DNA of 64,000 nt from Waddliaceae bacterium (lineage in GTDB: Bacteria > Chlamydiota > Chlamydiia > Chlamydiales > Waddliaceae). A program made the position numbers and the translations under genes. The DNA lies in NCBI GenBank assembly GCA_963724325.1, contig CAVRUH010000001.1:608001-672000 (forward strand), read 5' to 3'. This document shows, in pieces, positions 1-64,000 of the stretch. The notes under the pieces were generated by a model. It had not been told where the DNA came from. It ran no database searches and saw only the letters and a list, made by a program, of their open reading frames with translations. The first letter of the stretch is position 1. Every line of letters begins with the position of its first letter.

Positions 1-207
1 CGCTCTTTGGATTAAATCCGACAGATGTGGGTCCTTAAAGGTATTCCACCAGTCCTCAAGAGGGGGAGCGCTGTCGTCAAAATCATCATTCAATGCCTGG
101 TGCCACGAATCGGGCATGTTTGTATCTGGAGTATAATATTTCGGACCCACCCGAAAGCAACTTGTGGTGAGAATTAATAGTAATGCGATGAGACAAAAGG
201 TTTTCAT
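1..207 (-). CDS. RND efflux outer-membrane lipoprotein (NodT/OprM family), 5' part; runs off the window edge
   Basis: Manual translation: MKTFCLIALLLILTTSCFRVGPKYYTPDTNMPDSW...EDWWNTFKDPHLSDLIQRA; lipobox plus C-x-x-VGPxY and WWxxFxDPxLxxLI motifs; not in ORF track. Confidence 0.85.
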   Translation of the reverse strand, partial: MKTFCLIALLLILTTSCFRVGPKYYTPDTNMPDSWHQALNDDFDDSAPPLEDWWNTFKDPHLSDLIQRA

Positions 208-440
208 GTGGTTTCGCGTTAATTTTAATCCACATATATTGAATCAACTGCGAAACGTCAAGTAATATTTTTTTTAAAAGTGCCTGGCAAAACAGGCTGC
301 TATCGTTTTTTATACTTTGTCCCTTTGCCTCTACCCATTTTCTGTAGAGCCGCTTAAAATCTTCTGGGATTTCAAGATAAAAAAATCCCATTTGAACCGC
401 TTTCTCCAATTTATTATTGAGTGTATCCACGATTGAACTG

Positions 441-827
441 CTAGTAATCCGAGATCATTGTCACAAGCTTTGAATAATTTTTTAAGGTCTCGTCAGCCGT
501 TAAAAAAGTAAGGGGTTCAGTGACCGCCTGCGCAAGTAATATACGATCGAATGGATCACGATGGTGATCTGGAAGGTGACCAACAGCGGCAGCATGCTCA
601 GCCATTATGGGTAATTCTAAAAATCCACTGGCTGGGATTGCCCTCAATAATTCATCAATTTTAACATCCAGTTTTCCAAGCTTTACTTTGATTGTAGCCT
701 CCCAAATAGAGGCGCTTGAAACATACACTTCAGTTGCATTTTGGATCATGAATCTTGATTTTGCAGACAGTTTTCGATCTGTTTTTGTATACCAAAGGAA
801 AACATGAGTATCTAAAAGTATTCTCAT
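441..827 (-). CDS. vapC: VapC-family PIN-domain toxin
   Basis: ILLDTH, SSASIWE, HRDPFDRILLAQA, FLTAD motifs; ATGA overlap with upstream antitoxin. Confidence 0.93.
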   Translation of the reverse strand: MRILLDTHVFLWYTKTDRKLSAKSRFMIQNATEVYVSSASIWEATIKVKLGKLDVKIDELLRAIPASGFLELPIMAEHAAAVGHLPDHHRDPFDRILLAQAVTEPLTFLTADETLKNYSKLVTMISDY

Positions 828-1063
828 GAGCATCCCTCGAAAGATTCTAAAATATCATTGGGCAACGGGGCATCGAAATCATCAGCGATTTTGATTTTGC
901 CTTTAAGGACCCCTAATCTGCGTTTTGGTTTTCCTTTATTAAAGGGAACAAGTTTCGCGACAGGTGTGCCTGCTTTGGCAATAATAGTTTCTTCGCCATT
1001 CATGGCGGACTCAACAAGCTTTGAAAAGTGCGTTTTTGCTTCATGAATGTTAACTGTATGCAT
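824..1063 (-). CDS. Phd/YefM-family antitoxin
   Basis: VNIHEAKTHFSKLVE...IAKAGTPVAKLVP...DDFDAPLP; coupled to PIN toxin. Confidence 0.93.
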   Translation of the reverse strand: MHTVNIHEAKTHFSKLVESAMNGEETIIAKAGTPVAKLVPFNKGKPKRRLGVLKGKIKIADDFDAPLPNDILESFEGCS

Positions 1064-1082
1064 TTTATATCTCCTATATATC

Positions 1083-1096
1083 GACTAAGTTTAGTC
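1083..1096. promoter_or_regulatory. Probable TA operator palindrome GACTAA-GT-TTAGTC
   Basis: Perfect 6-bp arms 20 bp upstream of the antitoxin start. Confidence 0.55.
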
Positions 1097-1213
1097 TAGT
1101 CTATTTGAACAATTAATGCAAGGATAAAAAGATCACGAAATGTATGATTTTATTTAAAAATATAGTTAAACCGTGTTACAATCCTGCCATGAATTTAAAT
1201 AAAGGAGATCTAC

Positions 1214-1870
1214 ATGTTATTTAAAATTTTCATATCGTTATTTTTTCTAAATTGCTCGCAATTGCTTGCATGTCAAGTTATATATTTAAATGGTACCTCA
1301 AGTGTTGGAAAAACGACTCTTGCAAAGGCCCTTCAGAATGAACTAGAAACTCCTTATTTACTTGTGGCTATTGACAAGGTCATCGAAATGATGCCTGAAA
1401 AAGTGAATAACTGGAATGGTGGAAGTGCTGAATTGGGATTTAGCTGGAAAAAAAGTACAGATTCCCAGGGAAATCCTTTACAAATACTCCAAGAAGGTCC
1501 GTTTGCGAAGCAAATGAAACCGGCGATGCGCGAAATCACAGTTGTGCTTGCCAAAAACGACTTTCACCTCATAATAGATGACATCGCTAACGAAAAGGAC
1601 TCTTCCGTACAGTGGAAGAATGCTTTAAAGGAACATGATGTTCTTTGGGTTGGTCTGACGGCACCTATCGAGATTATCGAAAAAAGAGAAAAAGAAAGAG
1701 GTGATCGTCAAGTTGGGCAGGCAAGAGCTATTTACAACGAGGTCCATAAAGGCTATTCATATGACCTTTTTTTGGATACAAGCCAAGACTCCATGGAGGA
1801 AATGGTAAAGAAAATCAAAGCCGCCTGTCAGCAAAAAAAACGCGAACCCAACACATTAATTAAAAAATAA
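1214..1870 (+). CDS. Chloramphenicol phosphotransferase-like P-loop kinase
   Basis: IYLNGTSSVGKTT, LIIDD, REKERGDR, YDLFLDTS; AAGGAG RBS; hydrophobic N-terminal extension. Confidence 0.85.
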   Translation: MLFKIFISLFFLNCSQLLACQVIYLNGTSSVGKTTLAKALQNELETPYLLVAIDKVIEMMPEKVNNWNGGSAELGFSWKKSTDSQGNPLQILQEGPFAKQMKPAMREITVVLAKNDFHLIIDDIANEKDSSVQWKNALKEHDVLWVGLTAPIEIIEKREKERGDRQVGQARAIYNEVHKGYSYDLFLDTSQDSMEEMVKKIKAACQQKKREPNTLIKK

Positions 1871-1924
1871 TTTTTAATTCTATGAGGGCGAGACCCGTTA
1901 TGAATAATTTTGCCCAGAAAATCG

Positions 1925-1963
1925 TTGACTTAAACTCGAATTTCGTGGAAAATCGAGTTTAAG
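1925..1963 (+). promoter_or_regulatory. TTGACT -35 box overlapped by a 35-bp imperfect palindrome (operator-like)
   Basis: CTTAAACTCGA (1929-1939) / TCGAGTTTAAG (1953-1963). Confidence 0.6.
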
Positions 1964-1987
1964 GAAACAATATTCAGGGATTTTAGC

Positions 1988-3199
1988 ATGGAATTGTTAA
2001 AAAGAGCGTTAAAAGAAAAGTTGGATAGGGCTATTAAAAGGAGAAAAAGTGTTTTACTCCTAGGTCCACGTCAAACAGGAAAAACAACCCTAATCGGTGA
2101 ATATACCGCCGATCTCGAAATTACACTCTTGTTTTCCAAAATTCGCCGTCAGTATGAAGCAGATCCCGATCAACTCATCCGAGAAGTGCAAGCCTTAAAT
2201 AGTCGGAACGGAAAGACACCTCTTGTGGTTATCGACGAGGTTCAAAAAGTTCCAGCCCTCATGGATGGTGTGCAGTATTTAATTGATAAAAAACTTGGGC
2301 AGTTTATTTTAACGGGTTCTTCCGCACGGAAACTAAAACATGGAAAGCATATCAATTTATTACCAGGTCGCCTTATTCAGCTGCGATTGGATCCATTAAT
2401 AATTTCTGAGCTTAATTTGCCAATACCGAGGATTGAAGACTTTCTTTTGTATGGTTCCTTGCCTGCAATTAGAATGGAAGAAAATGATTCAGTTCGAGAG
2501 GAAGACCTTGAGTCTTACGTCGACCTATATTTAGAAGATGAAGTCAGATCGGAAGCTTTGGTTCGTGATATTGGAGCATTTGAGAATTTTCTACGTTTAG
2601 CAGCGATTGAATCAGGAAATATAGTGAACTTTGATAAGATTTCTCAAGATATAGGAGTAGCTAGAACAACCATCAGCTCTTATTATCAAATTCTTGAAGA
2701 TTGCTTGATAGTCGAACGTATTGAGCCTTATACAGAAGGTCATTCACGTAAGAGATTAGTCAAGTCGCCAAAATATTTGTTTTTTGATCTAGGATTGCGT
2801 CGTCTTGCTGCGCAAGAGCAGCCCACACTTCCTCAAAATTATTTAGGATTGCTTTTTGAACAATTTATAGGGCTGGAATTGATTAGATGGTCTCATTTAC
2901 AAGAAAATAAGATCACTGTCCATTTTTGGAGAGATACAAATGGTCCTGAGGTTGACTGGGTGTTGAAATGGAACGATTCTTTATTACCAATTGAGGTGAA
3001 ATGGACAGATACACCATCACCTAGAGATGCTAAGCATCTTTCGCTTTTTTTACGAGACTATCCACAAGCGAAGAAAGGGTTAGTTGTTTGTCGCATATCC
3101 ACCCCTCAAATACTTGGAGATGGCATAGAAGCGGTTTCCTGGCGTGACTTCATTGAAAAACTTGACTTCTGGATCAAAAATGACATATTTACTAATTAA
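1988..3199 (+). CDS. AAA+ ATPase (AAA_14) with DUF4143/PD-(D/E)xK-like C-terminus
   Basis: GPRQTGKT, VVIDEVQ, FILTGSS, LPGR, PKYLFFDLG, EVDWV..IEVK. Confidence 0.9.
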   Translation: MELLKRALKEKLDRAIKRRKSVLLLGPRQTGKTTLIGEYTADLEITLLFSKIRRQYEADPDQLIREVQALNSRNGKTPLVVIDEVQKVPALMDGVQYLIDKKLGQFILTGSSARKLKHGKHINLLPGRLIQLRLDPLIISELNLPIPRIEDFLLYGSLPAIRMEENDSVREEDLESYVDLYLEDEVRSEALVRDIGAFENFLRLAAIESGNIVNFDKISQDIGVARTTISSYYQILEDCLIVERIEPYTEGHSRKRLVKSPKYLFFDLGLRRLAAQEQPTLPQNYLGLLFEQFIGLELIRWSHLQENKITVHFWRDTNGPEVDWVLKWNDSLLPIEVKWTDTPSPRDAKHLSLFLRDYPQAKKGLVVCRISTPQILGDGIEAVSWRDFIEKLDFWIKNDIFTN

Positions 3200-4565
3200 T
3201 GAGTGCATCGACGGCTTGTTCGACAAGGTCGACGCCGATGATTTGGATTTTCTTGGCGACATCGTCGGGGATGCCTTTAACGTTTCTTTTGGGGACGATG
3301 CACTTTTTGAATCCCATGTGAATGGATTCTTTGATTCGACTTTCAATTCTAACTACTGAGCGGATTTCACCTCCTAGGCCTACTTCGCCAACGACGGCAG
3401 TTTGGGGATCCATTTTTTTGTTAAGCATTGAGGAAGCGACCGCTAGGAGGACTCCAAGATCGACTCCGGGTTCTGTAATTTTCATTCCGCCTGCAATGGA
3501 GACAAATACGTCGCACAGAAAGAGTTTGTATCCCATCCGCTTTTCTAGAACAGCGAGTAGAAGAGCAAGCCTATTTTGATCAAGTCCGGCACATCGTCTG
3601 GAAGGTGTTGGAAAGACGGTGTTTGTAACAAGAGCTTGTGTTTCAATTAATATAGAACGGGATCCTTCAATTGTTGGGACTATGACTGAGCCAATCATAT
3701 TTTTCGTTCTCTCTTCCAAAAATATCTGAGAAGGATTCGGCACCTCAGCAAGGCCATCGTGACGCATTTGAAAAACGGCAATCTCATCGGTGGGGCCGAA
3801 TCGATTTTTCACCACTCGAATCATCCGGTAGTTGTATTGCCTGTCCCCTTCAAAGTATAGAACTGTGTCGACAAGGTGCTCCAGAACTCGCGGTCCGGCG
3901 ATTTCTCCGGACTTTGTCACGTGTCCAATAAGAAAAGTGGCAATTCCATAGCCTTTGGCGATGTGCATGAATTCTGTGGTGCATTCTCGAACTTGTGTGA
4001 CAGAGCCTGGGGAGGAAGTAACTTCGCTTTTGTATACAATTTGAATCGAATCGACGATGAGTATATCGGGCTTTACAGCATCTACATGGGCTTTGATGTG
4101 ATTAAAGTTCGTTTCATTTAACAATAGGAGGTTATCGGTTTCGATATTTAATCTTTTGGCACGCATAGAAGTTTGTTCGACGGACTCTTCTCCGCAGACA
4201 TATAGGACGACGAGTCCTTGTTTTGCGAGTGAACGGGAAAGTTGTAGCAACAGAGTCGATTTACCAATTCCGGGGTCTCCGCCAATTAAGGTTAGGGAGC
4301 CAGGAACTATGCCTCCACCAAAAAGGCGATCGCATTCATTGACATTGGTCAATATTCTTTTGACATCATTTTGTGAAATCTCTTTCAGACGGAGCGGGCG
4401 ACTTTTTTCTGTAGTTTGAGCCGAAAATCTATTGACCGTTCCGACGACCTCAACCTCTTCGTGGAAGGTATTCCATTGGGTACACGACGGGCATTGACCG
4501 ATCCATTTCATTTGCTTGTGGCCGCATTGGGAACAGTACCAGACGTTTTTTTGTTTGACGCTCAT
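3192..4565 (-). CDS. radA: DNA repair protein RadA/Sms
   Basis: C4 zinc finger, GGDPGIGKST, KNRFG, Lon-like C-terminus. Confidence 0.97.
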   Translation of the reverse strand: MSVKQKNVWYCSQCGHKQMKWIGQCPSCTQWNTFHEEVEVVGTVNRFSAQTTEKSRPLRLKEISQNDVKRILTNVNECDRLFGGGIVPGSLTLIGGDPGIGKSTLLLQLSRSLAKQGLVVLYVCGEESVEQTSMRAKRLNIETDNLLLLNETNFNHIKAHVDAVKPDILIVDSIQIVYKSEVTSSPGSVTQVRECTTEFMHIAKGYGIATFLIGHVTKSGEIAGPRVLEHLVDTVLYFEGDRQYNYRMIRVVKNRFGPTDEIAVFQMRHDGLAEVPNPSQIFLEERTKNMIGSVIVPTIEGSRSILIETQALVTNTVFPTPSRRCAGLDQNRLALLLAVLEKRMGYKLFLCDVFVSIAGGMKITEPGVDLGVLLAVASSMLNKKMDPQTAVVGEVGLGGEIRSVVRIESRIKESIHMGFKKCIVPKRNVKGIPDDVAKKIQIIGVDLVEQAVDALIN

Positions 4566-4567
4566 AA

Positions 4568-5281
4568 TTATTGGCTTTGTGGATTAATTTTTTTGATGGC
4601 ATCCAAAGCTGCAGCTTGCTGCGCTTCTTTTTTGGAGGGACCTATCCCTAAACCTAGCTCGTTATTATTTACTTCAACAGATATTGAAAAAGTTTTGCTG
4701 TGATCCGGCCCTGTTTCACTCAATACCTTATATTGGGGCGTTTGTTGGAAAGTCCTTTGACAGTAGTCCTGGAGCATTGCTTTCCAATTTTGAATAGGAG
4801 TTTTCAGGATTTCCTTAATGTTGTCTGTAAAATGCCTAAAAATAAATTCTCGGGTTGCTTCAAATCCTCCATCAGTATAAATGGCGCCGATAATTGCCTC
4901 GAAAAGATCAGCTAAAATCGACTCGCGACCCCTTCCGCTATTTAAGCGCTCTCCTTTGCCAAGTAAAATATATTCCTCAACATTCAGCTTGCATATGTAT
5001 TCCATGCAAGAACTTGCTTCGACTAGGCGCGAGCGTAAGTACGAGAGGTCTCCCTCGGGTGTCGAGGGAAGATTTGTGAACAAATAATCGGCCATTAAGA
5101 GTCCTAACACCGAGTCTCCAAGGAACTCTAGTCGTTCGTTATTTTCTTCAACGTCTTTATTTTCATTAACGTATGAACGGTGGACAAAAGCTGTGGTCAA
5201 AAGGGAGCGGTCCAGAAAAGCGTATCCGATCTTCTCTTCGATTTCCGGAATATGTCGCATTAGATATTCAAATGTGTTCAT
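4568..5281 (-). CDS. rnc: Ribonuclease III
   Basis: NERLEFLGDSVL signature, ADLFEAIIGA, C-terminal dsRBD; start chosen at ATG 5281 to avoid overlap with argS. Confidence 0.96.
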   Translation of the reverse strand: MNTFEYLMRHIPEIEEKIGYAFLDRSLLTTAFVHRSYVNENKDVEENNERLEFLGDSVLGLLMADYLFTNLPSTPEGDLSYLRSRLVEASSCMEYICKLNVEEYILLGKGERLNSGRGRESILADLFEAIIGAIYTDGGFEATREFIFRHFTDNIKEILKTPIQNWKAMLQDYCQRTFQQTPQYKVLSETGPDHSKTFSISVEVNNNELGLGIGPSKKEAQQAAALDAIKKINPQSQ

Positions 5282-5285
5282 GTCT

Positions 5286-7052
5286 TTACATACGTTCAAC
5301 GGTTTCAACGCCCAACAAATGGAGCCCCTGTTTCATTGTGCGGGCAACCAGCTCACAGAGAAGGAGTCTGGAATCTTCTTCCGGCGTTCCTTCTACTTGA
5401 CAATCACGATAGAATGCATTGAATTTCTCGGCAAGATTATAAAGATATTCTGTCAATCTATTGGGCAATAATTCTTCGGCAACTTGTCCTAATGCTTCGC
5501 AAAATCTTGCCAAATGGAGTCCAAGTGCAATTTCTGAAGGGTGGGTAAGGTTGATTTGGCTCCTTTTCTTAACGACGTCGATGTCTGCTCCAATTTTTCG
5601 TTTGATTCCAGCCACACGTACGTATGAGTACATTAAATATGAAGCGGTATTTCCTTCAAAGCGGAGCATGCGATCATAGCTAAATGTGTAATCACCGGTT
5701 CTGTGTCCTGATAAATCGGCATATTTTACAGCCCCAAGTCCTAATGCAGTTGCAATTTTTTCACGCTCGGCAGCAGGCATGTCTGGATTGCGCTCGGCCA
5801 TAATAGATTTTGCCTTTTCAATAGCATTGTAGAGGAGGTCAACGAGCTTTTCTACTTCGCCAGCTCGGGTACGGAACTTTTTACCATCGGCTCCTAAAAC
5901 TAGACCGAAGGGAACATGGTCGAATCGAACTTTTTTGGGATCGATATAACCTGCTTTTTCCGAGGCAGCCGCAATCATGGCAAAGTGAGTGCTTTGTCCG
6001 GCATCTGTGACGATGATAATTCTGTCGACCTTTTCAACTTCCACACGGTGCCTCATAGCAGCCATATCTGTAGTGTCGTATCCAAACCCGCCATCCGACT
6101 TCTGCAGCATGAGAGGGAGGGGTTCGCCTTCTCTATTTTTGAATCCTTCGGGAAAGATGCATTTTGCTCCGTCTGAGTTCACGATAAGCCCTTTCTTTTC
6201 TAAATCAGAGATGATGTCGTGGAGCATAGGATTGTAAAATGATTCTCCCCGTTCAATCAATCGGATATCGAGAAGATCGTAAATTTCTTGATAAGCCTTT
6301 CTGGATATATCGCAAATAATAGTCCATGCCTTTATAGATGTGGTTTCGCCGCTTTGCAATGCGACAACTTCTAATTGAGCGCGCTTTTTAAATTGTGGGT
6401 CTTCGTCGAACTTCTTCTTTGATTCCTTGTACCACTCAACGAGGTGGGAAAGATCCGTATCCGTTTCGCCTGTAAGGACCCCAGGAGCTTCCTCTTTTAA
6501 ATAAGCGATCAGCATGCCGAAGGCAGTGCCCCAGTCGCCTATGTGATTGAGTCTAAGAACGTCATAACCGAGAAATTCGAATACTCGAGCGAGTGAATCT
6601 CCGATAATTGTAGAACGCAAATGTCCAACATGCAGTTCTTTTGCTATATTAGGCGATGAGAATTCGACGATGATTTTCTGATGTTTTTCAGGTTCCTTAA
6701 TGCCGAGATGATCATCGACAGACATTTCTTGAACCATTTTTGTAATGAATTCAGGATTGATGAAGATGTTGACAAAGCCGGGGCCGGCGATTTCTAATTT
6801 TGTAATATCGCCGTTCAGCGAAACTTTTTCGACAATTTTGTTGGCGACGTCCCGAGGGTTCATCTTCAAAATCTTGCCAATTTTCATGGCACTATTAAAT
6901 TGGTAGTCGCCGAATTTTTCATGCGAGCTTTGGAAGACTTCGACAGGAACCTCTTCAAGAGTCTGAAATGCCTCTCGTGTTGCCTTTTCAAATTTGTCTG
7001 TTAGGTATTTATATATCGTTTGCATAACGTCAATTCTACCCAATTTCTCCAT
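5286..7052 (-). CDS. argS: Arginine--tRNA ligase
   Basis: EFSSPNIAKELHVGHLRS (HIGH-like), NHIGDWG, KKFRTR, anticodon domain ending VERM. Confidence 0.97.
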   Translation of the reverse strand: MEKLGRIDVMQTIYKYLTDKFEKATREAFQTLEEVPVEVFQSSHEKFGDYQFNSAMKIGKILKMNPRDVANKIVEKVSLNGDITKLEIAGPGFVNIFINPEFITKMVQEMSVDDHLGIKEPEKHQKIIVEFSSPNIAKELHVGHLRSTIIGDSLARVFEFLGYDVLRLNHIGDWGTAFGMLIAYLKEEAPGVLTGETDTDLSHLVEWYKESKKKFDEDPQFKKRAQLEVVALQSGETTSIKAWTIICDISRKAYQEIYDLLDIRLIERGESFYNPMLHDIISDLEKKGLIVNSDGAKCIFPEGFKNREGEPLPLMLQKSDGGFGYDTTDMAAMRHRVEVEKVDRIIIVTDAGQSTHFAMIAAASEKAGYIDPKKVRFDHVPFGLVLGADGKKFRTRAGEVEKLVDLLYNAIEKAKSIMAERNPDMPAAEREKIATALGLGAVKYADLSGHRTGDYTFSYDRMLRFEGNTASYLMYSYVRVAGIKRKIGADIDVVKKRSQINLTHPSEIALGLHLARFCEALGQVAEELLPNRLTEYLYNLAEKFNAFYRDCQVEGTPEEDSRLLLCELVARTMKQGLHLLGVETVERM

Positions 7053-7053
7053 T

Positions 7054-8379
7054 CTAGAAAATGGGAAACTTAGGTGCTAGGTAGAGAGGATAGTGGCATA
7101 CATGATTTTTTCGGTCAATATGTAGAGGTTTAGCACTCATTATTACTCGGTATTTTGGATGATATTTTTGTGCATATACTGTCAGACTTTTGGCCTTTGT
7201 TACCCAACCCGATTTAACCTCTATAGGAATAATTTCATCTTCAACTTGCTGAATAAATTCCACCTCTGCAGCTTTTTCGGCCCAACTGAACAAAGATTTT
7301 GAACTCGTTGCTGAAAGGGCTTGTGCTACAAAATTTTCGGCAAAAAAACCTTTGTAGTTTCCATAGTCATAATCTAGTATCATCTTGGGAGTAAGGCCCA
7401 TCATGGCCCCCAAGATGCCTACATCGAACATGAATAATTTGAAGGTGTTTTCTTTGACAAAGGACTTTAGAGGTAATTTACTATGATGTGCTATATGAAC
7501 CTTAATGATTATTCCGGCTGCCTCTAGCCAGTCAATTGCATCGGCTAGTTTGTTAAATCGATCAACCCCGGGAATTACCCCTTTAAATTTAAATTTATGT
7601 GCCGAACCGTCTAATGCCAATCCTAGTTGATCCGGCACGGTCCGCCAAATTCGACTGATGTGCATAGCGTTTAATTTTCCCGAATGTTTTGCGATATCGG
7701 ACAAATAATCTTCAATGAGATCCAACTGTTTTTTTCGTACCTGTTCAAATGCGACAAAAGGATCGTCTTGATGTTTACGGTAAATGTCAACAACTTCGGG
7801 GAGTCCTCCCACTACAAAATAGTCTTTTAACCTAATCCACAGGTGGTCATGTGCAAGTGCTGGAATTTCGGTATTCATTGAAAAGTCCTTAAGTAATTCG
7901 ATTGCCATTTCATCTTTTAATGCACTTAAGAACTCTAGAAAGGTCATTGGATACATGTTGAGGTGTTCCACTTTCCCGACGGGGAACGAAACGGGACCTA
8001 AATAAATGCCCAATAAGGAGCCTGCCGAGCAAATAAATGATTCGGAGAGTTCTTCATCAAAATATTTAAGACTTGTCAATGCTCTTGGACAATTTTGGAT
8101 TTCATCAAAAATGATTAAGTCTTTATCTGCCTGGATTTTTATTTTTTTAATAAAACTAAGATTTTGAATAATCGACTTCGGATCGAGGTCTCCTTCGAAG
8201 GCATCTGCTAATTTTGAATCTTTTTCAAAGTTAAAGTAATGAAATTGATCGAATTCCCTCTTTCCAAATTCTTTTAGAATATAGGTTTTCCCAACCTGTC
8301 TGGCTCCTTTGATGATCAAGGGCTTCCGGCTGCGATTGTTTTTCCACTTTATCAGCTGCTTTAAAACTTCTCTTTCCAT
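7054..8379 (-). CDS. AAA+ ATPase with DUF4143/PD-(D/E)xK-like C-terminus
   Basis: GARQVGKT, IIFDEIQ, AGSLLG, FPVGKV, FKLFMFDVG, EVEF..PIEVKSG; likely start MEREV. Confidence 0.9.
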   Translation of the reverse strand: MEREVLKQLIKWKNNRSRKPLIIKGARQVGKTYILKEFGKREFDQFHYFNFEKDSKLADAFEGDLDPKSIIQNLSFIKKIKIQADKDLIIFDEIQNCPRALTSLKYFDEELSESFICSAGSLLGIYLGPVSFPVGKVEHLNMYPMTFLEFLSALKDEMAIELLKDFSMNTEIPALAHDHLWIRLKDYFVVGGLPEVVDIYRKHQDDPFVAFEQVRKKQLDLIEDYLSDIAKHSGKLNAMHISRIWRTVPDQLGLALDGSAHKFKFKGVIPGVDRFNKLADAIDWLEAAGIIIKVHIAHHSKLPLKSFVKENTFKLFMFDVGILGAMMGLTPKMILDYDYGNYKGFFAENFVAQALSATSSKSLFSWAEKAAEVEFIQQVEDEIIPIEVKSGWVTKAKSLTVYAQKYHPKYRVIMSAKPLHIDRKNHVCHYPLYLAPKFPIF

Positions 8380-8400
8380 GCCTTTATTATGCATGAATTG

Positions 8401-8460
8401 GACATTTTTTCCTATGAAAAAATGTCTATACAATACACTTTTTCATATGAAAAAATGTGT
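8401..8460. promoter_or_regulatory. Two tandem palindromes (operator-like) upstream of the ATPase
   Basis: GACATTTTTTC-CTAT-GAAAAAATGTC and TTTTTCATATGAAAAA; centres 33 bp apart. Confidence 0.65.
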
Positions 8461-8615
8461 AATTATTATGAAGGGATGCTTTCATTTGAAATTTACGCAG
8501 TTTAATTTGCACCGCAAATCTATTTCTATGGTCTTATGTAATGCTATTTTAAAATATTCAATATAAATAATTATAATTAATGATATAATAAAGTTGATAT
8601 AATAAGGAGTTAATT

Positions 8616-9821
8616 ATGGATGGGGCACGGTTACATTCTTTTTGTAAAAATTATTTTCATGTTGAAAAACCTAAATCAGCAGCTGAAGGGTTGTTGGTTA
8701 CCGCCAAGATTATTTCATATGCCACCATAATCTTACCGGTTGTATTTATGGTACTGGCCGCTATTTCCCAAGGTCTTATAGATCGACAAATTAAGGTCAA
8801 AAGACCAGATGAACCTATTGATCAAACAGTGCAGGATATTGCAAAAAATCAAAAAATAATTTCTACTCCAAGGAATTCAGTTGCGGACGTTGAAGAAGAT
8901 GTATTTTCCGACAAAACGCCGCCATTATCGAGTGAAGAAGATGTGGATGATGTATTTTCCGACAAAAGTCCACTATTATCGAGCGAAGAAGATGTGGATG
9001 ATGTAGTTCCCGATAAAACGCAATCACAATTGATTGAAGAAGAAGTGAAAGATGTGATAATAGAAAAGCCATCAAAAGTAGCGCAGCCTGAAATAGTTCA
9101 TTCTCAGGAAGAGATAAATTGGTCAAAAAAAGTTTTAAATACAATACGTACTGAATTATTTGATGAATCCGTTCTCGAGCTAATTAAGTTGGGTAAGGAA
9201 AAAGGATTTATAAATTTAAAAATATTCGGTAGTTATCACGGCACTCTTTGTATTGAATTGGCCAAATATGGAAAATTTGACAAATGGATTCCAATATTAA
9301 TAGAAAACGGCGCCGACCTTTCCATTCAAGATGACAACGATAATACTGCTTTGATTTGGACTTTGGCAAATGCAAATAATACGACTGCAATGACAATCTT
9401 AAACCTTGCAGGTGAGGGAAAATACATGGATTTTAAGGGTATGAGCGGAAATACTGCGTTGCATCTGGGAGTGGGAAAGGGATATAAATTTAAGAGTAAG
9501 GATGGACAGGCATTGAAACATTCAAATTTACAAGTTATTCAGGAATTGATTGGTAAAAAGTGCAACCTTAATTTGCAAAATGAAGAAGGAAATACTCCAC
9601 TGCATCTTGCTTGTGCTAGGCATGATCATGAGATGATAAAGGCTCTTTTAGAGGCAAATGCTGATACAACTATTGTTAATAAAAAAGGTCAAACTGCTCA
9701 GGATCTCTTGAAAAGTACTTATCAAGATGCAAATGAATTGATGAATCATACTGTAAAGGTGTACGTTTTAGACGAAGAAGAATTTGTGGCAAACACAGAC
9801 AAGGCTTTAGCTTTATTCTAA
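8616..9821 (+). CDS. Ankyrin-repeat protein with N-terminal hydrophobic segment (candidate effector)
   Basis: NTALIW, GNTALHLG, GNTPLHLACAR ankyrin motifs; KIISYATIILPVVFMVLA segment; AAGGAG RBS. Confidence 0.85.
   Translation: MDGARLHSFCKNYFHVEKPKSAAEGLLVTAKIISYATIILPVVFMVLAAISQGLIDRQIKVKRPDEPIDQTVQDIAKNQKIISTPRNSVADVEEDVFSDKTPPLSSEEDVDDVFSDKSPLLSSEEDVDDVVPDKTQSQLIEEEVKDVIIEKPSKVAQPEIVHSQEEINWSKKVLNTIRTELFDESVLELIKLGKEKGFINLKIFGSYHGTLCIELAKYGKFDKWIPILIENGADLSIQDDNDNTALIWTLANANNTTAMTILNLAGEGKYMDFKGMSGNTALHLGVGKGYKFKSKDGQALKHSNLQVIQELIGKKCNLNLQNEEGNTPLHLACARHDHEMIKALLEANADTTIVNKKGQTAQDLLKSTYQDANELMNHTVKVYVLDEEEFVANTDKALALF
8892..9020 (+). repeat. In-frame 51-bp (17-aa) tandem repeat, about 2.5 copies
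   Basis: GATGTATTTTCCGACAAAA at 8898 and 8949, variant at 9000. Confidence 0.85.
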
Positions 9822-9872
9822 ATAAAAAAATCCTGCTGGTATAGAAATTTTGGAAAGGCTAGAGTATAGCCT

Positions 9873-12800
9873 ATGAAATCTAGTTCTCCAAATGCACTTG
9901 AACCTATTGCTATCATCGGCATTGGTTGTCGCTTCCCTGGTGACGCTGCAAATCCTCAAGAATTTTGGAAAATGCTTTGCGAGGGGAAAGATGCAATCAT
10001 TGATGTTCCTAAAGATAGGTGGGATTCTCGCAGGTATTATGATTCTCAAGTGAATGTTTCTGGTAAGATGTACGTCAAGCAAGGGGGATTCTTGCGGCAA
10101 AAATGGGAAGATTTTGATGCTGAATTTTTTCATATATCCCCTCGAGAAGCAAATTTTTTAGATCCTCAACAACGCCTTCTGATGGAGTTGACTTGGGAAG
10201 CCCTAGAAGATGGCGGAATTGTTCCTGAAAAAATACGCAATACTGAGACTGGAGTATTTATCGGAGCCTTTACAACCGATTGGCAGTCGCTGCAAAACAA
10301 CCCCTATAATTTGCAGCATTGCAGCATGTATTCTGGGATTAATGGATCCATGACGATATTATCTGCCAGGCTTGCCTTTTTTTTCGATTTAAAAGGACCC
10401 TGTTTGACTATTGATACTGCTTGCTCTTCTTCACTAGTTGCTGTTCATCTTGCATGTCAAAGTTTATGGGAAAAAAATGCTTCTCTGGCAATAGCTGGAG
10501 GGGTTAATGCCATGCTTATCCCTGAAACAACTATAGCTATGTCCAAAGGAAAATTTTTGAATCCAGAAGGAAGATGCCGTCCTTTTGACTCTAAGGCAAT
10601 GGGATATGTTCGTGGTGAAGGAGGAGGCATTGTAATTCTAAAGCCCCTTTCAGATGCAATACGCGATCAAGACCCCATTTATGCACTAATTAGAGGGACT
10701 GGAGTGAATCATGATGGATATACTCAAGGCATTGCACAGCCAAATCCAGAAGCTCAAAAAGCATTAATCAAAAAGGTTTTAAATGAAGCTCAAATTAACC
10801 CTGCAGATATTCATTATGTAGAGGCGCACGGAACTGGAACTCCTGTCGGAGACCCTATAGAAGCAATGGCAATAAATGAGGTCCTGCAAGATCCCTTACG
10901 AGAGTATCCATGTTATCTGGGAGCTGTAAAATCTAATATTGGGCATTTGGAAGCTGCGGCAGGCATTGCGGGACTTATTAAGGCAGCACTGTGTTTAAAA
11001 CACGAAAAAATTCCTCCAAATTTGCATTTTGAAGTTGCTAATCCCATAATTCCATTCGAAAAATATTGTCTGAAAGTTCCAATGCAAATAGAAAGTTTTC
11101 CGAAGATAGATAAACCTTTATATGCGGGTGTGAACGCTTTTGGTTATGGAGGGACGAATGCCCATGCTATTCTAGAAGGTTTTAAAAGGAATTCCGTAGA
11201 ATTTTCTTCCGAAAATCCGTTGTTTATTCCTTTTTCTGCCAAAAATCAGGATGGACTTAGAGATATTGCGAAAATTTATAAAGATTATTTAGACAAAAAT
11301 CCGGATGTCAATCTTGCAGATATTGCCTTTACTCTATCTCAGAGAAGATCATTATTTAATCATCGTTTGGCCGTGAGTGCAGGTTTAAATGAGGAGTTGA
11401 AAAACAAGCTTAACCAATTTATTCAAGGAGATAAACCCGAAGGATCTTTTCAGGGTAAATGTTTTGAAACAAAGCCTAAGCTTGCTTTTGTCTATACTGG
11501 CATGGGCCCGCAGTGGTGGGGGATGGGAAGAGAACTATTGCAAACCTCACCGGATTTTTTAAAAATTGTAGAATTTTGCGATAGAAAACTTATTCCCTTA
11601 TCGGAATGGTCAATTCTTGAAGAACTTAATAAATCGGAAAAAGATTCACGCATAGAAGACCCTGTGGTTGCCCAAGTGTTGAATTATGTACTTCAAGCTG
11701 GACTGACAGAAGTGATGAAATTGCGGGGGATTGTACCAGATGCAATTATTGGGCATAGCATTGGTGAAGTAGCTGCTGCCTATGCATCAGGAATTTTAAG
11801 TTTAGAAGAGGGGCTTTTGGTTGCCTATTACCGTGCAACCATTCAATCGATACAAAAAAACAAAGGAACCATGCTCGCCGCAGGGATGAGTCTGCAAGAA
11901 GTTCAATTGATATTAGCTCAATATGATGGAAGAATTTCTCTTGCAGCAGTGAATGGTCCGCAGTCTGCGACTCTTGCTGGAAATAGGGAAGACTTAGAAA
12001 AAATTGTTTTGACTTTAGATAAGGAAAATATTTTTAATAGATTCTTAAGGGTCAATGTTGCCTATCACAGCCACCAGATGGAACTCTTGCAACAACAAGT
12101 TCTTGACACCTTGCATTTTCTTCAGCCTAAAAGGGCAATTATCCCTTTTTATTCAACGGTTTTTGGTGAACTTTTAGATGATATTCCATTGAATGCTGAC
12201 TATTGGTGGAAGAATATCCGACAGCCAGTTCTTTTTGCACAAGCTATGCAAGATATGCTCAAGAGGGGATATCAGCTCTTCGTTGAAATAGGTCCTCACC
12301 CCGTACTTTCGAGTTTTATTAAAGAAAATATCATGTTTTGCAAGGTGGAAGGTGAATCGCTTCCTTCGTTGAATCGAAAAAAATCGGAAAGCATATCACT
12401 TATGGAATGCGCGGGGGGACTATTTGTTAAAGGATATTCTATTCCTTTTACGAATAGCTCATTCATCAAATTGCCAACCTATCCTTGGCAAAAAAAAACT
12501 TATTGGATTGAATCAGAAGAGTCTAGACAGTATCGTTTGAGTGCACAAAACCATGTGATGTTGAGCAGAAGAATGCCGACACCAAATCCTACATGGCAAA
12601 TTGAAGTTAATCGTCAATTTTTTCCATGGCTCGAAGACCATAAACTCGAAGGATCCATTGTTTTTCCAGGAGCTGGATACATTGAAGCAGCACTTGCAAT
12701 TTATGGAACATTTCCCTGTATTATCGAACAAATTGCTTTCGAGAAACCCCTTGTGGCATCAATCGAAAAAGAATCACTTTTGCAAATATCTTTGGATGAA

Positions 12801-15800
12801 AATTCAAAAATATTCAATGTGCACAGTTCACCATCAGGAGAAAAATGGGATTGGACCCGTCATGCCACCGGTAAATTTTCTTTATATGTTCCCAAGCAAC
12901 CTATAGAAACAATAGATCTAGAAATTCTGAAAAATCAAGCTTGCATTGATAGTCAAATAATATACGATCAATTCACACATCAAGGCCTCGAATATGGATC
13001 TTCCTTTCGTTCGATTATAAAAATGTGGAAGGGGACTCATGAAGCCCTTTCCGAAATAAAAATTATAGATTCCGCCGATGTGTATCACTTGCATCCAACC
13101 CTGTTAGATGCTGCCCTGCAAACACTCATAGGAACGGTAGATTCCAAGTTATTTGGAGAAGGACTGATTGTTCCTTCTCATATCGATCAATTTACCTTTT
13201 ATTCAGCTCCTAAATCCATTGCCTATTGCCACGCAAGATCTACAAAGTTAACTTCTGAAAAAGTTGTTGGAGATCTTATTTTATGCGACGCTCTTGGACA
13301 TGTCTGTGTCCAAATTAAAGGATTGCATTGTCGTTTACTCCCAAGCTCCAAATTGAAGGATCCATCAAACCTTTTATACCAGTTTGAATGGGAGGAAAAT
13401 CCGTTAAATCCAGAACTAACGAACCACGAAAACCAAGTTTGGGTTTCGGGTTCCCAATATGATCAAGCAACTTATCAGGATATCCCAAATTTAAATATTT
13501 ATTTAGAATATGAATCCGGCCCAGCACATGTTCCAAGCGCTTTGGAAGAAATAGACTTGGTGAATGACTGTGTAAATTTAATGAAAGCTATTGAAGTATC
13601 GCGCAGTGTTCTAAAAACCACCCTCTGGATTGTAACTCAAGGAACCCTCAGAGGTTCTTCTCTTAGGGGATTATCCCGTGTGATCAGGCAAGAATATCCC
13701 CGCGTACGTGTCCGTCTTATCGACCTCGATCCTAACATGTCTTTCGATTCAAATATCATCAAAAATGAAGCCGCTTACACCAACTCCGATGATGAGATCA
13801 AGTGGGCCAACGGAAAACGCTATACTAACAAGCTCAAAAAAACTAAATATTTCGAATCGATTAATCAAACTCTATCCACATATGCTCTGGAACTGAAAAC
13901 ACCTGGATTAATCGATAGCCTCTACTACAAAGAAATTGAAAAAAGAGAACCAGCCCACGATGAAGTTTGCATTGAGGTCCATTCAACCTCTTTAAACTTC
14001 AAAGATCTCATGAAAGTCCTTGGAATGCTTGACCAAAACGTACTGGAGGGCACTTATTTTGGCTCTAGCTTTGGAATGGAATGTTCCGGAACAATCGTTT
14101 CTGTCGGAAGCAAAGTAAAAAAATTTGCCATTGGTGACACTGTATGCGCCTTTGCCCAGAATACATTTCAGTCTCATATCACCGTGTCCGCCCGTTGTAT
14201 CTACGCAATTCCACCCAGCACAAAACTTGAAGAAGCACCAATTTATATTCCATTTATCACTGTGCTTCGGGCATTAAAAGATATAGCAGAGCTCAAAAAG
14301 GGAGAATGGATTTTGATTCACAGCGCTACAGGTGCTGTTGGATTAGCTGCTATTCAGTATGCCCAATACATCGGAGCCCATATTATTGGCACCGCAGGCA
14401 GCGAAGAGAAAAGGAAATATTTACGTTCTCTTGGCATACAATATTGCTCTAATTCTAGATCTTTGGAATTTGCTGATGATGTGTTGAAATGGACGGGTGG
14501 AAAGGGGGTGGATGTCATCTTAAATTCTCTTTCCGGAGAAGCTTTAACGAAAAGTTTGTCTCTACTCGCACCCTATGGCCGTTTCATCGAAATCGGAAAA
14601 AGAGATATCAGCATGAACTCACCTCTTCCCATGCGCCATTTTAACAATAATACCTCATTTACTTCGATAGATCTCGACCGAACTTTTATTGATAATCCGA
14701 AACTCATCCAACGTCTTCTCATGCAAACTTATAATCTCTTCGAAAAAGGAATATTTAAATCGCTTCCCTGTGAATTTTTTTCCGCAAACCAGCCTGTAAA
14801 AGCATTTCAATTCATGGCACATTCCAAACATATCGGGAAAATTATGCTCAGATTCGATTCACAAAAAGTTCAAGGCATCCCCCTCAAACCATTTGTGAAT
14901 CCCAATGCCTCGTATCTGATAACAGGAGGCCTTAGCGGCTTCGGATTCTCAGTTGCCCTCTGGTTGGCAGAAAAAGGGGCAAAACACCTAGTTCTGTTGG
15001 GTCGCAAAGGTGCAACTTCAGTCGAAACTACTGATGCCATAGAACAACTCAGAAAAGAAGGGGTTAACGTAAAAGTTGCAGCCGTTGATGTAACCGAAAT
15101 CAATCAAATGCGTTCCCTCTTTGACCAATGCGATAAAGAAATGCCTCCAATTAAAGGGATCATCCACAGCGCCATGGTTCTAAATGACTCCTTTATTCCC
15201 CAACTGACATTAGAATCCATCCGTGATACTCTATTGCCAAAAATCGGCGGATGTCTAAATCTCCACAACCTCACTCAACATCGGTCGCTCGATTTTTTTG
15301 TTCTATTCTCTTCTATATCCTCACTAATCGGAAACCCCGGACAAGGAAATTACGCAGCAGCAAATGCCTTTTTAGATAGTTTTTGCCACCACAGAAAGAA
15401 AATGAACCTTCCCGCCCTAACAATTAATTGGGGTGCATTGAATGCAGGTGTCATCACAAGAAATGCCCAAGTGGCAAAACATTTAGAAAGCCATGGCATA
15501 AAAGCAATACCAAAAAAAGCAGCTCTCAAAATTTTAGAAGATGCCATAAAACAAAACCATCCCCAGGTTTGTGCTTTTGATGTAAATTGGACAACACTCA
15601 TGCAAAGGATGCCAAATATCAAACAATCAAAAACATTTTCCGAATTTTGTACCGATAATAATAGTCCAATATCCTCAATAAATTTAACCGATGAGAACAC
15701 AGTAATAGAACTTATTAAAGAAACTGTCGCAAAAATATTGAAAATCGATCCCCTCAAATTAGATCCCACTATCCGACTCAATAATTTAGGAATGGACTCA

Positions 15801-15926
15801 TTGATGGCCATGGAGCTTCAAACAACCATAGAAGTCACGCTTGGAATCAAAATTCCCACAATGGAACTCATGAAAGGACCCTCAATCAAACAACTAGTAC
15901 ACTCTGTTAGAAATCTCTTGATTTAA
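9873..15926 (+). CDS. Type I polyketide synthase, single fully reducing module KS-AT-DH-ER-KR-ACP
   Basis: KS DTACSSS/HGTGT/KSNIGHLE; AT GHSIG, VAYHS; DH DHKLEGSIVFP, LLDAALQ; ER IHSATGAVG; KR ITGGLSGFG, NYAAAN; ACP LGMDSL. Confidence 0.96.
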   Translation: MKSSSPNALEPIAIIGIGCRFPGDAANPQEFWKMLCEGKDAIIDVPKDRWDSRRYYDSQVNVSGKMYVKQGGFLRQKWEDFDAEFFHISPREANFLDPQQRLLMELTWEALEDGGIVPEKIRNTETGVFIGAFTTDWQSLQNNPYNLQHCSMYSGINGSMTILSARLAFFFDLKGPCLTIDTACSSSLVAVHLACQSLWEKNASLAIAGGVNAMLIPETTIAMSKGKFLNPEGRCRPFDSKAMGYVRGEGGGIVILKPLSDAIRDQDPIYALIRGTGVNHDGYTQGIAQPNPEAQKALIKKVLNEAQINPADIHYVEAHGTGTPVGDPIEAMAINEVLQDPLREYPCYLGAVKSNIGHLEAAAGIAGLIKAALCLKHEKIPPNLHFEVANPIIPFEKYCLKVPMQIESFPKIDKPLYAGVNAFGYGGTNAHAILEGFKRNSVEFSSENPLFIPFSAKNQDGLRDIAKIYKDYLDKNPDVNLADIAFTLSQRRSLFNHRLAVSAGLNEELKNKLNQFIQGDKPEGSFQGKCFETKPKLAFVYTGMGPQWWGMGRELLQTSPDFLKIVEFCDRKLIPLSEWSILEELNKSEKDSRIEDPVVAQVLNYVLQAGLTEVMKLRGIVPDAIIGHSIGEVAAAYASGILSLEEGLLVAYYRATIQSIQKNKGTMLAAGMSLQEVQLILAQYDGRISLAAVNGPQSATLAGNREDLEKIVLTLDKENIFNRFLRVNVAYHSHQMELLQQQVLDTLHFLQPKRAIIPFYSTVFGELLDDIPLNADYWWKNIRQPVLFAQAMQDMLKRGYQLFVEIGPHPVLSSFIKENIMFCKVEGESLPSLNRKKSESISLMECAGGLFVKGYSIPFTNSSFIKLPTYPWQKKTYWIESEESRQYRLSAQNHVMLSRRMPTPNPTWQIEVNRQFFPWLEDHKLEGSIVFPGAGYIEAALAIYGTFPCIIEQIAFEKPLVASIEKESLLQISLDENSKIFNVHSSPSGEKWDWTRHATGKFSLYVPKQPIETIDLEILKNQACIDSQIIYDQFTHQGLEYGSSFRSIIKMWKGTHEALSEIKIIDSADVYHLHPTLLDAALQTLIGTVDSKLFGEGLIVPSHIDQFTFYSAPKSIAYCHARSTKLTSEKVVGDLILCDALGHVCVQIKGLHCRLLPSSKLKDPSNLLYQFEWEENPLNPELTNHENQVWVSGSQYDQATYQDIPNLNIYLEYESGPAHVPSALEEIDLVNDCVNLMKAIEVSRSVLKTTLWIVTQGTLRGSSLRGLSRVIRQEYPRVRVRLIDLDPNMSFDSNIIKNEAAYTNSDDEIKWANGKRYTNKLKKTKYFESINQTLSTYALELKTPGLIDSLYYKEIEKREPAHDEVCIEVHSTSLNFKDLMKVLGMLDQNVLEGTYFGSSFGMECSGTIVSVGSKVKKFAIGDTVCAFAQNTFQSHITVSARCIYAIPPSTKLEEAPIYIPFITVLRALKDIAELKKGEWILIHSATGAVGLAAIQYAQYIGAHIIGTAGSEEKRKYLRSLGIQYCSNSRSLEFADDVLKWTGGKGVDVILNSLSGEALTKSLSLLAPYGRFIEIGKRDISMNSPLPMRHFNNNTSFTSIDLDRTFIDNPKLIQRLLMQTYNLFEKGIFKSLPCEFFSANQPVKAFQFMAHSKHIGKIMLRFDSQKVQGIPLKPFVNPNASYLITGGLSGFGFSVALWLAEKGAKHLVLLGRKGATSVETTDAIEQLRKEGVNVKVAAVDVTEINQMRSLFDQCDKEMPPIKGIIHSAMVLNDSFIPQLTLESIRDTLLPKIGGCLNLHNLTQHRSLDFFVLFSSISSLIGNPGQGNYAAANAFLDSFCHHRKKMNLPALTINWGALNAGVITRNAQVAKHLESHGIKAIPKKAALKILEDAIKQNHPQVCAFDVNWTTLMQRMPNIKQSKTFSEFCTDNNSPISSINLTDENTVIELIKETVAKILKIDPLKLDPTIRLNNLGMDSLMAMELQTTIEVTLGIKIPTMELMKGPSIKQLVHSVRNLLI

Positions 15927-15998
15927 ATGCATTTTCACGTTAGTATACCCTCAGTATTCTTTAATTTTCAACAATTTAAAGCTCGATAAGGGGTTACT

Positions 15999-16721
15999 AT
16001 GTCAAAAATCATCATCTCCGAGGAGAATAAGCAATCCCTCGAAAAGTTTCTTACCGAAAACCGTCCAGCGGAACTCGTCAATACATATCTCTTTTTTATC
16101 GAAAAAAAGTTCAACCTCCAACCAGTGCTATTTCCCAGGGACAAAATTATCTACCAAAGCGCTGAAGACGCAGTTGCATCACTCGAAAAAGAGAGCAAAT
16201 TGTGGCACGAAACCGAAATCAAAATAAGCTTCGGCGAAGATAGCGTTAATGACCAAACAAAAAAAATATACATATGCCCTTTTACAGGTAAAGTTTTCGG
16301 CGATAATACACACCCAAATCCACAAGACGCAATATATACCTGGGTCTCCAAATGCCCCGAAAATAAAGAAAGATTAGGCGGTCTTCCTGTTAAAAGATTT
16401 TTTGTCTCTGAAGACCCAGATGTGATCAAAAGCTACATCGGCAAAATGAAAGTAAAAGAACCCATTAAAAAAGTAGTTTATTCTTCCGTCCTTAGCGGAA
16501 AATTATTTAATACCAAAGACGCTGTTATCAAAGACTTCAAAAAGAATTATCTGAAGTCAATGACACTAGTCGAAGTGCAAAGTCAGGACCGCTTTAAAAT
16601 TGATGAAAGATTGCTCGAACTCATCCAAAAACAACTTGTTGAGGAAAAGATTACCGATTTTGTTGAGTCCATGGCAGAAATACGTGAATTCCAACCCATT
16701 GTAGAACATTGGCTAGCATAA
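15999..16721 (+). CDS. Conserved chlamydial protein (DUF2709-like)
   Basis: IYICPFTGKVFGDNTHPNPQDAIYTWVS motif; position before tsaE. Confidence 0.7.
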   Translation: MSKIIISEENKQSLEKFLTENRPAELVNTYLFFIEKKFNLQPVLFPRDKIIYQSAEDAVASLEKESKLWHETEIKISFGEDSVNDQTKKIYICPFTGKVFGDNTHPNPQDAIYTWVSKCPENKERLGGLPVKRFFVSEDPDVIKSYIGKMKVKEPIKKVVYSSVLSGKLFNTKDAVIKDFKKNYLKSMTLVEVQSQDRFKIDERLLELIQKQLVEEKITDFVESMAEIREFQPIVEHWLA

Positions 16722-17140
16722 TAAGTAAATCCGAAGAGGAAACAAAAGCTTTAGGACATAGACTAGGGGAAAAATTGCCCCCAGGCAGTATCGTTTGCTT
16801 TTTTGGTGATTTAGCAGCAGGAAAAACGACATTTATTAAAGGACTCGCAAAGGGGGCCGCAGGAATTGCTGAAGAAGCGGTAAATAGCCCAACATTTGTG
16901 TATCTCAATGTTTATGAAGGGACGCAAAATATTTACCATTTTGATCTATATAGGCTCACCGATCAGAGACAATTTTTGGCATTGGGATTTGACGAAATGC
17001 TCTTCGCAAAGGGCATTAGCTGCATCGAATGGTCTGAAAGAATTAGCTCTTTGCTTCCTTCAAATTGCATACGTGTAAAAATGGACCACTACAATATAAA
17101 CACTCGACAAATAGAGATTTATGGCGAAATATCAGTTTAA
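16709..17140 (+). CDS. tsaE: tRNA threonylcarbamoyladenosine biosynthesis ATPase TsaE
   Basis: GDLAAGKTT, NSPTF, HFDLYRL, IEW. Confidence 0.95.
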   Translation: MASIISKSEEETKALGHRLGEKLPPGSIVCFFGDLAAGKTTFIKGLAKGAAGIAEEAVNSPTFVYLNVYEGTQNIYHFDLYRLTDQRQFLALGFDEMLFAKGISCIEWSERISSLLPSNCIRVKMDHYNINTRQIEIYGEISV

Positions 17141-17744
17141 AAAAGCTCGATTCATCAAAACAGCAATTTTCCCAAAAGATTTCCCCACCCTAAAAGATGA
17201 CTCTGGAAATGAACTCTCAGAAATTGTCGTTGCCGGCCGCTCCAATGTAGGAAAATCAAGCCTCCTCAACCACCTTTTCCAATCCAAAGGGCTCGTGAAA
17301 ACCTCCTCAACCCCAGGCAAAACCCAAGCAATTAACTTTTTCATCACAGATGACAGACTCATTTTTGTCGACCTCCCAGGCTATGGCTTCGCAAAAGTCC
17401 CACTCTCCGTAAAAAAAGAATGGGGACCCATGGTCCAAAATTACTTCAAAAATCGAAATACAATAAAAATAATATTTTTTCTCTTCGATATCCGCCGTAT
17501 CCCTAATAAAGAAGACCTAGAATTCCTAGATTGGGTCGCCTTTCACAATTACGCAATGGTTTTAATCCTCACCAAAGTCGATAAAGTAAATCAAAAAGAA
17601 AAAAGAGATTGCACCAATCGTATTCTAGATGCTTTTCAAGCTGGAAACCTCCACTACATTCATTATTCCGTACTGAAAAATCAAGGAAGAATGGAGCTAA
17701 TGGCAATTATCAACGATGCACTAAAAAGAGGGGATGACTCATGA
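17121..17744 (+). CDS. engB: Ribosome biogenesis GTPase EngB/YihA
   Basis: GRSNVGKSS, PGKT, VDLPGYG, TKVD. Confidence 0.95.
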   Translation: MAKYQFKKARFIKTAIFPKDFPTLKDDSGNELSEIVVAGRSNVGKSSLLNHLFQSKGLVKTSSTPGKTQAINFFITDDRLIFVDLPGYGFAKVPLSVKKEWGPMVQNYFKNRNTIKIIFFLFDIRRIPNKEDLEFLDWVAFHNYAMVLILTKVDKVNQKEKRDCTNRILDAFQAGNLHYIHYSVLKNQGRMELMAIINDALKRGDDS

Positions 17745-18484
17745 CCCAAATTGAAAATCAAAAATTTATCTGCCTAGACTGCGAAACGACCGGGCTTGAC
17801 ATCAATAACGACAGAATCATCGAAATCGCCGCCATCAAATTCGATGGCACCGCAACCTACGGAACATTCGAATCTCTAATTAACCCCGAAAGAAATATCC
17901 CCAAAGAGTCTATGGATATCCACCACATCACCAACGAAATGATCGCCGGTAAACCCCTCATCACAGATTTATTACAAGAATTTCTCGCCTTTGTAGGAAA
18001 AAATATCATCGTAGGTCATGGAATCGGATTCGACATCGATATGCTTGCCGGTGCTGCCGCAAGAGCTGGCATGCCATGCGACATCAGAAATAACATAGCC
18101 ATAGACACCGTACGCATGGCCCGATTATATGGTGAGAGCCCCTCTAACTCGCTTGAACAACTACGAAAACACTTCAATATCGATGAAGAAACAGCCCACC
18201 GCGCCATGAGCGACGTTATCGTCAACGTAGAACTATTCAAAAAATTATCAAAATCGTATAAAACAATCGAGAAACTACTAGACGTGCTCTCAAGACCGAT
18301 TTTACTCAGAGATATGCCCCTCGGTAAATACAAAGGAAGACCCATGAAAGAACTTCCTCTTGATTACCTGCGCTGGGCCGTCCACAAAGACTTTGATAAA
18401 GACCTAATATTCACTATCAGAACCGAACTAAAAAAACGCAAAACAGGGGAATCATTCCGCCAAAGTCCTTTTGAAAATTTATAG
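17741..18484 (+). CDS. dnaQ: DEDDh 3'-5' exonuclease (DNA polymerase III epsilon-like)
   Basis: LDCETTG, GHGIGFD, HRAMSD; C-terminal MPLGKYKG module. Confidence 0.88.
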   Translation: MTQIENQKFICLDCETTGLDINNDRIIEIAAIKFDGTATYGTFESLINPERNIPKESMDIHHITNEMIAGKPLITDLLQEFLAFVGKNIIVGHGIGFDIDMLAGAAARAGMPCDIRNNIAIDTVRMARLYGESPSNSLEQLRKHFNIDEETAHRAMSDVIVNVELFKKLSKSYKTIEKLLDVLSRPILLRDMPLGKYKGRPMKELPLDYLRWAVHKDFDKDLIFTIRTELKKRKTGESFRQSPFENL

Positions 18485-18493
18485 GAGTTTTTT

Positions 18494-18829
18494 ATGAGTG
18501 TTTTTATTCAAGTCGATCATGTATTTGATTCTGTTGCAGAGCCCGTGCCTATTTTCCAAGTTGGTAATACAATTACTGTGCTGCACACACACCCGGGTTA
18601 TATGCAGCGTCTCAATCAAAATGAAAGCCAATTTCAAAAGTGCAGCCTTAAGGAAGTTTGCAACTGCATGGAAACTCTTAAAAAATTTATTAAGGGACAA
18701 GTAGCAGATGGAAATAATGAATTTACCGATCATTCCTTTGCAATCCTTAATTCAGATGATAACATGTGTAATGCACTCATGAAAAAAATGCTTTATTTTA
18801 ATTGGGATGCAAGTGTACAATGTGTGTAA
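18494..18829 (+). CDS. Hypothetical protein
   Basis: AGGAG RBS, 111-aa ORF co-oriented with operon. Confidence 0.55.
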   Translation: MSVFIQVDHVFDSVAEPVPIFQVGNTITVLHTHPGYMQRLNQNESQFQKCSLKEVCNCMETLKKFIKGQVADGNNEFTDHSFAILNSDDNMCNALMKKMLYFNWDASVQCV

Positions 18830-18848
18830 AACCACGGAGAAAATAGTC

Positions 18849-18944
18849 ATGGGAAGAGGCGACAAAAAAACAAGACAAGGAAAAATCTTTAAAGGATCAT
18901 ATGGCAACTGCCGTCCTAAAAAGAAAAAGACAAAGGCGCAATAA
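18849..18944 (+). CDS. thx: 30S ribosomal protein bTHX (Thx/S31 family)
   Basis: Manual translation MGRGDKKTRQGKIFKGSYGNCRPKKKKTKAQ; GGAGA RBS 8 nt upstream; below ORF-track cutoff. Confidence 0.9.
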   Translation: MGRGDKKTRQGKIFKGSYGNCRPKKKKTKAQ

Positions 18945-19003
18945 ACCTTGCGTTCCATCAGGGCATTCTGATGAATAAAACTCGATAGTCTCAAATATGG
19001 AGT

Positions 19004-19026
19004 GACCCAATTCATTGGGTCTTTTT
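19004..19026 (+). terminator. Probable intrinsic terminator after thx
   Basis: GACCCAAT-TC-ATTGGGTC followed by TTTTT; a second hairpin follows at 19027-19050. Confidence 0.5.
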
Positions 19027-19137
19027 CCGAGACCAATTTATTGGACTCGGTGGACGACGATATTTTGCCATCCGCAGTGCCGAAATAGGTCAGAGAAAGC
19101 GCCGATTTTAATCGATGTTTTCCTGACTCCTTTTATT

Positions 19138-19605
19138 TTAAGCAATTTTAAGTTCTTTCAGGTCAAATTCTATTTCGTTGGGTTCCTTATTTTTTGAAAA
19201 GTCAAGAACAGACAACGTTTGATAGTTTTTATGAAATTCTTTTGGGTGTTTGTAGAACTTATCCAAAATAAATAGCCTGATAGCTAGCTCTGTACCCCAA
19301 TTGATTTGTGCTGAACTATCTTGATGACTTTCCCATTTAGTGATAGCTGTATGAGCAACATGAAAAAGGGACGAAAATTGTCGTGTTGTCATTTGGAAAT
19401 AATGGCGAATAAACTTCACTTCATATCCGGTCAACGGAAATGCTTGAAAAGCTAAATGTTGAAGAATTTTCTTAGCCAATTGCTCATAGTCGATTTCATT
19501 AACCCATTCACCAAGAATAAAGATTTCAGGCACGTTGATTAACACAACTGGAAATCCACATGAGTAGTCTATATATTTCTTTTTTATCCTTTTTTCAGCT
19601 TTCAT
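19138..19605 (-). CDS. MqsA/Xre-like HTH antitoxin
   Basis: GFPVVLINVP, LTGYEVKFIRHYFQMT..F..LF.V....ITKWE HTH; TGATG coupling to upstream toxin remnant. Confidence 0.8.
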   Translation of the reverse strand: MKAEKRIKKKYIDYSCGFPVVLINVPEIFILGEWVNEIDYEQLAKKILQHLAFQAFPLTGYEVKFIRHYFQMTTRQFSSLFHVAHTAITKWESHQDSSAQINWGTELAIRLFILDKFYKHPKEFHKNYQTLSVLDFSKNKEPNEIEFDLKELKIA

Positions 19606-19932
19606 CAATGTTTTCTCCTATTGATTTCATAAACAGTCAACAAAAGAAGATTTTTATCTTCAATAATTGTCACTGCAACAAATAATACCCTGGAATCTAA
19701 TGTTCTCCCTTTGATCGCATATTTCCAAACTTGATTTTTCGCATCCCATTCATCCTTATTTTCTTCATGATTCCCATTTCTTAATGCCTCCCACAGAAAG
19801 ACCTCTCTTTCGGCTTGTCTTTATTCAAAATGTTTTGTTAATAGGTACCGGTTACTATCAATTAATTGTTTTATTTTAAGTATTAAAAATTGGCCTCGGC
19901 AGCACTTATCGGTGATTGATTGCAATCCTCAT
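19605..19932 (-). pseudogene. DUF4258-like toxin pseudogene
   Basis: Manual translation ILKIKQLIDSNRYLLTKHFE*RQAERE...WKYAIKGRTLDSRVLFVAVTII...LLTVYEI; in-frame TAA at 19821-19823; upstream ATG (19932) out of frame. Confidence 0.75.
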
Positions 19933-19938
19933 ACTTTT

Positions 19939-19967
19939 ATGGTAACCGAGTGACCAATTATTGTCAA
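19939..19967 (-). promoter_or_regulatory. Sigma66-like promoter TTGACA-N17-TACCAT with embedded imperfect palindrome
   Basis: Exact 17-nt spacer; TGGTAAC-CGA-GTGACCA (19940-19956) overlaps it. Confidence 0.65.
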
Positions 19968-20207
19968 TAAGGAAAGAGGTCTAAGAAAGGTGTCAAGGTT
20001 AAGCTTGACACTTAGTTTTTTAGGAATTTGAGGAGAAAAACAGATAGCGCCTTCGCTCCGCTATGGCGCTGTTCCTATCACCATTTTTATTTTTTTGTAA
20101 AAAAGATTGCAAAATAATCGAATATAAATAACGATGCCCGTATCTTTTGATTCACAGAGGCGGCTCAAAAGGCACAAACAATTTATTTCAAATATAATGG
20201 AGTTAAA

Positions 20208-20939
20208 ATGAATCCTTTTCCTTTTGTTCAAACTTACAATCCAAACCTTAATTGCTGGGTTGACAATATGGGTATGCCAATACAAGATAAGCAAGGAAAT
20301 ATTTCTGTTACTCAACCAGAAAGTGTGAGCCTAAATAAAGCATTGTTTCTAAAAGACAAAGCTCAAATTGAGACTCTCACCTCAATTAATGGTATTTCAA
20401 TCAACGAAATTGAAAATAGAGCTCGACCAGGAGGACTTTCATATGCCGGTTTTATCGGGGAGAATGAGAATTTTAAGGAGGTTCTAAAAAAAGATTGGGA
20501 AACAGTGGAAAAGCTTAACGTTACTCATTTAGAACTTGCCGATCATTTAGCAAATATTATTTCTATAGCAAAAAGTGCCGATAGAAGTTCCAAGAGAGGT
20601 ATTTTTGATCCAATTGTTATTGAATATAGAACACAGGATCTAAAAGGAAATACAATTAGCTCAGATGCTCCCCAAAAACTTGAAGTGCTGCTTCTCCAAA
20701 CTAAAGGGGCGCAAGAAGATTTATTTGGACCTAATGACGATAGCCAAAGAGAGGTTAATACACCCAAAAGGTGGAATGAAGAAGACTCCGTCAAGAATAT
20801 GGTAAATGGTGTAGAGTTATTTCTCAATTCTGGGATCTTAAGTTATATTCGTGAATTTGGCTTTTACGAGGGTGGTGGCAAACAAAATAGATATCGAGTT
20901 GATCCAATGCAGGTAATAGCGCTTTTAACAGGTAAGTAG
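20208..20939 (+). CDS. Hypothetical protein
   Basis: GGAG RBS; 243 aa; RPGGLS..GF.G and GFYEG..YRVDP blocks look conserved but function not recognised. Confidence 0.7.
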   Translation: MNPFPFVQTYNPNLNCWVDNMGMPIQDKQGNISVTQPESVSLNKALFLKDKAQIETLTSINGISINEIENRARPGGLSYAGFIGENENFKEVLKKDWETVEKLNVTHLELADHLANIISIAKSADRSSKRGIFDPIVIEYRTQDLKGNTISSDAPQKLEVLLLQTKGAQEDLFGPNDDSQREVNTPKRWNEEDSVKNMVNGVELFLNSGILSYIREFGFYEGGGKQNRYRVDPMQVIALLTGK

Positions 20940-20954
20940 CCATAAGGAGTTATT

Positions 20955-21740
20955 ATGATAAATAATACTGCTTGTCTTTGTTTTTTTGTAATTGCTATTT
21001 TTGGACCAATTGTTGGTTTTACAGAAGTAGATCAAAATACAAACAGTTCAAAGTCCTCACTGCAGAATGCAATGAACAAACGGGTACTGGTTTTTTCGCC
21101 TCATCCTGATGATGATATAATTGGTTGTGGAGGCAGTATTGCAAGACACCTCAAGGTAGGCAATTCAGTAGATATTGTGTGTATGACCTCAGGCGATGCT
21201 GGAAGCCTCGTTTATTCTAAAGCAGAACTTGCCCAAAAAAGAGAAGCTGAAGCGATAAATGCAGGTAAAAAACTAGGATTGAATAATTACATCTTCTTGC
21301 GAAATCCCGATGGCTACCTTGAATATGACAAAAAAAACCTGGTTGAGGTTACTAATTTGATTCGTAAATTAAAACCTCATATCATTTACATTCCACATGA
21401 GAATGATGGTCACACGGACCACAAAACAACGTACAAAATTGTTGCTGAAGCAGTTGGTCGCGCTGCAGGGCCCTGGTTTCAAGAATGTGATGGTGCGCCA
21501 TGGTCTGTTGAGACAGTGCTATGTTATGAAGTTTGGACGCCCCTTCAAAACGTCAACTATGCTGAAGACATCTCAGAATTTCTCAATGTCAAACTTCAGG
21601 CACTTAGAGAGCATAAATCGCAAATTGCGGATATTGATTATGTCGAAGCTGTTGAGGGTCTGAATAGGTATAGAGGTATTATGAAAGGCAAAAGCAAATA
21701 CTGCGAATGTTTTTTCATCTTAAATACCAGTCATATTTAG
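20955..21740 (+). CDS. PIG-L/LmbE-family metal-dependent deacetylase
   Basis: SPHPDDD..GCGG, TSGD, REAEA, HTDH, HKSQ. Confidence 0.92.
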   Translation: MINNTACLCFFVIAIFGPIVGFTEVDQNTNSSKSSLQNAMNKRVLVFSPHPDDDIIGCGGSIARHLKVGNSVDIVCMTSGDAGSLVYSKAELAQKREAEAINAGKKLGLNNYIFLRNPDGYLEYDKKNLVEVTNLIRKLKPHIIYIPHENDGHTDHKTTYKIVAEAVGRAAGPWFQECDGAPWSVETVLCYEVWTPLQNVNYAEDISEFLNVKLQALREHKSQIADIDYVEAVEGLNRYRGIMKGKSKYCECFFILNTSHI

Positions 21741-21777
21741 GCATTTTAAGAAAAAAACTGAAGCCTGGGCTCTGTGA

Positions 21778-23061
21778 TTATTCTGAAGGAGTGAGTTCCC
21801 ATTTCCAAATGGGTAGAATCCTAATAATTGCATTCGATCCAATGGTTTGTACCTCTAAGGTTTCTTCATGACTTTCCGTAAGTATAGTGCCCAGAGTAAG
21901 GCCGTAGAACTGCATAGCCTCAAGAAGCCCCTGCAATTCTCGTTCTCGTGTAACCTGATCATGCAAATCTAGGCAAACCTGATAAGCCTCAGTTACTCTC
22001 CCTTGTTTTCGAACGACAAAATCACACTCTTTTTCTTCTTTATGAAAATAGACTTCACCTCCCCGCCTTCGTAGCTCTATATATACCAAATTCTCAAGGA
22101 GCCTTCCTTTGTCTTCTGTGGATCTGAATCCCAGCACCCGTGCCATGGCATGATCGATGAAATAGCATTTCTTATTATATCGTTGTTGCTTTGATAGTGA
22201 GTGACTGAAACGCGAAACTGTAAAGCATAAATAACTCATGGATAGGTAATAGCAATAATCTGAGATGGTAGTAGGACTTCCTAGGCCTATTAGTTTAGCC
22301 AAGCTGCTGTAGCTGAACTCCTTTCCCACATTACTTGCGAAGTAATATACTAACTCTTTGATGGGACGATCATTGGTGAGTTTATAACGGCTGATGATGT
22401 CGCGATAAAGGACGCTTTCGTAGAGAGAATGAAGGATGTCTATTTCATCTGAATGAACAAACGGAGGTATTCCTCCTTTCTGTCTATAATTTCTAAAGGC
22501 TCCCGCTGCCAATCCTCGTTGTTCTGTCGTTATCATCTCACTGGTTTTAAAATCCGGAAGCTGATAATGCAAAAGTTCAGAAAATGAATAAGGGTATAAC
22601 TCTAATTGAAAATAACGTCCGGTAAGCCTGGTGCCAAGCTCTTGACTGAACAGAGTGGCATTTGAGCCTGTTACATAAATTTTGTTGCCCTGATCATGAA
22701 GACGGCGCACAAATCTCTCCCAACCAGGAATATTTTGAATTTCATCGAAATAGAAAGTGTTTTGAACACCATGCAATTCAATAAATAATTCAAGAAGTGC
22801 CTGAAAATCTTCAAGCGAAAAATGAATCAGGCGATCATCATCAAAATTGATAAAATAGTCAGATTCCGTTGCCTCGCTTCTTAATTGTTGCAGTAAAGTT
22901 GATTTCCCGACTCGACGCAACCCAGTGATGACTACGATTTCAGATGTTTTTGAGTATTTCTGAAGCTTATGATAGGCATCCCGTTTGATATAATTTTTTG
23001 GAATTTTTATCTGATGTTGTTCCTCAATGACCTGTCTAATAAGCGAAACAGCTGTGCCCAT
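21778..23061 (-). CDS. AAA+ ATPase with DUF4143-like C-terminus
   Basis: GLRRVGKST, FYFDEIQ, VTGSNA, LTGR, KKCYFID, ECDFV..YQVC. Confidence 0.9.
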   Translation of the reverse strand: MGTAVSLIRQVIEEQHQIKIPKNYIKRDAYHKLQKYSKTSEIVVITGLRRVGKSTLLQQLRSEATESDYFINFDDDRLIHFSLEDFQALLELFIELHGVQNTFYFDEIQNIPGWERFVRRLHDQGNKIYVTGSNATLFSQELGTRLTGRYFQLELYPYSFSELLHYQLPDFKTSEMITTEQRGLAAGAFRNYRQKGGIPPFVHSDEIDILHSLYESVLYRDIISRYKLTNDRPIKELVYYFASNVGKEFSYSSLAKLIGLGSPTTISDYCYYLSMSYLCFTVSRFSHSLSKQQRYNKKCYFIDHAMARVLGFRSTEDKGRLLENLVYIELRRRGGEVYFHKEEKECDFVVRKQGRVTEAYQVCLDLHDQVTRERELQGLLEAMQFYGLTLGTILTESHEETLEVQTIGSNAIIRILPIWKWELTPSE

Positions 23062-23071
23062 TTTAATTATC

Positions 23072-23121
23072 CTCTATTGATAATATCAATATAACACATT
23101 TGACTTCCATTGTCAATAGAG
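23072..23121 (-). promoter_or_regulatory. Promoter TTGACA-N17-TATATT bracketed by a 13-bp inverted repeat
   Basis: -35 at 23111-23116, -10 at 23088-23093; CTCTATTGATAAT / ATTGTCAATAGAG arms. Confidence 0.7.
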
Positions 23122-23253
23122 ACATTTGGAAACATCTAAAAAGCCACAAGAAAAGTAGTCAGGTTTCACGCTTCACAGTTTTGGACTCCTTTCCGTGTGT
23201 TAAACCTGATCTCTTGACGTCCAATGAATGGTGGCCATAAATACGTACAACCA

Positions 23254-24363
23254 TTATATTTCTATCACTTTCCCAGCCTCTATTCGTTCGATTGTAGAAG
23301 AACTGCAATTCCAAACTACCCCGCCTGGCTTTTCAAATACAATATGCTTGACAGAAGAGTCACGAAGAATGACTATTTGCCTTTCGTTCTCCACCTCTTC
23401 AGGCGCGACACATCCCATTCGAGCTAATTCAATCGCTATCATCATTTCAGTTTTGCTCTTTGCCTGAAATCTAATGTTATTATCAAATTTCCACGACCTA
23501 GAACCATTTGCAGGTTGCTTGTCCTTTGTGGTAAAAAGGTCTGAGGAATACATAAAATTCAGTGGATGATTTTTATATTTCTTTGTTTTATACGATTTTT
23601 CTTCGTTCAAAATGGTAATGCCCCTGGACCGCAAAGAAATCTTACGATTTATTTTAAGTTCTAATAATTGAGAAGCCAAATTCGCATAATCAGTTAGCCG
23701 TTCTTTGGAAGGCGCTTCTATGACGATTTTATCCACGGTCGAAGATATTATTTCAGTGGCAAAGTTATTGCATTTGAGTGTCCCTCTAATAAATGTAGAG
23801 CGACAAGTGAGTAATTCGCCTTTAACTTCAACATCTCCTTGGATGGTTGAATTTTTAATGGATAATTCACCACCACAGTTAAGTGACATCGCTCCGGAAG
23901 ACTTTATCAGTGCATTGCCTTTACAGTCAATGGCACCCATAACCTGCGAATCCATGATTATTGAGATATTACTGTTTATAGATAAGCAGGTTGAGCCATT
24001 CGATAATGTCACATATGAATTTCCAGAAATATTGCCGGCTCTTGTAGTTATTAAAGTCACTTCATTCTTGGCATTGATATCTCCGACTGTGGATTGCTTA
24101 GCCGTAAAATTCACTCCGGCATTTGAAGTCCCTTTAACAACACTTTGGTTAACAAAGATATTTTCGCCTGAGCTAACTGTACCGGCGCTTGATCCCCCGA
24201 GTAAATTAACGCGCGCATATACAGATGAAACTTCACCTGCAACTTCGACATTATTAAGCACTAAAGTTTGAGAACATTTTAGGTCGCCGTTATATTTACC
24301 TTTGTTCAAGCTTGTTTCCTGGGTCAAAAACTGGTTCTGGCTATTGTCTAAAGATGGTATCAT
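23254..24363 (-). CDS. Hypothetical protein with degenerate beta-solenoid-like repeats
   Basis: Recurrent S.V.G.I.A/C ~15-aa units; AAGGAG RBS. Confidence 0.7.
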   Translation of the reverse strand: MIPSLDNSQNQFLTQETSLNKGKYNGDLKCSQTLVLNNVEVAGEVSSVYARVNLLGGSSAGTVSSGENIFVNQSVVKGTSNAGVNFTAKQSTVGDINAKNEVTLITTRAGNISGNSYVTLSNGSTCLSINSNISIIMDSQVMGAIDCKGNALIKSSGAMSLNCGGELSIKNSTIQGDVEVKGELLTCRSTFIRGTLKCNNFATEIISSTVDKIVIEAPSKERLTDYANLASQLLELKINRKISLRSRGITILNEEKSYKTKKYKNHPLNFMYSSDLFTTKDKQPANGSRSWKFDNNIRFQAKSKTEMMIAIELARMGCVAPEEVENERQIVILRDSSVKHIVFEKPGGVVWNCSSSTIERIEAGKVIEI

Positions 24364-24440
24364 GAAATTCTCCTTGTTAAAACGGCCACTATATCAAGTG
24401 TGTTGATAATAAAAATACCGTATTTTATACGGTATTTTTA

Positions 24441-25859
24441 TTATTTTAAAAATTCGGCGAAATCTATGATGTGCGAGAAAAATTCCGATTCAATGACTGG
24501 GTCGGCTGCTCCGCAAACGTGGATCAAAACTGGCATAATGGAAAAATGTTTCGGAATTTTCATCCTGCTGATCTTTGTTCTTACATCATCAATAACTTCA
24601 GTCTTAATACTTTCTCTAGAAAATTTGATTTCACATACGTATAGAACGTTATATTTGGTCTGGATCAAATAATCAATTTGACATCCGTTTTGGTCCATTG
24701 TTTTTCTTTGAAAAAATGGATTTGCAAAAATAATATCATCGGGCTTTAGGCCCAATTTTTCCCAAATAGTCTTATTGTTATTCAAAACTAAGTTTTCAAA
24801 TTGCAGGCCCATAATAGAATCCCATGCTGGAGGTCTTGTAAGCAATTCTTTAATAATTTTTTCTTTATTAGGCTTAATGTATTTAAGATAAAATCTGGTA
24901 TAATTATCCTTTAGTCTATAGTGACAGAGCTTCGACAGAGAGCCATCTTTTAGTTTCCAGGTGCTGTCTTGGGATATAAAACCTGTGACTTTTAGATTAT
25001 GGAGGTATTTGGTTACTGTCCCGCCTTTTTTTATTTGAAGGGCATCACAAATTTGGTCGATATCAGCACTTCCCAACGCAAGCCTTTCCAAGATAGCCCT
25101 GTAGACATCGTTTCTTTGTGCAAAAAGATCCGAAAAAATTTTTTCAAACTCATCGAATAACATGCCTTCTTTCTCAAAACATAGTCGACGTATATTTTCG
25201 TCCGAGGATATGTTCGGGTTAATTTCTTCTAGATACCGCGGTATTCCACCTGTAATGCAAAGGACTTTAAATTTCTCAAAGGGAGAGATCAGGGCTTCGT
25301 TATTTCTCCAAAAGTGATTGCATTGATAAAGAGGAAGTTCTTGAATGGTCAAATCGAGCGAAATGCGCCCAACAAAAGCAGTACTGCTTAAAATGTTCTG
25401 TTCGATCCATGCCGACATCGATCCACTTAAGATCATAATCAGCTTTGGATTAAGTCTAAAATATTGATCCCATGCTGACTTTAATTTTCCTAAAAATGTG
25501 GGGTCTTTTGAGCCCATCCAGTTGATTTCATCTAATATGATGAGAGTTTGTTCGTTTTTTGTGTTTTCGGCAAGGTGCCAGAAGATATCTCCCCAGTCTG
25601 TAAGTTGTTGTATTCCTGGAATGTGAAAATACCGTTGCATTTGCCTGGTAAAATGCTCTCTTTGCATCTGAGGAGTGATTTTTCTTTCTGGAGGCAATCC
25701 TATGAAAGTGTAGGTTTTGAGGGACTTTCCAAATTCTTCAGCCAAACGGCTTTTTCCAATGCGTCTTCTCCCTTTAATGACAACCAAACTGGCTGTATTT
25801 TTTTTAAGGAGTCTATGTAATTTTTCTAACTCCCGCTGACGACCAAAGAAAGGATTCAT
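24441..25859 (-). CDS. Archaeal-type AAA ATPase with wHTH and DUF234-like nuclease C-terminus
   Basis: FFGRQRE, GRRRIGKS, ILDE, GGIPRYL, QIDYLI..VCEIKF. Confidence 0.9.
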   Translation of the reverse strand: MNPFFGRQRELEKLHRLLKKNTASLVVIKGRRRIGKSRLAEEFGKSLKTYTFIGLPPERKITPQMQREHFTRQMQRYFHIPGIQQLTDWGDIFWHLAENTKNEQTLIILDEINWMGSKDPTFLGKLKSAWDQYFRLNPKLIMILSGSMSAWIEQNILSSTAFVGRISLDLTIQELPLYQCNHFWRNNEALISPFEKFKVLCITGGIPRYLEEINPNISSDENIRRLCFEKEGMLFDEFEKIFSDLFAQRNDVYRAILERLALGSADIDQICDALQIKKGGTVTKYLHNLKVTGFISQDSTWKLKDGSLSKLCHYRLKDNYTRFYLKYIKPNKEKIIKELLTRPPAWDSIMGLQFENLVLNNNKTIWEKLGLKPDDIIFANPFFQRKTMDQNGCQIDYLIQTKYNVLYVCEIKFSRESIKTEVIDDVRTKISRMKIPKHFSIMPVLIHVCGAADPVIESEFFSHIIDFAEFLK

Positions 25860-25894
25860 CTCTAACTCCCATTTGAATTCAATAATACCACAAC

Positions 25895-25986
25895 TTTGTC
25901 ACAAAATCAAGAAAAACGAATTTGGTGACAAATTTGAGTATATTCGATTTTGTCACAAAATTCGGAAATCAGAATTTTGTGACAAG
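25895..25986. repeat. Four TTTGT(C/G)ACAAA-type palindromes at exact 27-bp spacing
   Basis: Centres at 25900, 25927, 25954, 25981. Confidence 0.85.
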
Positions 25987-26145
25987 ACTGATGGAAAAGT
26001 AAAGAAGGGGAATCGGGTTTCACAGTTTTGGACCCCAATCTAACAGTGAAGAGTGAAGCCAGGACACTATAATAAAGAAAGTCGTTATTGTCCATCGAGA
26101 TAATACCTATTGGACAAAAACTCGATGATGAATCAGAATGGGTTC

Positions 26146-27337
26146 ATGCGAAAGATGCTTGTTACAGATTTAGATTTAAAGGGTAAAAAGGTTCTGATCC
26201 GTGTGGACTATAATGTCCCCATCGATAAGAACGGAAATATTACCGATGACTCACGCATTGAAGCTTCTCTTCCAACAATACGATACGTTCTGGAAAAGGG
26301 GGGCACTCCTATTCTAATGAGCCATCTTGGAAGACCCAAGGGGATGCGAAATACTGCATTTACTCTTGCGCCATGCGCAAAATCCCTTTCAAGAATGCTT
26401 GATAGACCTGTTCTGATGGCTCCCGATTGCATTGGAGACAAAGTTGTACAGTTGATCAAACCTGGAAGTGTTGTACTTCTCGAGAATTTACGTTTTTACG
26501 ATGCTGAAGAACATCCTGAGAAGGATCCTTTATTTGCTGAGAAGCTTGCAAAATTGGGAGACTGCTATGTAAACGATGCTTTTGGAACAGCTCATAGAGC
26601 CCATAGTTCCACAGCCGCAATTTGTAAATATTTTCCTGGAAAGTCAGCAATGGGTTTTCTTATAGAAAAAGAAATAAAATTTCTAAAAGATACTTTTTCT
26701 TCACCTCGACGTCCATTTATAGCCATTATCGGCGGAGCCAAAATTTCTACGAAGTTAGGAGTTATTAAATCCCTTTTAAGTAAAATTGACTCCCTTATCA
26801 TCGGGGGAGGCATGACCTACACCTTTATGAAGGCGCAAGGTAAGAATATTGGCAATTCCATTGTTGAGGATGATCTTCTCGAGGAAGCCAAAGATATATT
26901 GCGAACTTTCCAGAAGGCGGGGGTTTCTTTAAAATTACCTGTGGATCATTTAATTGCCAGAGAGTTATCTGAAAATGCTTTAACAGAGGTTGTGAGCACT
27001 GATTCAGGCATCCCTGAAGGCTTTCAAGGGGTCGATATTGGCCCCGCGACAATTGAAGAATTTAAGGCTCAAATTAAAATCGGGAAAACAGTGTTCTGGA
27101 ATGGTCCCATGGGCATTTTTGAGTATCCCAATTTCGCAAAAGGGACCAATGATATTGCAGAATGCGTGGCAAATCTACCCGCAGCGACAACAATTGTTGG
27201 CGGGGGACTCAGTATCAGCCATCCGCAATGCTAATCTTGCACATAAAATCACCCATCTGTCGACTGGCGGCGGCGCCTCCCTTGAATTCATCGAATTCGG
27301 CACGCTTCCTGGCCTAGAAGCCCTCAGTGATATTTAA
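26146..27337 (+). CDS. pgk: Phosphoglycerate kinase, frameshifted near 27202-27206 (artefact or pseudogene)
   Basis: [38 protein letters not shown]-terminal DS...[10 protein letters not shown] continues in another frame. Confidence 0.93.
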
Positions 27338-27350
27338 AGATTTTTTTTAC

Positions 27351-27615
27351 TGTCCTGCATATCTTGTGATTTCTCTAGAAAAAAACAGGATATGAAGGAT
27401 CGCAAGCGGCAGGATATGAATGATAATGTAACTACTTACCCTGCTTTAAAACAAAAAGTAATTGACATCATCTTCCTCTAATCCTTCATATCCTGCCGCT
27501 TGCGATCCTGCATATCCTGTTTTCCTTTTGCAGGGAGGTTAACATGGTATCAATATCAATGAGCTCTCTTGTTGGGATATGCAGGATCGCAAGCGGCATG
27601 ATGCGGAGGATAGGA
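27351..27615. repeat. MITE/REP-like inverted repeat element with extra copies
   Basis: 39-bp arms 27382-27420 / 27485-27523 (1 mismatch); third copy from 27575; fragment at 27351. Confidence 0.85.
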
Positions 27616-27638
27616 TGAAAAGAGCTCAAAAAGGATAT

Positions 27639-30191
27639 TTACCCTTTACCAATATGTTTGCTGACGATTCCGGTCATTTTGAACATGCTGATAGGTTCGT
27701 TGCTGCCAAATATTTTGGCTAGCTTTTCATCTGGATTGATTGTTCGCTTGTCTACAGAATCCTGAAGTTTGTTGGCTTTGATGTAATCCCAAAGGCTTTT
27801 CATTACATCACCACGGGTTAGTTCATTACTTCCAACAACTAATGCGAGTTCAGGCGAAAGCTTGCTCGGGTGGGTGACTCGCTTTTTTGCTGGTTTTGCA
27901 GCTTCTTTTTTGCCTTTACCTTTTTTTGTCTCAGCTTTTGCCTTGGTTTTTTTAACGTAAGGAGTTCGAACGTGTTCTGGATATTTTTCCATCAGCTGCG
28001 AGAGATCATTTACGATGACGTCGCATTCTGGGAAGGTAGAACATGAATAAAATGTTTTTCCAAATCTGGATTTTCGAGCAACCATATGCCCGGTGCAATC
28101 AATTGCAGGGCATTCAGGCATATCCTCAACAGGAACCACTTCTTCACCTTTCTTGGGAATATTTACAATACCCTTGCACTCAGGATACCTAACGCATCCC
28201 AAAAATGCTCCATAACGTCCGTGGCGGAGTTTCATTTCAGATTCGCATTTTGGACACTTTTGATCCCAATTGAAATTTTCTGCATAATCTTCCTTCTTGA
28301 AGTTGACTTCTTCGGCAGGTGCAGAATAGCGACAGTCGGGATATCTGGAACATCCATAGAAATATTTCGATTTATACCAAATTTTCTGTAGCTTTGATCC
28401 GCAAGTCGGGCAAATAAGATCAGTCATGATTTTGGGGACAAATCCAGAGGTTTCGGCAGTATCTAATGTAGGCTTGAAATCCTTCCAGAAATCGCTGAGG
28501 ATTTGTTTCCAGTCTTTTTCATTAGAGGCTACTTTTTCTAAATCGTCCTCCATTCCAGCAGTGAATCCAATATCCATAATCTTTTGGAAATTGGCTTCTA
28601 AGAGCTCGGCAATAACTCGTCCTAATTCGGTAGGTTTCAAACGGCCGCTCTCTTTAATTGTGTAGTCTCGGCTTTGAATTTTATTCATAATCGAAGCATA
28701 AGTCGATGGGCGTCCGATTCCTAATCTTTCCAGTTCCTTAACTAGCGATGCTTCAGTATACCGTGGAGGTGGTCTTGTAAAGGCTTGATCTGAAGTCAGT
28801 TCAAGTAAAATTAGTTCTTTACCAGCTTCCAAAGGAGGTAACGTGCGACTTTCATCCTGATCGGCATCTTCGTCATTTTTCTCTTCGTACGCGGCGAGAA
28901 ATCCATTGAATTTCATGACTGATCCTGTAGCGCGGACAATTATGTCATTGCCAACATCAATATCAGCAGAAACTGTGTCATAGATGGCGGGCTTCATTTG
29001 CGAGGCAACAAAACGCATCCAGATTAGTTTATATAATTGAAATTGTTCACGCGTGAGGAAGTCTTTAATGGTTTCAGGTGGATACATGAGACTTGCAGGG
29101 CGTATTGCTTCGTGAGCATCTTGAGCACTCTTTTTTGTTGTATATACACGCGGCTCTTCGTCCAAATATTCAGGTCCATAGGTTGTTTTGATAAAATCGC
29201 GGACTGCAGGGATCATTTCAGGGGCGATTCTAACGGAGTCAGTACGCATATATGTAATAAGACCTTCGGGACCTTCTTTGCCGAGATCGACACCCTCATA
29301 AAGTCCCTGTGCAATATTCATTGTTTTGGCTGAAGAATATCCAAAATGGCGGCTTGCTTCCTGTTGCAGAGTTGAAGTTATAAAAGGAGCTACAGGATTG
29401 CGCTTCTTTTCTTTTTTCTCGACAGAAAGAACTTTGTAAGGGCCTGCCTTCATTTTGGCAACGATCGCGTCGGCTTCTTCTTTGGTCGGAATTGTAAATA
29501 CATCTTTGCCCGGTATTGGTTCTTTTTCGATCCTTTTCCCACCGACGGAGTACAAATGGGCTTTAAAAGAACGTTCATCTTCTTTGGTTTTTAAGATGGC
29601 TCCTAAATTCCAGTATTCAACAGGCTTAAAAGCTTCGATTTCTTTTTCTCGATCGACGACAAGTTTAAGAGCAACCGATTGCACTCTTCCTGCTGACACA
29701 AAGCCTTCTCTTCCACGTTGGATTCTTCGGTTCAGAATGGGGGAAATCTTGTAGCCTACGATTCTGTCGAGCATCCTTCTAGCCTGTTGAGCATTTACAA
29801 GAGCTTGATCGATTTCACGAGGTTCATCTAAAGCTTTCAGCACGGCGTCTTTTGTAATGGAATTGAATGAAATTCTTTTAATAACAGTATCTTCCGGCAA
29901 AATCTGTGTGATATGCCAGGCGATAGCTTCTCCTTCGCGGTCGGGGTCGGGGGAGAGATAGACGGTATCACACTCTTTAGCTGCCTTTTGCAGGGCCTTG
30001 ATCACCTTTTCTTTATCGGGCATAGTCACATATTTCGGCTCGAAATTGTTCTCGAGGTCGATGCCGAATTCTTTTTCCGGCAGGTCTCTAATGTGTCCGA
30101 TAGAGGACTCAAAGAGGTATTTAGACCCCAAAAACTTCTTAAGGGTTTTTATTTTCGCCGGTGATTCGACGATTATTAATGACTTTCCCAT
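27639..30191 (-). CDS. topA: DNA topoisomerase I with Zn ribbons and C-terminal SWIB domain
   Basis: IVESPAK, DPDREGE, SAGRVQS, ITYMRTDS; C4 ribbons; LWDYIKANKLQD SWIB. Confidence 0.97.
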   Translation of the reverse strand: MGKSLIIVESPAKIKTLKKFLGSKYLFESSIGHIRDLPEKEFGIDLENNFEPKYVTMPDKEKVIKALQKAAKECDTVYLSPDPDREGEAIAWHITQILPEDTVIKRISFNSITKDAVLKALDEPREIDQALVNAQQARRMLDRIVGYKISPILNRRIQRGREGFVSAGRVQSVALKLVVDREKEIEAFKPVEYWNLGAILKTKEDERSFKAHLYSVGGKRIEKEPIPGKDVFTIPTKEEADAIVAKMKAGPYKVLSVEKKEKKRNPVAPFITSTLQQEASRHFGYSSAKTMNIAQGLYEGVDLGKEGPEGLITYMRTDSVRIAPEMIPAVRDFIKTTYGPEYLDEEPRVYTTKKSAQDAHEAIRPASLMYPPETIKDFLTREQFQLYKLIWMRFVASQMKPAIYDTVSADIDVGNDIIVRATGSVMKFNGFLAAYEEKNDEDADQDESRTLPPLEAGKELILLELTSDQAFTRPPPRYTEASLVKELERLGIGRPSTYASIMNKIQSRDYTIKESGRLKPTELGRVIAELLEANFQKIMDIGFTAGMEDDLEKVASNEKDWKQILSDFWKDFKPTLDTAETSGFVPKIMTDLICPTCGSKLQKIWYKSKYFYGCSRYPDCRYSAPAEEVNFKKEDYAENFNWDQKCPKCESEMKLRHGRYGAFLGCVRYPECKGIVNIPKKGEEVVPVEDMPECPAIDCTGHMVARKSRFGKTFYSCSTFPECDVIVNDLSQLMEKYPEHVRTPYVKKTKAKAETKKGKGKKEAAKPAKKRVTHPSKLSPELALVVGSNELTRGDVMKSLWDYIKANKLQDSVDKRTINPDEKLAKIFGSNEPISMFKMTGIVSKHIGKG

Positions 30192-31274
30192 TCATGACTC
30201 CATAATTCTTTTATAAATCTTCCCTGGGTGTTCCCTGATTACTTTCTTCAATACTAAACTCATTAACAAAATATTAATTTTATTAATAGGAAGATTTGCT
30301 AATTTTATAATTTCCTCAATACTAAGTTCTTCTTTAGGCAGTTGCGACAGTAATTTCAGCTCATCCGGTTCCAGTTGAGGCATTTGTTTTGGTATTGTAG
30401 CACATTTATATGTAAATAAGCCATTAAATCTATCAAATATGTCATTTGCGCTCTCAATAAGGTCCGCTTCTCCTCGTTTGATTAGAAGATGATTCCCACT
30501 AAAATTGTCGTTATCGACCCTGCCAGGCAGGGCAAAAAGTTTCCTCTTTTGCTCAAGTGCCTGTCGCATGGTGATCATTGCCCCGCTCTTTTCCGCCGGT
30601 GCTTCAATTAGGAGAGTGCCCAATGTCATACCACTTACAATTCTATTGCGCTGAGGGAAATTTTGTCTGTCGGGTGGGGTATCTGGTGGAAATTCACTAA
30701 TTAAAGCCCCTTTGTCTATGATTCTTTGCGCAAGTCCTGTATTTTCTTGGGGATAAATATTTGCGAGGCCAGATCCAATCACCGCGATTGTTCTACCTGT
30801 AGACAAAGCTCCCTCGTGTGCTTCTGTATCAATTCCTCTAGCTAGTCCGCTAATGACAGTAATCCCTGAAGAGGCAAGATCTTTAGATATTTTATAGGCC
30901 ATGTCTTTTCCGTAAATGCTTGCCTGTCTCGTGCCTACCACTGCGATACTATTTTGATCACAGCCTTTGATTTCACCCTTAACGTACAGAAGAATAGGAT
31001 GATCGGTTAGCTCCAGAAGTCGTTTAGGATATTTTGGGCTTGTGAAGGGGATGATTTCTATATCATGACGTTCTGCCAGTTCTAAGCTTTTTGAGCTTCC
31101 ATTGCCCCACCCTTGCATTACTTTAGGTGTGAACCCAGGGATTTCCTTGATTTCTTTTGGATCAGCCCCTAGTGCTGCGATTGCTGACCCGAAGCGTTGC
31201 AAGAGCAATCGGATTTTGATCGATCCGAGATTAGGGGTATCAGTAAGGCTGACTAAAGCGGCAAGTTCTTTCAA
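30192..31274 (-). CDS. dprA: DNA-processing protein DprA/Smf
   Basis: AVVGTR, ISGLARGID, FPQRNRIVSG; TTG start with GGAG RBS. Confidence 0.95.
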   Translation of the reverse strand: MKELAALVSLTDTPNLGSIKIRLLLQRFGSAIAALGADPKEIKEIPGFTPKVMQGWGNGSSKSLELAERHDIEIIPFTSPKYPKRLLELTDHPILLYVKGEIKGCDQNSIAVVGTRQASIYGKDMAYKISKDLASSGITVISGLARGIDTEAHEGALSTGRTIAVIGSGLANIYPQENTGLAQRIIDKGALISEFPPDTPPDRQNFPQRNRIVSGMTLGTLLIEAPAEKSGAMITMRQALEQKRKLFALPGRVDNDNFSGNHLLIKRGEADLIESANDIFDRFNGLFTYKCATIPKQMPQLEPDELKLLSQLPKEELSIEEIIKLANLPINKINILLMSLVLKKVIREHPGKIYKRIMES

Positions 31275-31354
31275 AATTATTTCTCCGAAACAAAGATACT
31301 TTGCCAATTTTTCTTGAGACAATCAAGCTATTTCTGCACAAAGATGAAAAACAT

Positions 31355-31382
31355 AAAAAAGGCACCCATTTCTGGGTGCCTT
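31355..31382 (-). terminator. Intrinsic terminator
   Basis: AAGGCACCCA-TTTC-TGGGTGCCTT hairpin with A-run on its left (U-tract on minus strand). Confidence 0.8.
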
Positions 31383-31404
31383 AGGATTGGTTATTTCTTT
31401 CTGT

Positions 31405-31590
31405 TTAGAAAGAAACGGTGATTCTGCCTCGAATTCTTACTGGTTCCGTAGAACCTTTCGATTCAGAACCTACAACATATCGTCCATTGACAAGGACTCT
31501 TAACTTCGGTTCAAAATGCGCTTCAATTTGTTCATTGCGTTCTTCTTGTTTCACCTCATCAACAGCGAGTGAGCATGTTTTAGGACTCAC
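31405..31590 (-). CDS. Small hypothetical protein (61 aa)
   Basis: GTG start with GGAG 9 nt upstream; stop 23 nt before the terminator. Confidence 0.5.
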   Translation of the reverse strand: MSPKTCSLAVDEVKQEERNEQIEAHFEPKLRVLVNGRYVVGSESKGSTEPVRIRGRITVSF

Positions 31591-31703
31591 TGGCTAATTC
31601 TCCAGCCTACCCAATGTCGTGGGTAGTTTCCTGAGAACGTCATTTTTTGTAGAATGACAATTCTCTTATGTTTCAACTTCCTGCTTAGGTACTTACCTCA
31701 GCA
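31569..31703 (-). ncRNA. Candidate structured leader/sRNA (five adjacent hairpins)
   Basis: Stems at 31569-31590, 31590-31605, 31607-31626, 31633-31665, 31682-31703. Confidence 0.4.
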
Positions 31704-31717
31704 AGGTTTGTTTCTAA

Positions 31718-31768
31718 TTAATTTTCCAAATGTCCCAAAGGTCGTGGTTTCGAGCGATACAGCCTCAT
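31718..31768 (-). CDS. Candidate leader peptide MRLYRSKPRPLGHLEN
   Basis: AGGAGGTG Shine-Dalgarno immediately upstream of ATG. Confidence 0.35.
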   Translation of the reverse strand: MRLYRSKPRPLGHLEN

Positions 31769-31917
31769 GTCACCTCCTCTTTGCTCTTTCGTTCCACTTT
31801 TTTTAGGCGCTAAATCTACCAGATATTCTCTCAGAATTTCTGGTTAAGGTCAACATTTTTTTAATATATTGCCTTAACAATTTTGTGTATCATTATCTGA
31901 ATAATGATGCAACTAAA

Positions 31918-32655
31918 TTATTTATTCCTTTGTGCGATATAATCGGATAACTTGATGCCGCCACTTTCCAATTGATTATTTATTAGTTTAAAAGCATCTG
32001 AATTCGAATAACTGTTCCATTCCTGCCAGGTTTTAAGTTCTTCATTTTTGTTTCCCAATGCCTGTTGTAATAAGGCGATGCGCAGTAAATTGTATGCGAA
32101 TAGAGTGCTTTTTGGGGTTTGGTCCTGAAGAACGGTCTTCAACTTTTGGGCTTGAGTAAGTGCTTCCTGGTATTGTTCTTTTTCAATGAATAAAGATGTT
32201 CTTGCAAAGTCTTGATACAGCGGTAGGTGATTTGATCCAGTTCTTTTAAGGCTTTGATCTGCATAGGTTTGTGCATCATTTGCCTTCCCAGCTGCAATAA
32301 ACGCTTGAGCAATGGGTGCATCGTATTTGGAATTCAATTCTGGATACTTGCTTAAAAGTTGATGCAGTTTTGTAATTGCTTCATTTTGTGAAAGATCGGT
32401 ATCCACCCCGAGAATTGCACGTTGGATATTAACAAATTCTGTCTCTGCTTTTATTAGGTCCGCCTCCTTCTGACCAGGCGCTCCCATAGAAAAGCGGGTG
32501 ATTAAAATGATAGCAGCGATAACACCGACAAAAATGTAAAGTAGACTTCTTCTGTTGTCCACAATCCATTGAATAAGAGGGTGTTCGTTTAAAATTTCAG
32601 TGATATGCGGTTTATGATCCATAAGATCCGGCGTAATAATTTCTTTTTTTTTCAT
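31918..32655 (-). CDS. Membrane-anchored helical/TPR-like protein (YfgM-like)
   Basis: Single TM (LLYIFVGVIAAIILI) then helical repeats. Confidence 0.7.
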   Translation of the reverse strand: MKKKEIITPDLMDHKPHITEILNEHPLIQWIVDNRRSLLYIFVGVIAAIILITRFSMGAPGQKEADLIKAETEFVNIQRAILGVDTDLSQNEAITKLHQLLSKYPELNSKYDAPIAQAFIAAGKANDAQTYADQSLKRTGSNHLPLYQDFARTSLFIEKEQYQEALTQAQKLKTVLQDQTPKSTLFAYNLLRIALLQQALGNKNEELKTWQEWNSYSNSDAFKLINNQLESGGIKLSDYIAQRNK

Positions 32656-32722
32656 TGCTCTACAAAGCCCCTTTTGGTAGATAATGATAATCTTTGATAT
32701 ATTATTGTAAAGGGAAAAAGGT

Positions 32723-33511
32723 ATGAACGGAAATGTTGTCCAGGTGGAGTTATCGAAAATCACGGTAAATCCTTTTCAGCCAAGAAGACAGTTCTCCCAG
32801 GCGGAACTCGAAGAGCTTGCTCAGTCTATCCAATCAGTGGGACTTATTCATCCTCCGGTGGGACGGCCCATTGACGGAGGAACTCGATACGAAATTATTT
32901 CAGGAGAGAGACGTTTTCGTGCGGCGCAAATGGCAGGGTTGCATTCAATTCCTCTTTTAGTGCGTGAAGGGGAAGACGTTTTTTCTGCTGAAGCCTCATT
33001 GGTAGAAAATATTCAACGGGTTGATCTAAATTCGATAGAAATTGCTAAGGCATTGCAGGCTTTGATCGATGATTTTGGCCATAACCAAGAAGAATTATCA
33101 AGAAGAGTAGGCAAAAAGCGGTCTACGGTAGCGAATTATTTACGTCTACTCAGCCTCCCAAAAGGGATCCAGGACAGTTTGCTTACTGGCAATATTTCGA
33201 TGGGCCATGCGAAAGCGATTCTTTCTTTAGAGGGCTTTGAAAGACAACTGATTCTGCACGAACGGATTATCAAAGAGGAAATGTCTGTTCGTGAAGCAGA
33301 GATTGCCGCGCAAAGAGGAGTTGTTAAAAAGGAAAACAAAGCAAAAGCTCCTGCGGAAAGCGACGTTTATTTACTCGACATACAAGATAGGATTCAACAG
33401 AGAATGGGAACAAAGGTCATTGTCGAGGGGAAGGGAAAGCAGGGAAAAATAACGATAGACTACTATGATTTGGACGATCTTGACAGATTGCTTGAAATTT
33501 TTGGAATTTAG
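32723..33511 (+). CDS. parB: Chromosome partitioning protein ParB
   Basis: NPFQPRR, SGERRFRA, ENIQR, RSTVANYLRLL HTH. Confidence 0.96.
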   Translation: MNGNVVQVELSKITVNPFQPRRQFSQAELEELAQSIQSVGLIHPPVGRPIDGGTRYEIISGERRFRAAQMAGLHSIPLLVREGEDVFSAEASLVENIQRVDLNSIEIAKALQALIDDFGHNQEELSRRVGKKRSTVANYLRLLSLPKGIQDSLLTGNISMGHAKAILSLEGFERQLILHERIIKEEMSVREAEIAAQRGVVKKENKAKAPAESDVYLLDIQDRIQQRMGTKVIVEGKGKQGKITIDYYDLDDLDRLLEIFGI

Positions 33512-33550
33512 TTATCGCGAAAAATTTCTTTTGTGGTAGTATGGTTCCCT

Positions 33551-34177
33551 ATGAAACTGACCATATCAAGCCAACAATATGAATATTTTGAAGAGCATCA
33601 TGTCATTGAGCTCGAGGGATTAATGACGCATGCAGACGTTTTTTCCCTTTATGAAGGTATTGAGATGGTTATCTCGACCCGCTTAAAGTGTTCCATCGAA
33701 AATATAAAAAAACAGACTCCTGAAGAGGTTTTTTTAGCGAGCGGGGATCTTTGGAGGTCGAATTTGGCTATCCGTAAATTAATCACTTCCCCCCGTCTTT
33801 CGAGCATTGCGTCCATTCTATTAAAGGAAAAACCTGTCCGCCTAGGGTACGATTTGTATATAGAACCGACTAATGCTTCATTTTTACAAACACTTCGTCC
33901 TTTTGGTGAGATTAACTGCATTCAAGGTTTTATTGGAGGGATGTGCATCTGTCTTGAAGGAGAAAAAGAGGGGAATATCAAGGTCTTTAGTCCGGAATTC
34001 TCTATGGATTCCCATCAAATGTTCGATGGAAAACCGTTTGTTCTAATTACTTATTGTCAGGCATCTTCAATATACCTGCGGAAGCTGGCAGATCCTATGT
34101 CACAGCGCCTTAGGGATCTTGGTTATACCTATGGAGACAGACTCTCCGATGATCTTAATCCCATTGTTTTCAAATAA
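33551..34177 (+). CDS. Conserved hypothetical protein (possibly degenerate PhyH-like fold)
   Basis: Follows parB; DLWRS, PVRLGYD, GDRLSD..NPI blocks. Confidence 0.65.
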   Translation: MKLTISSQQYEYFEEHHVIELEGLMTHADVFSLYEGIEMVISTRLKCSIENIKKQTPEEVFLASGDLWRSNLAIRKLITSPRLSSIASILLKEKPVRLGYDLYIEPTNASFLQTLRPFGEINCIQGFIGGMCICLEGEKEGNIKVFSPEFSMDSHQMFDGKPFVLITYCQASSIYLRKLADPMSQRLRDLGYTYGDRLSDDLNPIVFK

Positions 34178-34201
34178 GCCTGCATGCTATATGTTTGGTA
34201 A

Positions 34202-34969
34202 ATGAGAACTTTATTTGTTGCGATAATTTTTGGATTATTATTTATACCCAATAATGGAAGAGCAGCCGATTTAATTTCAATTATTGTCGTTGATACACTC
34301 GATTACACAGTTGGCAGGACAGTAGAAAATGATTATGCAAATATGGACTATTTTCTTTCGAAAGTTTCAAGAAACACCAATTTAAAAAGAAAAGAGATTG
34401 TATGTAAAGGTTATAGTGTTGTGGCCTGTGACGTACTCGATAAAATTAATAGTCTAGAAGTGGATCCACAGGACGTGGTTGTATTCTACTTTTCTGGACA
34501 CGGCTATCGAACTACGTCGAAGAAAAATAATCCATGGCCATATCTTTATTTTTCATTGTATCATGAAGGAATCGATTATGAACACGTTCTAAATATACTT
34601 CAGGAAAAAAATCCTCGTCTTCTTATTGTGATCGCAGATGCATGCAATAATTATATCTCGGAAAATGGGGCTCCAATAGTAGTTGAAGCAGCAAGGTCTG
34701 GGAGAAAAATCAAAGGAAAAACTATTGATAACTACAACAACCTGTTCATGAAAACGAGCGGGTCGTTGTTTATAACAAGTTCAAAATCTGGGCATCGTTC
34801 GTACGCTACAATGGAAGGTGGATTTTATACAAATTCTTTTCTCATTAGTTTTTATGAAGAAGTAGAAAATTCAAACGCTGCTGATTGGGAATCTATCATA
34901 GAACGAGCTGCCTTTCAAATAGTCAGTTTACAGGTCCCATTTCATGTCATGGAAATGACAAACTTATGA
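34202..34969 (+). CDS. Secreted caspase-family (C14, metacaspase-like) peptidase
   Basis: FYFSGHG and IADACN His-Cys dyad, GGFYT; signal peptide. Confidence 0.85.
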   Translation: MRTLFVAIIFGLLFIPNNGRAADLISIIVVDTLDYTVGRTVENDYANMDYFLSKVSRNTNLKRKEIVCKGYSVVACDVLDKINSLEVDPQDVVVFYFSGHGYRTTSKKNNPWPYLYFSLYHEGIDYEHVLNILQEKNPRLLIVIADACNNYISENGAPIVVEAARSGRKIKGKTIDNYNNLFMKTSGSLFITSSKSGHRSYATMEGGFYTNSFLISFYEEVENSNAADWESIIERAAFQIVSLQVPFHVMEMTNL

Positions 34970-35667
34970 AAATTATAGATACTGGTCCTGACACAGCTCA
35001 GAAAAATATGGATATCGATGCGTGCCTTTTAAAAGAACTTGAAAACTTTTCAGAACCTATTCTACATTTTTACGACTGGAAGTCACCAAGCGCTACTTAT
35101 GGGTATTTTACAAAACCTGAGCAGCATCTTAAGGACTTGCAAAGACTGGATTTAGCAAGAAGACCTACTGGAGGAGGTATTATTTTTCACGTTACAGATT
35201 TTGCCTTTTCATTTTTATTGCCTGTGAAACACCCCCGCTTTTCAGCCAATACTTTGGAGAACTATAAATATGTAAATAATGCAGTTCTGAATGTTATTGA
35301 AAAGTTATTTATGAGTGAAAATCCTACGCTTTTGGAGAAAAATGAGTCCACAATGAATTCTCCAAAGTTCTGCATGGCAAATCCGACTGTATATGATGTG
35401 ATGCTGCATGGAAAAAAAGTGGGAGGAGCTGCTCAAAGGCGTACCAAGGATGGTTTTTTGCATCAAGGTAGCATTCTGCTTGCAATGCCATCTGATTCAT
35501 TTCTAGATGAGATGCTGCGCGATCCTAATATCTCTTCATCAATGAAATTAAACAGTTTTCCGCTTTTGGAAGAAAAGGTCAATAAAGATTTTCTTGATGA
35601 TGCTAAAAGCATGCTTAAGTGTGGTCTTAAAGACTATTTAGGGAATATGCAGCCTCTCAAGCAATAA
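34966..35667 (+). CDS. lplA: Lipoate-protein ligase A family protein
   Basis: NMDID, RRPTGGGIIFH, KKVGGAAQRR, LHQGS. Confidence 0.88.
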   Translation: MKIIDTGPDTAQKNMDIDACLLKELENFSEPILHFYDWKSPSATYGYFTKPEQHLKDLQRLDLARRPTGGGIIFHVTDFAFSFLLPVKHPRFSANTLENYKYVNNAVLNVIEKLFMSENPTLLEKNESTMNSPKFCMANPTVYDVMLHGKKVGGAAQRRTKDGFLHQGSILLAMPSDSFLDEMLRDPNISSSMKLNSFPLLEEKVNKDFLDDAKSMLKCGLKDYLGNMQPLKQ

Positions 35668-35717
35668 ATCACGAAATGATAAAATCACTACTATTCTCAC
35701 ACATATGCCAGAACAGC

Positions 35718-35885
35718 ATTTCCAAGAACTTTTTCAACGCAAAGGCGCTAAGGCGCAAAGATAGAGAAAGATTATTCTTTTTTTTATGTTGATAAAGATA
35801 TTAGAAGTTTATAAATCATCCCCTTTTTCTTCCTTTGCGACATTGCGCCTTTTGCTCCCTTGCGTTGAAAAAATTTTTTGAAATA
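35718..35885. repeat. Imperfect inverted repeat built of CGCAAAG-like units
   Basis: TTTTTCAACGCAAAGGCGCTAAGGCGCAAAG ... CTTTGCGACATTGCGCCT...TTGCGTTGAAAAA. Confidence 0.75.
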
Positions 35886-35931
35886 CGATCCGAGCCTTTA
35901 CATTTGAAAAATATGAAATTGATAATTCAGC

Positions 35932-35960
35932 TTGCCGGGTAACATGGGATTTGGTACGAT
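35932..35960 (+). promoter_or_regulatory. Sigma66-like promoter TTGCCG-N17-TACGAT
   Basis: 17-nt spacer, extended TG, 30 nt before start codon. Confidence 0.5.
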
Positions 35961-35990
35961 TTTAGTACAATAGAATTGTTAGGAGCACCC

Positions 35991-38219
35991 ATGTTAGGAT
36001 TTTTACGCAAACATCAAAAGTATTTTTGGATTGGCATCACCATTGTCATCGTCATCTCATTTTCATTCTTCGGTACCTATAGCACCCTGCAAGAAAGAGA
36101 AATTGTTGATCCCATAGCCTTCAAAGCAGTAAACGGCAGCGTAGTACATCAGTCTGAAGTTGAAGAAATGGTTAAATTTATCGCCACAGACACCGAAGAT
36201 AAAGCCTGGATGGGCGGTGCTTGGGGACCCAACTTTCTCAATGATGGCGTTATCAAAAACGACCTCATTCAAGATGGACTTGCTGAATTACTAGTGATCT
36301 CCTACGCAAATGAACTAAAAGATGACCTTAATACCCGCATTCAGAAAGAAAAAAGATTCAAACCATATGAAAATTCCCAAGCATCTTTCATAAGCTCTGC
36401 AAATGCCTGGAAATACTTTGTGCCAGATATCAATAATCGGTTAGAACAACTGCAAACCATCGAAAATGCAGCCTCCCCAGAAGCAATTCAAGTTAGAATG
36501 AGTCTATTTCAGAATCAACGCCAATTCCCACCTCACGCCCTGCGTCAGGCTCTTCGTTATCAAGAACAACAATTTAAATGGTTGCAGCCCGACATAAGCC
36601 TGCAAAGATCCGATCTTTCATTGTTTGGTTACCATACAGTTGAAGATTGGTTTGGACCTCGTTTTCTGCGTCTCGTGTCAGCATTCATAATAAATAGCTC
36701 AATTATTGCCGAACAAAGAGGTTATAATGTCTCAAAAGAAGAGGCTTATGCCGATTTAGTTAAGAACGCAGAGTTAAGTTTTGAAGCTAATCAAAATAAT
36801 CCAAATCTTGGCGTGGCGACTAGTTCAGAATATTTTTCAGAACAACTTAGACGTATGGGAATGGACCTAAGCAGCGCAATCAGCATCTGGCAAAAAGTTC
36901 TCGAATGCCGTCGCTTATTCAACGAAGAAGGAAATTCAGTATTTGTAGATTCTAAGTCGATCAATCTAATCTACCAATATGCCCAAGAAGGTATTGAAGG
37001 AGAACTTTATCAACTTCCCGAGCAATTTAGACTTGCTGATGCAACAGCACTCAAACAATTTGAATTCTATCTAGGCGCTGTTTCTAAGAATGGAGAAGGA
37101 AATTTAGAACTTCCAAATTCTTTTTTAAGCGCAGAAGAAGTTTCAAAAACCTATCCAGAGCTTGTTCAGAAACGATACTTGATAGAAATAGCATCTATTG
37201 ACAAGGAAAAACTCCAATCAAAAGTAAGCATCAAAGAGACCTGGAACTGGGAAGTGCAAGATGCTAACTGGGAAAAACTGAAAAAGGAATTTTCGGATAT
37301 TGGAGCTAAAACTGCAGCGAATCAAGAGGAGAGATATCAAGCCCTCGACAGTCTCGATAACAAGACCCGAACTCGCATAGATGCCTATGCACGTGCAGCC
37401 ATAGTAAATGCACATCCAGAATGGGTAACAGAAGCTCTGGAAAAAGCAACTCCGGCGAAAAAAGTCATAGCTGTTCGAAAAAAGGGAGGAAAATCACCTT
37501 TAGTTGGCGTAGAAAAAGCCGAGACATTGATTCCACTTTTTGATAATTGGTCAAAATCAGAGTATACTCCTGATAATAGAAATTACTACAAAATTCAAGT
37601 TTTGGAAAAAGGAAATAATTTTGAGATATTGACTTTTGGAGAAGCAAGAGCTGATGGCACGCTCGATAAGCTATTAGAAAAAGGTCCTAAAAAGGACTAT
37701 GCATCTTTGGTTGAGTCCATCAGTAAAGATTATACCGCTGCCAATCCCGCGGAAAAGCGAACAGATGTGATGCTCGATGATTATGCCGCCTCTCTTAGAC
37801 TGTACGCTTATGTTCGCGATATTAGAAATAAAATGTCAAAGAATAACAGTAATCTTTCGGCTTATGTTCAGAAAAATCTCGATCAACCAAAAGATCAAAT
37901 GCATCCTCGTGAACCTCTCGAAGAGCAATTCAAATTGGTTAAAACAAGTTATTCTGCTGAAAGATCAACTCCGGACGTGTCAGTTGACATGAACGAAGCA
38001 CTTGCACTACCTGAAAATGGATTATCAAAAGTCTATGACAAGCGTAATGGAGAGCTCTCATTCTTCAAATTGATCCGTAAAGGTCAAATTGCAAATAAAG
38101 AGGGTCTTTACCAAAACGTATACCAGATGCAAAGAATGTTGGGAAAGGAAGCAGAGGGGCTTCTCATGAAAGATCTGATTAAAGAATTTCAAGAGAAAAA
38201 TGCCATAGTGTTGAAGTAA
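35991..38219 (+). CDS. Conserved membrane-anchored protein (SurA/PpiD N-terminal-like)
   Basis: MLGFLRK..TM..SFSFFG N-terminus resembles PpiD-type anchors; AGGAG RBS. Confidence 0.7.
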   Translation: MLGFLRKHQKYFWIGITIVIVISFSFFGTYSTLQEREIVDPIAFKAVNGSVVHQSEVEEMVKFIATDTEDKAWMGGAWGPNFLNDGVIKNDLIQDGLAELLVISYANELKDDLNTRIQKEKRFKPYENSQASFISSANAWKYFVPDINNRLEQLQTIENAASPEAIQVRMSLFQNQRQFPPHALRQALRYQEQQFKWLQPDISLQRSDLSLFGYHTVEDWFGPRFLRLVSAFIINSSIIAEQRGYNVSKEEAYADLVKNAELSFEANQNNPNLGVATSSEYFSEQLRRMGMDLSSAISIWQKVLECRRLFNEEGNSVFVDSKSINLIYQYAQEGIEGELYQLPEQFRLADATALKQFEFYLGAVSKNGEGNLELPNSFLSAEEVSKTYPELVQKRYLIEIASIDKEKLQSKVSIKETWNWEVQDANWEKLKKEFSDIGAKTAANQEERYQALDSLDNKTRTRIDAYARAAIVNAHPEWVTEALEKATPAKKVIAVRKKGGKSPLVGVEKAETLIPLFDNWSKSEYTPDNRNYYKIQVLEKGNNFEILTFGEARADGTLDKLLEKGPKKDYASLVESISKDYTAANPAEKRTDVMLDDYAASLRLYAYVRDIRNKMSKNNSNLSAYVQKNLDQPKDQMHPREPLEEQFKLVKTSYSAERSTPDVSVDMNEALALPENGLSKVYDKRNGELSFFKLIRKGQIANKEGLYQNVYQMQRMLGKEAEGLLMKDLIKEFQEKNAIVLK

Positions 38220-38221
38220 AT

Positions 38222-38863
38222 ATGTTTTCTGAAGAATTTATACCACTTTCTCCGATAAATTTTTTTCAGGTAGCTCTCGATTGCCACCGTTTAGGCAGTG
38301 GAGACTTTCCAAGGATTAAGGGAAAGAAATTTTTACTTCCAGAAACTTCAGTGCTGTGCAATCGAGAATCTTTTGCTGATGTATCCATGGGATGGAATGC
38401 GGACGGTCTTGAAATCTATGTATCAGTAGATAAAGGGTTTGATCAAGCATTCTATCCCGAAGTTGAACGAGGGGACAGCATCGAAATATTCATCGATACG
38501 CGGGATGTAAAAACATCGGGATACAATACCCGATTTTGTCACCATTTCTTTTTCTTGCCAGAATCAGTGGAAGGGCATCATGCAGGGGAACTTACTCACT
38601 TTCGCACAGAAGATGCTCATCCTCTTTGCGACCCCTCAGAACTCCGTTCTAAGACAAACATCACTAGCACAAGCTATACGATGTATATGTGGATACCTAA
38701 AGAAGTCCTTCATGGATACGAACCTGAGCAATTCAAGCGTTTGGGATTTTCTTACAGAATCAATCGTCCTAGATATGAATCACAACATTTTTCAGTGAAG
38801 TCCGACGAGTTCCAACTAGAACAACAACCTTCTCTTTGGGCCAGCATGCAGCTCATTGATTAG
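38222..38863 (+). CDS. Hypothetical protein (DOMON/CBM9-like beta-sandwich)
   Basis: MGWNADGL, GDSIEIFIDTR, LGFSYRIN. Confidence 0.65.
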   Translation: MFSEEFIPLSPINFFQVALDCHRLGSGDFPRIKGKKFLLPETSVLCNRESFADVSMGWNADGLEIYVSVDKGFDQAFYPEVERGDSIEIFIDTRDVKTSGYNTRFCHHFFFLPESVEGHHAGELTHFRTEDAHPLCDPSELRSKTNITSTSYTMYMWIPKEVLHGYEPEQFKRLGFSYRINRPRYESQHFSVKSDEFQLEQQPSLWASMQLID

Positions 38864-38873
38864 ATTTCCTGTT

Positions 38874-39071
38874 CCTATCATCCAAATTCTGCCGCTTGCA
38901 ATCATTCATATCCCATATGTATCAACCTAAAATTTTTTTTAACACCGAGTTCACAGAAAAAACAGAGGGAGCACAGAGCTATTTTATACTCAATGATCTC
39001 TCTTGTGTTCTCTCGTGTTCTCTGTGGTAAAAAATATTTTAGGTTAATGTGTAGGGGATTTGGATGATAGG
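38874..39071. repeat. Nested ~200-bp imperfect palindrome containing CACAGAG units and a copy of the 27.4-kb element
   Basis: CCTATCATCCAAAT/ATTTGGATGATAGG outer arms; AACCTAAAAT/ATTTTAGGTT inner arms; CTGCCGCTTGCAATCATTCATATCC at 38889-38913. Confidence 0.8.
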
Positions 39072-39118
39072 CATTAGAGAAGGGAAAATTGGACTGGTCT
39101 GTTTTTGTGAATTGTTAT

Positions 39119-39733
39119 TTAGGAAGCATGTCTTATTTCTTTTAGAGCCGAATCTAGCCTGTGCAGGATAGCCTCTTGAGCTTCTTTCTTAGGTAAGTTA
39201 CTGAATTCCGACATAAAGATAGGAGCACCAAAAGTTACTTTTATCTTTCCCCAAAGCTTTGGAAAGCGGCGGTAGATCGGCCACACATCGAATGCACCAT
39301 CGATATAAACGGGCACAATCGAAGCCCCAGAACGATGAGCCAGCATGCCAATGCCCGATTTAATCGTTGTTAACTTTCCGTCAATCGTCCTCTCCCCTTC
39401 AGGAAAAATGACAACTTTCTTCCCGTCACTTAGAAATTTGCAAATTAATTTGATGCTACTAAGATCAGCATTTGTACCGGTGACCGGATAAGCATTCAAA
39501 TGCCGTATGCACCAACTTAAAATAGGAACATCAAATAGACTTTTTTTAGCCAAAAACACCAGCATCTCAGGACATGAGGCTGCTATCAAGGGTGGATCCC
39601 AATACGAAACATGATTCGGAGCAATAATAGCAGCACCTTCTGGCAACTTCTCGATTCCATAAACTTCGAGCCGATGGAATACACAGAAGTAGGTCTTAAA
39701 AAGTAGACGTGACATCCTATAAAATACATTCAT
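39119..39733 (-). CDS. plsC: 1-acyl-sn-glycerol-3-phosphate acyltransferase
   Basis: NHVSYWD, FLAK, IFPEGER, IVPVYI. Confidence 0.92.
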   Translation of the reverse strand: MNVFYRMSRLLFKTYFCVFHRLEVYGIEKLPEGAAIIAPNHVSYWDPPLIAASCPEMLVFLAKKSLFDVPILSWCIRHLNAYPVTGTNADLSSIKLICKFLSDGKKVVIFPEGERTIDGKLTTIKSGIGMLAHRSGASIVPVYIDGAFDVWPIYRRFPKLWGKIKVTFGAPIFMSEFSNLPKKEAQEAILHRLDSALKEIRHAS

Positions 39734-39840
39734 CTCTTCATCATACTACATTTATTTATAAATTAAAAGATAAGATTTTTGTAGAAATAAAAATGGTTTT
39801 CGAATAGGATATTGCCTTTAACAACCATTAGAGGAAGAAA

Positions 39841-40449
39841 ATGAGTAAATATGTATTAAATTTTTTTATTATGTTGTTTGTTTTTTGCGGGGCTATCAAT
39901 GCCTATGCAATAACTGAAGGGCAAGAGTACGAAATGATTTGTACTAAAGGACTTAATGAAGTAAGTGCACTATCAAGTAATATAGACCCAGTAGAAATCC
40001 ATTATGCGGCAAGTATAAATTCAAATATTCTCGAGCTAACTGATGGCTCATTGTGGGATACTGGCATCTGGTGGCGCGGAACCTTTAAAACCTGGCAACC
40101 AGGTGATGCATTGAGGATTAGCTTTTATAGGCTCAATATATTTTACATTATTAAAATTGATAATTTAACTCAGAACAGTACGCTCTGGTGTTCGCGATGG
40201 GCAATTAAGGGTCCTGATGTAGAAAGTCCTGATGCACGTTGGATAGTGAATATTGATAGAGATACTTTTGTTGAACTGAATGATGGTTCTAAATTCAAAA
40301 TTTCTCCTATTTTTTCTCTTCATAGTGCTTGTTGGGAAATTGGAGATAAAGTCATTGTAGTCAGTCAGGATAATTATGGCCCTGATTATCCATTTTATAT
40401 AGCTAACTTTTCAGCAGATAGTTATATCCAATGTAAGAAGGCTGACTAG
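39841..40449 (+). CDS. Secreted hypothetical protein, tandem paralog 1
   Basis: Signal peptide (..NAYA); two EL.DGS.(W/F)...W..GD repeats. Confidence 0.85.
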   Translation: MSKYVLNFFIMLFVFCGAINAYAITEGQEYEMICTKGLNEVSALSSNIDPVEIHYAASINSNILELTDGSLWDTGIWWRGTFKTWQPGDALRISFYRLNIFYIIKIDNLTQNSTLWCSRWAIKGPDVESPDARWIVNIDRDTFVELNDGSKFKISPIFSLHSACWEIGDKVIVVSQDNYGPDYPFYIANFSADSYIQCKKAD

Positions 40450-40470
40450 TATAATCATCGGAGTAAGAAT

Positions 40471-41082
40471 ATGAGTAAACTATTATCTAAATTTATTGTT
40501 GTCTTGTTTGTTTTTTGCGGGGCAGTTAATGCCTATGCAATGACTGAAGAGCAAGAGTACGAAATGATATGTGCTAAAGGACTTAACGAAGTTAGATCGT
40601 TATCAAGAAATATTGACCCTGTAGAAATACACTATGTGGCAAGTATTAATTCTAGTATTCTCGAGTTAACTGATGGAACATTGTTGGATACTGGCATCTG
40701 GTGGCGCGATACCTTTAAAACCTGGCAACCAGGTGATGCATTGAGGATTAGCTTTTACAAACGCAGTTTATTCTACAAAATAAAAATAGATAATTTAATC
40801 CACCACAATACGGTCTGGTGCCATCGATTGCCAATTAATGGACCTGACATAGAAAGACCAGATGCACGTTGGATCGTGAATATCGAGAGTGATACTGTTG
40901 TCGAACTGAATGATGGTTCTCAATTCAATATCATCCCTGGTTTTTCTCTGCATAAAATTCTATGGAAGATTGGTGATAACGTCATGGTAGTCAGTTATGA
41001 TAAATTTGACACGGATTATCCTTTTTATATAGCAAATTTTTCCGCAGGTAGCATCATCCTATGTCAGAAGGCAGAATTATGA
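40471..41082 (+). CDS. Secreted hypothetical protein, tandem paralog 2
   Basis: Colinear with and highly similar to 39841-40449. Confidence 0.85.
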   Translation: MSKLLSKFIVVLFVFCGAVNAYAMTEEQEYEMICAKGLNEVRSLSRNIDPVEIHYVASINSSILELTDGTLLDTGIWWRDTFKTWQPGDALRISFYKRSLFYKIKIDNLIHHNTVWCHRLPINGPDIERPDARWIVNIESDTVVELNDGSQFNIIPGFSLHKILWKIGDNVMVVSYDKFDTDYPFYIANFSAGSIILCQKAEL

Positions 41083-42450
41083 CATCTCTGCCTTAATGAG
41101 ACTTTCTAACTCTTCACGTTGGATTTCATTATTTTGATCTGGAAGGGAGAATTCTCTCCCTTCTTCCAATTTTTGCCATTTTTCCACCGCAGCAAAAACT
41201 TTCTGAGCGTAGTAGGGCGGGTGAAACTTGAGCTTTTCTGGATCAAAAAGATCCTTCCAAGACTCAATTTTTGGTTTATAGTTGATGTGATGTTTTTTGA
41301 CGAGAGAATCGGTAACACCATTTCCAAGTATAACAAGAATAAGATTAGCAAAAAATGTTCCAATAACACGAAATATTTTCTGTATAGTTTTAGGCAGCTT
41401 TGGATTTATTTTGTCATAAATATTTTGAAGAGACTTGTGAGTGATCAAACGCACCACAGAATAGGAAGTTGGCAGCTCTAAGTCAGCAATCTTTGCCATT
41501 TTATTGACAAATCCCTGGCAATTGGATTTAAAAATCTGAAATTTTGAAATAGTTTTTTGCTTGGATTGCTCAACGGCACCTTTAATGGCTGTAAATTGAT
41601 CGGGTGTAATCTTAACACGCAGCTTATGAATCTTTATCGGCCAGAATTCACTCACATCTGGAGACATAATGGCTCCTGGTTTAGCCCTCAATGGGAAAAT
41701 TGGATTTCCATCCAGCTTGCGACGTAGATTTTTCCCGGCAGAATATACGTTTCCATTGCCATCAACAAGACGGAACCAGCTATGATCTCCCTGTAAACGG
41801 AGTTTATCATCCGAACAGCAAACACAATACTCAAAATAGTGTTGTTGGTCATCAGGCTCTCTCAACTCTTTGTTAAATGATTCTAACTTATTCCAATCAT
41901 ACATATCTCCTACCTGAATACCTTTAGGCCCATAGTACCAGGGCTGATAAAATTTATCAGGATTTTTTCCTGATTTCTCTATCAATATGTCCTGTTCCTC
42001 TAATTCTTTAGAAATATTGGCATAAACGGTTTTCCAAGGAGTATAAACTCCCTCATATGTTATGTTAAGCTCATCATCTGAAAGAAGTAAAACTTGTTTA
42101 TCATACTCAGCTAAGTAGCGTTCTAATGGGAACCGTTTCGTAAATTCATCAAAAGTAGGATTATCTTGAAGAACTTCAGGAGTAATCCCCAATTTTGCAG
42201 CGCGGAATCGATCCCAGCAATCTTTGATTTTGCCACTTAGCTTGAATTTGGGATTAATTTTTTTGAAGAAATTACGAACCGCTTTTAGTGTAGGGTCTAC
42301 AATGGCTTCTTTTGGTGTCAGCAAGTCCATTTCCTGAATTTTGGAATCCAAAGCTGTTGCACATCGTTCAGCGTATTTACGAGAGCATCTGAACTTCATG
42401 TTTTCGATACATGAAAAATTATCGTTTTGCAACTGTGTAATTAGCGTCAT
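41077..42450 (-). CDS. Hypothetical protein, possible permuted papain-like fold
   Basis: GDHSWFRL and KSNCQGFV (His before NC). Confidence 0.6.
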   Translation of the reverse strand: MTLITQLQNDNFSCIENMKFRCSRKYAERCATALDSKIQEMDLLTPKEAIVDPTLKAVRNFFKKINPKFKLSGKIKDCWDRFRAAKLGITPEVLQDNPTFDEFTKRFPLERYLAEYDKQVLLLSDDELNITYEGVYTPWKTVYANISKELEEQDILIEKSGKNPDKFYQPWYYGPKGIQVGDMYDWNKLESFNKELREPDDQQHYFEYCVCCSDDKLRLQGDHSWFRLVDGNGNVYSAGKNLRRKLDGNPIFPLRAKPGAIMSPDVSEFWPIKIHKLRVKITPDQFTAIKGAVEQSKQKTISKFQIFKSNCQGFVNKMAKIADLELPTSYSVVRLITHKSLQNIYDKINPKLPKTIQKIFRVIGTFFANLILVILGNGVTDSLVKKHHINYKPKIESWKDLFDPEKLKFHPPYYAQKVFAAVEKWQKLEEGREFSLPDQNNEIQREELESLIKAEMS

Positions 42451-42453
42451 ATT

Positions 42454-45400
42454 CTACTCTTCCCCTTCTCCTTCCTCTGATGCACCATGACATTTCTTGT
42501 ATTTTTTTCCACTTCCACAAGGACAGAGATCGTTGCGACCTACCTTAGGAGGCACTGTTATTGGTATACCTTTATTCTCTTTGGAAGGCTGTTCGGGTTG
42601 TTCACCGTTCATCTCATCGACTAAAGACCGATCCCTCTCCATTTGAATGCGAGACAATAGATCAGCAATTGTCGGATGATCTGTAGGAATCAACTGGAAC
42701 CTGAATAGATCGAACGTGATCTCTTTTTGAATTTTTCGACCAAACTCATCGAATTTAGCAAAGGCTTCGTGTTTGAACTCCATGAGAGGATCTCTCTGAC
42801 CTAACGAACGGAGATTTACTTCAGAACGCAAATGGTCCATCTCGAGTAAATGCTCCTGCCAGTTCTGATCTATCTTGCGTATCATCAAATGACGTATTGC
42901 TTCATTTACAGGAGATCTTGGCCCATCTTGAACTTTGCTATTTTCAAATTCAAGTTTTTTCTTGAATGCTCCAAGAACTACTGTAGCGGCTTTTTCTTCG
43001 AGCTCTTCTGCTGACGCGTGATCATCATCGAAATAATCTTCTGGGAACGTGATAGGAAACTGAGCCATCAGCCAATGACGGAATCCTTCTGAATTCCATC
43101 CTGATTCCTCTGATCTGCTACGGAAGTTTTCCTGAGCAGCCTGTGCGCAAACATTTTGCAGCAATTCAATGGCGATATCGTCCATTTTCTCACGACGCAG
43201 AACATCGTTACGGAATTCATAAAGCTCTTTACGCTGTTTATTCATCACATCGTCATATTCCAACGTATGTTTTCTGATGGTATAATTTCGCTGTTCTACT
43301 CTCTTTTGAGCAGTCTCTATCGATTTATTAAGTATCCCAGCAGAAATGGGCTCTCCTTCAGGTGGTCTAAATCTTTGCAAGATTGAGGTCATCCTTGGTG
43401 AGGCAAACAATCTAAGCAATGAATCTTCAAACGAAACAAAGAACTTGGAAGAACCTGGATCACCCTGACGGGCGCAACGACCGCGAAGCTGTCTGTCGAT
43501 ACGTCTGGATTGATGCCTTGTTGTGCCCATGACATATAGACCGCCGATTTGTGCGACACCTTCGCCCAATTTAATGTCGGTACCACGACCTGCCATGTTG
43601 GTTGCAATCGTAATGGCCCCACGCTGGCCTGCATGTGCGACAATTTCCGCTTCCATTTCATTGAATTTAGCATTCAAGACTGTGTGTACGAGCTTATTTT
43701 GCTTAAAAATACGGGATAATTTCTCAGAAACTTCGACGTTATCGGATCCAATCAAAACAGGTCTGCCCTGGGCATGAATCTCGCGAACTTCCTTTAATAT
43801 TGCATTATACTTTTCCCGTTCAGTCATATAGATTTCATCATTGAAATCCGTTCTGATGCATGGGTGATGCGTTGGGATGGCCAACACATCCATTTTATAT
43901 ATCTGTTTAAATTCGTTTGCTTCAGTAGATGCCGTACCGGTCATCCCTGCAAGCTTAGTGTACATCCTAAAGAAGTTCTGTAGTGTGATTGTCGCATAGG
44001 TCTGAGTTTCCCTTTGGATCTCAACCCCTTCTTTCGCTTCTATCGCTTGATGCAATCCATCGGAGAACCGACGTCCTGGCTGTGGACGTCCAGTGTTTTC
44101 ATCTACAATAACAATCTTGCCGTCGTGAATGATATAATCGACGTCTTTTTCCATCAGCAAATGGGCTCTAAGCATTTGACGCAAGTTGTGCGCTCTTTCC
44201 TTTCGACTTGCATCATCTTCCTGGACCTTAAGCTTGCGCTGCATTTTTTCTTCTGCAGTTAAATCGAGATTCTGATCAATTTTAAGGTATTCATGGCTAA
44301 TATCGAGCATCACAAAATCGTTGCCATTGCCAGCTCCGCCTGTGCACTCTTCCCACGCTGCAATACCTTTATCTGTTAATTCGTATTCATTACTTTTTTC
44401 TTCGATTACAATATAGAGGTCGGCAAGGGCTTTTGCCTTTTCTTCTTTATTTCCATCAGAGTAGTAATATAAATCCCAACCATCTATCGCTGCGCGATAG
44501 TCTGGATTTTCCCTAGCACGTTTCAGAACCTTGTTCATCGGGGTCCCTTTGCTGACCAACCAGAGCTTCCGAAGGGCCTCTTTTTCCTGTTGCGAATCCT
44601 CTTTACTTTTCGATTTCTCACTAACAGCGGTTCTATCAGAAAAATCTAAATGCTTATTAGCGTCACTAGCGTATCTGTTACAAAGATCCTTTTGGCGTTG
44701 CACTAGAGCATTCACTCCAGCCTTCAATTCATCATACATTTGACGGCTGACCGGACTGGGACCGGAAATAATTAAGGGGGTTCTAGCTTCGTCAATTAAT
44801 ATAGAGTCCACTTCGTCGATGATTGCATAATAAAATCCTTTCTGAACTTGTTCTTCTTTCGAAGTTGCCATGGAATTATCGCGCAAATAGTCAAAACCAA
44901 ATTCAGAAGAGGTGCCATAAAGGACATCTGACGCATAAAGCTTACCTCGTTCTTCCATAGGGGAGTCATTTACCAAAGCCCCAGTGGTTAATCCCAACCA
45001 ACGAAGAATCGATCCGACCCACTCACAGTCTCTTTTTACCAAATAGTCGTTTACAGTGACCAGATGAACAGGTTTGCCAGTTAAAGCATTGAGATATAAT
45101 GGCAATACGGCAGTTAAAGTTTTACCTTCTCCAGTCATCATCTCAGCAATAGCGCCGTGATGCAAAGCAATCGCACCGACCATCTGTACGTCGTAGGGGA
45201 TCATGTCCCATTTCTGATTATAACCCGACACGTGGATGTCTGTACCGCAAAGACGACGGCAAACACCCTTTACGACAGCGAAAGCTTCTGGCAAAATATC
45301 ATCAAGAGATTCCCCTTTAGCAATTCTATCCCGGAATTCTTGCGTTTTTCCACGCAGTTGCTCATCGCTCAACGATTTAAATTTCTCGTCCCATTCGTTG

Positions 45401-45480
45401 ATTTGCGCAACGATTTTAAAATAACGGCGAACCGTTCTGTCTTGTGCTGTACCGAAAAGTTTTTTTATGAAGCCGAACAT
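42454..45480 (-). CDS. secA: Preprotein translocase SecA
   Basis: [43 protein letters not shown]-terminal [13 protein letters not shown]. Confidence 0.98.
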
Positions 45481-45606
45481 AACGCCTCTTTTGTTCAGAG
45501 ATTAATAGGAAAATGTACTTGATCCTTCAATTTTATTCAAGTGATACCTCCACAATAATTCGGGAATCTGCTAGGATCAACATTCAAGTTAAAACAAGGA
45601 GACATC

Positions 45607-46353
45607 ATGAAATCATCAAATCCAGCTCTCAGAGACGAATATTTTTCAGGATCGCAACGCATCATCGGCGTTGAAACTATGACTTCTCAAGGAGTCGTTT
45701 TAAAAACTGCCATAATGCTATTGCTTGTCGTACTTTCTTCGGGTTTTACCTGGATGAAATACCTCCAAGCCGGCAGCAACCCGGCCGCAGTATCCGGATG
45801 GATGATGCTAGGCCTCATTGGCGGATTTATCCTGGCCATGGTAACAGTTTTCAAAGCGGAGTGGTCACCAATAACAGCTCCCATCTATGCTCTTTTGGAA
45901 GGTCTCGCGATCGGAGGAGTCTCAGCAGCCATGGAAGCTTCATTTCCTGGAATCGTCATTCAAGCTGCCATGCTTACTTTTGGAACCCTCCTTTCTATGT
46001 TAGCGGCCTATCAGTCCGGGATGATCCGCGTTACGGAAAACTTTAAGCTTGGAGTCATGGCTGCCACAGGCGGAATCGCTCTATTTTATTTAGCTACGAT
46101 TATTCTCGGATTCTTTGGAATCAATATTCCTTTCGTTGCCGGTGGAGGCATTATGGGCATAGGTTTCAGTGTATTTGTAGTGATTATTGCTGCCCTCAAT
46201 CTCGTTATAGACTTCGATTTCATCGAGCAAGGTGTGAAGCGCGGCCTGCCTAAGTATATGGAATGGTATGGCAGTTTTGCTCTCATGGTTACGCTCATCT
46301 GGCTCTACTTTGAAATCCTTAGACTGCTTTCCAAAATGCGCGAAAGTAGATAG
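45607..46353 (+). CDS. Bax inhibitor-1/YccA-like membrane protein
   Basis: Multiple TMs; AALNL..DFD, TLIWLYFEILRLL. Confidence 0.9.
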   Translation: MKSSNPALRDEYFSGSQRIIGVETMTSQGVVLKTAIMLLLVVLSSGFTWMKYLQAGSNPAAVSGWMMLGLIGGFILAMVTVFKAEWSPITAPIYALLEGLAIGGVSAAMEASFPGIVIQAAMLTFGTLLSMLAAYQSGMIRVTENFKLGVMAATGGIALFYLATIILGFFGINIPFVAGGGIMGIGFSVFVVIIAALNLVIDFDFIEQGVKRGLPKYMEWYGSFALMVTLIWLYFEILRLLSKMRESR

Positions 46354-46395
46354 AGAGGCGGCGGTAATATAAAATTGTGAGAGGAAGTTACGTGC

Positions 46396-47943
46396 ATGAG
46401 TATTTTAGAACTAACACATGACGTCCGCTCACTTATTTTTACAAAGTTGGATGGCGCTGCACTTGGTAAATATGGATGTGTTTGCAAAACATTTAAAGAG
46501 GATCTTGAAAAATTTCCGCATATATGGAGAAATGCATTTGCTTATGAAAATGACGGCTATTTTCCTCAAGAAGTATCCGCAGAAGATTGGCGCAAGTTTT
46601 ATGGACAGCAAGTAGTCGTCAGGCGAAACTTAATTAATAGCGATTTTGGAAATCCAAAAATTCTCGAGACTAAACGTTCTGATATAATTCATTCTTACTT
46701 TGTTTGTAGTAACAAATTTTATTATTTAACAAGGCGCGTAGGGGAAGTTTTTTCTTGCTATAATTTTACAACCGGAGCTCATTCTAATAGGTTAAAGGTC
46801 TCAAAAGATGGTGAGAAACCACTTGAGATTAGAGTGTTTAAGTCCATAGATAAAACTTATTATTTGGTTGCTTCATATCATCATTTTTCAATAATCAATT
46901 CAAAAACTGATATTACTGAAATCCGATTCACACATCTTAACCGAATAGTTCATGTTGACGGTTCGAGAGTAATATACAACAGGGGAAGAGGTAATCTAGT
47001 AATTCGAGATTACACGTCACGAACACTTATTAAAAAGATGGAGGGAATTTCTCCAGGTCAATCGGGGGAGTTCATCTGCTCGCAGTTGGTTGGAAATATT
47101 TTGTTTGCATTAATGAAGTCAATAAAGAACAAAAGCACAATTATTGCATATGATATCGAAGAAGGAAAACAACTCTATACCATTGAATCAAAGGGGGATA
47201 ATCCCTTTAGTCGATTGCTTGCGACGGATAAATATCTTGTCGCGTTGAATCCTAAAGATGAACTTTATTCGCGGCATGATAATTTCAGAATATCAGCAGG
47301 TGAAGAGTTCCAAGCCTTCATTTATGAGCCTGCAAGCGGCAAATTGCTGCATACAATCGAACTTGTAAGAAACGTTTATAGTCCAGATAAATTATTTGCC
47401 ATCATTTACTCAAATCAGTTGCTAGGTGTACCAAGCGAAGACTCGGAGTGTGTAGCCTTTTGGAATCTTGAAACGGGCGATATCGACAGATCTTTTAGGT
47501 TGGAAGGGAAAGATATTTTTGATTTCAAGGTGGGAGCTGATAGGATTGTAGTTTCGGCAACGCCAGGTAACTCGGTAACTATTTGGAACCTGAGGACAAA
47601 CGTCCAACTCTGTCACAACGTTCATAAAGAGTTTAATGATGCAGCCTATCCGGGCATAAATATAAAAATTCAAAATAATATTCTTTATTATTGGAGAGAT
47701 TGGCTGACTAGTATCCATTTTTGTGATTTGATAACGGGGCATTCTTTAGGTATTTTTTTAGTAGTAACTAAAGTCTGTGAATTTTTGCATTTTGATGGAG
47801 CAAGATTAATAGTATCAAGAATGGGTGGTATTGAGATTTACAACCTGGATCAGATACAAGCACCTTTGCAAGCACCCCCTGCAGAATCTAAGGTGCTCAA
47901 GTTGGTAAAATCAATCTTTAAAAGCGACAAAAAACCTAAGTAG
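46396..47943 (+). CDS. F-box protein with beta-propeller-like C-terminus (candidate effector)
   Basis: LELTHDVRSLIFTKL...CVCKTF..IWR F-box; repeated (W/Y)(N/D)L.TG motifs. Confidence 0.8.
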   Translation: MSILELTHDVRSLIFTKLDGAALGKYGCVCKTFKEDLEKFPHIWRNAFAYENDGYFPQEVSAEDWRKFYGQQVVVRRNLINSDFGNPKILETKRSDIIHSYFVCSNKFYYLTRRVGEVFSCYNFTTGAHSNRLKVSKDGEKPLEIRVFKSIDKTYYLVASYHHFSIINSKTDITEIRFTHLNRIVHVDGSRVIYNRGRGNLVIRDYTSRTLIKKMEGISPGQSGEFICSQLVGNILFALMKSIKNKSTIIAYDIEEGKQLYTIESKGDNPFSRLLATDKYLVALNPKDELYSRHDNFRISAGEEFQAFIYEPASGKLLHTIELVRNVYSPDKLFAIIYSNQLLGVPSEDSECVAFWNLETGDIDRSFRLEGKDIFDFKVGADRIVVSATPGNSVTIWNLRTNVQLCHNVHKEFNDAAYPGINIKIQNNILYYWRDWLTSIHFCDLITGHSLGIFLVVTKVCEFLHFDGARLIVSRMGGIEIYNLDQIQAPLQAPPAESKVLKLVKSIFKSDKKPK

Positions 47944-48120
47944 ATTGTCCGTAAAACATGATGACTATATTCCTTGATTTGTTCACATAAACATTAAAAT
48001 TTTTTAAAAAATTAATTATATTTTTCGTTGAAATATTATTTTTATGCCAGTTTTCAGTTGACGTTAAATATAGATAGTAATAAAGTTTAATGTTTTCATG
48101 GAATTGTATGGAGTATTTTT

Positions 48121-48396
48121 ATGCCCAATAACAACAATCAATCTATTTATTTTTGCCGTATATGTGGTTTAAAGCAGCTTGAGCCACCTTGGGGTTTTGA
48201 TAATGATTCACCAAGCCATGATATCTGTGCATGTTGTAAAACAGAGTTCGGATATGAGGATTCTAGTTTGAAAGCAATCAAGGTAAATAGAGCTCGATGG
48301 TTACAAAGTGGTAGTGATTGGTGGCATCCAGAACAAAAACCTGAAAATTGGTCTCGCGAAGAGCAAATGAAAAATATACCACCTCAATTTTTATAG
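48121..48396 (+). CDS. Small Cys-rich Zn-ribbon protein
   Basis: CRICG and ICACCKTEFGYED; GGAG RBS. Confidence 0.75.
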   Translation: MPNNNNQSIYFCRICGLKQLEPPWGFDNDSPSHDICACCKTEFGYEDSSLKAIKVNRARWLQSGSDWWHPEQKPENWSREEQMKNIPPQFL

Positions 48397-48555
48397 AGAA
48401 CGGAATATTCAGACTCCTTTCCAAAATGTGCGAAAACGAGTGGTTCAATTCTTAATTGTTTTGTCTTGTGCTTACAATCCCTCAAGGCAGAGTTTTTCTT
48501 GTTTTATTACTTTGGATCTATTATCCTTGAAAAAATTCCAAAGGAGCAATCAATC

Positions 48556-49320
48556 ATGTTGAAATATTTATCGACATTCTTATTTTTATTTTTAGCACTT
48601 AACACTATGACCTGTAACGCACAAGGTCCTATAAGAATTAATTACAAAACGATTTCGCCTACTGAAATAAAACAACCGAAATATGCAACTTTTGAAGAAT
48701 TTTTCGGAACAGATCATTATTTGACATTTGTCACTGTTCAGGGTTTGCCTGAGAAAGGGGCTGCTTTGCATGTCCATATTAATCGCCCTCTGTTCAAAGG
48801 AACAAAAATGGAAGTAATTGACCAAGATTTGCCACATGAAGAATTGATGAAAACGAAAAATCCTTTATTTGGCGGATTGCCGGCGCATATTGTTCAAGGT
48901 CTTGGATTTCCTCCAGGAGAGAAGATAGAAATGTATATTGAATCAGGAGGAATTAGATCTAATACCATCACATTTTACCCTTATCCTATAGCCACCAAAA
49001 GTAGAATTGACAATGCGAAGTTATCAGTTTCATTTGAGTCTTTTGCTGTAACGCTTTACAAATTAGATTTTGAAAACTTTTTGTCAGAAGAAGAAGTCGA
49101 GTTTGTTTCTGAATCATCAGGAGAGGTTATATCCTATAAATTTGTCGTTAATCCGAAAAATTGCACTTCCCTATTGTCTCCTGCTGTTGTGAACAAGACC
49201 GGTGGGTTGAACAATGTCTCGATTAAAAGAAAGAATGGCGAGACTCTAAAAGTTGTCATCCCTTGGGGCACAGAAAGTGCCAAATGGACGCTTAAAGGCA
49301 TGGAGCGTTTCACAAAATAA
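48556..49320 (+). CDS. Secreted hypothetical protein
   Basis: AAGGAG RBS, signal peptide. Confidence 0.75.
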   Translation: MLKYLSTFLFLFLALNTMTCNAQGPIRINYKTISPTEIKQPKYATFEEFFGTDHYLTFVTVQGLPEKGAALHVHINRPLFKGTKMEVIDQDLPHEELMKTKNPLFGGLPAHIVQGLGFPPGEKIEMYIESGGIRSNTITFYPYPIATKSRIDNAKLSVSFESFAVTLYKLDFENFLSEEEVEFVSESSGEVISYKFVVNPKNCTSLLSPAVVNKTGGLNNVSIKRKNGETLKVVIPWGTESAKWTLKGMERFTK

Positions 49321-49394
49321 AACGACACAAAATGCAAAAGATATTTTCATTCGATCGTCATTTTACAGATGCTGGATTCACGTTGTTAACATAA
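49320..49394 (+). pseudogene. C-terminal remnant of a PIN-domain (VapC) gene
   Basis: KRHKMQKIFSFDRHFTDAGFTLLT* matches the F(S/T)FDxHF..AGF VapC tail. Confidence 0.55.
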
Positions 49395-49505
49395 GATTGA
49401 CAGATATCAAAAAATGGATAAAAAAATAGAAGATATTGAGTTGTTTTATGAAAAAATGCGCCGGTTCAATGAATCATATGAAAAGTTAAGGACCGATCCT
49501 AACCT

Positions 49506-49735
49506 TTGGAAGGCAAGGCTGTGGCCTGCTCTCTCCGAGAGCAGGTTTGGTATACAACGACATTAAGGAAGTTATCCAGAGAAGCTCATTATCATTTGAA
49601 AATCGTCCTATACCAATTGTTTGCCTTCCTATCGTCCTATACCAAACCTGCTCTCGGAGAGAGCAGGCCACAGCTTGTTTGCCTTCCTATCGTCCTATAC
49701 CAAACCTGCTCTCGGAGAGAGCAGGCCACAGCCTT
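49506..49735. repeat. REP/BIME-like cluster: one inverted plus two tandem 58-bp copies
   Basis: Hairpin CCTGCTCTC-GGA-GAGAGCAGG; direct copies 49617-49674 and 49675-49732; inverted copy 49515-49554. Confidence 0.9.
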
Positions 49736-50348
49736 AAATGGGAGCAATGCATTGTTGGATCCATTTTTGGCATAGATTTCCTTCAAATTCTGAGACTTGT
49801 TTAGCGTAAGAGAAGCCTGATGGAAGGTGATGGAGCCCCTCTATCATTTCATTGAGATGTTCTTTTTCTTCTAGAAGGATCGATTTGACCGTTACTCGTG
49901 AATGCACTTTCCGAAGGACCTCGTCATAGATAAGATATAATTCCTCGGCGCGAAGTTCAATGGCATAGGTAACAAGCAAATAGGCTGCAGGTTTAATTTG
50001 ATTGCAGGGAAGACCTGACTCCTTGAGAAGACGACAGGTTTTTAGATCCAACATATTTAAATAACGCATGGTGGAGGCACCACCCAAAATAAATTCAGGT
50101 AAATAAGTCTCCAGAGGTGTTTTGGAAACCTTTTCAATTTGACGCTTCAAATGATGGGCATGGCGAAACTCTTCAGCAGCATGCTTGAGCATCTCTTCTT
50201 TAACAAGCGTGGGATGCTCGCATGCGGCAATTTTTCTTGCCCCGCAGTTTTCTAGATATGAAAGTGTGTTTAACCATTTAGCATGTAATTCGTCTGAATT
50301 AACGATTCTGGTAAGTAGCTCTCTTGTGGAAGTTGAAAATGATATCAT
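49734..50348 (-). CDS. Ferritin-like diiron protein (BioE-like, putative pimelate-moiety supply)
   Basis: Two E...ExxH sets (LENCG/EEFRH; IELRA/EEKEH); last gene of bio operon, ATGA overlap with bioA. Confidence 0.75.
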   Translation of the reverse strand: MISFSTSTRELLTRIVNSDELHAKWLNTLSYLENCGARKIAACEHPTLVKEEMLKHAAEEFRHAHHLKRQIEKVSKTPLETYLPEFILGGASTMRYLNMLDLKTCRLLKESGLPCNQIKPAAYLLVTYAIELRAEELYLIYDEVLRKVHSRVTVKSILLEEKEHLNEMIEGLHHLPSGFSYAKQVSEFEGNLCQKWIQQCIAPI

Positions 50349-51613
50349 AATGTTTGGATAATTTGGTTATAGATTAATTGGAGTTCTTGTTTTTGGATGC
50401 AATATGGAGGCATTACATAAAAAACATTGCCGAGTGGACGGAGCAAGGTGCCTTTATCTAAAAAGAAATGATAAAGTTTATCTCGAATAGGTTGAAAATA
50501 AGAGGTATTTTCCACTTGATACTCTATTACAAGGATGGTCCCAAGGGATTCACACCTTTTGAGTTTGGGATGCTTCCTAAAATTTAAGCAAAATTCTTTA
50601 TGGCATTCGGCAATCATTTTTCTTTGAATAAAACAATTTTCATCAAGCAATAGGTCAAGGCTGGCAAGAGCGCTGGCACAAGCTAGCGGATTAGCCGTAT
50701 ATGAGTGCCCGTGCAGGAATGCTTGGTTAAGATGGTCTCCTAAAAATGCATTGAAAATACGCTCGGTGCATACTGTCGCACTTAAAGGGAGAAATCCCCC
50801 AGTTATCCCTTTTGAAAGACAAATGAGATCAGGCTGCTCTCTCAGTTGTTCGCAGGCAAATAAAGTTCCAGTTCTCCCGAATCCTGTCATTACTTCATCA
50901 GCGATGGTTAAAACATCATTTTGTTTGCAGGTCCTAATTAGATCATCGATTCCGTTTGCTGAGGTAATGATCATGCCGCCAGCGCCTAAAATAAGGGGTT
51001 CGAATATAAAGCAAGCGACATTTCCGGAATTTACAATTTCTTGTAACTGAGTTAATGATTGTTGTTCTTTTCCTTGAGTTGGTGGATCTATAGATTCTAC
51101 TTCAAAAAGATGGTTCCAAAATGGTCTGTTGAATTCATTTTTCCCTGCAACAGACATGGCTCCGAAGGTGTCACCGTGGTAGCCACCTTTAAAGCAGATG
51201 ACTTTTCGTTTTGTAATTTTTAGATTGTGCCAATACTGAATGGCTATTTTGATCGCCGCTTCGACAGCGGTTGAGCCATTGTCGGAATAAAATATTTTGC
51301 TCATATTGCCTGGAAGAAGGGGAATGAGGCGTGATGCAAGCTCAACCGCCGGGGCGTGGGTGAAATCGGCAAAAATGACATGCTCGAGCTGTTCTGCTTG
51401 TGACTTTATTTTTTCAATGATGTAGGGGTGTGAATGTCCGTGGAGATTGGTCCACCATGAGGATATACCATCCAAATACCGTTTCCCATCTTCAGCATAA
51501 AGGTAGATTCCTTCGCCTTTCACGATAGGTATTGGTGAACGGGCGGTTTTCATCTGCGTGAAGGGGTGCCAAATGTGGGCGCGATCTTTTTCGATTAAAT
51601 TTTGATTTTCCAT
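50345..51613 (-). CDS. bioA: Adenosylmethionine--8-amino-7-oxononanoate aminotransferase
   Basis: WHPFTQ, SSWW, YHGDT, DEVMTGFGRTG, SKGITGG, HGHSY. Confidence 0.96.
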   Translation of the reverse strand: MENQNLIEKDRAHIWHPFTQMKTARSPIPIVKGEGIYLYAEDGKRYLDGISSWWTNLHGHSHPYIIEKIKSQAEQLEHVIFADFTHAPAVELASRLIPLLPGNMSKIFYSDNGSTAVEAAIKIAIQYWHNLKITKRKVICFKGGYHGDTFGAMSVAGKNEFNRPFWNHLFEVESIDPPTQGKEQQSLTQLQEIVNSGNVACFIFEPLILGAGGMIITSANGIDDLIRTCKQNDVLTIADEVMTGFGRTGTLFACEQLREQPDLICLSKGITGGFLPLSATVCTERIFNAFLGDHLNQAFLHGHSYTANPLACASALASLDLLLDENCFIQRKMIAECHKEFCLNFRKHPKLKRCESLGTILVIEYQVENTSYFQPIRDKLYHFFLDKGTLLRPLGNVFYVMPPYCIQKQELQLIYNQIIQTL

Positions 51614-52197
51614 TGTTTTGCGTACCTTTGAATGGTTTTTGCGTTAATTTTTGGTTCGGGAAGCAATCTTCCTAATAGGGGAATGTTCGATAATTTAAGG
51701 ATGGCAGATTCGCTATCTGGATTCGGTTCCCCATTGAATATTATTCCAGCAATTTGGATGTTGTGCTGTTTTAGAGCATTAATGGTAAGTAACGTGTGAT
51801 TAATGCTTCCAAGATAGTGCTTGGAAACGATTATCCATGTGCATTTCCATTGTTTAAAAAGGTCGAATGTTGTTTTCTCCAAAGTCACGGGTACAAAAAT
51901 TCCTCCTGCTCCTTCAATAATCAGCGTTTTGTTTGTTTTGGGTGGAATGATTTGATCTATATTGATTGAGATATTGTCTAATCTTGCTGCATGGTGAGGA
52001 GACAAAGGCGCTTTTAAGGTATATGCAGAGGAATGAATTTTATTACTATCGAGCAGTGATTTCATTACATCTGAATCGGAAATTTCACCACATTGAATTG
52101 GTTTCCAATAATCAGCATTGAATAATGTAGCAAGGATGGCTGAAACCACTGTCTTACCAACATCTGTGCTGATTCCTGCTACAATGATTTTATGCAT
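51595..52197 (-). CDS. bioD: Dethiobiotin synthase
   Basis: TDVGKT, WKPIQ, SPH.AA, EGAGG, LGSINH. Confidence 0.96.
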   Translation of the reverse strand: MHKIIVAGISTDVGKTVVSAILATLFNADYWKPIQCGEISDSDVMKSLLDSNKIHSSAYTLKAPLSPHHAARLDNISINIDQIIPPKTNKTLIIEGAGGIFVPVTLEKTTFDLFKQWKCTWIIVSKHYLGSINHTLLTINALKQHNIQIAGIIFNGEPNPDSESAILKLSNIPLLGRLLPEPKINAKTIQRYAKQWKIKI

Positions 52198-53222
52198 TCT
52201 AAAAGCCCCCTTAATTGTGTTTCTGTATTAATTGAATGGAGGCAAATGCGCATGACTTCATGACCTCGTTGAACTGTGGGACTTTTCAATGGCCTTACAT
52301 CATATCCGAAACTTGCCAATCTTTCCGTCTCATTTCCTTTGATGGGGATTGAGTGAATATGGGTTTCTGAACCAAGAATGCTTATCAATTTTTGGATGTG
52401 TCTCCGTTCAGCATCAAGTTTTGGAAATAGATCATAGCTTGATTCTATTGAAGCCAGCGTGTGAAATGGAAGTGCTGTAGAATAGATATAGGGTGTTGCA
52501 AAATTAATAAGCCCATGCATGAGTATTTTACTTCCCAAAACAATGGCCCCATATGTTCCTAGAGCCTTTCCAAACGTGGTTATTTGAGCAAATACTTCAT
52601 CTATCAAATTGTATTCTGCGACAAGTCCTTGTCCTTTCGGACCATATACTCCTGTGGCGTGTGCTTCATCAACGATTAAATATGCTTTATATTTTTTTGC
52701 TAATTGACATATTTCGATTAAAGGTGCTTTTGAGCCATCTGTGGAATAGATGGACTCGATGCAAATAAAACGATTTTCTTCTACTGAACAACTTTTGAGT
52801 CTTTTTTCTAAGTGGTCCAGATCATTATGTTTAAATGGAAAAGCTTTTGATCGGCTCAACCTCAGTCCGTCATGTGTTGAAGCATGCACTTTTGTATCAT
52901 GAAAAAATACGCTTTTGGCACCTCCTAATGCAGATATCAATCCGATATTTGCCATATATCCGCAACCAAAAATAAGTCCCGCTTCGTATCCATGAAATTT
53001 TGCGATTTTTTTTTCAAGAGCTTCAACATATCTTGAATTCCCCGTGAGTAGTCTCGATCCTGTTGATCCAATTCTTTTGCATTCATGAATGAACTTTTGC
53101 GATTGGGCCAATCCAAGGTAGTCATTTGATGAAAAATCAATCAAATTATCAATCACTTTTAATGTCCGTAAATTACCTGTTTTTTCTCGCTTACGTAATT
53201 TGTTTTCAATTTCAGCAGTCAT
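52179..53222 (-). CDS. bioF: 8-amino-7-oxononanoate synthase
   Basis: [31 protein letters not shown]. Confidence 0.95.
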
Positions 53223-54195
53223 TTTTTGGCCTTCTTTTCAGTCCCAAGACTTGAAACATTTCATCGTCCTTGTCTACCGAGGTGTTTGCAACAGTTAATA
53301 GCTTTTCACCTGCGTGAATTGAATTTGCACCAGCAAGAAAACAGAGAGCCTGTTGTTCAAATGACATCTCTAGCCTTCCACTTGATAATCGTACCATCGC
53401 TTTGGGCAATACAATTCTGGCTATTGCAATGACTCGCAGCATTTCCCAAAATGAGATTTTCGGTTGATTTTCGAGGGGAGTTCCTGGGATCCGGCTTAAT
53501 CGATTAATGGGGACAGATTCTGGATGAGGATTCCGTTGACACAAAGTGTGGAGAAGCTCCAAACGGTCTGAATAGCTTTCTCCCATGCCAATAATGCCTC
53601 CACAGCATACGCTGATGCCTGTTTTATCAACTATATCCAATGTATTTAGTCTGTCTTGATATGTTCTGGTTGTAATGATGGTTTTGTAGAATGATTCTGA
53701 AGAATCGAGGTTATGACTATATGCATAAAGTCCTGCTTCTTTGAGTCTTTTTGCTTGGTGATCATTTAACATGCCCAATGTGCAGCAAACCTCTACGCCC
53801 AGGGCGGTTATTCCCTTTACGATGCGAAGAACATTATCGAATTGTTTATTATCTCGAACTTCTCTCCAAGCTGCCCCCAGGCAGATCCGGGTGGCCCCAC
53901 GTGCAATGGCTTTTTTAGCTTCGTTTAATACTGTTTCGTATTCCATCATGGGTTGGGCTGATACAGGAGTTTGGTACCGGGAAGATTGGGCGCAGTACTT
54001 GCAGTCTTCCGGGCATCCGCCGGTTTTTATAGAGATAAGGCTGCATATTTGAACTTCACCTGGATTGTGATGTTTTGTGTGGATGGATTGAGATTTTCCC
54101 ATCAATTCAAAAAGTGGTAATTGATAGAGGTCTTCAAGTTCCTCGATTGTCCAATCGTATCTGATTAATTTTTCCATATTTTTGCCATTTTTCAT
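53212..54195 (-). CDS. bioB: Biotin synthase
   Basis: CPEDCKYC radical SAM motif, YSHNLD, ESVPIN. Confidence 0.97.
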
Positions 54196-54264
54196 TAAAA
54201 AACAGTGATTCTATTGGTATTTTTTATGATTTTCAACATAAAATCGGGCTTCAAAATTTTGATT

Positions 54265-54281
54265 AAACTAGAAAGTAGTTT
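54265..54281. promoter_or_regulatory. Operator-like palindrome AAACTA-GAAAG-TAGTTT
   Basis: Perfect 6-bp arms; repeated 67 bp away. Confidence 0.7.
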
Positions 54282-54331
54282 TCATAAATTCGAATATGGG
54301 GTATAAGTATTTCGCAATCACTGAACCGATG

Positions 54332-54348
54332 AAACTAGAATATAGTTT
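54332..54348. promoter_or_regulatory. Operator-like palindrome AAACTA-GAATA-TAGTTT
   Basis: 15/17 identical to the 54265-54281 copy. Confidence 0.7.
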
Positions 54349-54378
54349 GGAAAACTCAAAATGAGGTTTGATTTTTTT

Positions 54379-55158
54379 ATGCTTGAAGTACTATGCGGCA
54401 ACAAAAACGTGCAACGAATCCTGATTTTTCTATTCGTCAACGGAAAATGCTATGGAACTCAGCTCCACCAGGCACTTAAAGCTCCTCTCACACCTATTCA
54501 AAAAGCTTTGAATCGACTTGAAAATGGAGGTCTGATCACAAGTCTTTACATTGGAAAAACGCGCGTGTATCAGTTTAATTCAGGATACCCGCTAATGACC
54601 GAACTCGAACAATTGCTTAAAAAAGCTTACACCCTTCTACCAGCAAACGAAAAGAAGAACTATTACATCATGAAAGAAACAGGTCATCAAGAAAACCAAA
54701 GTAAAGTTCTGCTGAATTTTTGGGAAAAGCTTTTGGCCGTGACTGAGCTATCATTTGAAGCAGCGACAAGATCTAATGAGCAAAGCGGCTGGAACGGCAA
54801 GGGAAAAGGAGAAGTTACTGTGATCCGGGAAGGGCACAATGTACTGATATTCAATGAAAAGGGACAGTGGAAGGGAACTCAAAGTGGAGAGGTCAATTTT
54901 AGTAATGTTTTTCGTTGGACACTGGATCGTTATGCTGGTGTTATTTCATTAGAGCATATGCGACGGGGTCCCGAGCACCCTGTTTTTTTATTTCATCTCG
55001 CACCATCGGGCAAACAATCTCTAGCCTCTGTCGATTCACATCTTTGTGGCGGTGATACTTACTTTGGACAAATACGATTTGACGCGCACGGCCTTAAGCT
55101 CAACTGGCGTGTCATAGGTCCCAAGAAAAATGAAGAGATAGATTACCATTATTATTAA
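54379..55158 (+). CDS. Winged-helix regulator fused to a DUF6314-like beta domain
   Basis: N-term PIQKALNRLENGGLITS..GKTRVYQFN wHTH; C-term GWNGKGKG, NVFRW, HLCGGDTY, WRVIGPKKNE. Confidence 0.8.
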   Translation: MLEVLCGNKNVQRILIFLFVNGKCYGTQLHQALKAPLTPIQKALNRLENGGLITSLYIGKTRVYQFNSGYPLMTELEQLLKKAYTLLPANEKKNYYIMKETGHQENQSKVLLNFWEKLLAVTELSFEAATRSNEQSGWNGKGKGEVTVIREGHNVLIFNEKGQWKGTQSGEVNFSNVFRWTLDRYAGVISLEHMRRGPEHPVFLFHLAPSGKQSLASVDSHLCGGDTYFGQIRFDAHGLKLNWRVIGPKKNEEIDYHYY

Positions 55159-55225
55159 ACATTTACATATGTATTTTTTTTCGGTATACCTAGGGTTCAT
55201 AAAACAAAACATAGGGGGATATTTT

Positions 55226-55795
55226 ATGAACAAGTTATTGTGGATTGCTTTACTTTCTATGGCGCCTTTATTTGCGCATGCATCACAAACACATGAAAAG
55301 TGTCATTGCGATGCTGAATATGGGTATTTTTATAATGATGCGCTACAGCTTGTGTATTTTTTGGAGCCCATACTATGGGCTGGAGATAACTCTGTTCACT
55401 CTGAAGGAATCTACATACAAAATAGTGATAGATCTACGATCTTAATAGAGCAGCCAGGTGTATATGAAGTGATTTATTCAGTCAACGCTGTCGGTTTTTT
55501 ACAACCTGTTACCATGGCACTTTTTCTAAACGATGATTACTTTCCAATTGATGGAAGCGTATTCACAACTACTGCGTTAAGTGCTCTCAATGAGGGTTTA
55601 GAAATCGGGGATATATATATTGGCGGCCAAATATTTGGTCACGTACTTTTTAGGATTGCAGAACCCTCCTCAACAATTTCACTCGTAAATTTGTCATTGA
55701 ATGAAGAAAATGCCATCTTGTTGGACAATCAAACATTTCTTGATATTATTGACAGTGTGAGCGCTACGCTCTACATTCAAAAAGTTGGAAAATGA
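55226..55795 (+). CDS. Secreted protein with BclA-C/C1q-like beta-sandwich
   Basis: Signal peptide; YGYFY, PGVYEVIYSV, ALFLND, TISLVN. Confidence 0.65.
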   Translation: MNKLLWIALLSMAPLFAHASQTHEKCHCDAEYGYFYNDALQLVYFLEPILWAGDNSVHSEGIYIQNSDRSTILIEQPGVYEVIYSVNAVGFLQPVTMALFLNDDYFPIDGSVFTTTALSALNEGLEIGDIYIGGQIFGHVLFRIAEPSSTISLVNLSLNEENAILLDNQTFLDIIDSVSATLYIQKVGK

Positions 55796-56853
55796 ACTTT
55801 GCAATTGACTTCACGGCAATACTCCTCCTAGGGGTATTGTCCGTTATCGTATTTATCATTTGGAAATGGAGCCTCTCTTTTGAAGAGCCTCGTATCTCCC
55901 ATTCTTCATTAACTCATTTTACCTTCAGAGATCTCAGAGGAAAGTTATCTTTTCTTCCTAAATATTTGAGATGTGCAGCGCTGGTTCTATTTTCAATAGC
56001 TTTGATTGATCCACATTATTTTACTGAAAAAAAACCAAAGGGGCTTCCGATTGAAAAAAATATCCCTACTGAGGGGCTAGCAATCTATCTAGTTCTAGAT
56101 CAATCAGGCTCAATGGAAGAAGCTTCCGAACGAGGTGTGAGGAAAATTGATCTATTAAAACGAGTGACTAAAGACTTTATTAATGGCCGTCCCAATGACA
56201 TGATAGGGCTCGTTGCATTTGCTAGAAGTGCCCAGATTATGGCTCCTCTGACTTTGGATCACAATGATATCATCAAACAATTAAATGGTGTCAATGTAGT
56301 CAAAGATCCAGCGCAAGATGGTACTTCGATAGGCTACGCCATATATAAAACTGTCAATCTCATTGCAGAAACGCGAAAATACAATGAAGAATTATCAGGA
56401 CAAGGGAAGCCAGCCTATGAAATTAAAAATGCAGTGATTATCCTAGTTACGGACGGCTTTCAAGCTCCAAGCCCCTTGGACACAGGTAATCGGTTGCGTA
56501 ATTTAGACCTCAGCGAAGCGGGCGATTTTGCAAAAAAAAATCATGTTAGAGTCTATATTGTCAATGTGGAGCCTAGAATAGGTGAAAACAAGGAATTTGT
56601 TCCCCAGTTGCACCTTTTGGAACGAGTTGCAGATGAAACGGGTGGAAAATTTTATCTTGTGGCCGAATCAAAAAGCCTCGAAGATATCTATGGAGAAATT
56701 GACCACATTGAGAAAAGCGTTTTTACAGCAAATCAATATAATTCAATCCTTTATGAAAGAGTTTCTCTCTATCCAATTTTTGTCGCAGCAGGATTATTCT
56801 GCATGCTCCTTTCGGCGCTATTAGATACAACGGTGCTGAGGAGGATTCCATGA
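55792..56853 (+). CDS. BatA-like VWA membrane protein
   Basis: LDQSGSM MIDAS, APLTLD, GTSIG, VTDG, TGGKFY. Confidence 0.88.
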   Translation: MNFAIDFTAILLLGVLSVIVFIIWKWSLSFEEPRISHSSLTHFTFRDLRGKLSFLPKYLRCAALVLFSIALIDPHYFTEKKPKGLPIEKNIPTEGLAIYLVLDQSGSMEEASERGVRKIDLLKRVTKDFINGRPNDMIGLVAFARSAQIMAPLTLDHNDIIKQLNGVNVVKDPAQDGTSIGYAIYKTVNLIAETRKYNEELSGQGKPAYEIKNAVIILVTDGFQAPSPLDTGNRLRNLDLSEAGDFAKKNHVRVYIVNVEPRIGENKEFVPQLHLLERVADETGGKFYLVAESKSLEDIYGEIDHIEKSVFTANQYNSILYERVSLYPIFVAAGLFCMLLSALLDTTVLRRIP

Positions 56854-57908
56854 TTCCCGCTGATTTAATCTATGGCAATATTTCTGCAGTATACCTATTG
56901 ATTTTTGCATTAATTATTCCTTTGCTTGGATGGAACCTTTATGTCTATCGCAAGAAAAAATTAGGAAACTTTGCTTCAAGCGATATTTTAAATCAACTTT
57001 TAGTTCAAAGATCGCAATATAATTTCTGGGGAAAGGTCATTGCCTTAAGTTTGGCGGTCATTTTCGGGGTTATTTCCTTAATGGAACCCATAGGTAATGG
57101 ACACTATCCCACAGGAGCAAAGGTAAAGCTTCCAACTGAAGAAATCAATACACGGCGCCGGGTGAATGATGTTATTTTTGTTGTTGATTCATCAGCTTCA
57201 ATGGGTGCCACGGATACTCGGACCGGTGTAAGCCGTCTTGACAGTGCAAAAGAGATTGTGGATGAGATCATTAGTAGATTGCATGGAGAAAGCATTTCTT
57301 TATGGGCTTTTGCAGGAGAACCTGCAAAGCTGTCCCCATTAACAATGGACTACTTTTTTGTTCGGATGATGCTTAAACAAATGGACTATAATGAAGGAGA
57401 TGTGCCCGGAACCAACATAGAAAATGTACTTTCAGTCATACGCAAAGAATATTATTCCACAATTTCGACAAAACATCGAACTATAGTATTGCTTTCAGAC
57501 GGGGGAGAAGACGAACCATTAACGATTGCGAATACCGTAGATCAGGCGGACATTCTCAATTTACGAGTTTATACAGTTGGCATGGGATCGAAGGAGGGAA
57601 AGATAATTCCTGGAATAAAGCCCGATGTAATTTCAAAGCTAGAACCATCACTCCTACAGCAACTTGCAGAAAAAGGCAGAGGAAAATATTATATCGCTAA
57701 TGATTATACAGCAATACAGCTTGCTGAAGATGTTGCGACAAGAATAAATAATGAAAGTAAGTTTGAAGAATTTAAAGAAAAACTACCAGCGATATCCTCA
57801 GAAGAAATAATATATGATCTCTACTTCCAATTTCCCCTGGCTCTTGCATTAGTCTTATTGCTCTTCGTGACAATATTTCCCGACACCACAAAAAAGAGGC
57901 AAATATGA
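56850..57908 (+). CDS. BatB-like VWA membrane protein
   Basis: VDSSASM, SRL..AK, SPLTMD, LSDG. Confidence 0.88.
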   Translation: MIPADLIYGNISAVYLLIFALIIPLLGWNLYVYRKKKLGNFASSDILNQLLVQRSQYNFWGKVIALSLAVIFGVISLMEPIGNGHYPTGAKVKLPTEEINTRRRVNDVIFVVDSSASMGATDTRTGVSRLDSAKEIVDEIISRLHGESISLWAFAGEPAKLSPLTMDYFFVRMMLKQMDYNEGDVPGTNIENVLSVIRKEYYSTISTKHRTIVLLSDGGEDEPLTIANTVDQADILNLRVYTVGMGSKEGKIIPGIKPDVISKLEPSLLQQLAEKGRGKYYIANDYTAIQLAEDVATRINNESKFEEFKEKLPAISSEEIIYDLYFQFPLALALVLLLFVTIFPDTTKKRQI

Positions 57909-58915
57909 GTATCGTGCCCCGTGCGATCATGCATATCCTCCTTTATACAAGGGATAACAGGATTTGGATGATCGCATACATGATTTATTTATTTTCGTGT
58001 TGGTCATACAGTTTACCAGCCTTATCACTGTCGCAGGAGGGGGCAGCCTATTTTGAAGCAAAAGAATACGAAAAGGCCATAGAACTCTATGAAAAAGTGG
58101 CAAAAAGCGATATAAGTTCGTGGCAACAGGCAGCAGTACAATATAATATTGGTACATGTTACATGGCCGCAGGAGATGTAAAATCTGCTTTAAGAGTATT
58201 GAGAGGCATTCAAACAATATCGCCGCTTGTCTTGCGACAGATACATCAAAATCTAGCTCTCATATTGATGAAGGATGACAAAACACTTCAGGAAGCAAAG
58301 CTCGAAATTGACGCAGCCATTAGAGCCGACTGCATTCTACTAAAGGTTGAAGGATCTCAAGATTGTCATCCCTCACCGACACTCTATGAAATTCGCGATT
58401 TTATTGAGAAAAAATTGTCTGCTATTCCTTCACAACCCTTTCAAAATATTGTTGAAAGCAATGATCCTCAGTCTATACTAGATGCCTCAATTAAGGAACA
58501 AGAGCATGCGCTACTCATTAATCGACTTTATCAAGAATCTAACGTGCAATCAGTGGAAACCCGTCAATTAGTGAATGAGGCACAAGCAAAGGTTTTAATG
58601 GTTGCAGAGCCATATTTGAAGCATGTTTTGGAGTACGAAAAACAAAATTATCCAAAGCAATGCCAATGTACTCCGTGGGACAATATCATTCCAAACTTTG
58701 AAAAAGGTTATCAGCTTGCAAAATGGAAGCTTGCTTACATACCTATCCAAGAAGAGATTTTGAGATTATGGAGAGATGCAAAAGAACCCCCGAAAAAGCC
58801 CCCTGAAAAGCCAAGCAATGAAGTGCTTCGAGAATTGCAGAAAATGGAGCAGGAAGACAACTTACCGCAGGTACCCAAACCTTTGAATACAAAGGGGATT
58901 AAAAAACCATGGTAA
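57905..58915 (+). CDS. BatC-like TPR protein
   Basis: YEKAIELY, YNIGTCY TPRs; terminal KPW. Confidence 0.75.
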   Translation: MSIVPRAIMHILLYTRDNRIWMIAYMIYLFSCWSYSLPALSLSQEGAAYFEAKEYEKAIELYEKVAKSDISSWQQAAVQYNIGTCYMAAGDVKSALRVLRGIQTISPLVLRQIHQNLALILMKDDKTLQEAKLEIDAAIRADCILLKVEGSQDCHPSPTLYEIRDFIEKKLSAIPSQPFQNIVESNDPQSILDASIKEQEHALLINRLYQESNVQSVETRQLVNEAQAKVLMVAEPYLKHVLEYEKQNYPKQCQCTPWDNIIPNFEKGYQLAKWKLAYIPIQEEILRLWRDAKEPPKKPPEKPSNEVLRELQKMEQEDNLPQVPKPLNTKGIKKPW

Positions 58916-60486
58916 GAATGCTTCTCTTCCTTTTAATAGTCCCTCTAATGCTCTTTTCAGAAGAAGATCAAGTGATCTTTCGTCTAGAAACATTTGTCGA
59001 CGCCAATCCAACCATATATCCCAGTGAAACTATTAGAATTGGATATCGCTACATTTTCAACAGAAATTTCAGCTTAACAAAAGAAGAAATTCCCCTCCTT
59101 GAAGCAAATGGATTTCACAAAATCGGAGAAAAAGTCTTTCAAGATAGTGTGACTGGAACAATAACAACAGTTGAAATTTCACAAGTTGCCGAAACTGTTG
59201 CCCCAGGAACTTATACATTTGGTCCTTCAGAAATTTCAGGAAAATCCTATACCGAAAATGCTGTTGGCACACGCGAATATTCGAAAGAAGAATATTCGGC
59301 AAAAGCTTCAGGCGTCACTATAGTGGTTCATCCATTTCCCGAGAAAAATAAACCAGCTTCTTTCAACGGCGCAGTCGGTCAATTCACCATGGATGTTGTT
59401 TTGTTGACTCCTGCAGAAATGGCAGTAGGAGATAAAATTCTTTTACAAATAAAAATTGTTGGGCCCGGTGAAATTAACTATATTCCTTTTCCAGAAATAT
59501 GCTGTCAGCCTGGCTTTAGCGGATTTTTTAAAATGAGCGATCTTCCTCCCACTGAAAAAATCGGAGACAAATCAAAGGTTTTTGTTCTAGAAATGCGCCC
59601 TCAATCGGAATCTATCAATGAAATTCCACCTATCGAATTTTCTTTCTTCAATCCCATTAATGAAACCTATGTCACTATTACTAGTGATCCTATTCCCGTC
59701 AAAGTACATCCTTTGAATAACGAGCCTCCGGTTGTTCCAACAAAACCCTCAGGACCACCTGATCAAGCTAAGACGACCGAAATTGAAATTCAAAGCGTAT
59801 ATCCATTGTCATCATTTTGGTATTCAAATATTGTAAATGAAAAGCTTAAATTTGCATCTAGTAGTTATGTAGAGGCAGAAAAAACAAATATTGTTGCAAC
59901 ACGCGCGGTTGGATTCAACCTTGCTTTAGAAATTTATACCTCACTTGAAAAGAAATTATCATCAGCCAAATTGTATTACAACATTGCAAATTGCTATTTT
60001 CAGGTTGCACAGTATTCTCTAGCTATTTTTTACTATAACAAAGCCCTCAAGCTAGCGCCCCGCGAACCTAGAATCCTCCAAAATCTGGAGGTTGCGCAAG
60101 CAAAGCAAGGGCTTTCACAAAATAGTTCTGTGAATTATTTTTCCATGTCTGAGAGGCTGCGGGTATTTTATATTGTTTTGGGCGCTGCAATAGTTTTTTT
60201 CTTTATCAATACTTTCTTGTTTCGTATATTTTCCGCGATCACACTCATTTGTATATTGAGCTTTATGTATACAATCTATTTTGTGAAGGCTGAAGGTGTC
60301 ATCATCACTTCCTCGGTCATCTATCAAGATGCCGGAACTCAATACGCCAAAGTTTCAGAAAAGCCCATTTTAGCTGGTTTTCGCGTTGCTGTTCTCGATG
60401 AAGCCCAAAAGGGAACATGGCTAAAAATTCAGGCACAAGACGGCACTATTGGCTATGTCCCATCTAACAACATTAGGCTTTTTTAA
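58909..60486 (+). CDS. BatD/BatE-like fusion (Ig-like, TPR, TM, SH3)
   Basis: FNGAVGQF, FSFFNP...Y, YYNIANCYF, WLKIQ..DG.IGYVP. Confidence 0.8.
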   Translation: MVRMLLFLLIVPLMLFSEEDQVIFRLETFVDANPTIYPSETIRIGYRYIFNRNFSLTKEEIPLLEANGFHKIGEKVFQDSVTGTITTVEISQVAETVAPGTYTFGPSEISGKSYTENAVGTREYSKEEYSAKASGVTIVVHPFPEKNKPASFNGAVGQFTMDVVLLTPAEMAVGDKILLQIKIVGPGEINYIPFPEICCQPGFSGFFKMSDLPPTEKIGDKSKVFVLEMRPQSESINEIPPIEFSFFNPINETYVTITSDPIPVKVHPLNNEPPVVPTKPSGPPDQAKTTEIEIQSVYPLSSFWYSNIVNEKLKFASSSYVEAEKTNIVATRAVGFNLALEIYTSLEKKLSSAKLYYNIANCYFQVAQYSLAIFYYNKALKLAPREPRILQNLEVAQAKQGLSQNSSVNYFSMSERLRVFYIVLGAAIVFFFINTFLFRIFSAITLICILSFMYTIYFVKAEGVIITSSVIYQDAGTQYAKVSEKPILAGFRVAVLDEAQKGTWLKIQAQDGTIGYVPSNNIRLF

Positions 60487-60574
60487 CAGCATCTTTTAGA
60501 AGTTAAAAAAAGTTGCCTTAAATTGTTTGATTGTGATAAAAAATCAGTCAAACTATTACCAAATGAGGTTGAAA

Positions 60575-61744
60575 ATGTCAGCTCCAATTATTTTTTCTTC
60601 TGTCAATACTATCCAGAAAACATCCCATATTGTAGATCATATTCGTTGCGGTGACTCCAAACTTGTATGCAATGGCAGAAATTGGACAACCGTGCCCAAA
60701 CCCCCAGGTGTAGTCCTTGGAGAAGTTCTTTTGAATTGTGTTATTCGTCCTTCAATAGATGGCGTCTCCAATTTATCAAATTATGCTTGGAGTTTGATTA
60801 AATCTGGTTTTTCTGCCTTAGATAGCGTAGTACCAAAGATCAACTTTCTTACTGTTGTAGGAGGAGCGGAGGTACCGTCTCAAATAAAATCTCTTGAACA
60901 ATTTAAAAGCGGATTCATAAAGGAATTTTTTCCCATAATGCAGGTGAGAAATCAACTTGATATTACCTACTTTGATCTATTGTGTTCCCTTAGCAGGGAT
61001 ATAGCTAATGAACTTAAAGGCAATGATATTGCAGCATGTGTTGCAGGCGTTATTTATGCAGAGATCAGAAATCAAGTAACGGATCCGTATAATTTAAATT
61101 GTATTTTTAATGAAACAAGTGTTCGCAAATTAATAATAGATTCACATCTTACCGATGAAATAAGTTCTTCCGCTTTACTGACAGTTCCGGCCTTTAAATC
61201 TGAGTTTTGTGAAGTGGATAATAAGGCAACTATTGAATCAATATGTGTAATGGATGCTGTCAATATCCTGAGAACAGGTGCATTCTACATAATATCTAGG
61301 TCCTATGGATGGGGTAGTTACACCGTAGAGCATAGCAATCATGCGACGTCCTGTAATTATACGATTAATGAGTATGTGATTGAAACTTTATTTCGCAATC
61401 CGATCTTACAACCAAAAATTAAAACCAAAACCCGTTTTGCTAGGGAAATTGTAGAGTCTGCAAATAAATTCAGAATGGATTTTATCGAGCAGATTTTCAA
61501 TGAGCTAAATTCGGAAAACAAAAAAAAATCAACCGATTATATCGACATTATCAACGTGTTTTATAGGGCAGGGGCATGTGGAAAAGCACCATACAACTCG
61601 GAAGATCCTTTTGCAGAGCATGGACGACAACTAAATCCTGAAAAATTTGCATTAGATGAGCTGTTGATTAGCACCAAATTTCACATGCGTAACTTTATTG
61701 TTCAATTACGTTATGAGCTCAATGGATTCCAACATAAAAAATAA
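60575..61744 (+). CDS. Hypothetical protein
   Basis: ~390-aa ORF with GAGG RBS; no recognised motif. Confidence 0.7.
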   Translation: MSAPIIFSSVNTIQKTSHIVDHIRCGDSKLVCNGRNWTTVPKPPGVVLGEVLLNCVIRPSIDGVSNLSNYAWSLIKSGFSALDSVVPKINFLTVVGGAEVPSQIKSLEQFKSGFIKEFFPIMQVRNQLDITYFDLLCSLSRDIANELKGNDIAACVAGVIYAEIRNQVTDPYNLNCIFNETSVRKLIIDSHLTDEISSSALLTVPAFKSEFCEVDNKATIESICVMDAVNILRTGAFYIISRSYGWGSYTVEHSNHATSCNYTINEYVIETLFRNPILQPKIKTKTRFAREIVESANKFRMDFIEQIFNELNSENKKKSTDYIDIINVFYRAGACGKAPYNSEDPFAEHGRQLNPEKFALDELLISTKFHMRNFIVQLRYELNGFQHKK

Positions 61745-61860
61745 TCCAAGAGATTGTTAAGCATTTTTTTTGAAAAGATTTAGCTGATTTTTACCCAATA
61801 AATTCTCTCGACATAAAATGTGCAGAAAATTCGTAAATGGCTATCAAAATGATTATCATT

Positions 61861-61900
61861 TTGACAACAATATCTATTTTTACCTATCATATTGACAGGT
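61861..61900 (+). promoter_or_regulatory. TTGACA-N18-TATCAT promoter with overlapping palindrome
   Basis: ACCTATCA-TAT-TGACAGGT at 61882-61900. Confidence 0.6.
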
Positions 61901-61931
61901 TAAAACCATTTCAAGTATTATAGAGGTATAC

Positions 61932-62249
61932 ATGGGAAAGATAGTCCCTTTTGAATCGCAAGAACCGCCATTTACATTGGATGAAGCAGTAAAGAAAATA
62001 CATGAATTAGCGAAGAAATCTACAAATGTATTTATTATCAGCAATCATGCAGAAAAAAGAGCAGAAACTAGAAATGCGACACTCAGACAAATATCTGATG
62101 TGCTGAAACACGGAAAAGGTGTGGATGGACCAACACAAGATGAACATGGTAATTGGAGAGTAAAAATAAAACATTATACTTGTGGAAGAACAGTACAAGT
62201 TGTGGTGGCTTTTAAAGGAGACCGCTTAATTATTGTAACAGTAATATAA
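61932..62249 (+). CDS. DUF4258-family putative toxin
   Basis: SNHAEKRAETR...VLKHG...WRV...IIVTVI. Confidence 0.82.
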   Translation: MGKIVPFESQEPPFTLDEAVKKIHELAKKSTNVFIISNHAEKRAETRNATLRQISDVLKHGKGVDGPTQDEHGNWRVKIKHYTCGRTVQVVVAFKGDRLIIVTVI

Positions 62250-62263
62250 ATTTTGAGTTTTTT

Positions 62264-62719
62264 ATGAAGAAAAAATTATATCATTATACAGATTGTGGTC
62301 TAAATAACGTTTATTTGGTAAATGGTTTTAACACTATTGAAACTGAATATGGCGTTGCTGTTTCTATAAACAATATGGATGGTTTGCATAAATCTATAGG
62401 TTTGTTTTTGATCTCATCAATCAGAGATTTACCCGGAGATGAAATTAGATTTTTAAGGCATGAAATGCTTATGTCTCAGAGAACTCTTTCTTCCTTATTA
62501 GGAGTAAGTGAACAAGAAATTCGACGATGGGAAAATGGAAAAATAAAAATTCCTAAACCATCAGAATCTCTTCTACGCTTGCTTTATAGAGAGCATGCAA
62601 TTGATAAAAGTGGAAAAATTGCGAGCATTCTAAAAAAGATTTCACACTTAGAAGAAAAAATAAATGAAATGCAATTCATATTTAAAATTTCAAAAAATGA
62701 ATGGCAAGCTGCTGCTTAA
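62264..62719 (+). CDS. Xre-HTH antitoxin (MqsA-like)
   Basis: YHYTDCGLNNVYLVNGF; EIRFLR...SQ..L..LLGV....IRRWENG. Confidence 0.85.
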   Translation: MKKKLYHYTDCGLNNVYLVNGFNTIETEYGVAVSINNMDGLHKSIGLFLISSIRDLPGDEIRFLRHEMLMSQRTLSSLLGVSEQEIRRWENGKIKIPKPSESLLRLLYREHAIDKSGKIASILKKISHLEEKINEMQFIFKISKNEWQAAA

Positions 62720-62750
62720 AAGGACATAAATGTTCTTTTTATGTCCTTTT
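62718..62750. terminator. Bidirectional intrinsic terminator
   Basis: AAAAGGACATAAA / TTTATGTCCTTTT between convergent genes. Confidence 0.75.
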
Positions 62751-62788
62751 CGTTATTGAACGATTAGGTATTGTAGAGCATTTTTTAT

Positions 62789-64000
62789 CTATAAGCTTTT
62801 TCGTCTTGACTCTGAGATGGCAAGGAAGATAAAGCCTATAGTGCCTATCGTGAGGGCGATTGGAATGACCGCGACACCATATAAGAGTGCCTTGGATGTG
62901 TTGGGTCCACCGAGAGTGTTAACGACGCTTCCAATGACCGTATGAAATCCATATCCGAAAATCATAATGATCATGTTCGCCACTGCAGTTGCCAATCCAG
63001 CGACCTCAATGCGCACAAAAGTCGATGCCTTGTAAATAGCCAAAATTTGATAGGCGCAACACACCCCTACAAACGCAAACGCTACGGTAATTAGGCTTGA
63101 AGTTAGCTCTCCGGTCAATAAAAATGAAAAACAGACGACCATTGTTGCTCCCGCCATAATAATCGTAGCTAGATACCCGCCAATTTTCTCGGCAAGCAAA
63201 CTTAGCACAGGAGCTCCAAAACACATGCCAATAAAAATTATCGAAGTTAATCCTGCTGCCATGGTTGTGTCAAATCCATAGATCTGTTTCAAAAATGCCG
63301 TTCCCCAAACGTCTGCAAACCCTTCTAGCGGCCCTACCATTAATCCGGCGCAAATACATGTCCAAATGACATTTTTATTGAAAAGAACCTCTTTTACTTC
63401 AGCTGCAATAGTCTCATTAGGAGTGCTTTCTAAGTTAGGTAAAATCCAATACGTCAGAGCTGCCAAAGCTATCCCTGCAACTGCAAATATTTGAACAACT
63501 GCATGATACCCAAATGTCTCACGCATGTAGCTTACAGGTCCGCCTCCATATATTGCTCCAATGAGTCCTATGGTCACAGAAAGACTTAGCATGCGGGGAA
63601 AATTCTTTTCGCTAAATGTCATTCGGATAATTTTGAAGACCCCTAAAATTGCTGCTGAAGACCCCATTCCAAGTAATAGTCTCCCCGCAATGGGAAATAT
63701 CCAATGGTGGGTGAAAATCAATGGCAATATTCCTATGACTGATAGAAGAATGCTTGCGGTCATGATTTTCCTAGGGCCATACCTGTCTAGCATAATACCA
63801 ATCGGTAGGTGCATGAGTGAATAGCCAATGTAGTAGACACCGGAAAATTGGCCAAAAGTTGCAGCGCTTATATCAAATTGCTGCATGATGTCATCCAGCA
63901 TAATATTGGGCATGACTCTTAAAATGTATTGGTACGCATAAAATACAGATGCAATAATCCATATCATCAATGCGACGGTACGTGACTTAGAAATAGACGA
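62789..64000 (-). CDS. MFS transporter; start lies beyond the window edge
   Basis: GIMLDRYGPR motif A, many TMs; frame open to 64000. Confidence 0.92.
   Translation of the reverse strand, partial: SSISKSRTVALMIWIIASVFYAYQYILRVMPNIMLDDIMQQFDISAATFGQFSGVYYIGYSLMHLPIGIMLDRYGPRKIMTASILLSVIGILPLIFTHHWIFPIAGRLLLGMGSSAAILGVFKIIRMTFSEKNFPRMLSLSVTIGLIGAIYGGGPVSYMRETFGYHAVVQIFAVAGIALAALTYWILPNLESTPNETIAAEVKEVLFNKNVIWTCICAGLMVGPLEGFADVWGTAFLKQIYGFDTTMAAGLTSIIFIGMCFGAPVLSLLAEKIGGYLATIIMAGATMVVCFSFLLTGELTSSLITVAFAFVGVCCAYQILAIYKASTFVRIEVAGLATAVANMIIMIFGYGFHTVIGSVVNTLGGPNTSKALLYGVAVIPIALTIGTIGFIFLAISESRRKSL

Follow-up and report, generated by a model that had tools for sequence, protein, structure and literature searches.

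Gene content of the locus

The window analysed here, i.e., the whole stretch of 64,000 nucleotides from a Waddliaceae bacterium, contains a biotin synthesis operon and, facing it, the gene of a candidate regulator (Table 1). As the first-pass annotation had stated, the regulator gene is divergent from bioB. The genes bioB, bioF, bioD, bioA and a bioE-type gene all lie on the opposite strand. The regulator frame is open from 54361 (265 residues); its homologues begin at MLEVL (54379), which gives a protein of 259 residues. The bioE-type gene has no sequence match in Pfam, NCBIfam or PDB. BioE carries six iron ligands in the pattern E..E-x-x-H..E..E-x-x-H, and E33/E60/H63/E131/E161/H164 in the window gene have the spacing of E26/E53/H56/E125/E155/H158 in EmBioE (PMC12915131), a comparison by ligand spacing without direct alignment. 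The biotin ligase of the same genome has 204 residues and no HTH.

On the other side of the regulator gene, two vWA-domain genes (Pfam) followed by TPR-like and long BatD-like open reading frames occupy 55792-60486, an arrangement that we take to resemble a Bat-type operon. A DUF4258 gene paired with an HTH_3/MqsA-like gene at 61932-62719 is a probable type II toxin-antitoxin module (Pfam). The genes downstream of the regulator are not conserved across homologous loci.

Table 1. Features of the regulator-bio locus, in window coordinates
Feature	Position	Strand	Basis or remark
bioE-type diiron oxygenase (pimeloyl precursor), 204 aa	49734..50348	-	Iron-ligand spacing; bio operon
bioA, DAPA aminotransferase	50345..51613	-	TIGR00508 above cut-off
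bioD, dethiobiotin synthase	51595..52197	-	TIGR00347 above cut-off
bioF-type 8-amino-7-oxononanoate synthase	52179..53222	-	TIGR00858 best match (300 bits, cut-off 426); operon context
bioB, biotin synthase	53212..54195	-	TIGR00433 above cut-off
Predicted sigma66/70-type bio-operon promoter, TTGAAA-17-TAGAAT (10/12)	54208..54236	-	Conserved over homologous loci
Operator A (predicted), AAACTAGAAAGTAGTTT	54265..54281	.	PWM 21.9; 28 bp upstream of the -35 box, centre at about -72 from the predicted bioB start
Partner A' (predicted), degenerate	54286..54302	.	PWM 0.1; 21 bp from A; family mean PWM -0.1 vs -33.8 at control offsets
Operator B (predicted), AAACTAGAATATAGTTT	54332..54348	.	PWM 22.0; 47 bp upstream of the regulator start
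Partner B' (predicted), weak	54352..54368	.	PWM 13.8; covers the regulator leader and likely ribosome-binding region
Candidate regulator, 259 aa: winged helix (aa 1-96) and DUF6314 10-stranded beta-barrel (aa 104-259)	54379..55158	+	Homologue alignment, domain search, model

Domain architecture and predicted fold

The protein had been described as a winged helix joined to an all-beta, 'DUF6314-like' domain. Pfam, an AlphaFold2 model and fold matches all bear out this junction, and the second domain is a full member of DUF6314 (PF19834; E = 1.5e-10, 42.1 bits against a gathering cut-off of 23.1, residues 142-264 of the 265-residue frame). In the full-length model (pLDDT 85.8, pTM 0.62) the winged helix is followed by a flexible linker (98-102), one helix and the beta-barrel. 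The fold of the N-domain is of the HlyU/BigR/SmtB type (ArsR/SmtB; Z 10.2-10.8 over 82-84 residues), with HlyU as the best match (Z 10.8, rmsd 2.4, 82 residues aligned) and MarR entries within 1 Z. At the sequence level it scores 15.1 bits with the ArsR family NF033788, under the curated cut-off of 55, Pfam winged-helix matches are weak, and a PDB search with the family profile returned weak wHTH matches alone (best E = 0.0044).

Modelled alone, the C-domain (pLDDT 93.2) is a 156-residue all-beta barrel of about 10 strands. Among 48,161 chains compared it matches a designed 10-stranded barrel (Z 13.8), the CpeS phycobiliprotein lyase (Z 11.3), OlmO (11.0), Rv2717c (10.8) and the THAP4 nitrobindin (10.7). 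The C-domain is thus predicted to be a 10-stranded barrel of the nitrobindin/phycobilin-lyase type. Nitrobindin, CpeS and OlmO resemble it in predicted fold (Z 10.3-11.3, rmsd 3.4-3.9, 136-142 residues aligned) but differ in sequence (5-12% identity); no ligand can be transferred from them, and the matched entries are not fused to a wHTH. The earlier suggestion of a calycin/streptavidin-like barrel is supported in its first part, in the broad sense that the lyase, OlmO and nitrobindin match at Z 10-11. Its second part found no support among the matches listed: no avidin is in the top 50 of the structure comparison, and in a Foldseek search rhizavidin appears only at rank 49 with an rmsd of 10.

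Homologues and their gene neighbourhoods

A protein search found 929 relatives among 1227 candidates, those listed being 68-77% identical to the query. Among the best 150 matches of a profile search, some 30 are full-length representatives, and stand-alone barrels are numerous. Criblamydia sequanensis has a homologue, WP_154017687.1. The relatives are labelled almost entirely as Chlamydiota MAGs, with a few Verrucomicrobia, Bacteroidetes or unclassified entries. A match of any kind occurs in 179 of 301 genomes of the phylum and in none of the 30 genomes of family f4; the full-length regulator was found, among the listed matches, at 111 places in 108 genomes.

Among the best 80 of 103 GTDB loci, a biotin gene is the divergent neighbour of the regulator in 71. 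It is bioB in 42 (with two fragments), bioY in 23, BPL_N in 5 (all stand-alone genes) and bioD in 1. The other nine, among them a locus at a contig edge and a match truncated at its N-terminus, have no bio neighbour. In remoter homologues (39-47% identity), the gene opposite is a Pfam-confirmed bioY in four cases and a tblastn-level bioY match in a fifth. On a quick, poorly resolved tree, in which 7 of 75 branches are starred, bioB and bioY loci interleave (e.g., L008, L010 and L067 lie inside a bioB clade, and L077 next to L078). We also assembled a held-out set from 80 metagenome loci, from which 26 loci at least 90% identical to the training set and one duplicate were removed. Of the resulting 53 loci, 35 face bioB, 3 bioY and 4 other genes; in the remaining 11 the flank is too short. 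The regulator is divergent from a biotin gene in 38 of the 42 with enough flank.

The bioY loci are without BioE and the synthesis enzymes, and most bioY cassettes are accompanied by BPL_N. Stand-alone BPL_N (PF09825) genes stand behind bioY or directly under the operator at L024, L030, L043, L046, L062, L064, L075, L179 and others, which ties this domain without known function to a putative role in biotin uptake or salvage. A BPL_N search of the window's own genome gave no match; the control likewise matched nowhere.

Partial or decaying bio operons (bioB-bioE only, bioD only or bioB fragments) lie beside the regulator or operator at L009, L014, L029, L051, L057 and L176, suggesting frequent loss and a switch to uptake. 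In five genomes (G001, G064, G101, G167 and G256) bioB lies in open frames of 704-719 residues, probably fused to another bio gene; the full-length regulator was not found in these five.

A conserved operator

The twin palindromes noticed in the first-pass annotation are exact: AAACTAGAAnnTAGTTT occurs at both A and B, 67 bp apart. At up to two mismatches it has three matches in the window, the third being the second site read on the opposite strand, against a chance mean of 0.32, and none of 100 shuffles reaches three. Across loci, conservation covers AAACTA-N5-TAGTTT and does not extend to the central GAA, and a weaker partner lies 20-21 bp downstream of each strong site. Among 79 upstream regions the motif is exact in 27, within one mismatch in 58 and within two in 69 (shuffles: 0, 0.27 and 4.2, respectively). 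Because the PWM was trained on the GTDB loci, the held-out set is the fair test, and there 41 of 45 loci carry the operator (0.15 in shuffles). Together with the neighbourhoods described above (71/80 GTDB loci and 38/42 held-out loci), this is the co-occurrence of fusion and palindrome with bio genes that had been proposed as a check. From the palindromic form of the site we infer that the regulator acts as a dimer.

The operator also marks bioB where the regulator lies elsewhere. Among 78 genomes with bioB outside family f4, the regulator is adjoining or divergent in 51, elsewhere in the genome in 6, and none was found in 21. Of the six with the regulator elsewhere, four (G037, G215, G231 and G096) still carry the operator upstream of bioB, and two (G133 and G068) have no site there; in G215 the regulator gene itself lacks a site (best score 2.0). 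These trans sites could be relics of recent rearrangement, since G215 keeps the old spacing and the bioB of G096 matches over residues 9-193 only. A site at bioB was found in one of the 21 genomes in which no full-length regulator was found (G200, weak and at a contig edge), and in none of 15 family f4 genomes examined (of 22 with bioB).

Housekeeping bioY genes not adjacent to the regulator have no site in 29 of 29 loci (1.5 kb of flank examined), 18 of them from regulator-bearing genomes, nor was a site found at the bioY of the window's own genome; these results argue against a whole-genome biotin regulon. Eight of nine non-bio loci still carry a site, so autoregulation accounts for part of the motif, and operator B is likely to be autoregulatory.

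A scan of the window's own genome gave four sites scoring at least 20 (0.17 expected), two of which are A and B. The other two were rejected as regulon targets: C5:163623 is inside a coding region, and C10:15899 forms the centre of a longer inverted repeat that separates a heavy-metal ATPase-like gene from a nucleotidyltransferase-like gene pair. This perfect operator match within the longer repeat (G000:C10:15885-15920) could be a terminator or another operator.

Position of the operator relative to the bio promoter

A promoter scan of the single locus does no better than chance (1 found, 2.0 expected), and the promoter in Table 1 is called because it is conserved across loci, not for its score at one locus. 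With the pattern TTG...-16/18-TA...T, sought on the bio strand up to 60 nt downstream from the bio-proximal site, a promoter is found in 50 of 61 loci, mostly as TTGAAA and TAAAAT and often matching the consensus at 10 of 12 positions; none was found in the remaining 11. The gap between the end of the site and the -35 box is 17-20 in 18 loci, 28-30 in 31 and 47 in one, and never 21-27, so that 49 of 50 loci fall into two classes. In shuffles the promoter occurs in 4.8 loci, and a gap within these ranges in a mean of 0.55 (maximum 3). The held-out gaps are 18 (7 loci), 19 (4), 27, 28, 29 (7) and 50, i.e., 19 of 21 in the same two classes. With these gaps, the centre of the site falls near -62 or -73 from the predicted start, one helical turn apart; the gap of 28 in the window belongs to the longer class. 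The first-pass annotation had not remarked on this phasing. On the quick tree the two classes change 11 times (14.2 when shuffled), and the starred branches force only 2 changes; switching between classes looks repeated on this weak tree. None of the aligned loci has an operator over the bio promoter or downstream of it. By eye, no consistent -35/-10 pair of the regulator's own promoter was seen at site B.

A steric repressor needs neither avoidance of the promoter nor phase, and the arrangement therefore points to contact with RNA polymerase, most simply activation. CRP-like class I activators have a similar preference, with optima at -61.5 and -71.5 and intermediate positions avoided (PMC4132738); in our case the start is predicted from the -35/-10 boxes. 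They differ in that no relation to the regulator was seen in sequence or fold, and activation is here read from the geometry alone. Provided that the bio genes are regulated by this protein, the helically phased upstream operator is reasonably probable to be an activator geometry. The near-consensus promoter, however, would be unusual for strong dependence on an activator.

Origin of the winged helix

Fourteen matches to the N-domain only (L237-L250, in 14 chlamydial genomes) are wHTH genes of 111 residues (one shorter), 37-53% identical. Most are followed by a gene of about 180 residues, with weak matches to DUF2204/DUF6036 nucleotidyltransferases in seven of eight scanned; the stand-alone wHTH ends in a basic RxRPRRxGKPL-type tail, and the gene pair has a weak PADLOC match to PDC-M05A. 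The pair is widespread and looks like an uncharacterised type IV toxin-antitoxin-like operon. Within 110 bp upstream of the stand-alone wHTH, AACCTA-N5-TAGGTT is found at up to one mismatch in 11 of 14 loci, and the regulator consensus in none of the 14. These palindromes are twin, 21 bp apart, and cover a TTGACA/TATAAT promoter; in many cases TTGACA stands immediately upstream. Since the stand-alone relatives carry a near-identical palindrome, the wHTH domain is tied to this kind of site independently of any bio context.

The two systems thus share a related wHTH and twin palindromes 21 bp apart that differ by one bp per half-site (AACCTA vs AAACTA), whereas the pairs have a basic tail in place of the barrel, a nucleotidyltransferase-like gene behind it, and sites that overlap their own promoter. 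This comparison suggests that the regulator probably arose by fusing the autoregulatory wHTH of such a pair with a free DUF6314 barrel.

Role of the regulator and alternative explanations

It is very likely that the wHTH-DUF6314 protein regulates bio genes in environmental chlamydiae. The role proposed in the first-pass annotation is well supported by comparative genomics: the gene faces both synthesis and uptake cassettes, the operator recurs in the held-out set, and in trans it is still present at bioB. In the mechanism that we propose, the regulator would bind AAACTA-N5-TAGTTT as dimers at tandem sites 21 bp apart and would switch on the divergent bio promoter from upstream of its -35 box, at a distance of one or two helical turns, through a class I-like contact with RNA polymerase at the C-terminal domain of its alpha subunit. 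Its own gene would be repressed from the site over the leader, autorepression being expected because site B and its partner cover the regulator leader. The input would come through the beta-barrel, most likely as biotin or a pathway intermediate, and ligand binding would stop activation when supply is adequate. Of the modes considered, activation from the phased upstream operator is overall the likeliest, with slightly better than even prospects.

The same regulator and operator could also serve repression at a distance, with tetramers at A and B looping the DNA or with RNA polymerase trapped through its alpha C-terminal domain at a strong promoter, biotin or a precursor being the co-repressor. 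GalR and phi29 p4 are models for such repression. The near-consensus -35 and -10 boxes would suit it, as would the spacings from A to B, which are 66-70, 77-80 or 88-92 bp, i.e., in steps of about 11 bp, in 44 of 46 loci; moreover, the sites of the wHTH relatives on their own -10 box have a repressor geometry, and the described biotin regulators repress (PMC5640590, PMC12704756). However, it speaks against repression that the aligned loci have no operator on the bio promoter or downstream of it, the spacings in the held-out set are less regular (84 and 86 do not fit the phase), and both sites are present in only 46 of 61 loci, many having a bio-proximal site and no detectable B. We consider repression at a distance unlikely, but the main rival to activation. 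Far less probable is an explanation in which the palindrome is an autoregulatory operator only, inherited from a toxin-antitoxin-type wHTH ancestor, and the gene travels with bio cassettes on other grounds, e.g., with the barrel as an accessory enzyme or carrier of biotin metabolism. The sites kept at non-bio loci and the near-identical, apparently autoregulatory palindrome of the wHTH relatives could be accommodated in this way, and the H-x-C-x-x-D-x-Y motif of the stand-alone barrels looks enzymatic; but sites remain at bioB after the gene has moved (4/6), the site is phased to the bio -35 box in two independent locus sets, and the H/C/D motif is relaxed in the fusions.

As for the ligand, E160, N176, H193, R195, Y228, K250 and Y258 are conserved in 32 fused and 91 stand-alone representatives of the barrel. 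H221, C223 and D226 are at 93-100% in the stand-alone barrels and 62-81% in the fusions, and the whole H-x-C-x-x-D-x-Y motif is at 93-100% in the 91 free barrels and 62-91% in the regulator fusions. Stand-alone DUF6314 genes were rejected as biotin genes, since none of 22 stretches (20 chlamydial and 2 proteobacterial) has a bio gene nearby. Because the conserved barrel residues are common to these non-bio proteins, the case for biotin sensing is drawn from regulon content alone, and we give an even chance to a barrel that senses biotin or a precursor. It is possible, though less probable, that the bio genes are regulated and the signal is neither: a fatty acyl chain, redox state or a metal via H221/C223/D226, or a partner protein of the kind proposed for BioQ/BioR, e.g., BPL_N or the biotin ligase. 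Such a signal fits either sign of control and overlaps the explanations above. The closest folds bind haem, bilins or polyketides, the pocket residues are those of non-bio DUF6314 proteins, BPL_N accompanies most bioY cassettes, and DNA binding by BioR is independent of biotin (PMC5640590), all in keeping with another signal; on the other side, biotin itself is the sole common denominator of the bioB and bioY cassettes.

The fullest form of our proposal can be put forward only tentatively: a fifth family of biotin regulators, and the first activator of biotin genes, in which the wHTH of a toxin-antitoxin-like operon is joined to a DUF6314 barrel as a new fold for binding biotin or a precursor, and in which RNA polymerase would be recruited from -62/-73 when the host cell is short of the vitamin.

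Implications for chlamydial biotin supply

Fisher et al. (2012; PMC3459881) described Chlamydia as having no known biotin regulators, its biotin genes being either unregulated or under a novel mechanism, and the 2025 papers on BioE call the absence of BioL from Chlamydia a paradox (PMC12915131, PMC12704756). The terms 'biotin' and 'bioB' do not occur in the main texts of Domman and Horn (2015; PMC4652624) and de Barsy (2016; PMC4989314), nor in four supplements of the former. A literature search returned nothing on 'DUF6314' and no description of a wHTH-DUF6314 protein; subscription journals and RegPrecise-type databases were outside its scope. The gene family is very probably an undescribed, conserved regulator family for biotin supply in environmental chlamydiae.

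By naming a candidate regulator, an operator and a promoter geometry for the environmental lineages, these results make the question of chlamydial biotin regulation directly testable, and they agree with the regulator having been lost in family f4 (0/30 genomes), whose genomes are small and which is, from that size, taken to be the Chlamydiaceae. DUF6314 would gain its first functional handle. If activation is true, the sign of control would be opposite to that of the described biotin regulators, and the protein would be a compact biotin-responsive switch. The shift of one bp in the operator from that of the wHTH relatives would make this a clear example of a mobile gene pair giving rise to a metabolic regulator.

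Comparison with known biotin regulators

The architecture is unlike that of the described biotin regulators, as had been claimed at the outset: the defining domain tests of BirA, BioR, BioQ and BioL all failed. Class II BirA also has an N-terminal winged helix and acts on genes for synthesis and transport, in many cases through a divergent promoter region; membership was rejected since the C-terminal biotin-protein ligase domain (PF03099) is absent, the barrel fills the C-domain, and the genome's own ligase is without HTH. BioR (GntR) and BioQ (TetR) are, as predicted for the present protein, dedicated regulators that accompany a class I ligase; they were found by co-localisation and motif conservation, are autoregulated, and have targets that include bioB and bioY (PMC5640590). 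They belong to other protein families, and each is described as a repressor for which no ligand is known (PMC5640590). No GntR or FCD match was obtained at E = 0.05, and the C-domain is DUF6314 above cut-off, which sets the protein apart from BioR; no TetR match was obtained either, and a winged helix with a beta-barrel, rather than an all-helical C-domain, sets it apart from BioQ.

The closest parallel in setting is BioL, the MocR/GntR-type repressor of the BioE pathway in Elizabethkingia (PMC12704756, PMC12915131), which is likewise a one-component regulator of an HTH and a ligand domain encoded beside a bioE-type pathway, with palindromic operators. The present protein is not a BioL/MocR member, having no aminotransferase match and a C-domain that is a 156-residue all-beta barrel. 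BioL is a repressor of about 56 kDa that carries a PLP-aminotransferase-like domain and uses 46-bp palindromes, whereas the chlamydial candidate is a protein of 259 residues with a DUF6314 barrel and a 17-bp palindrome placed upstream of the -35 box.
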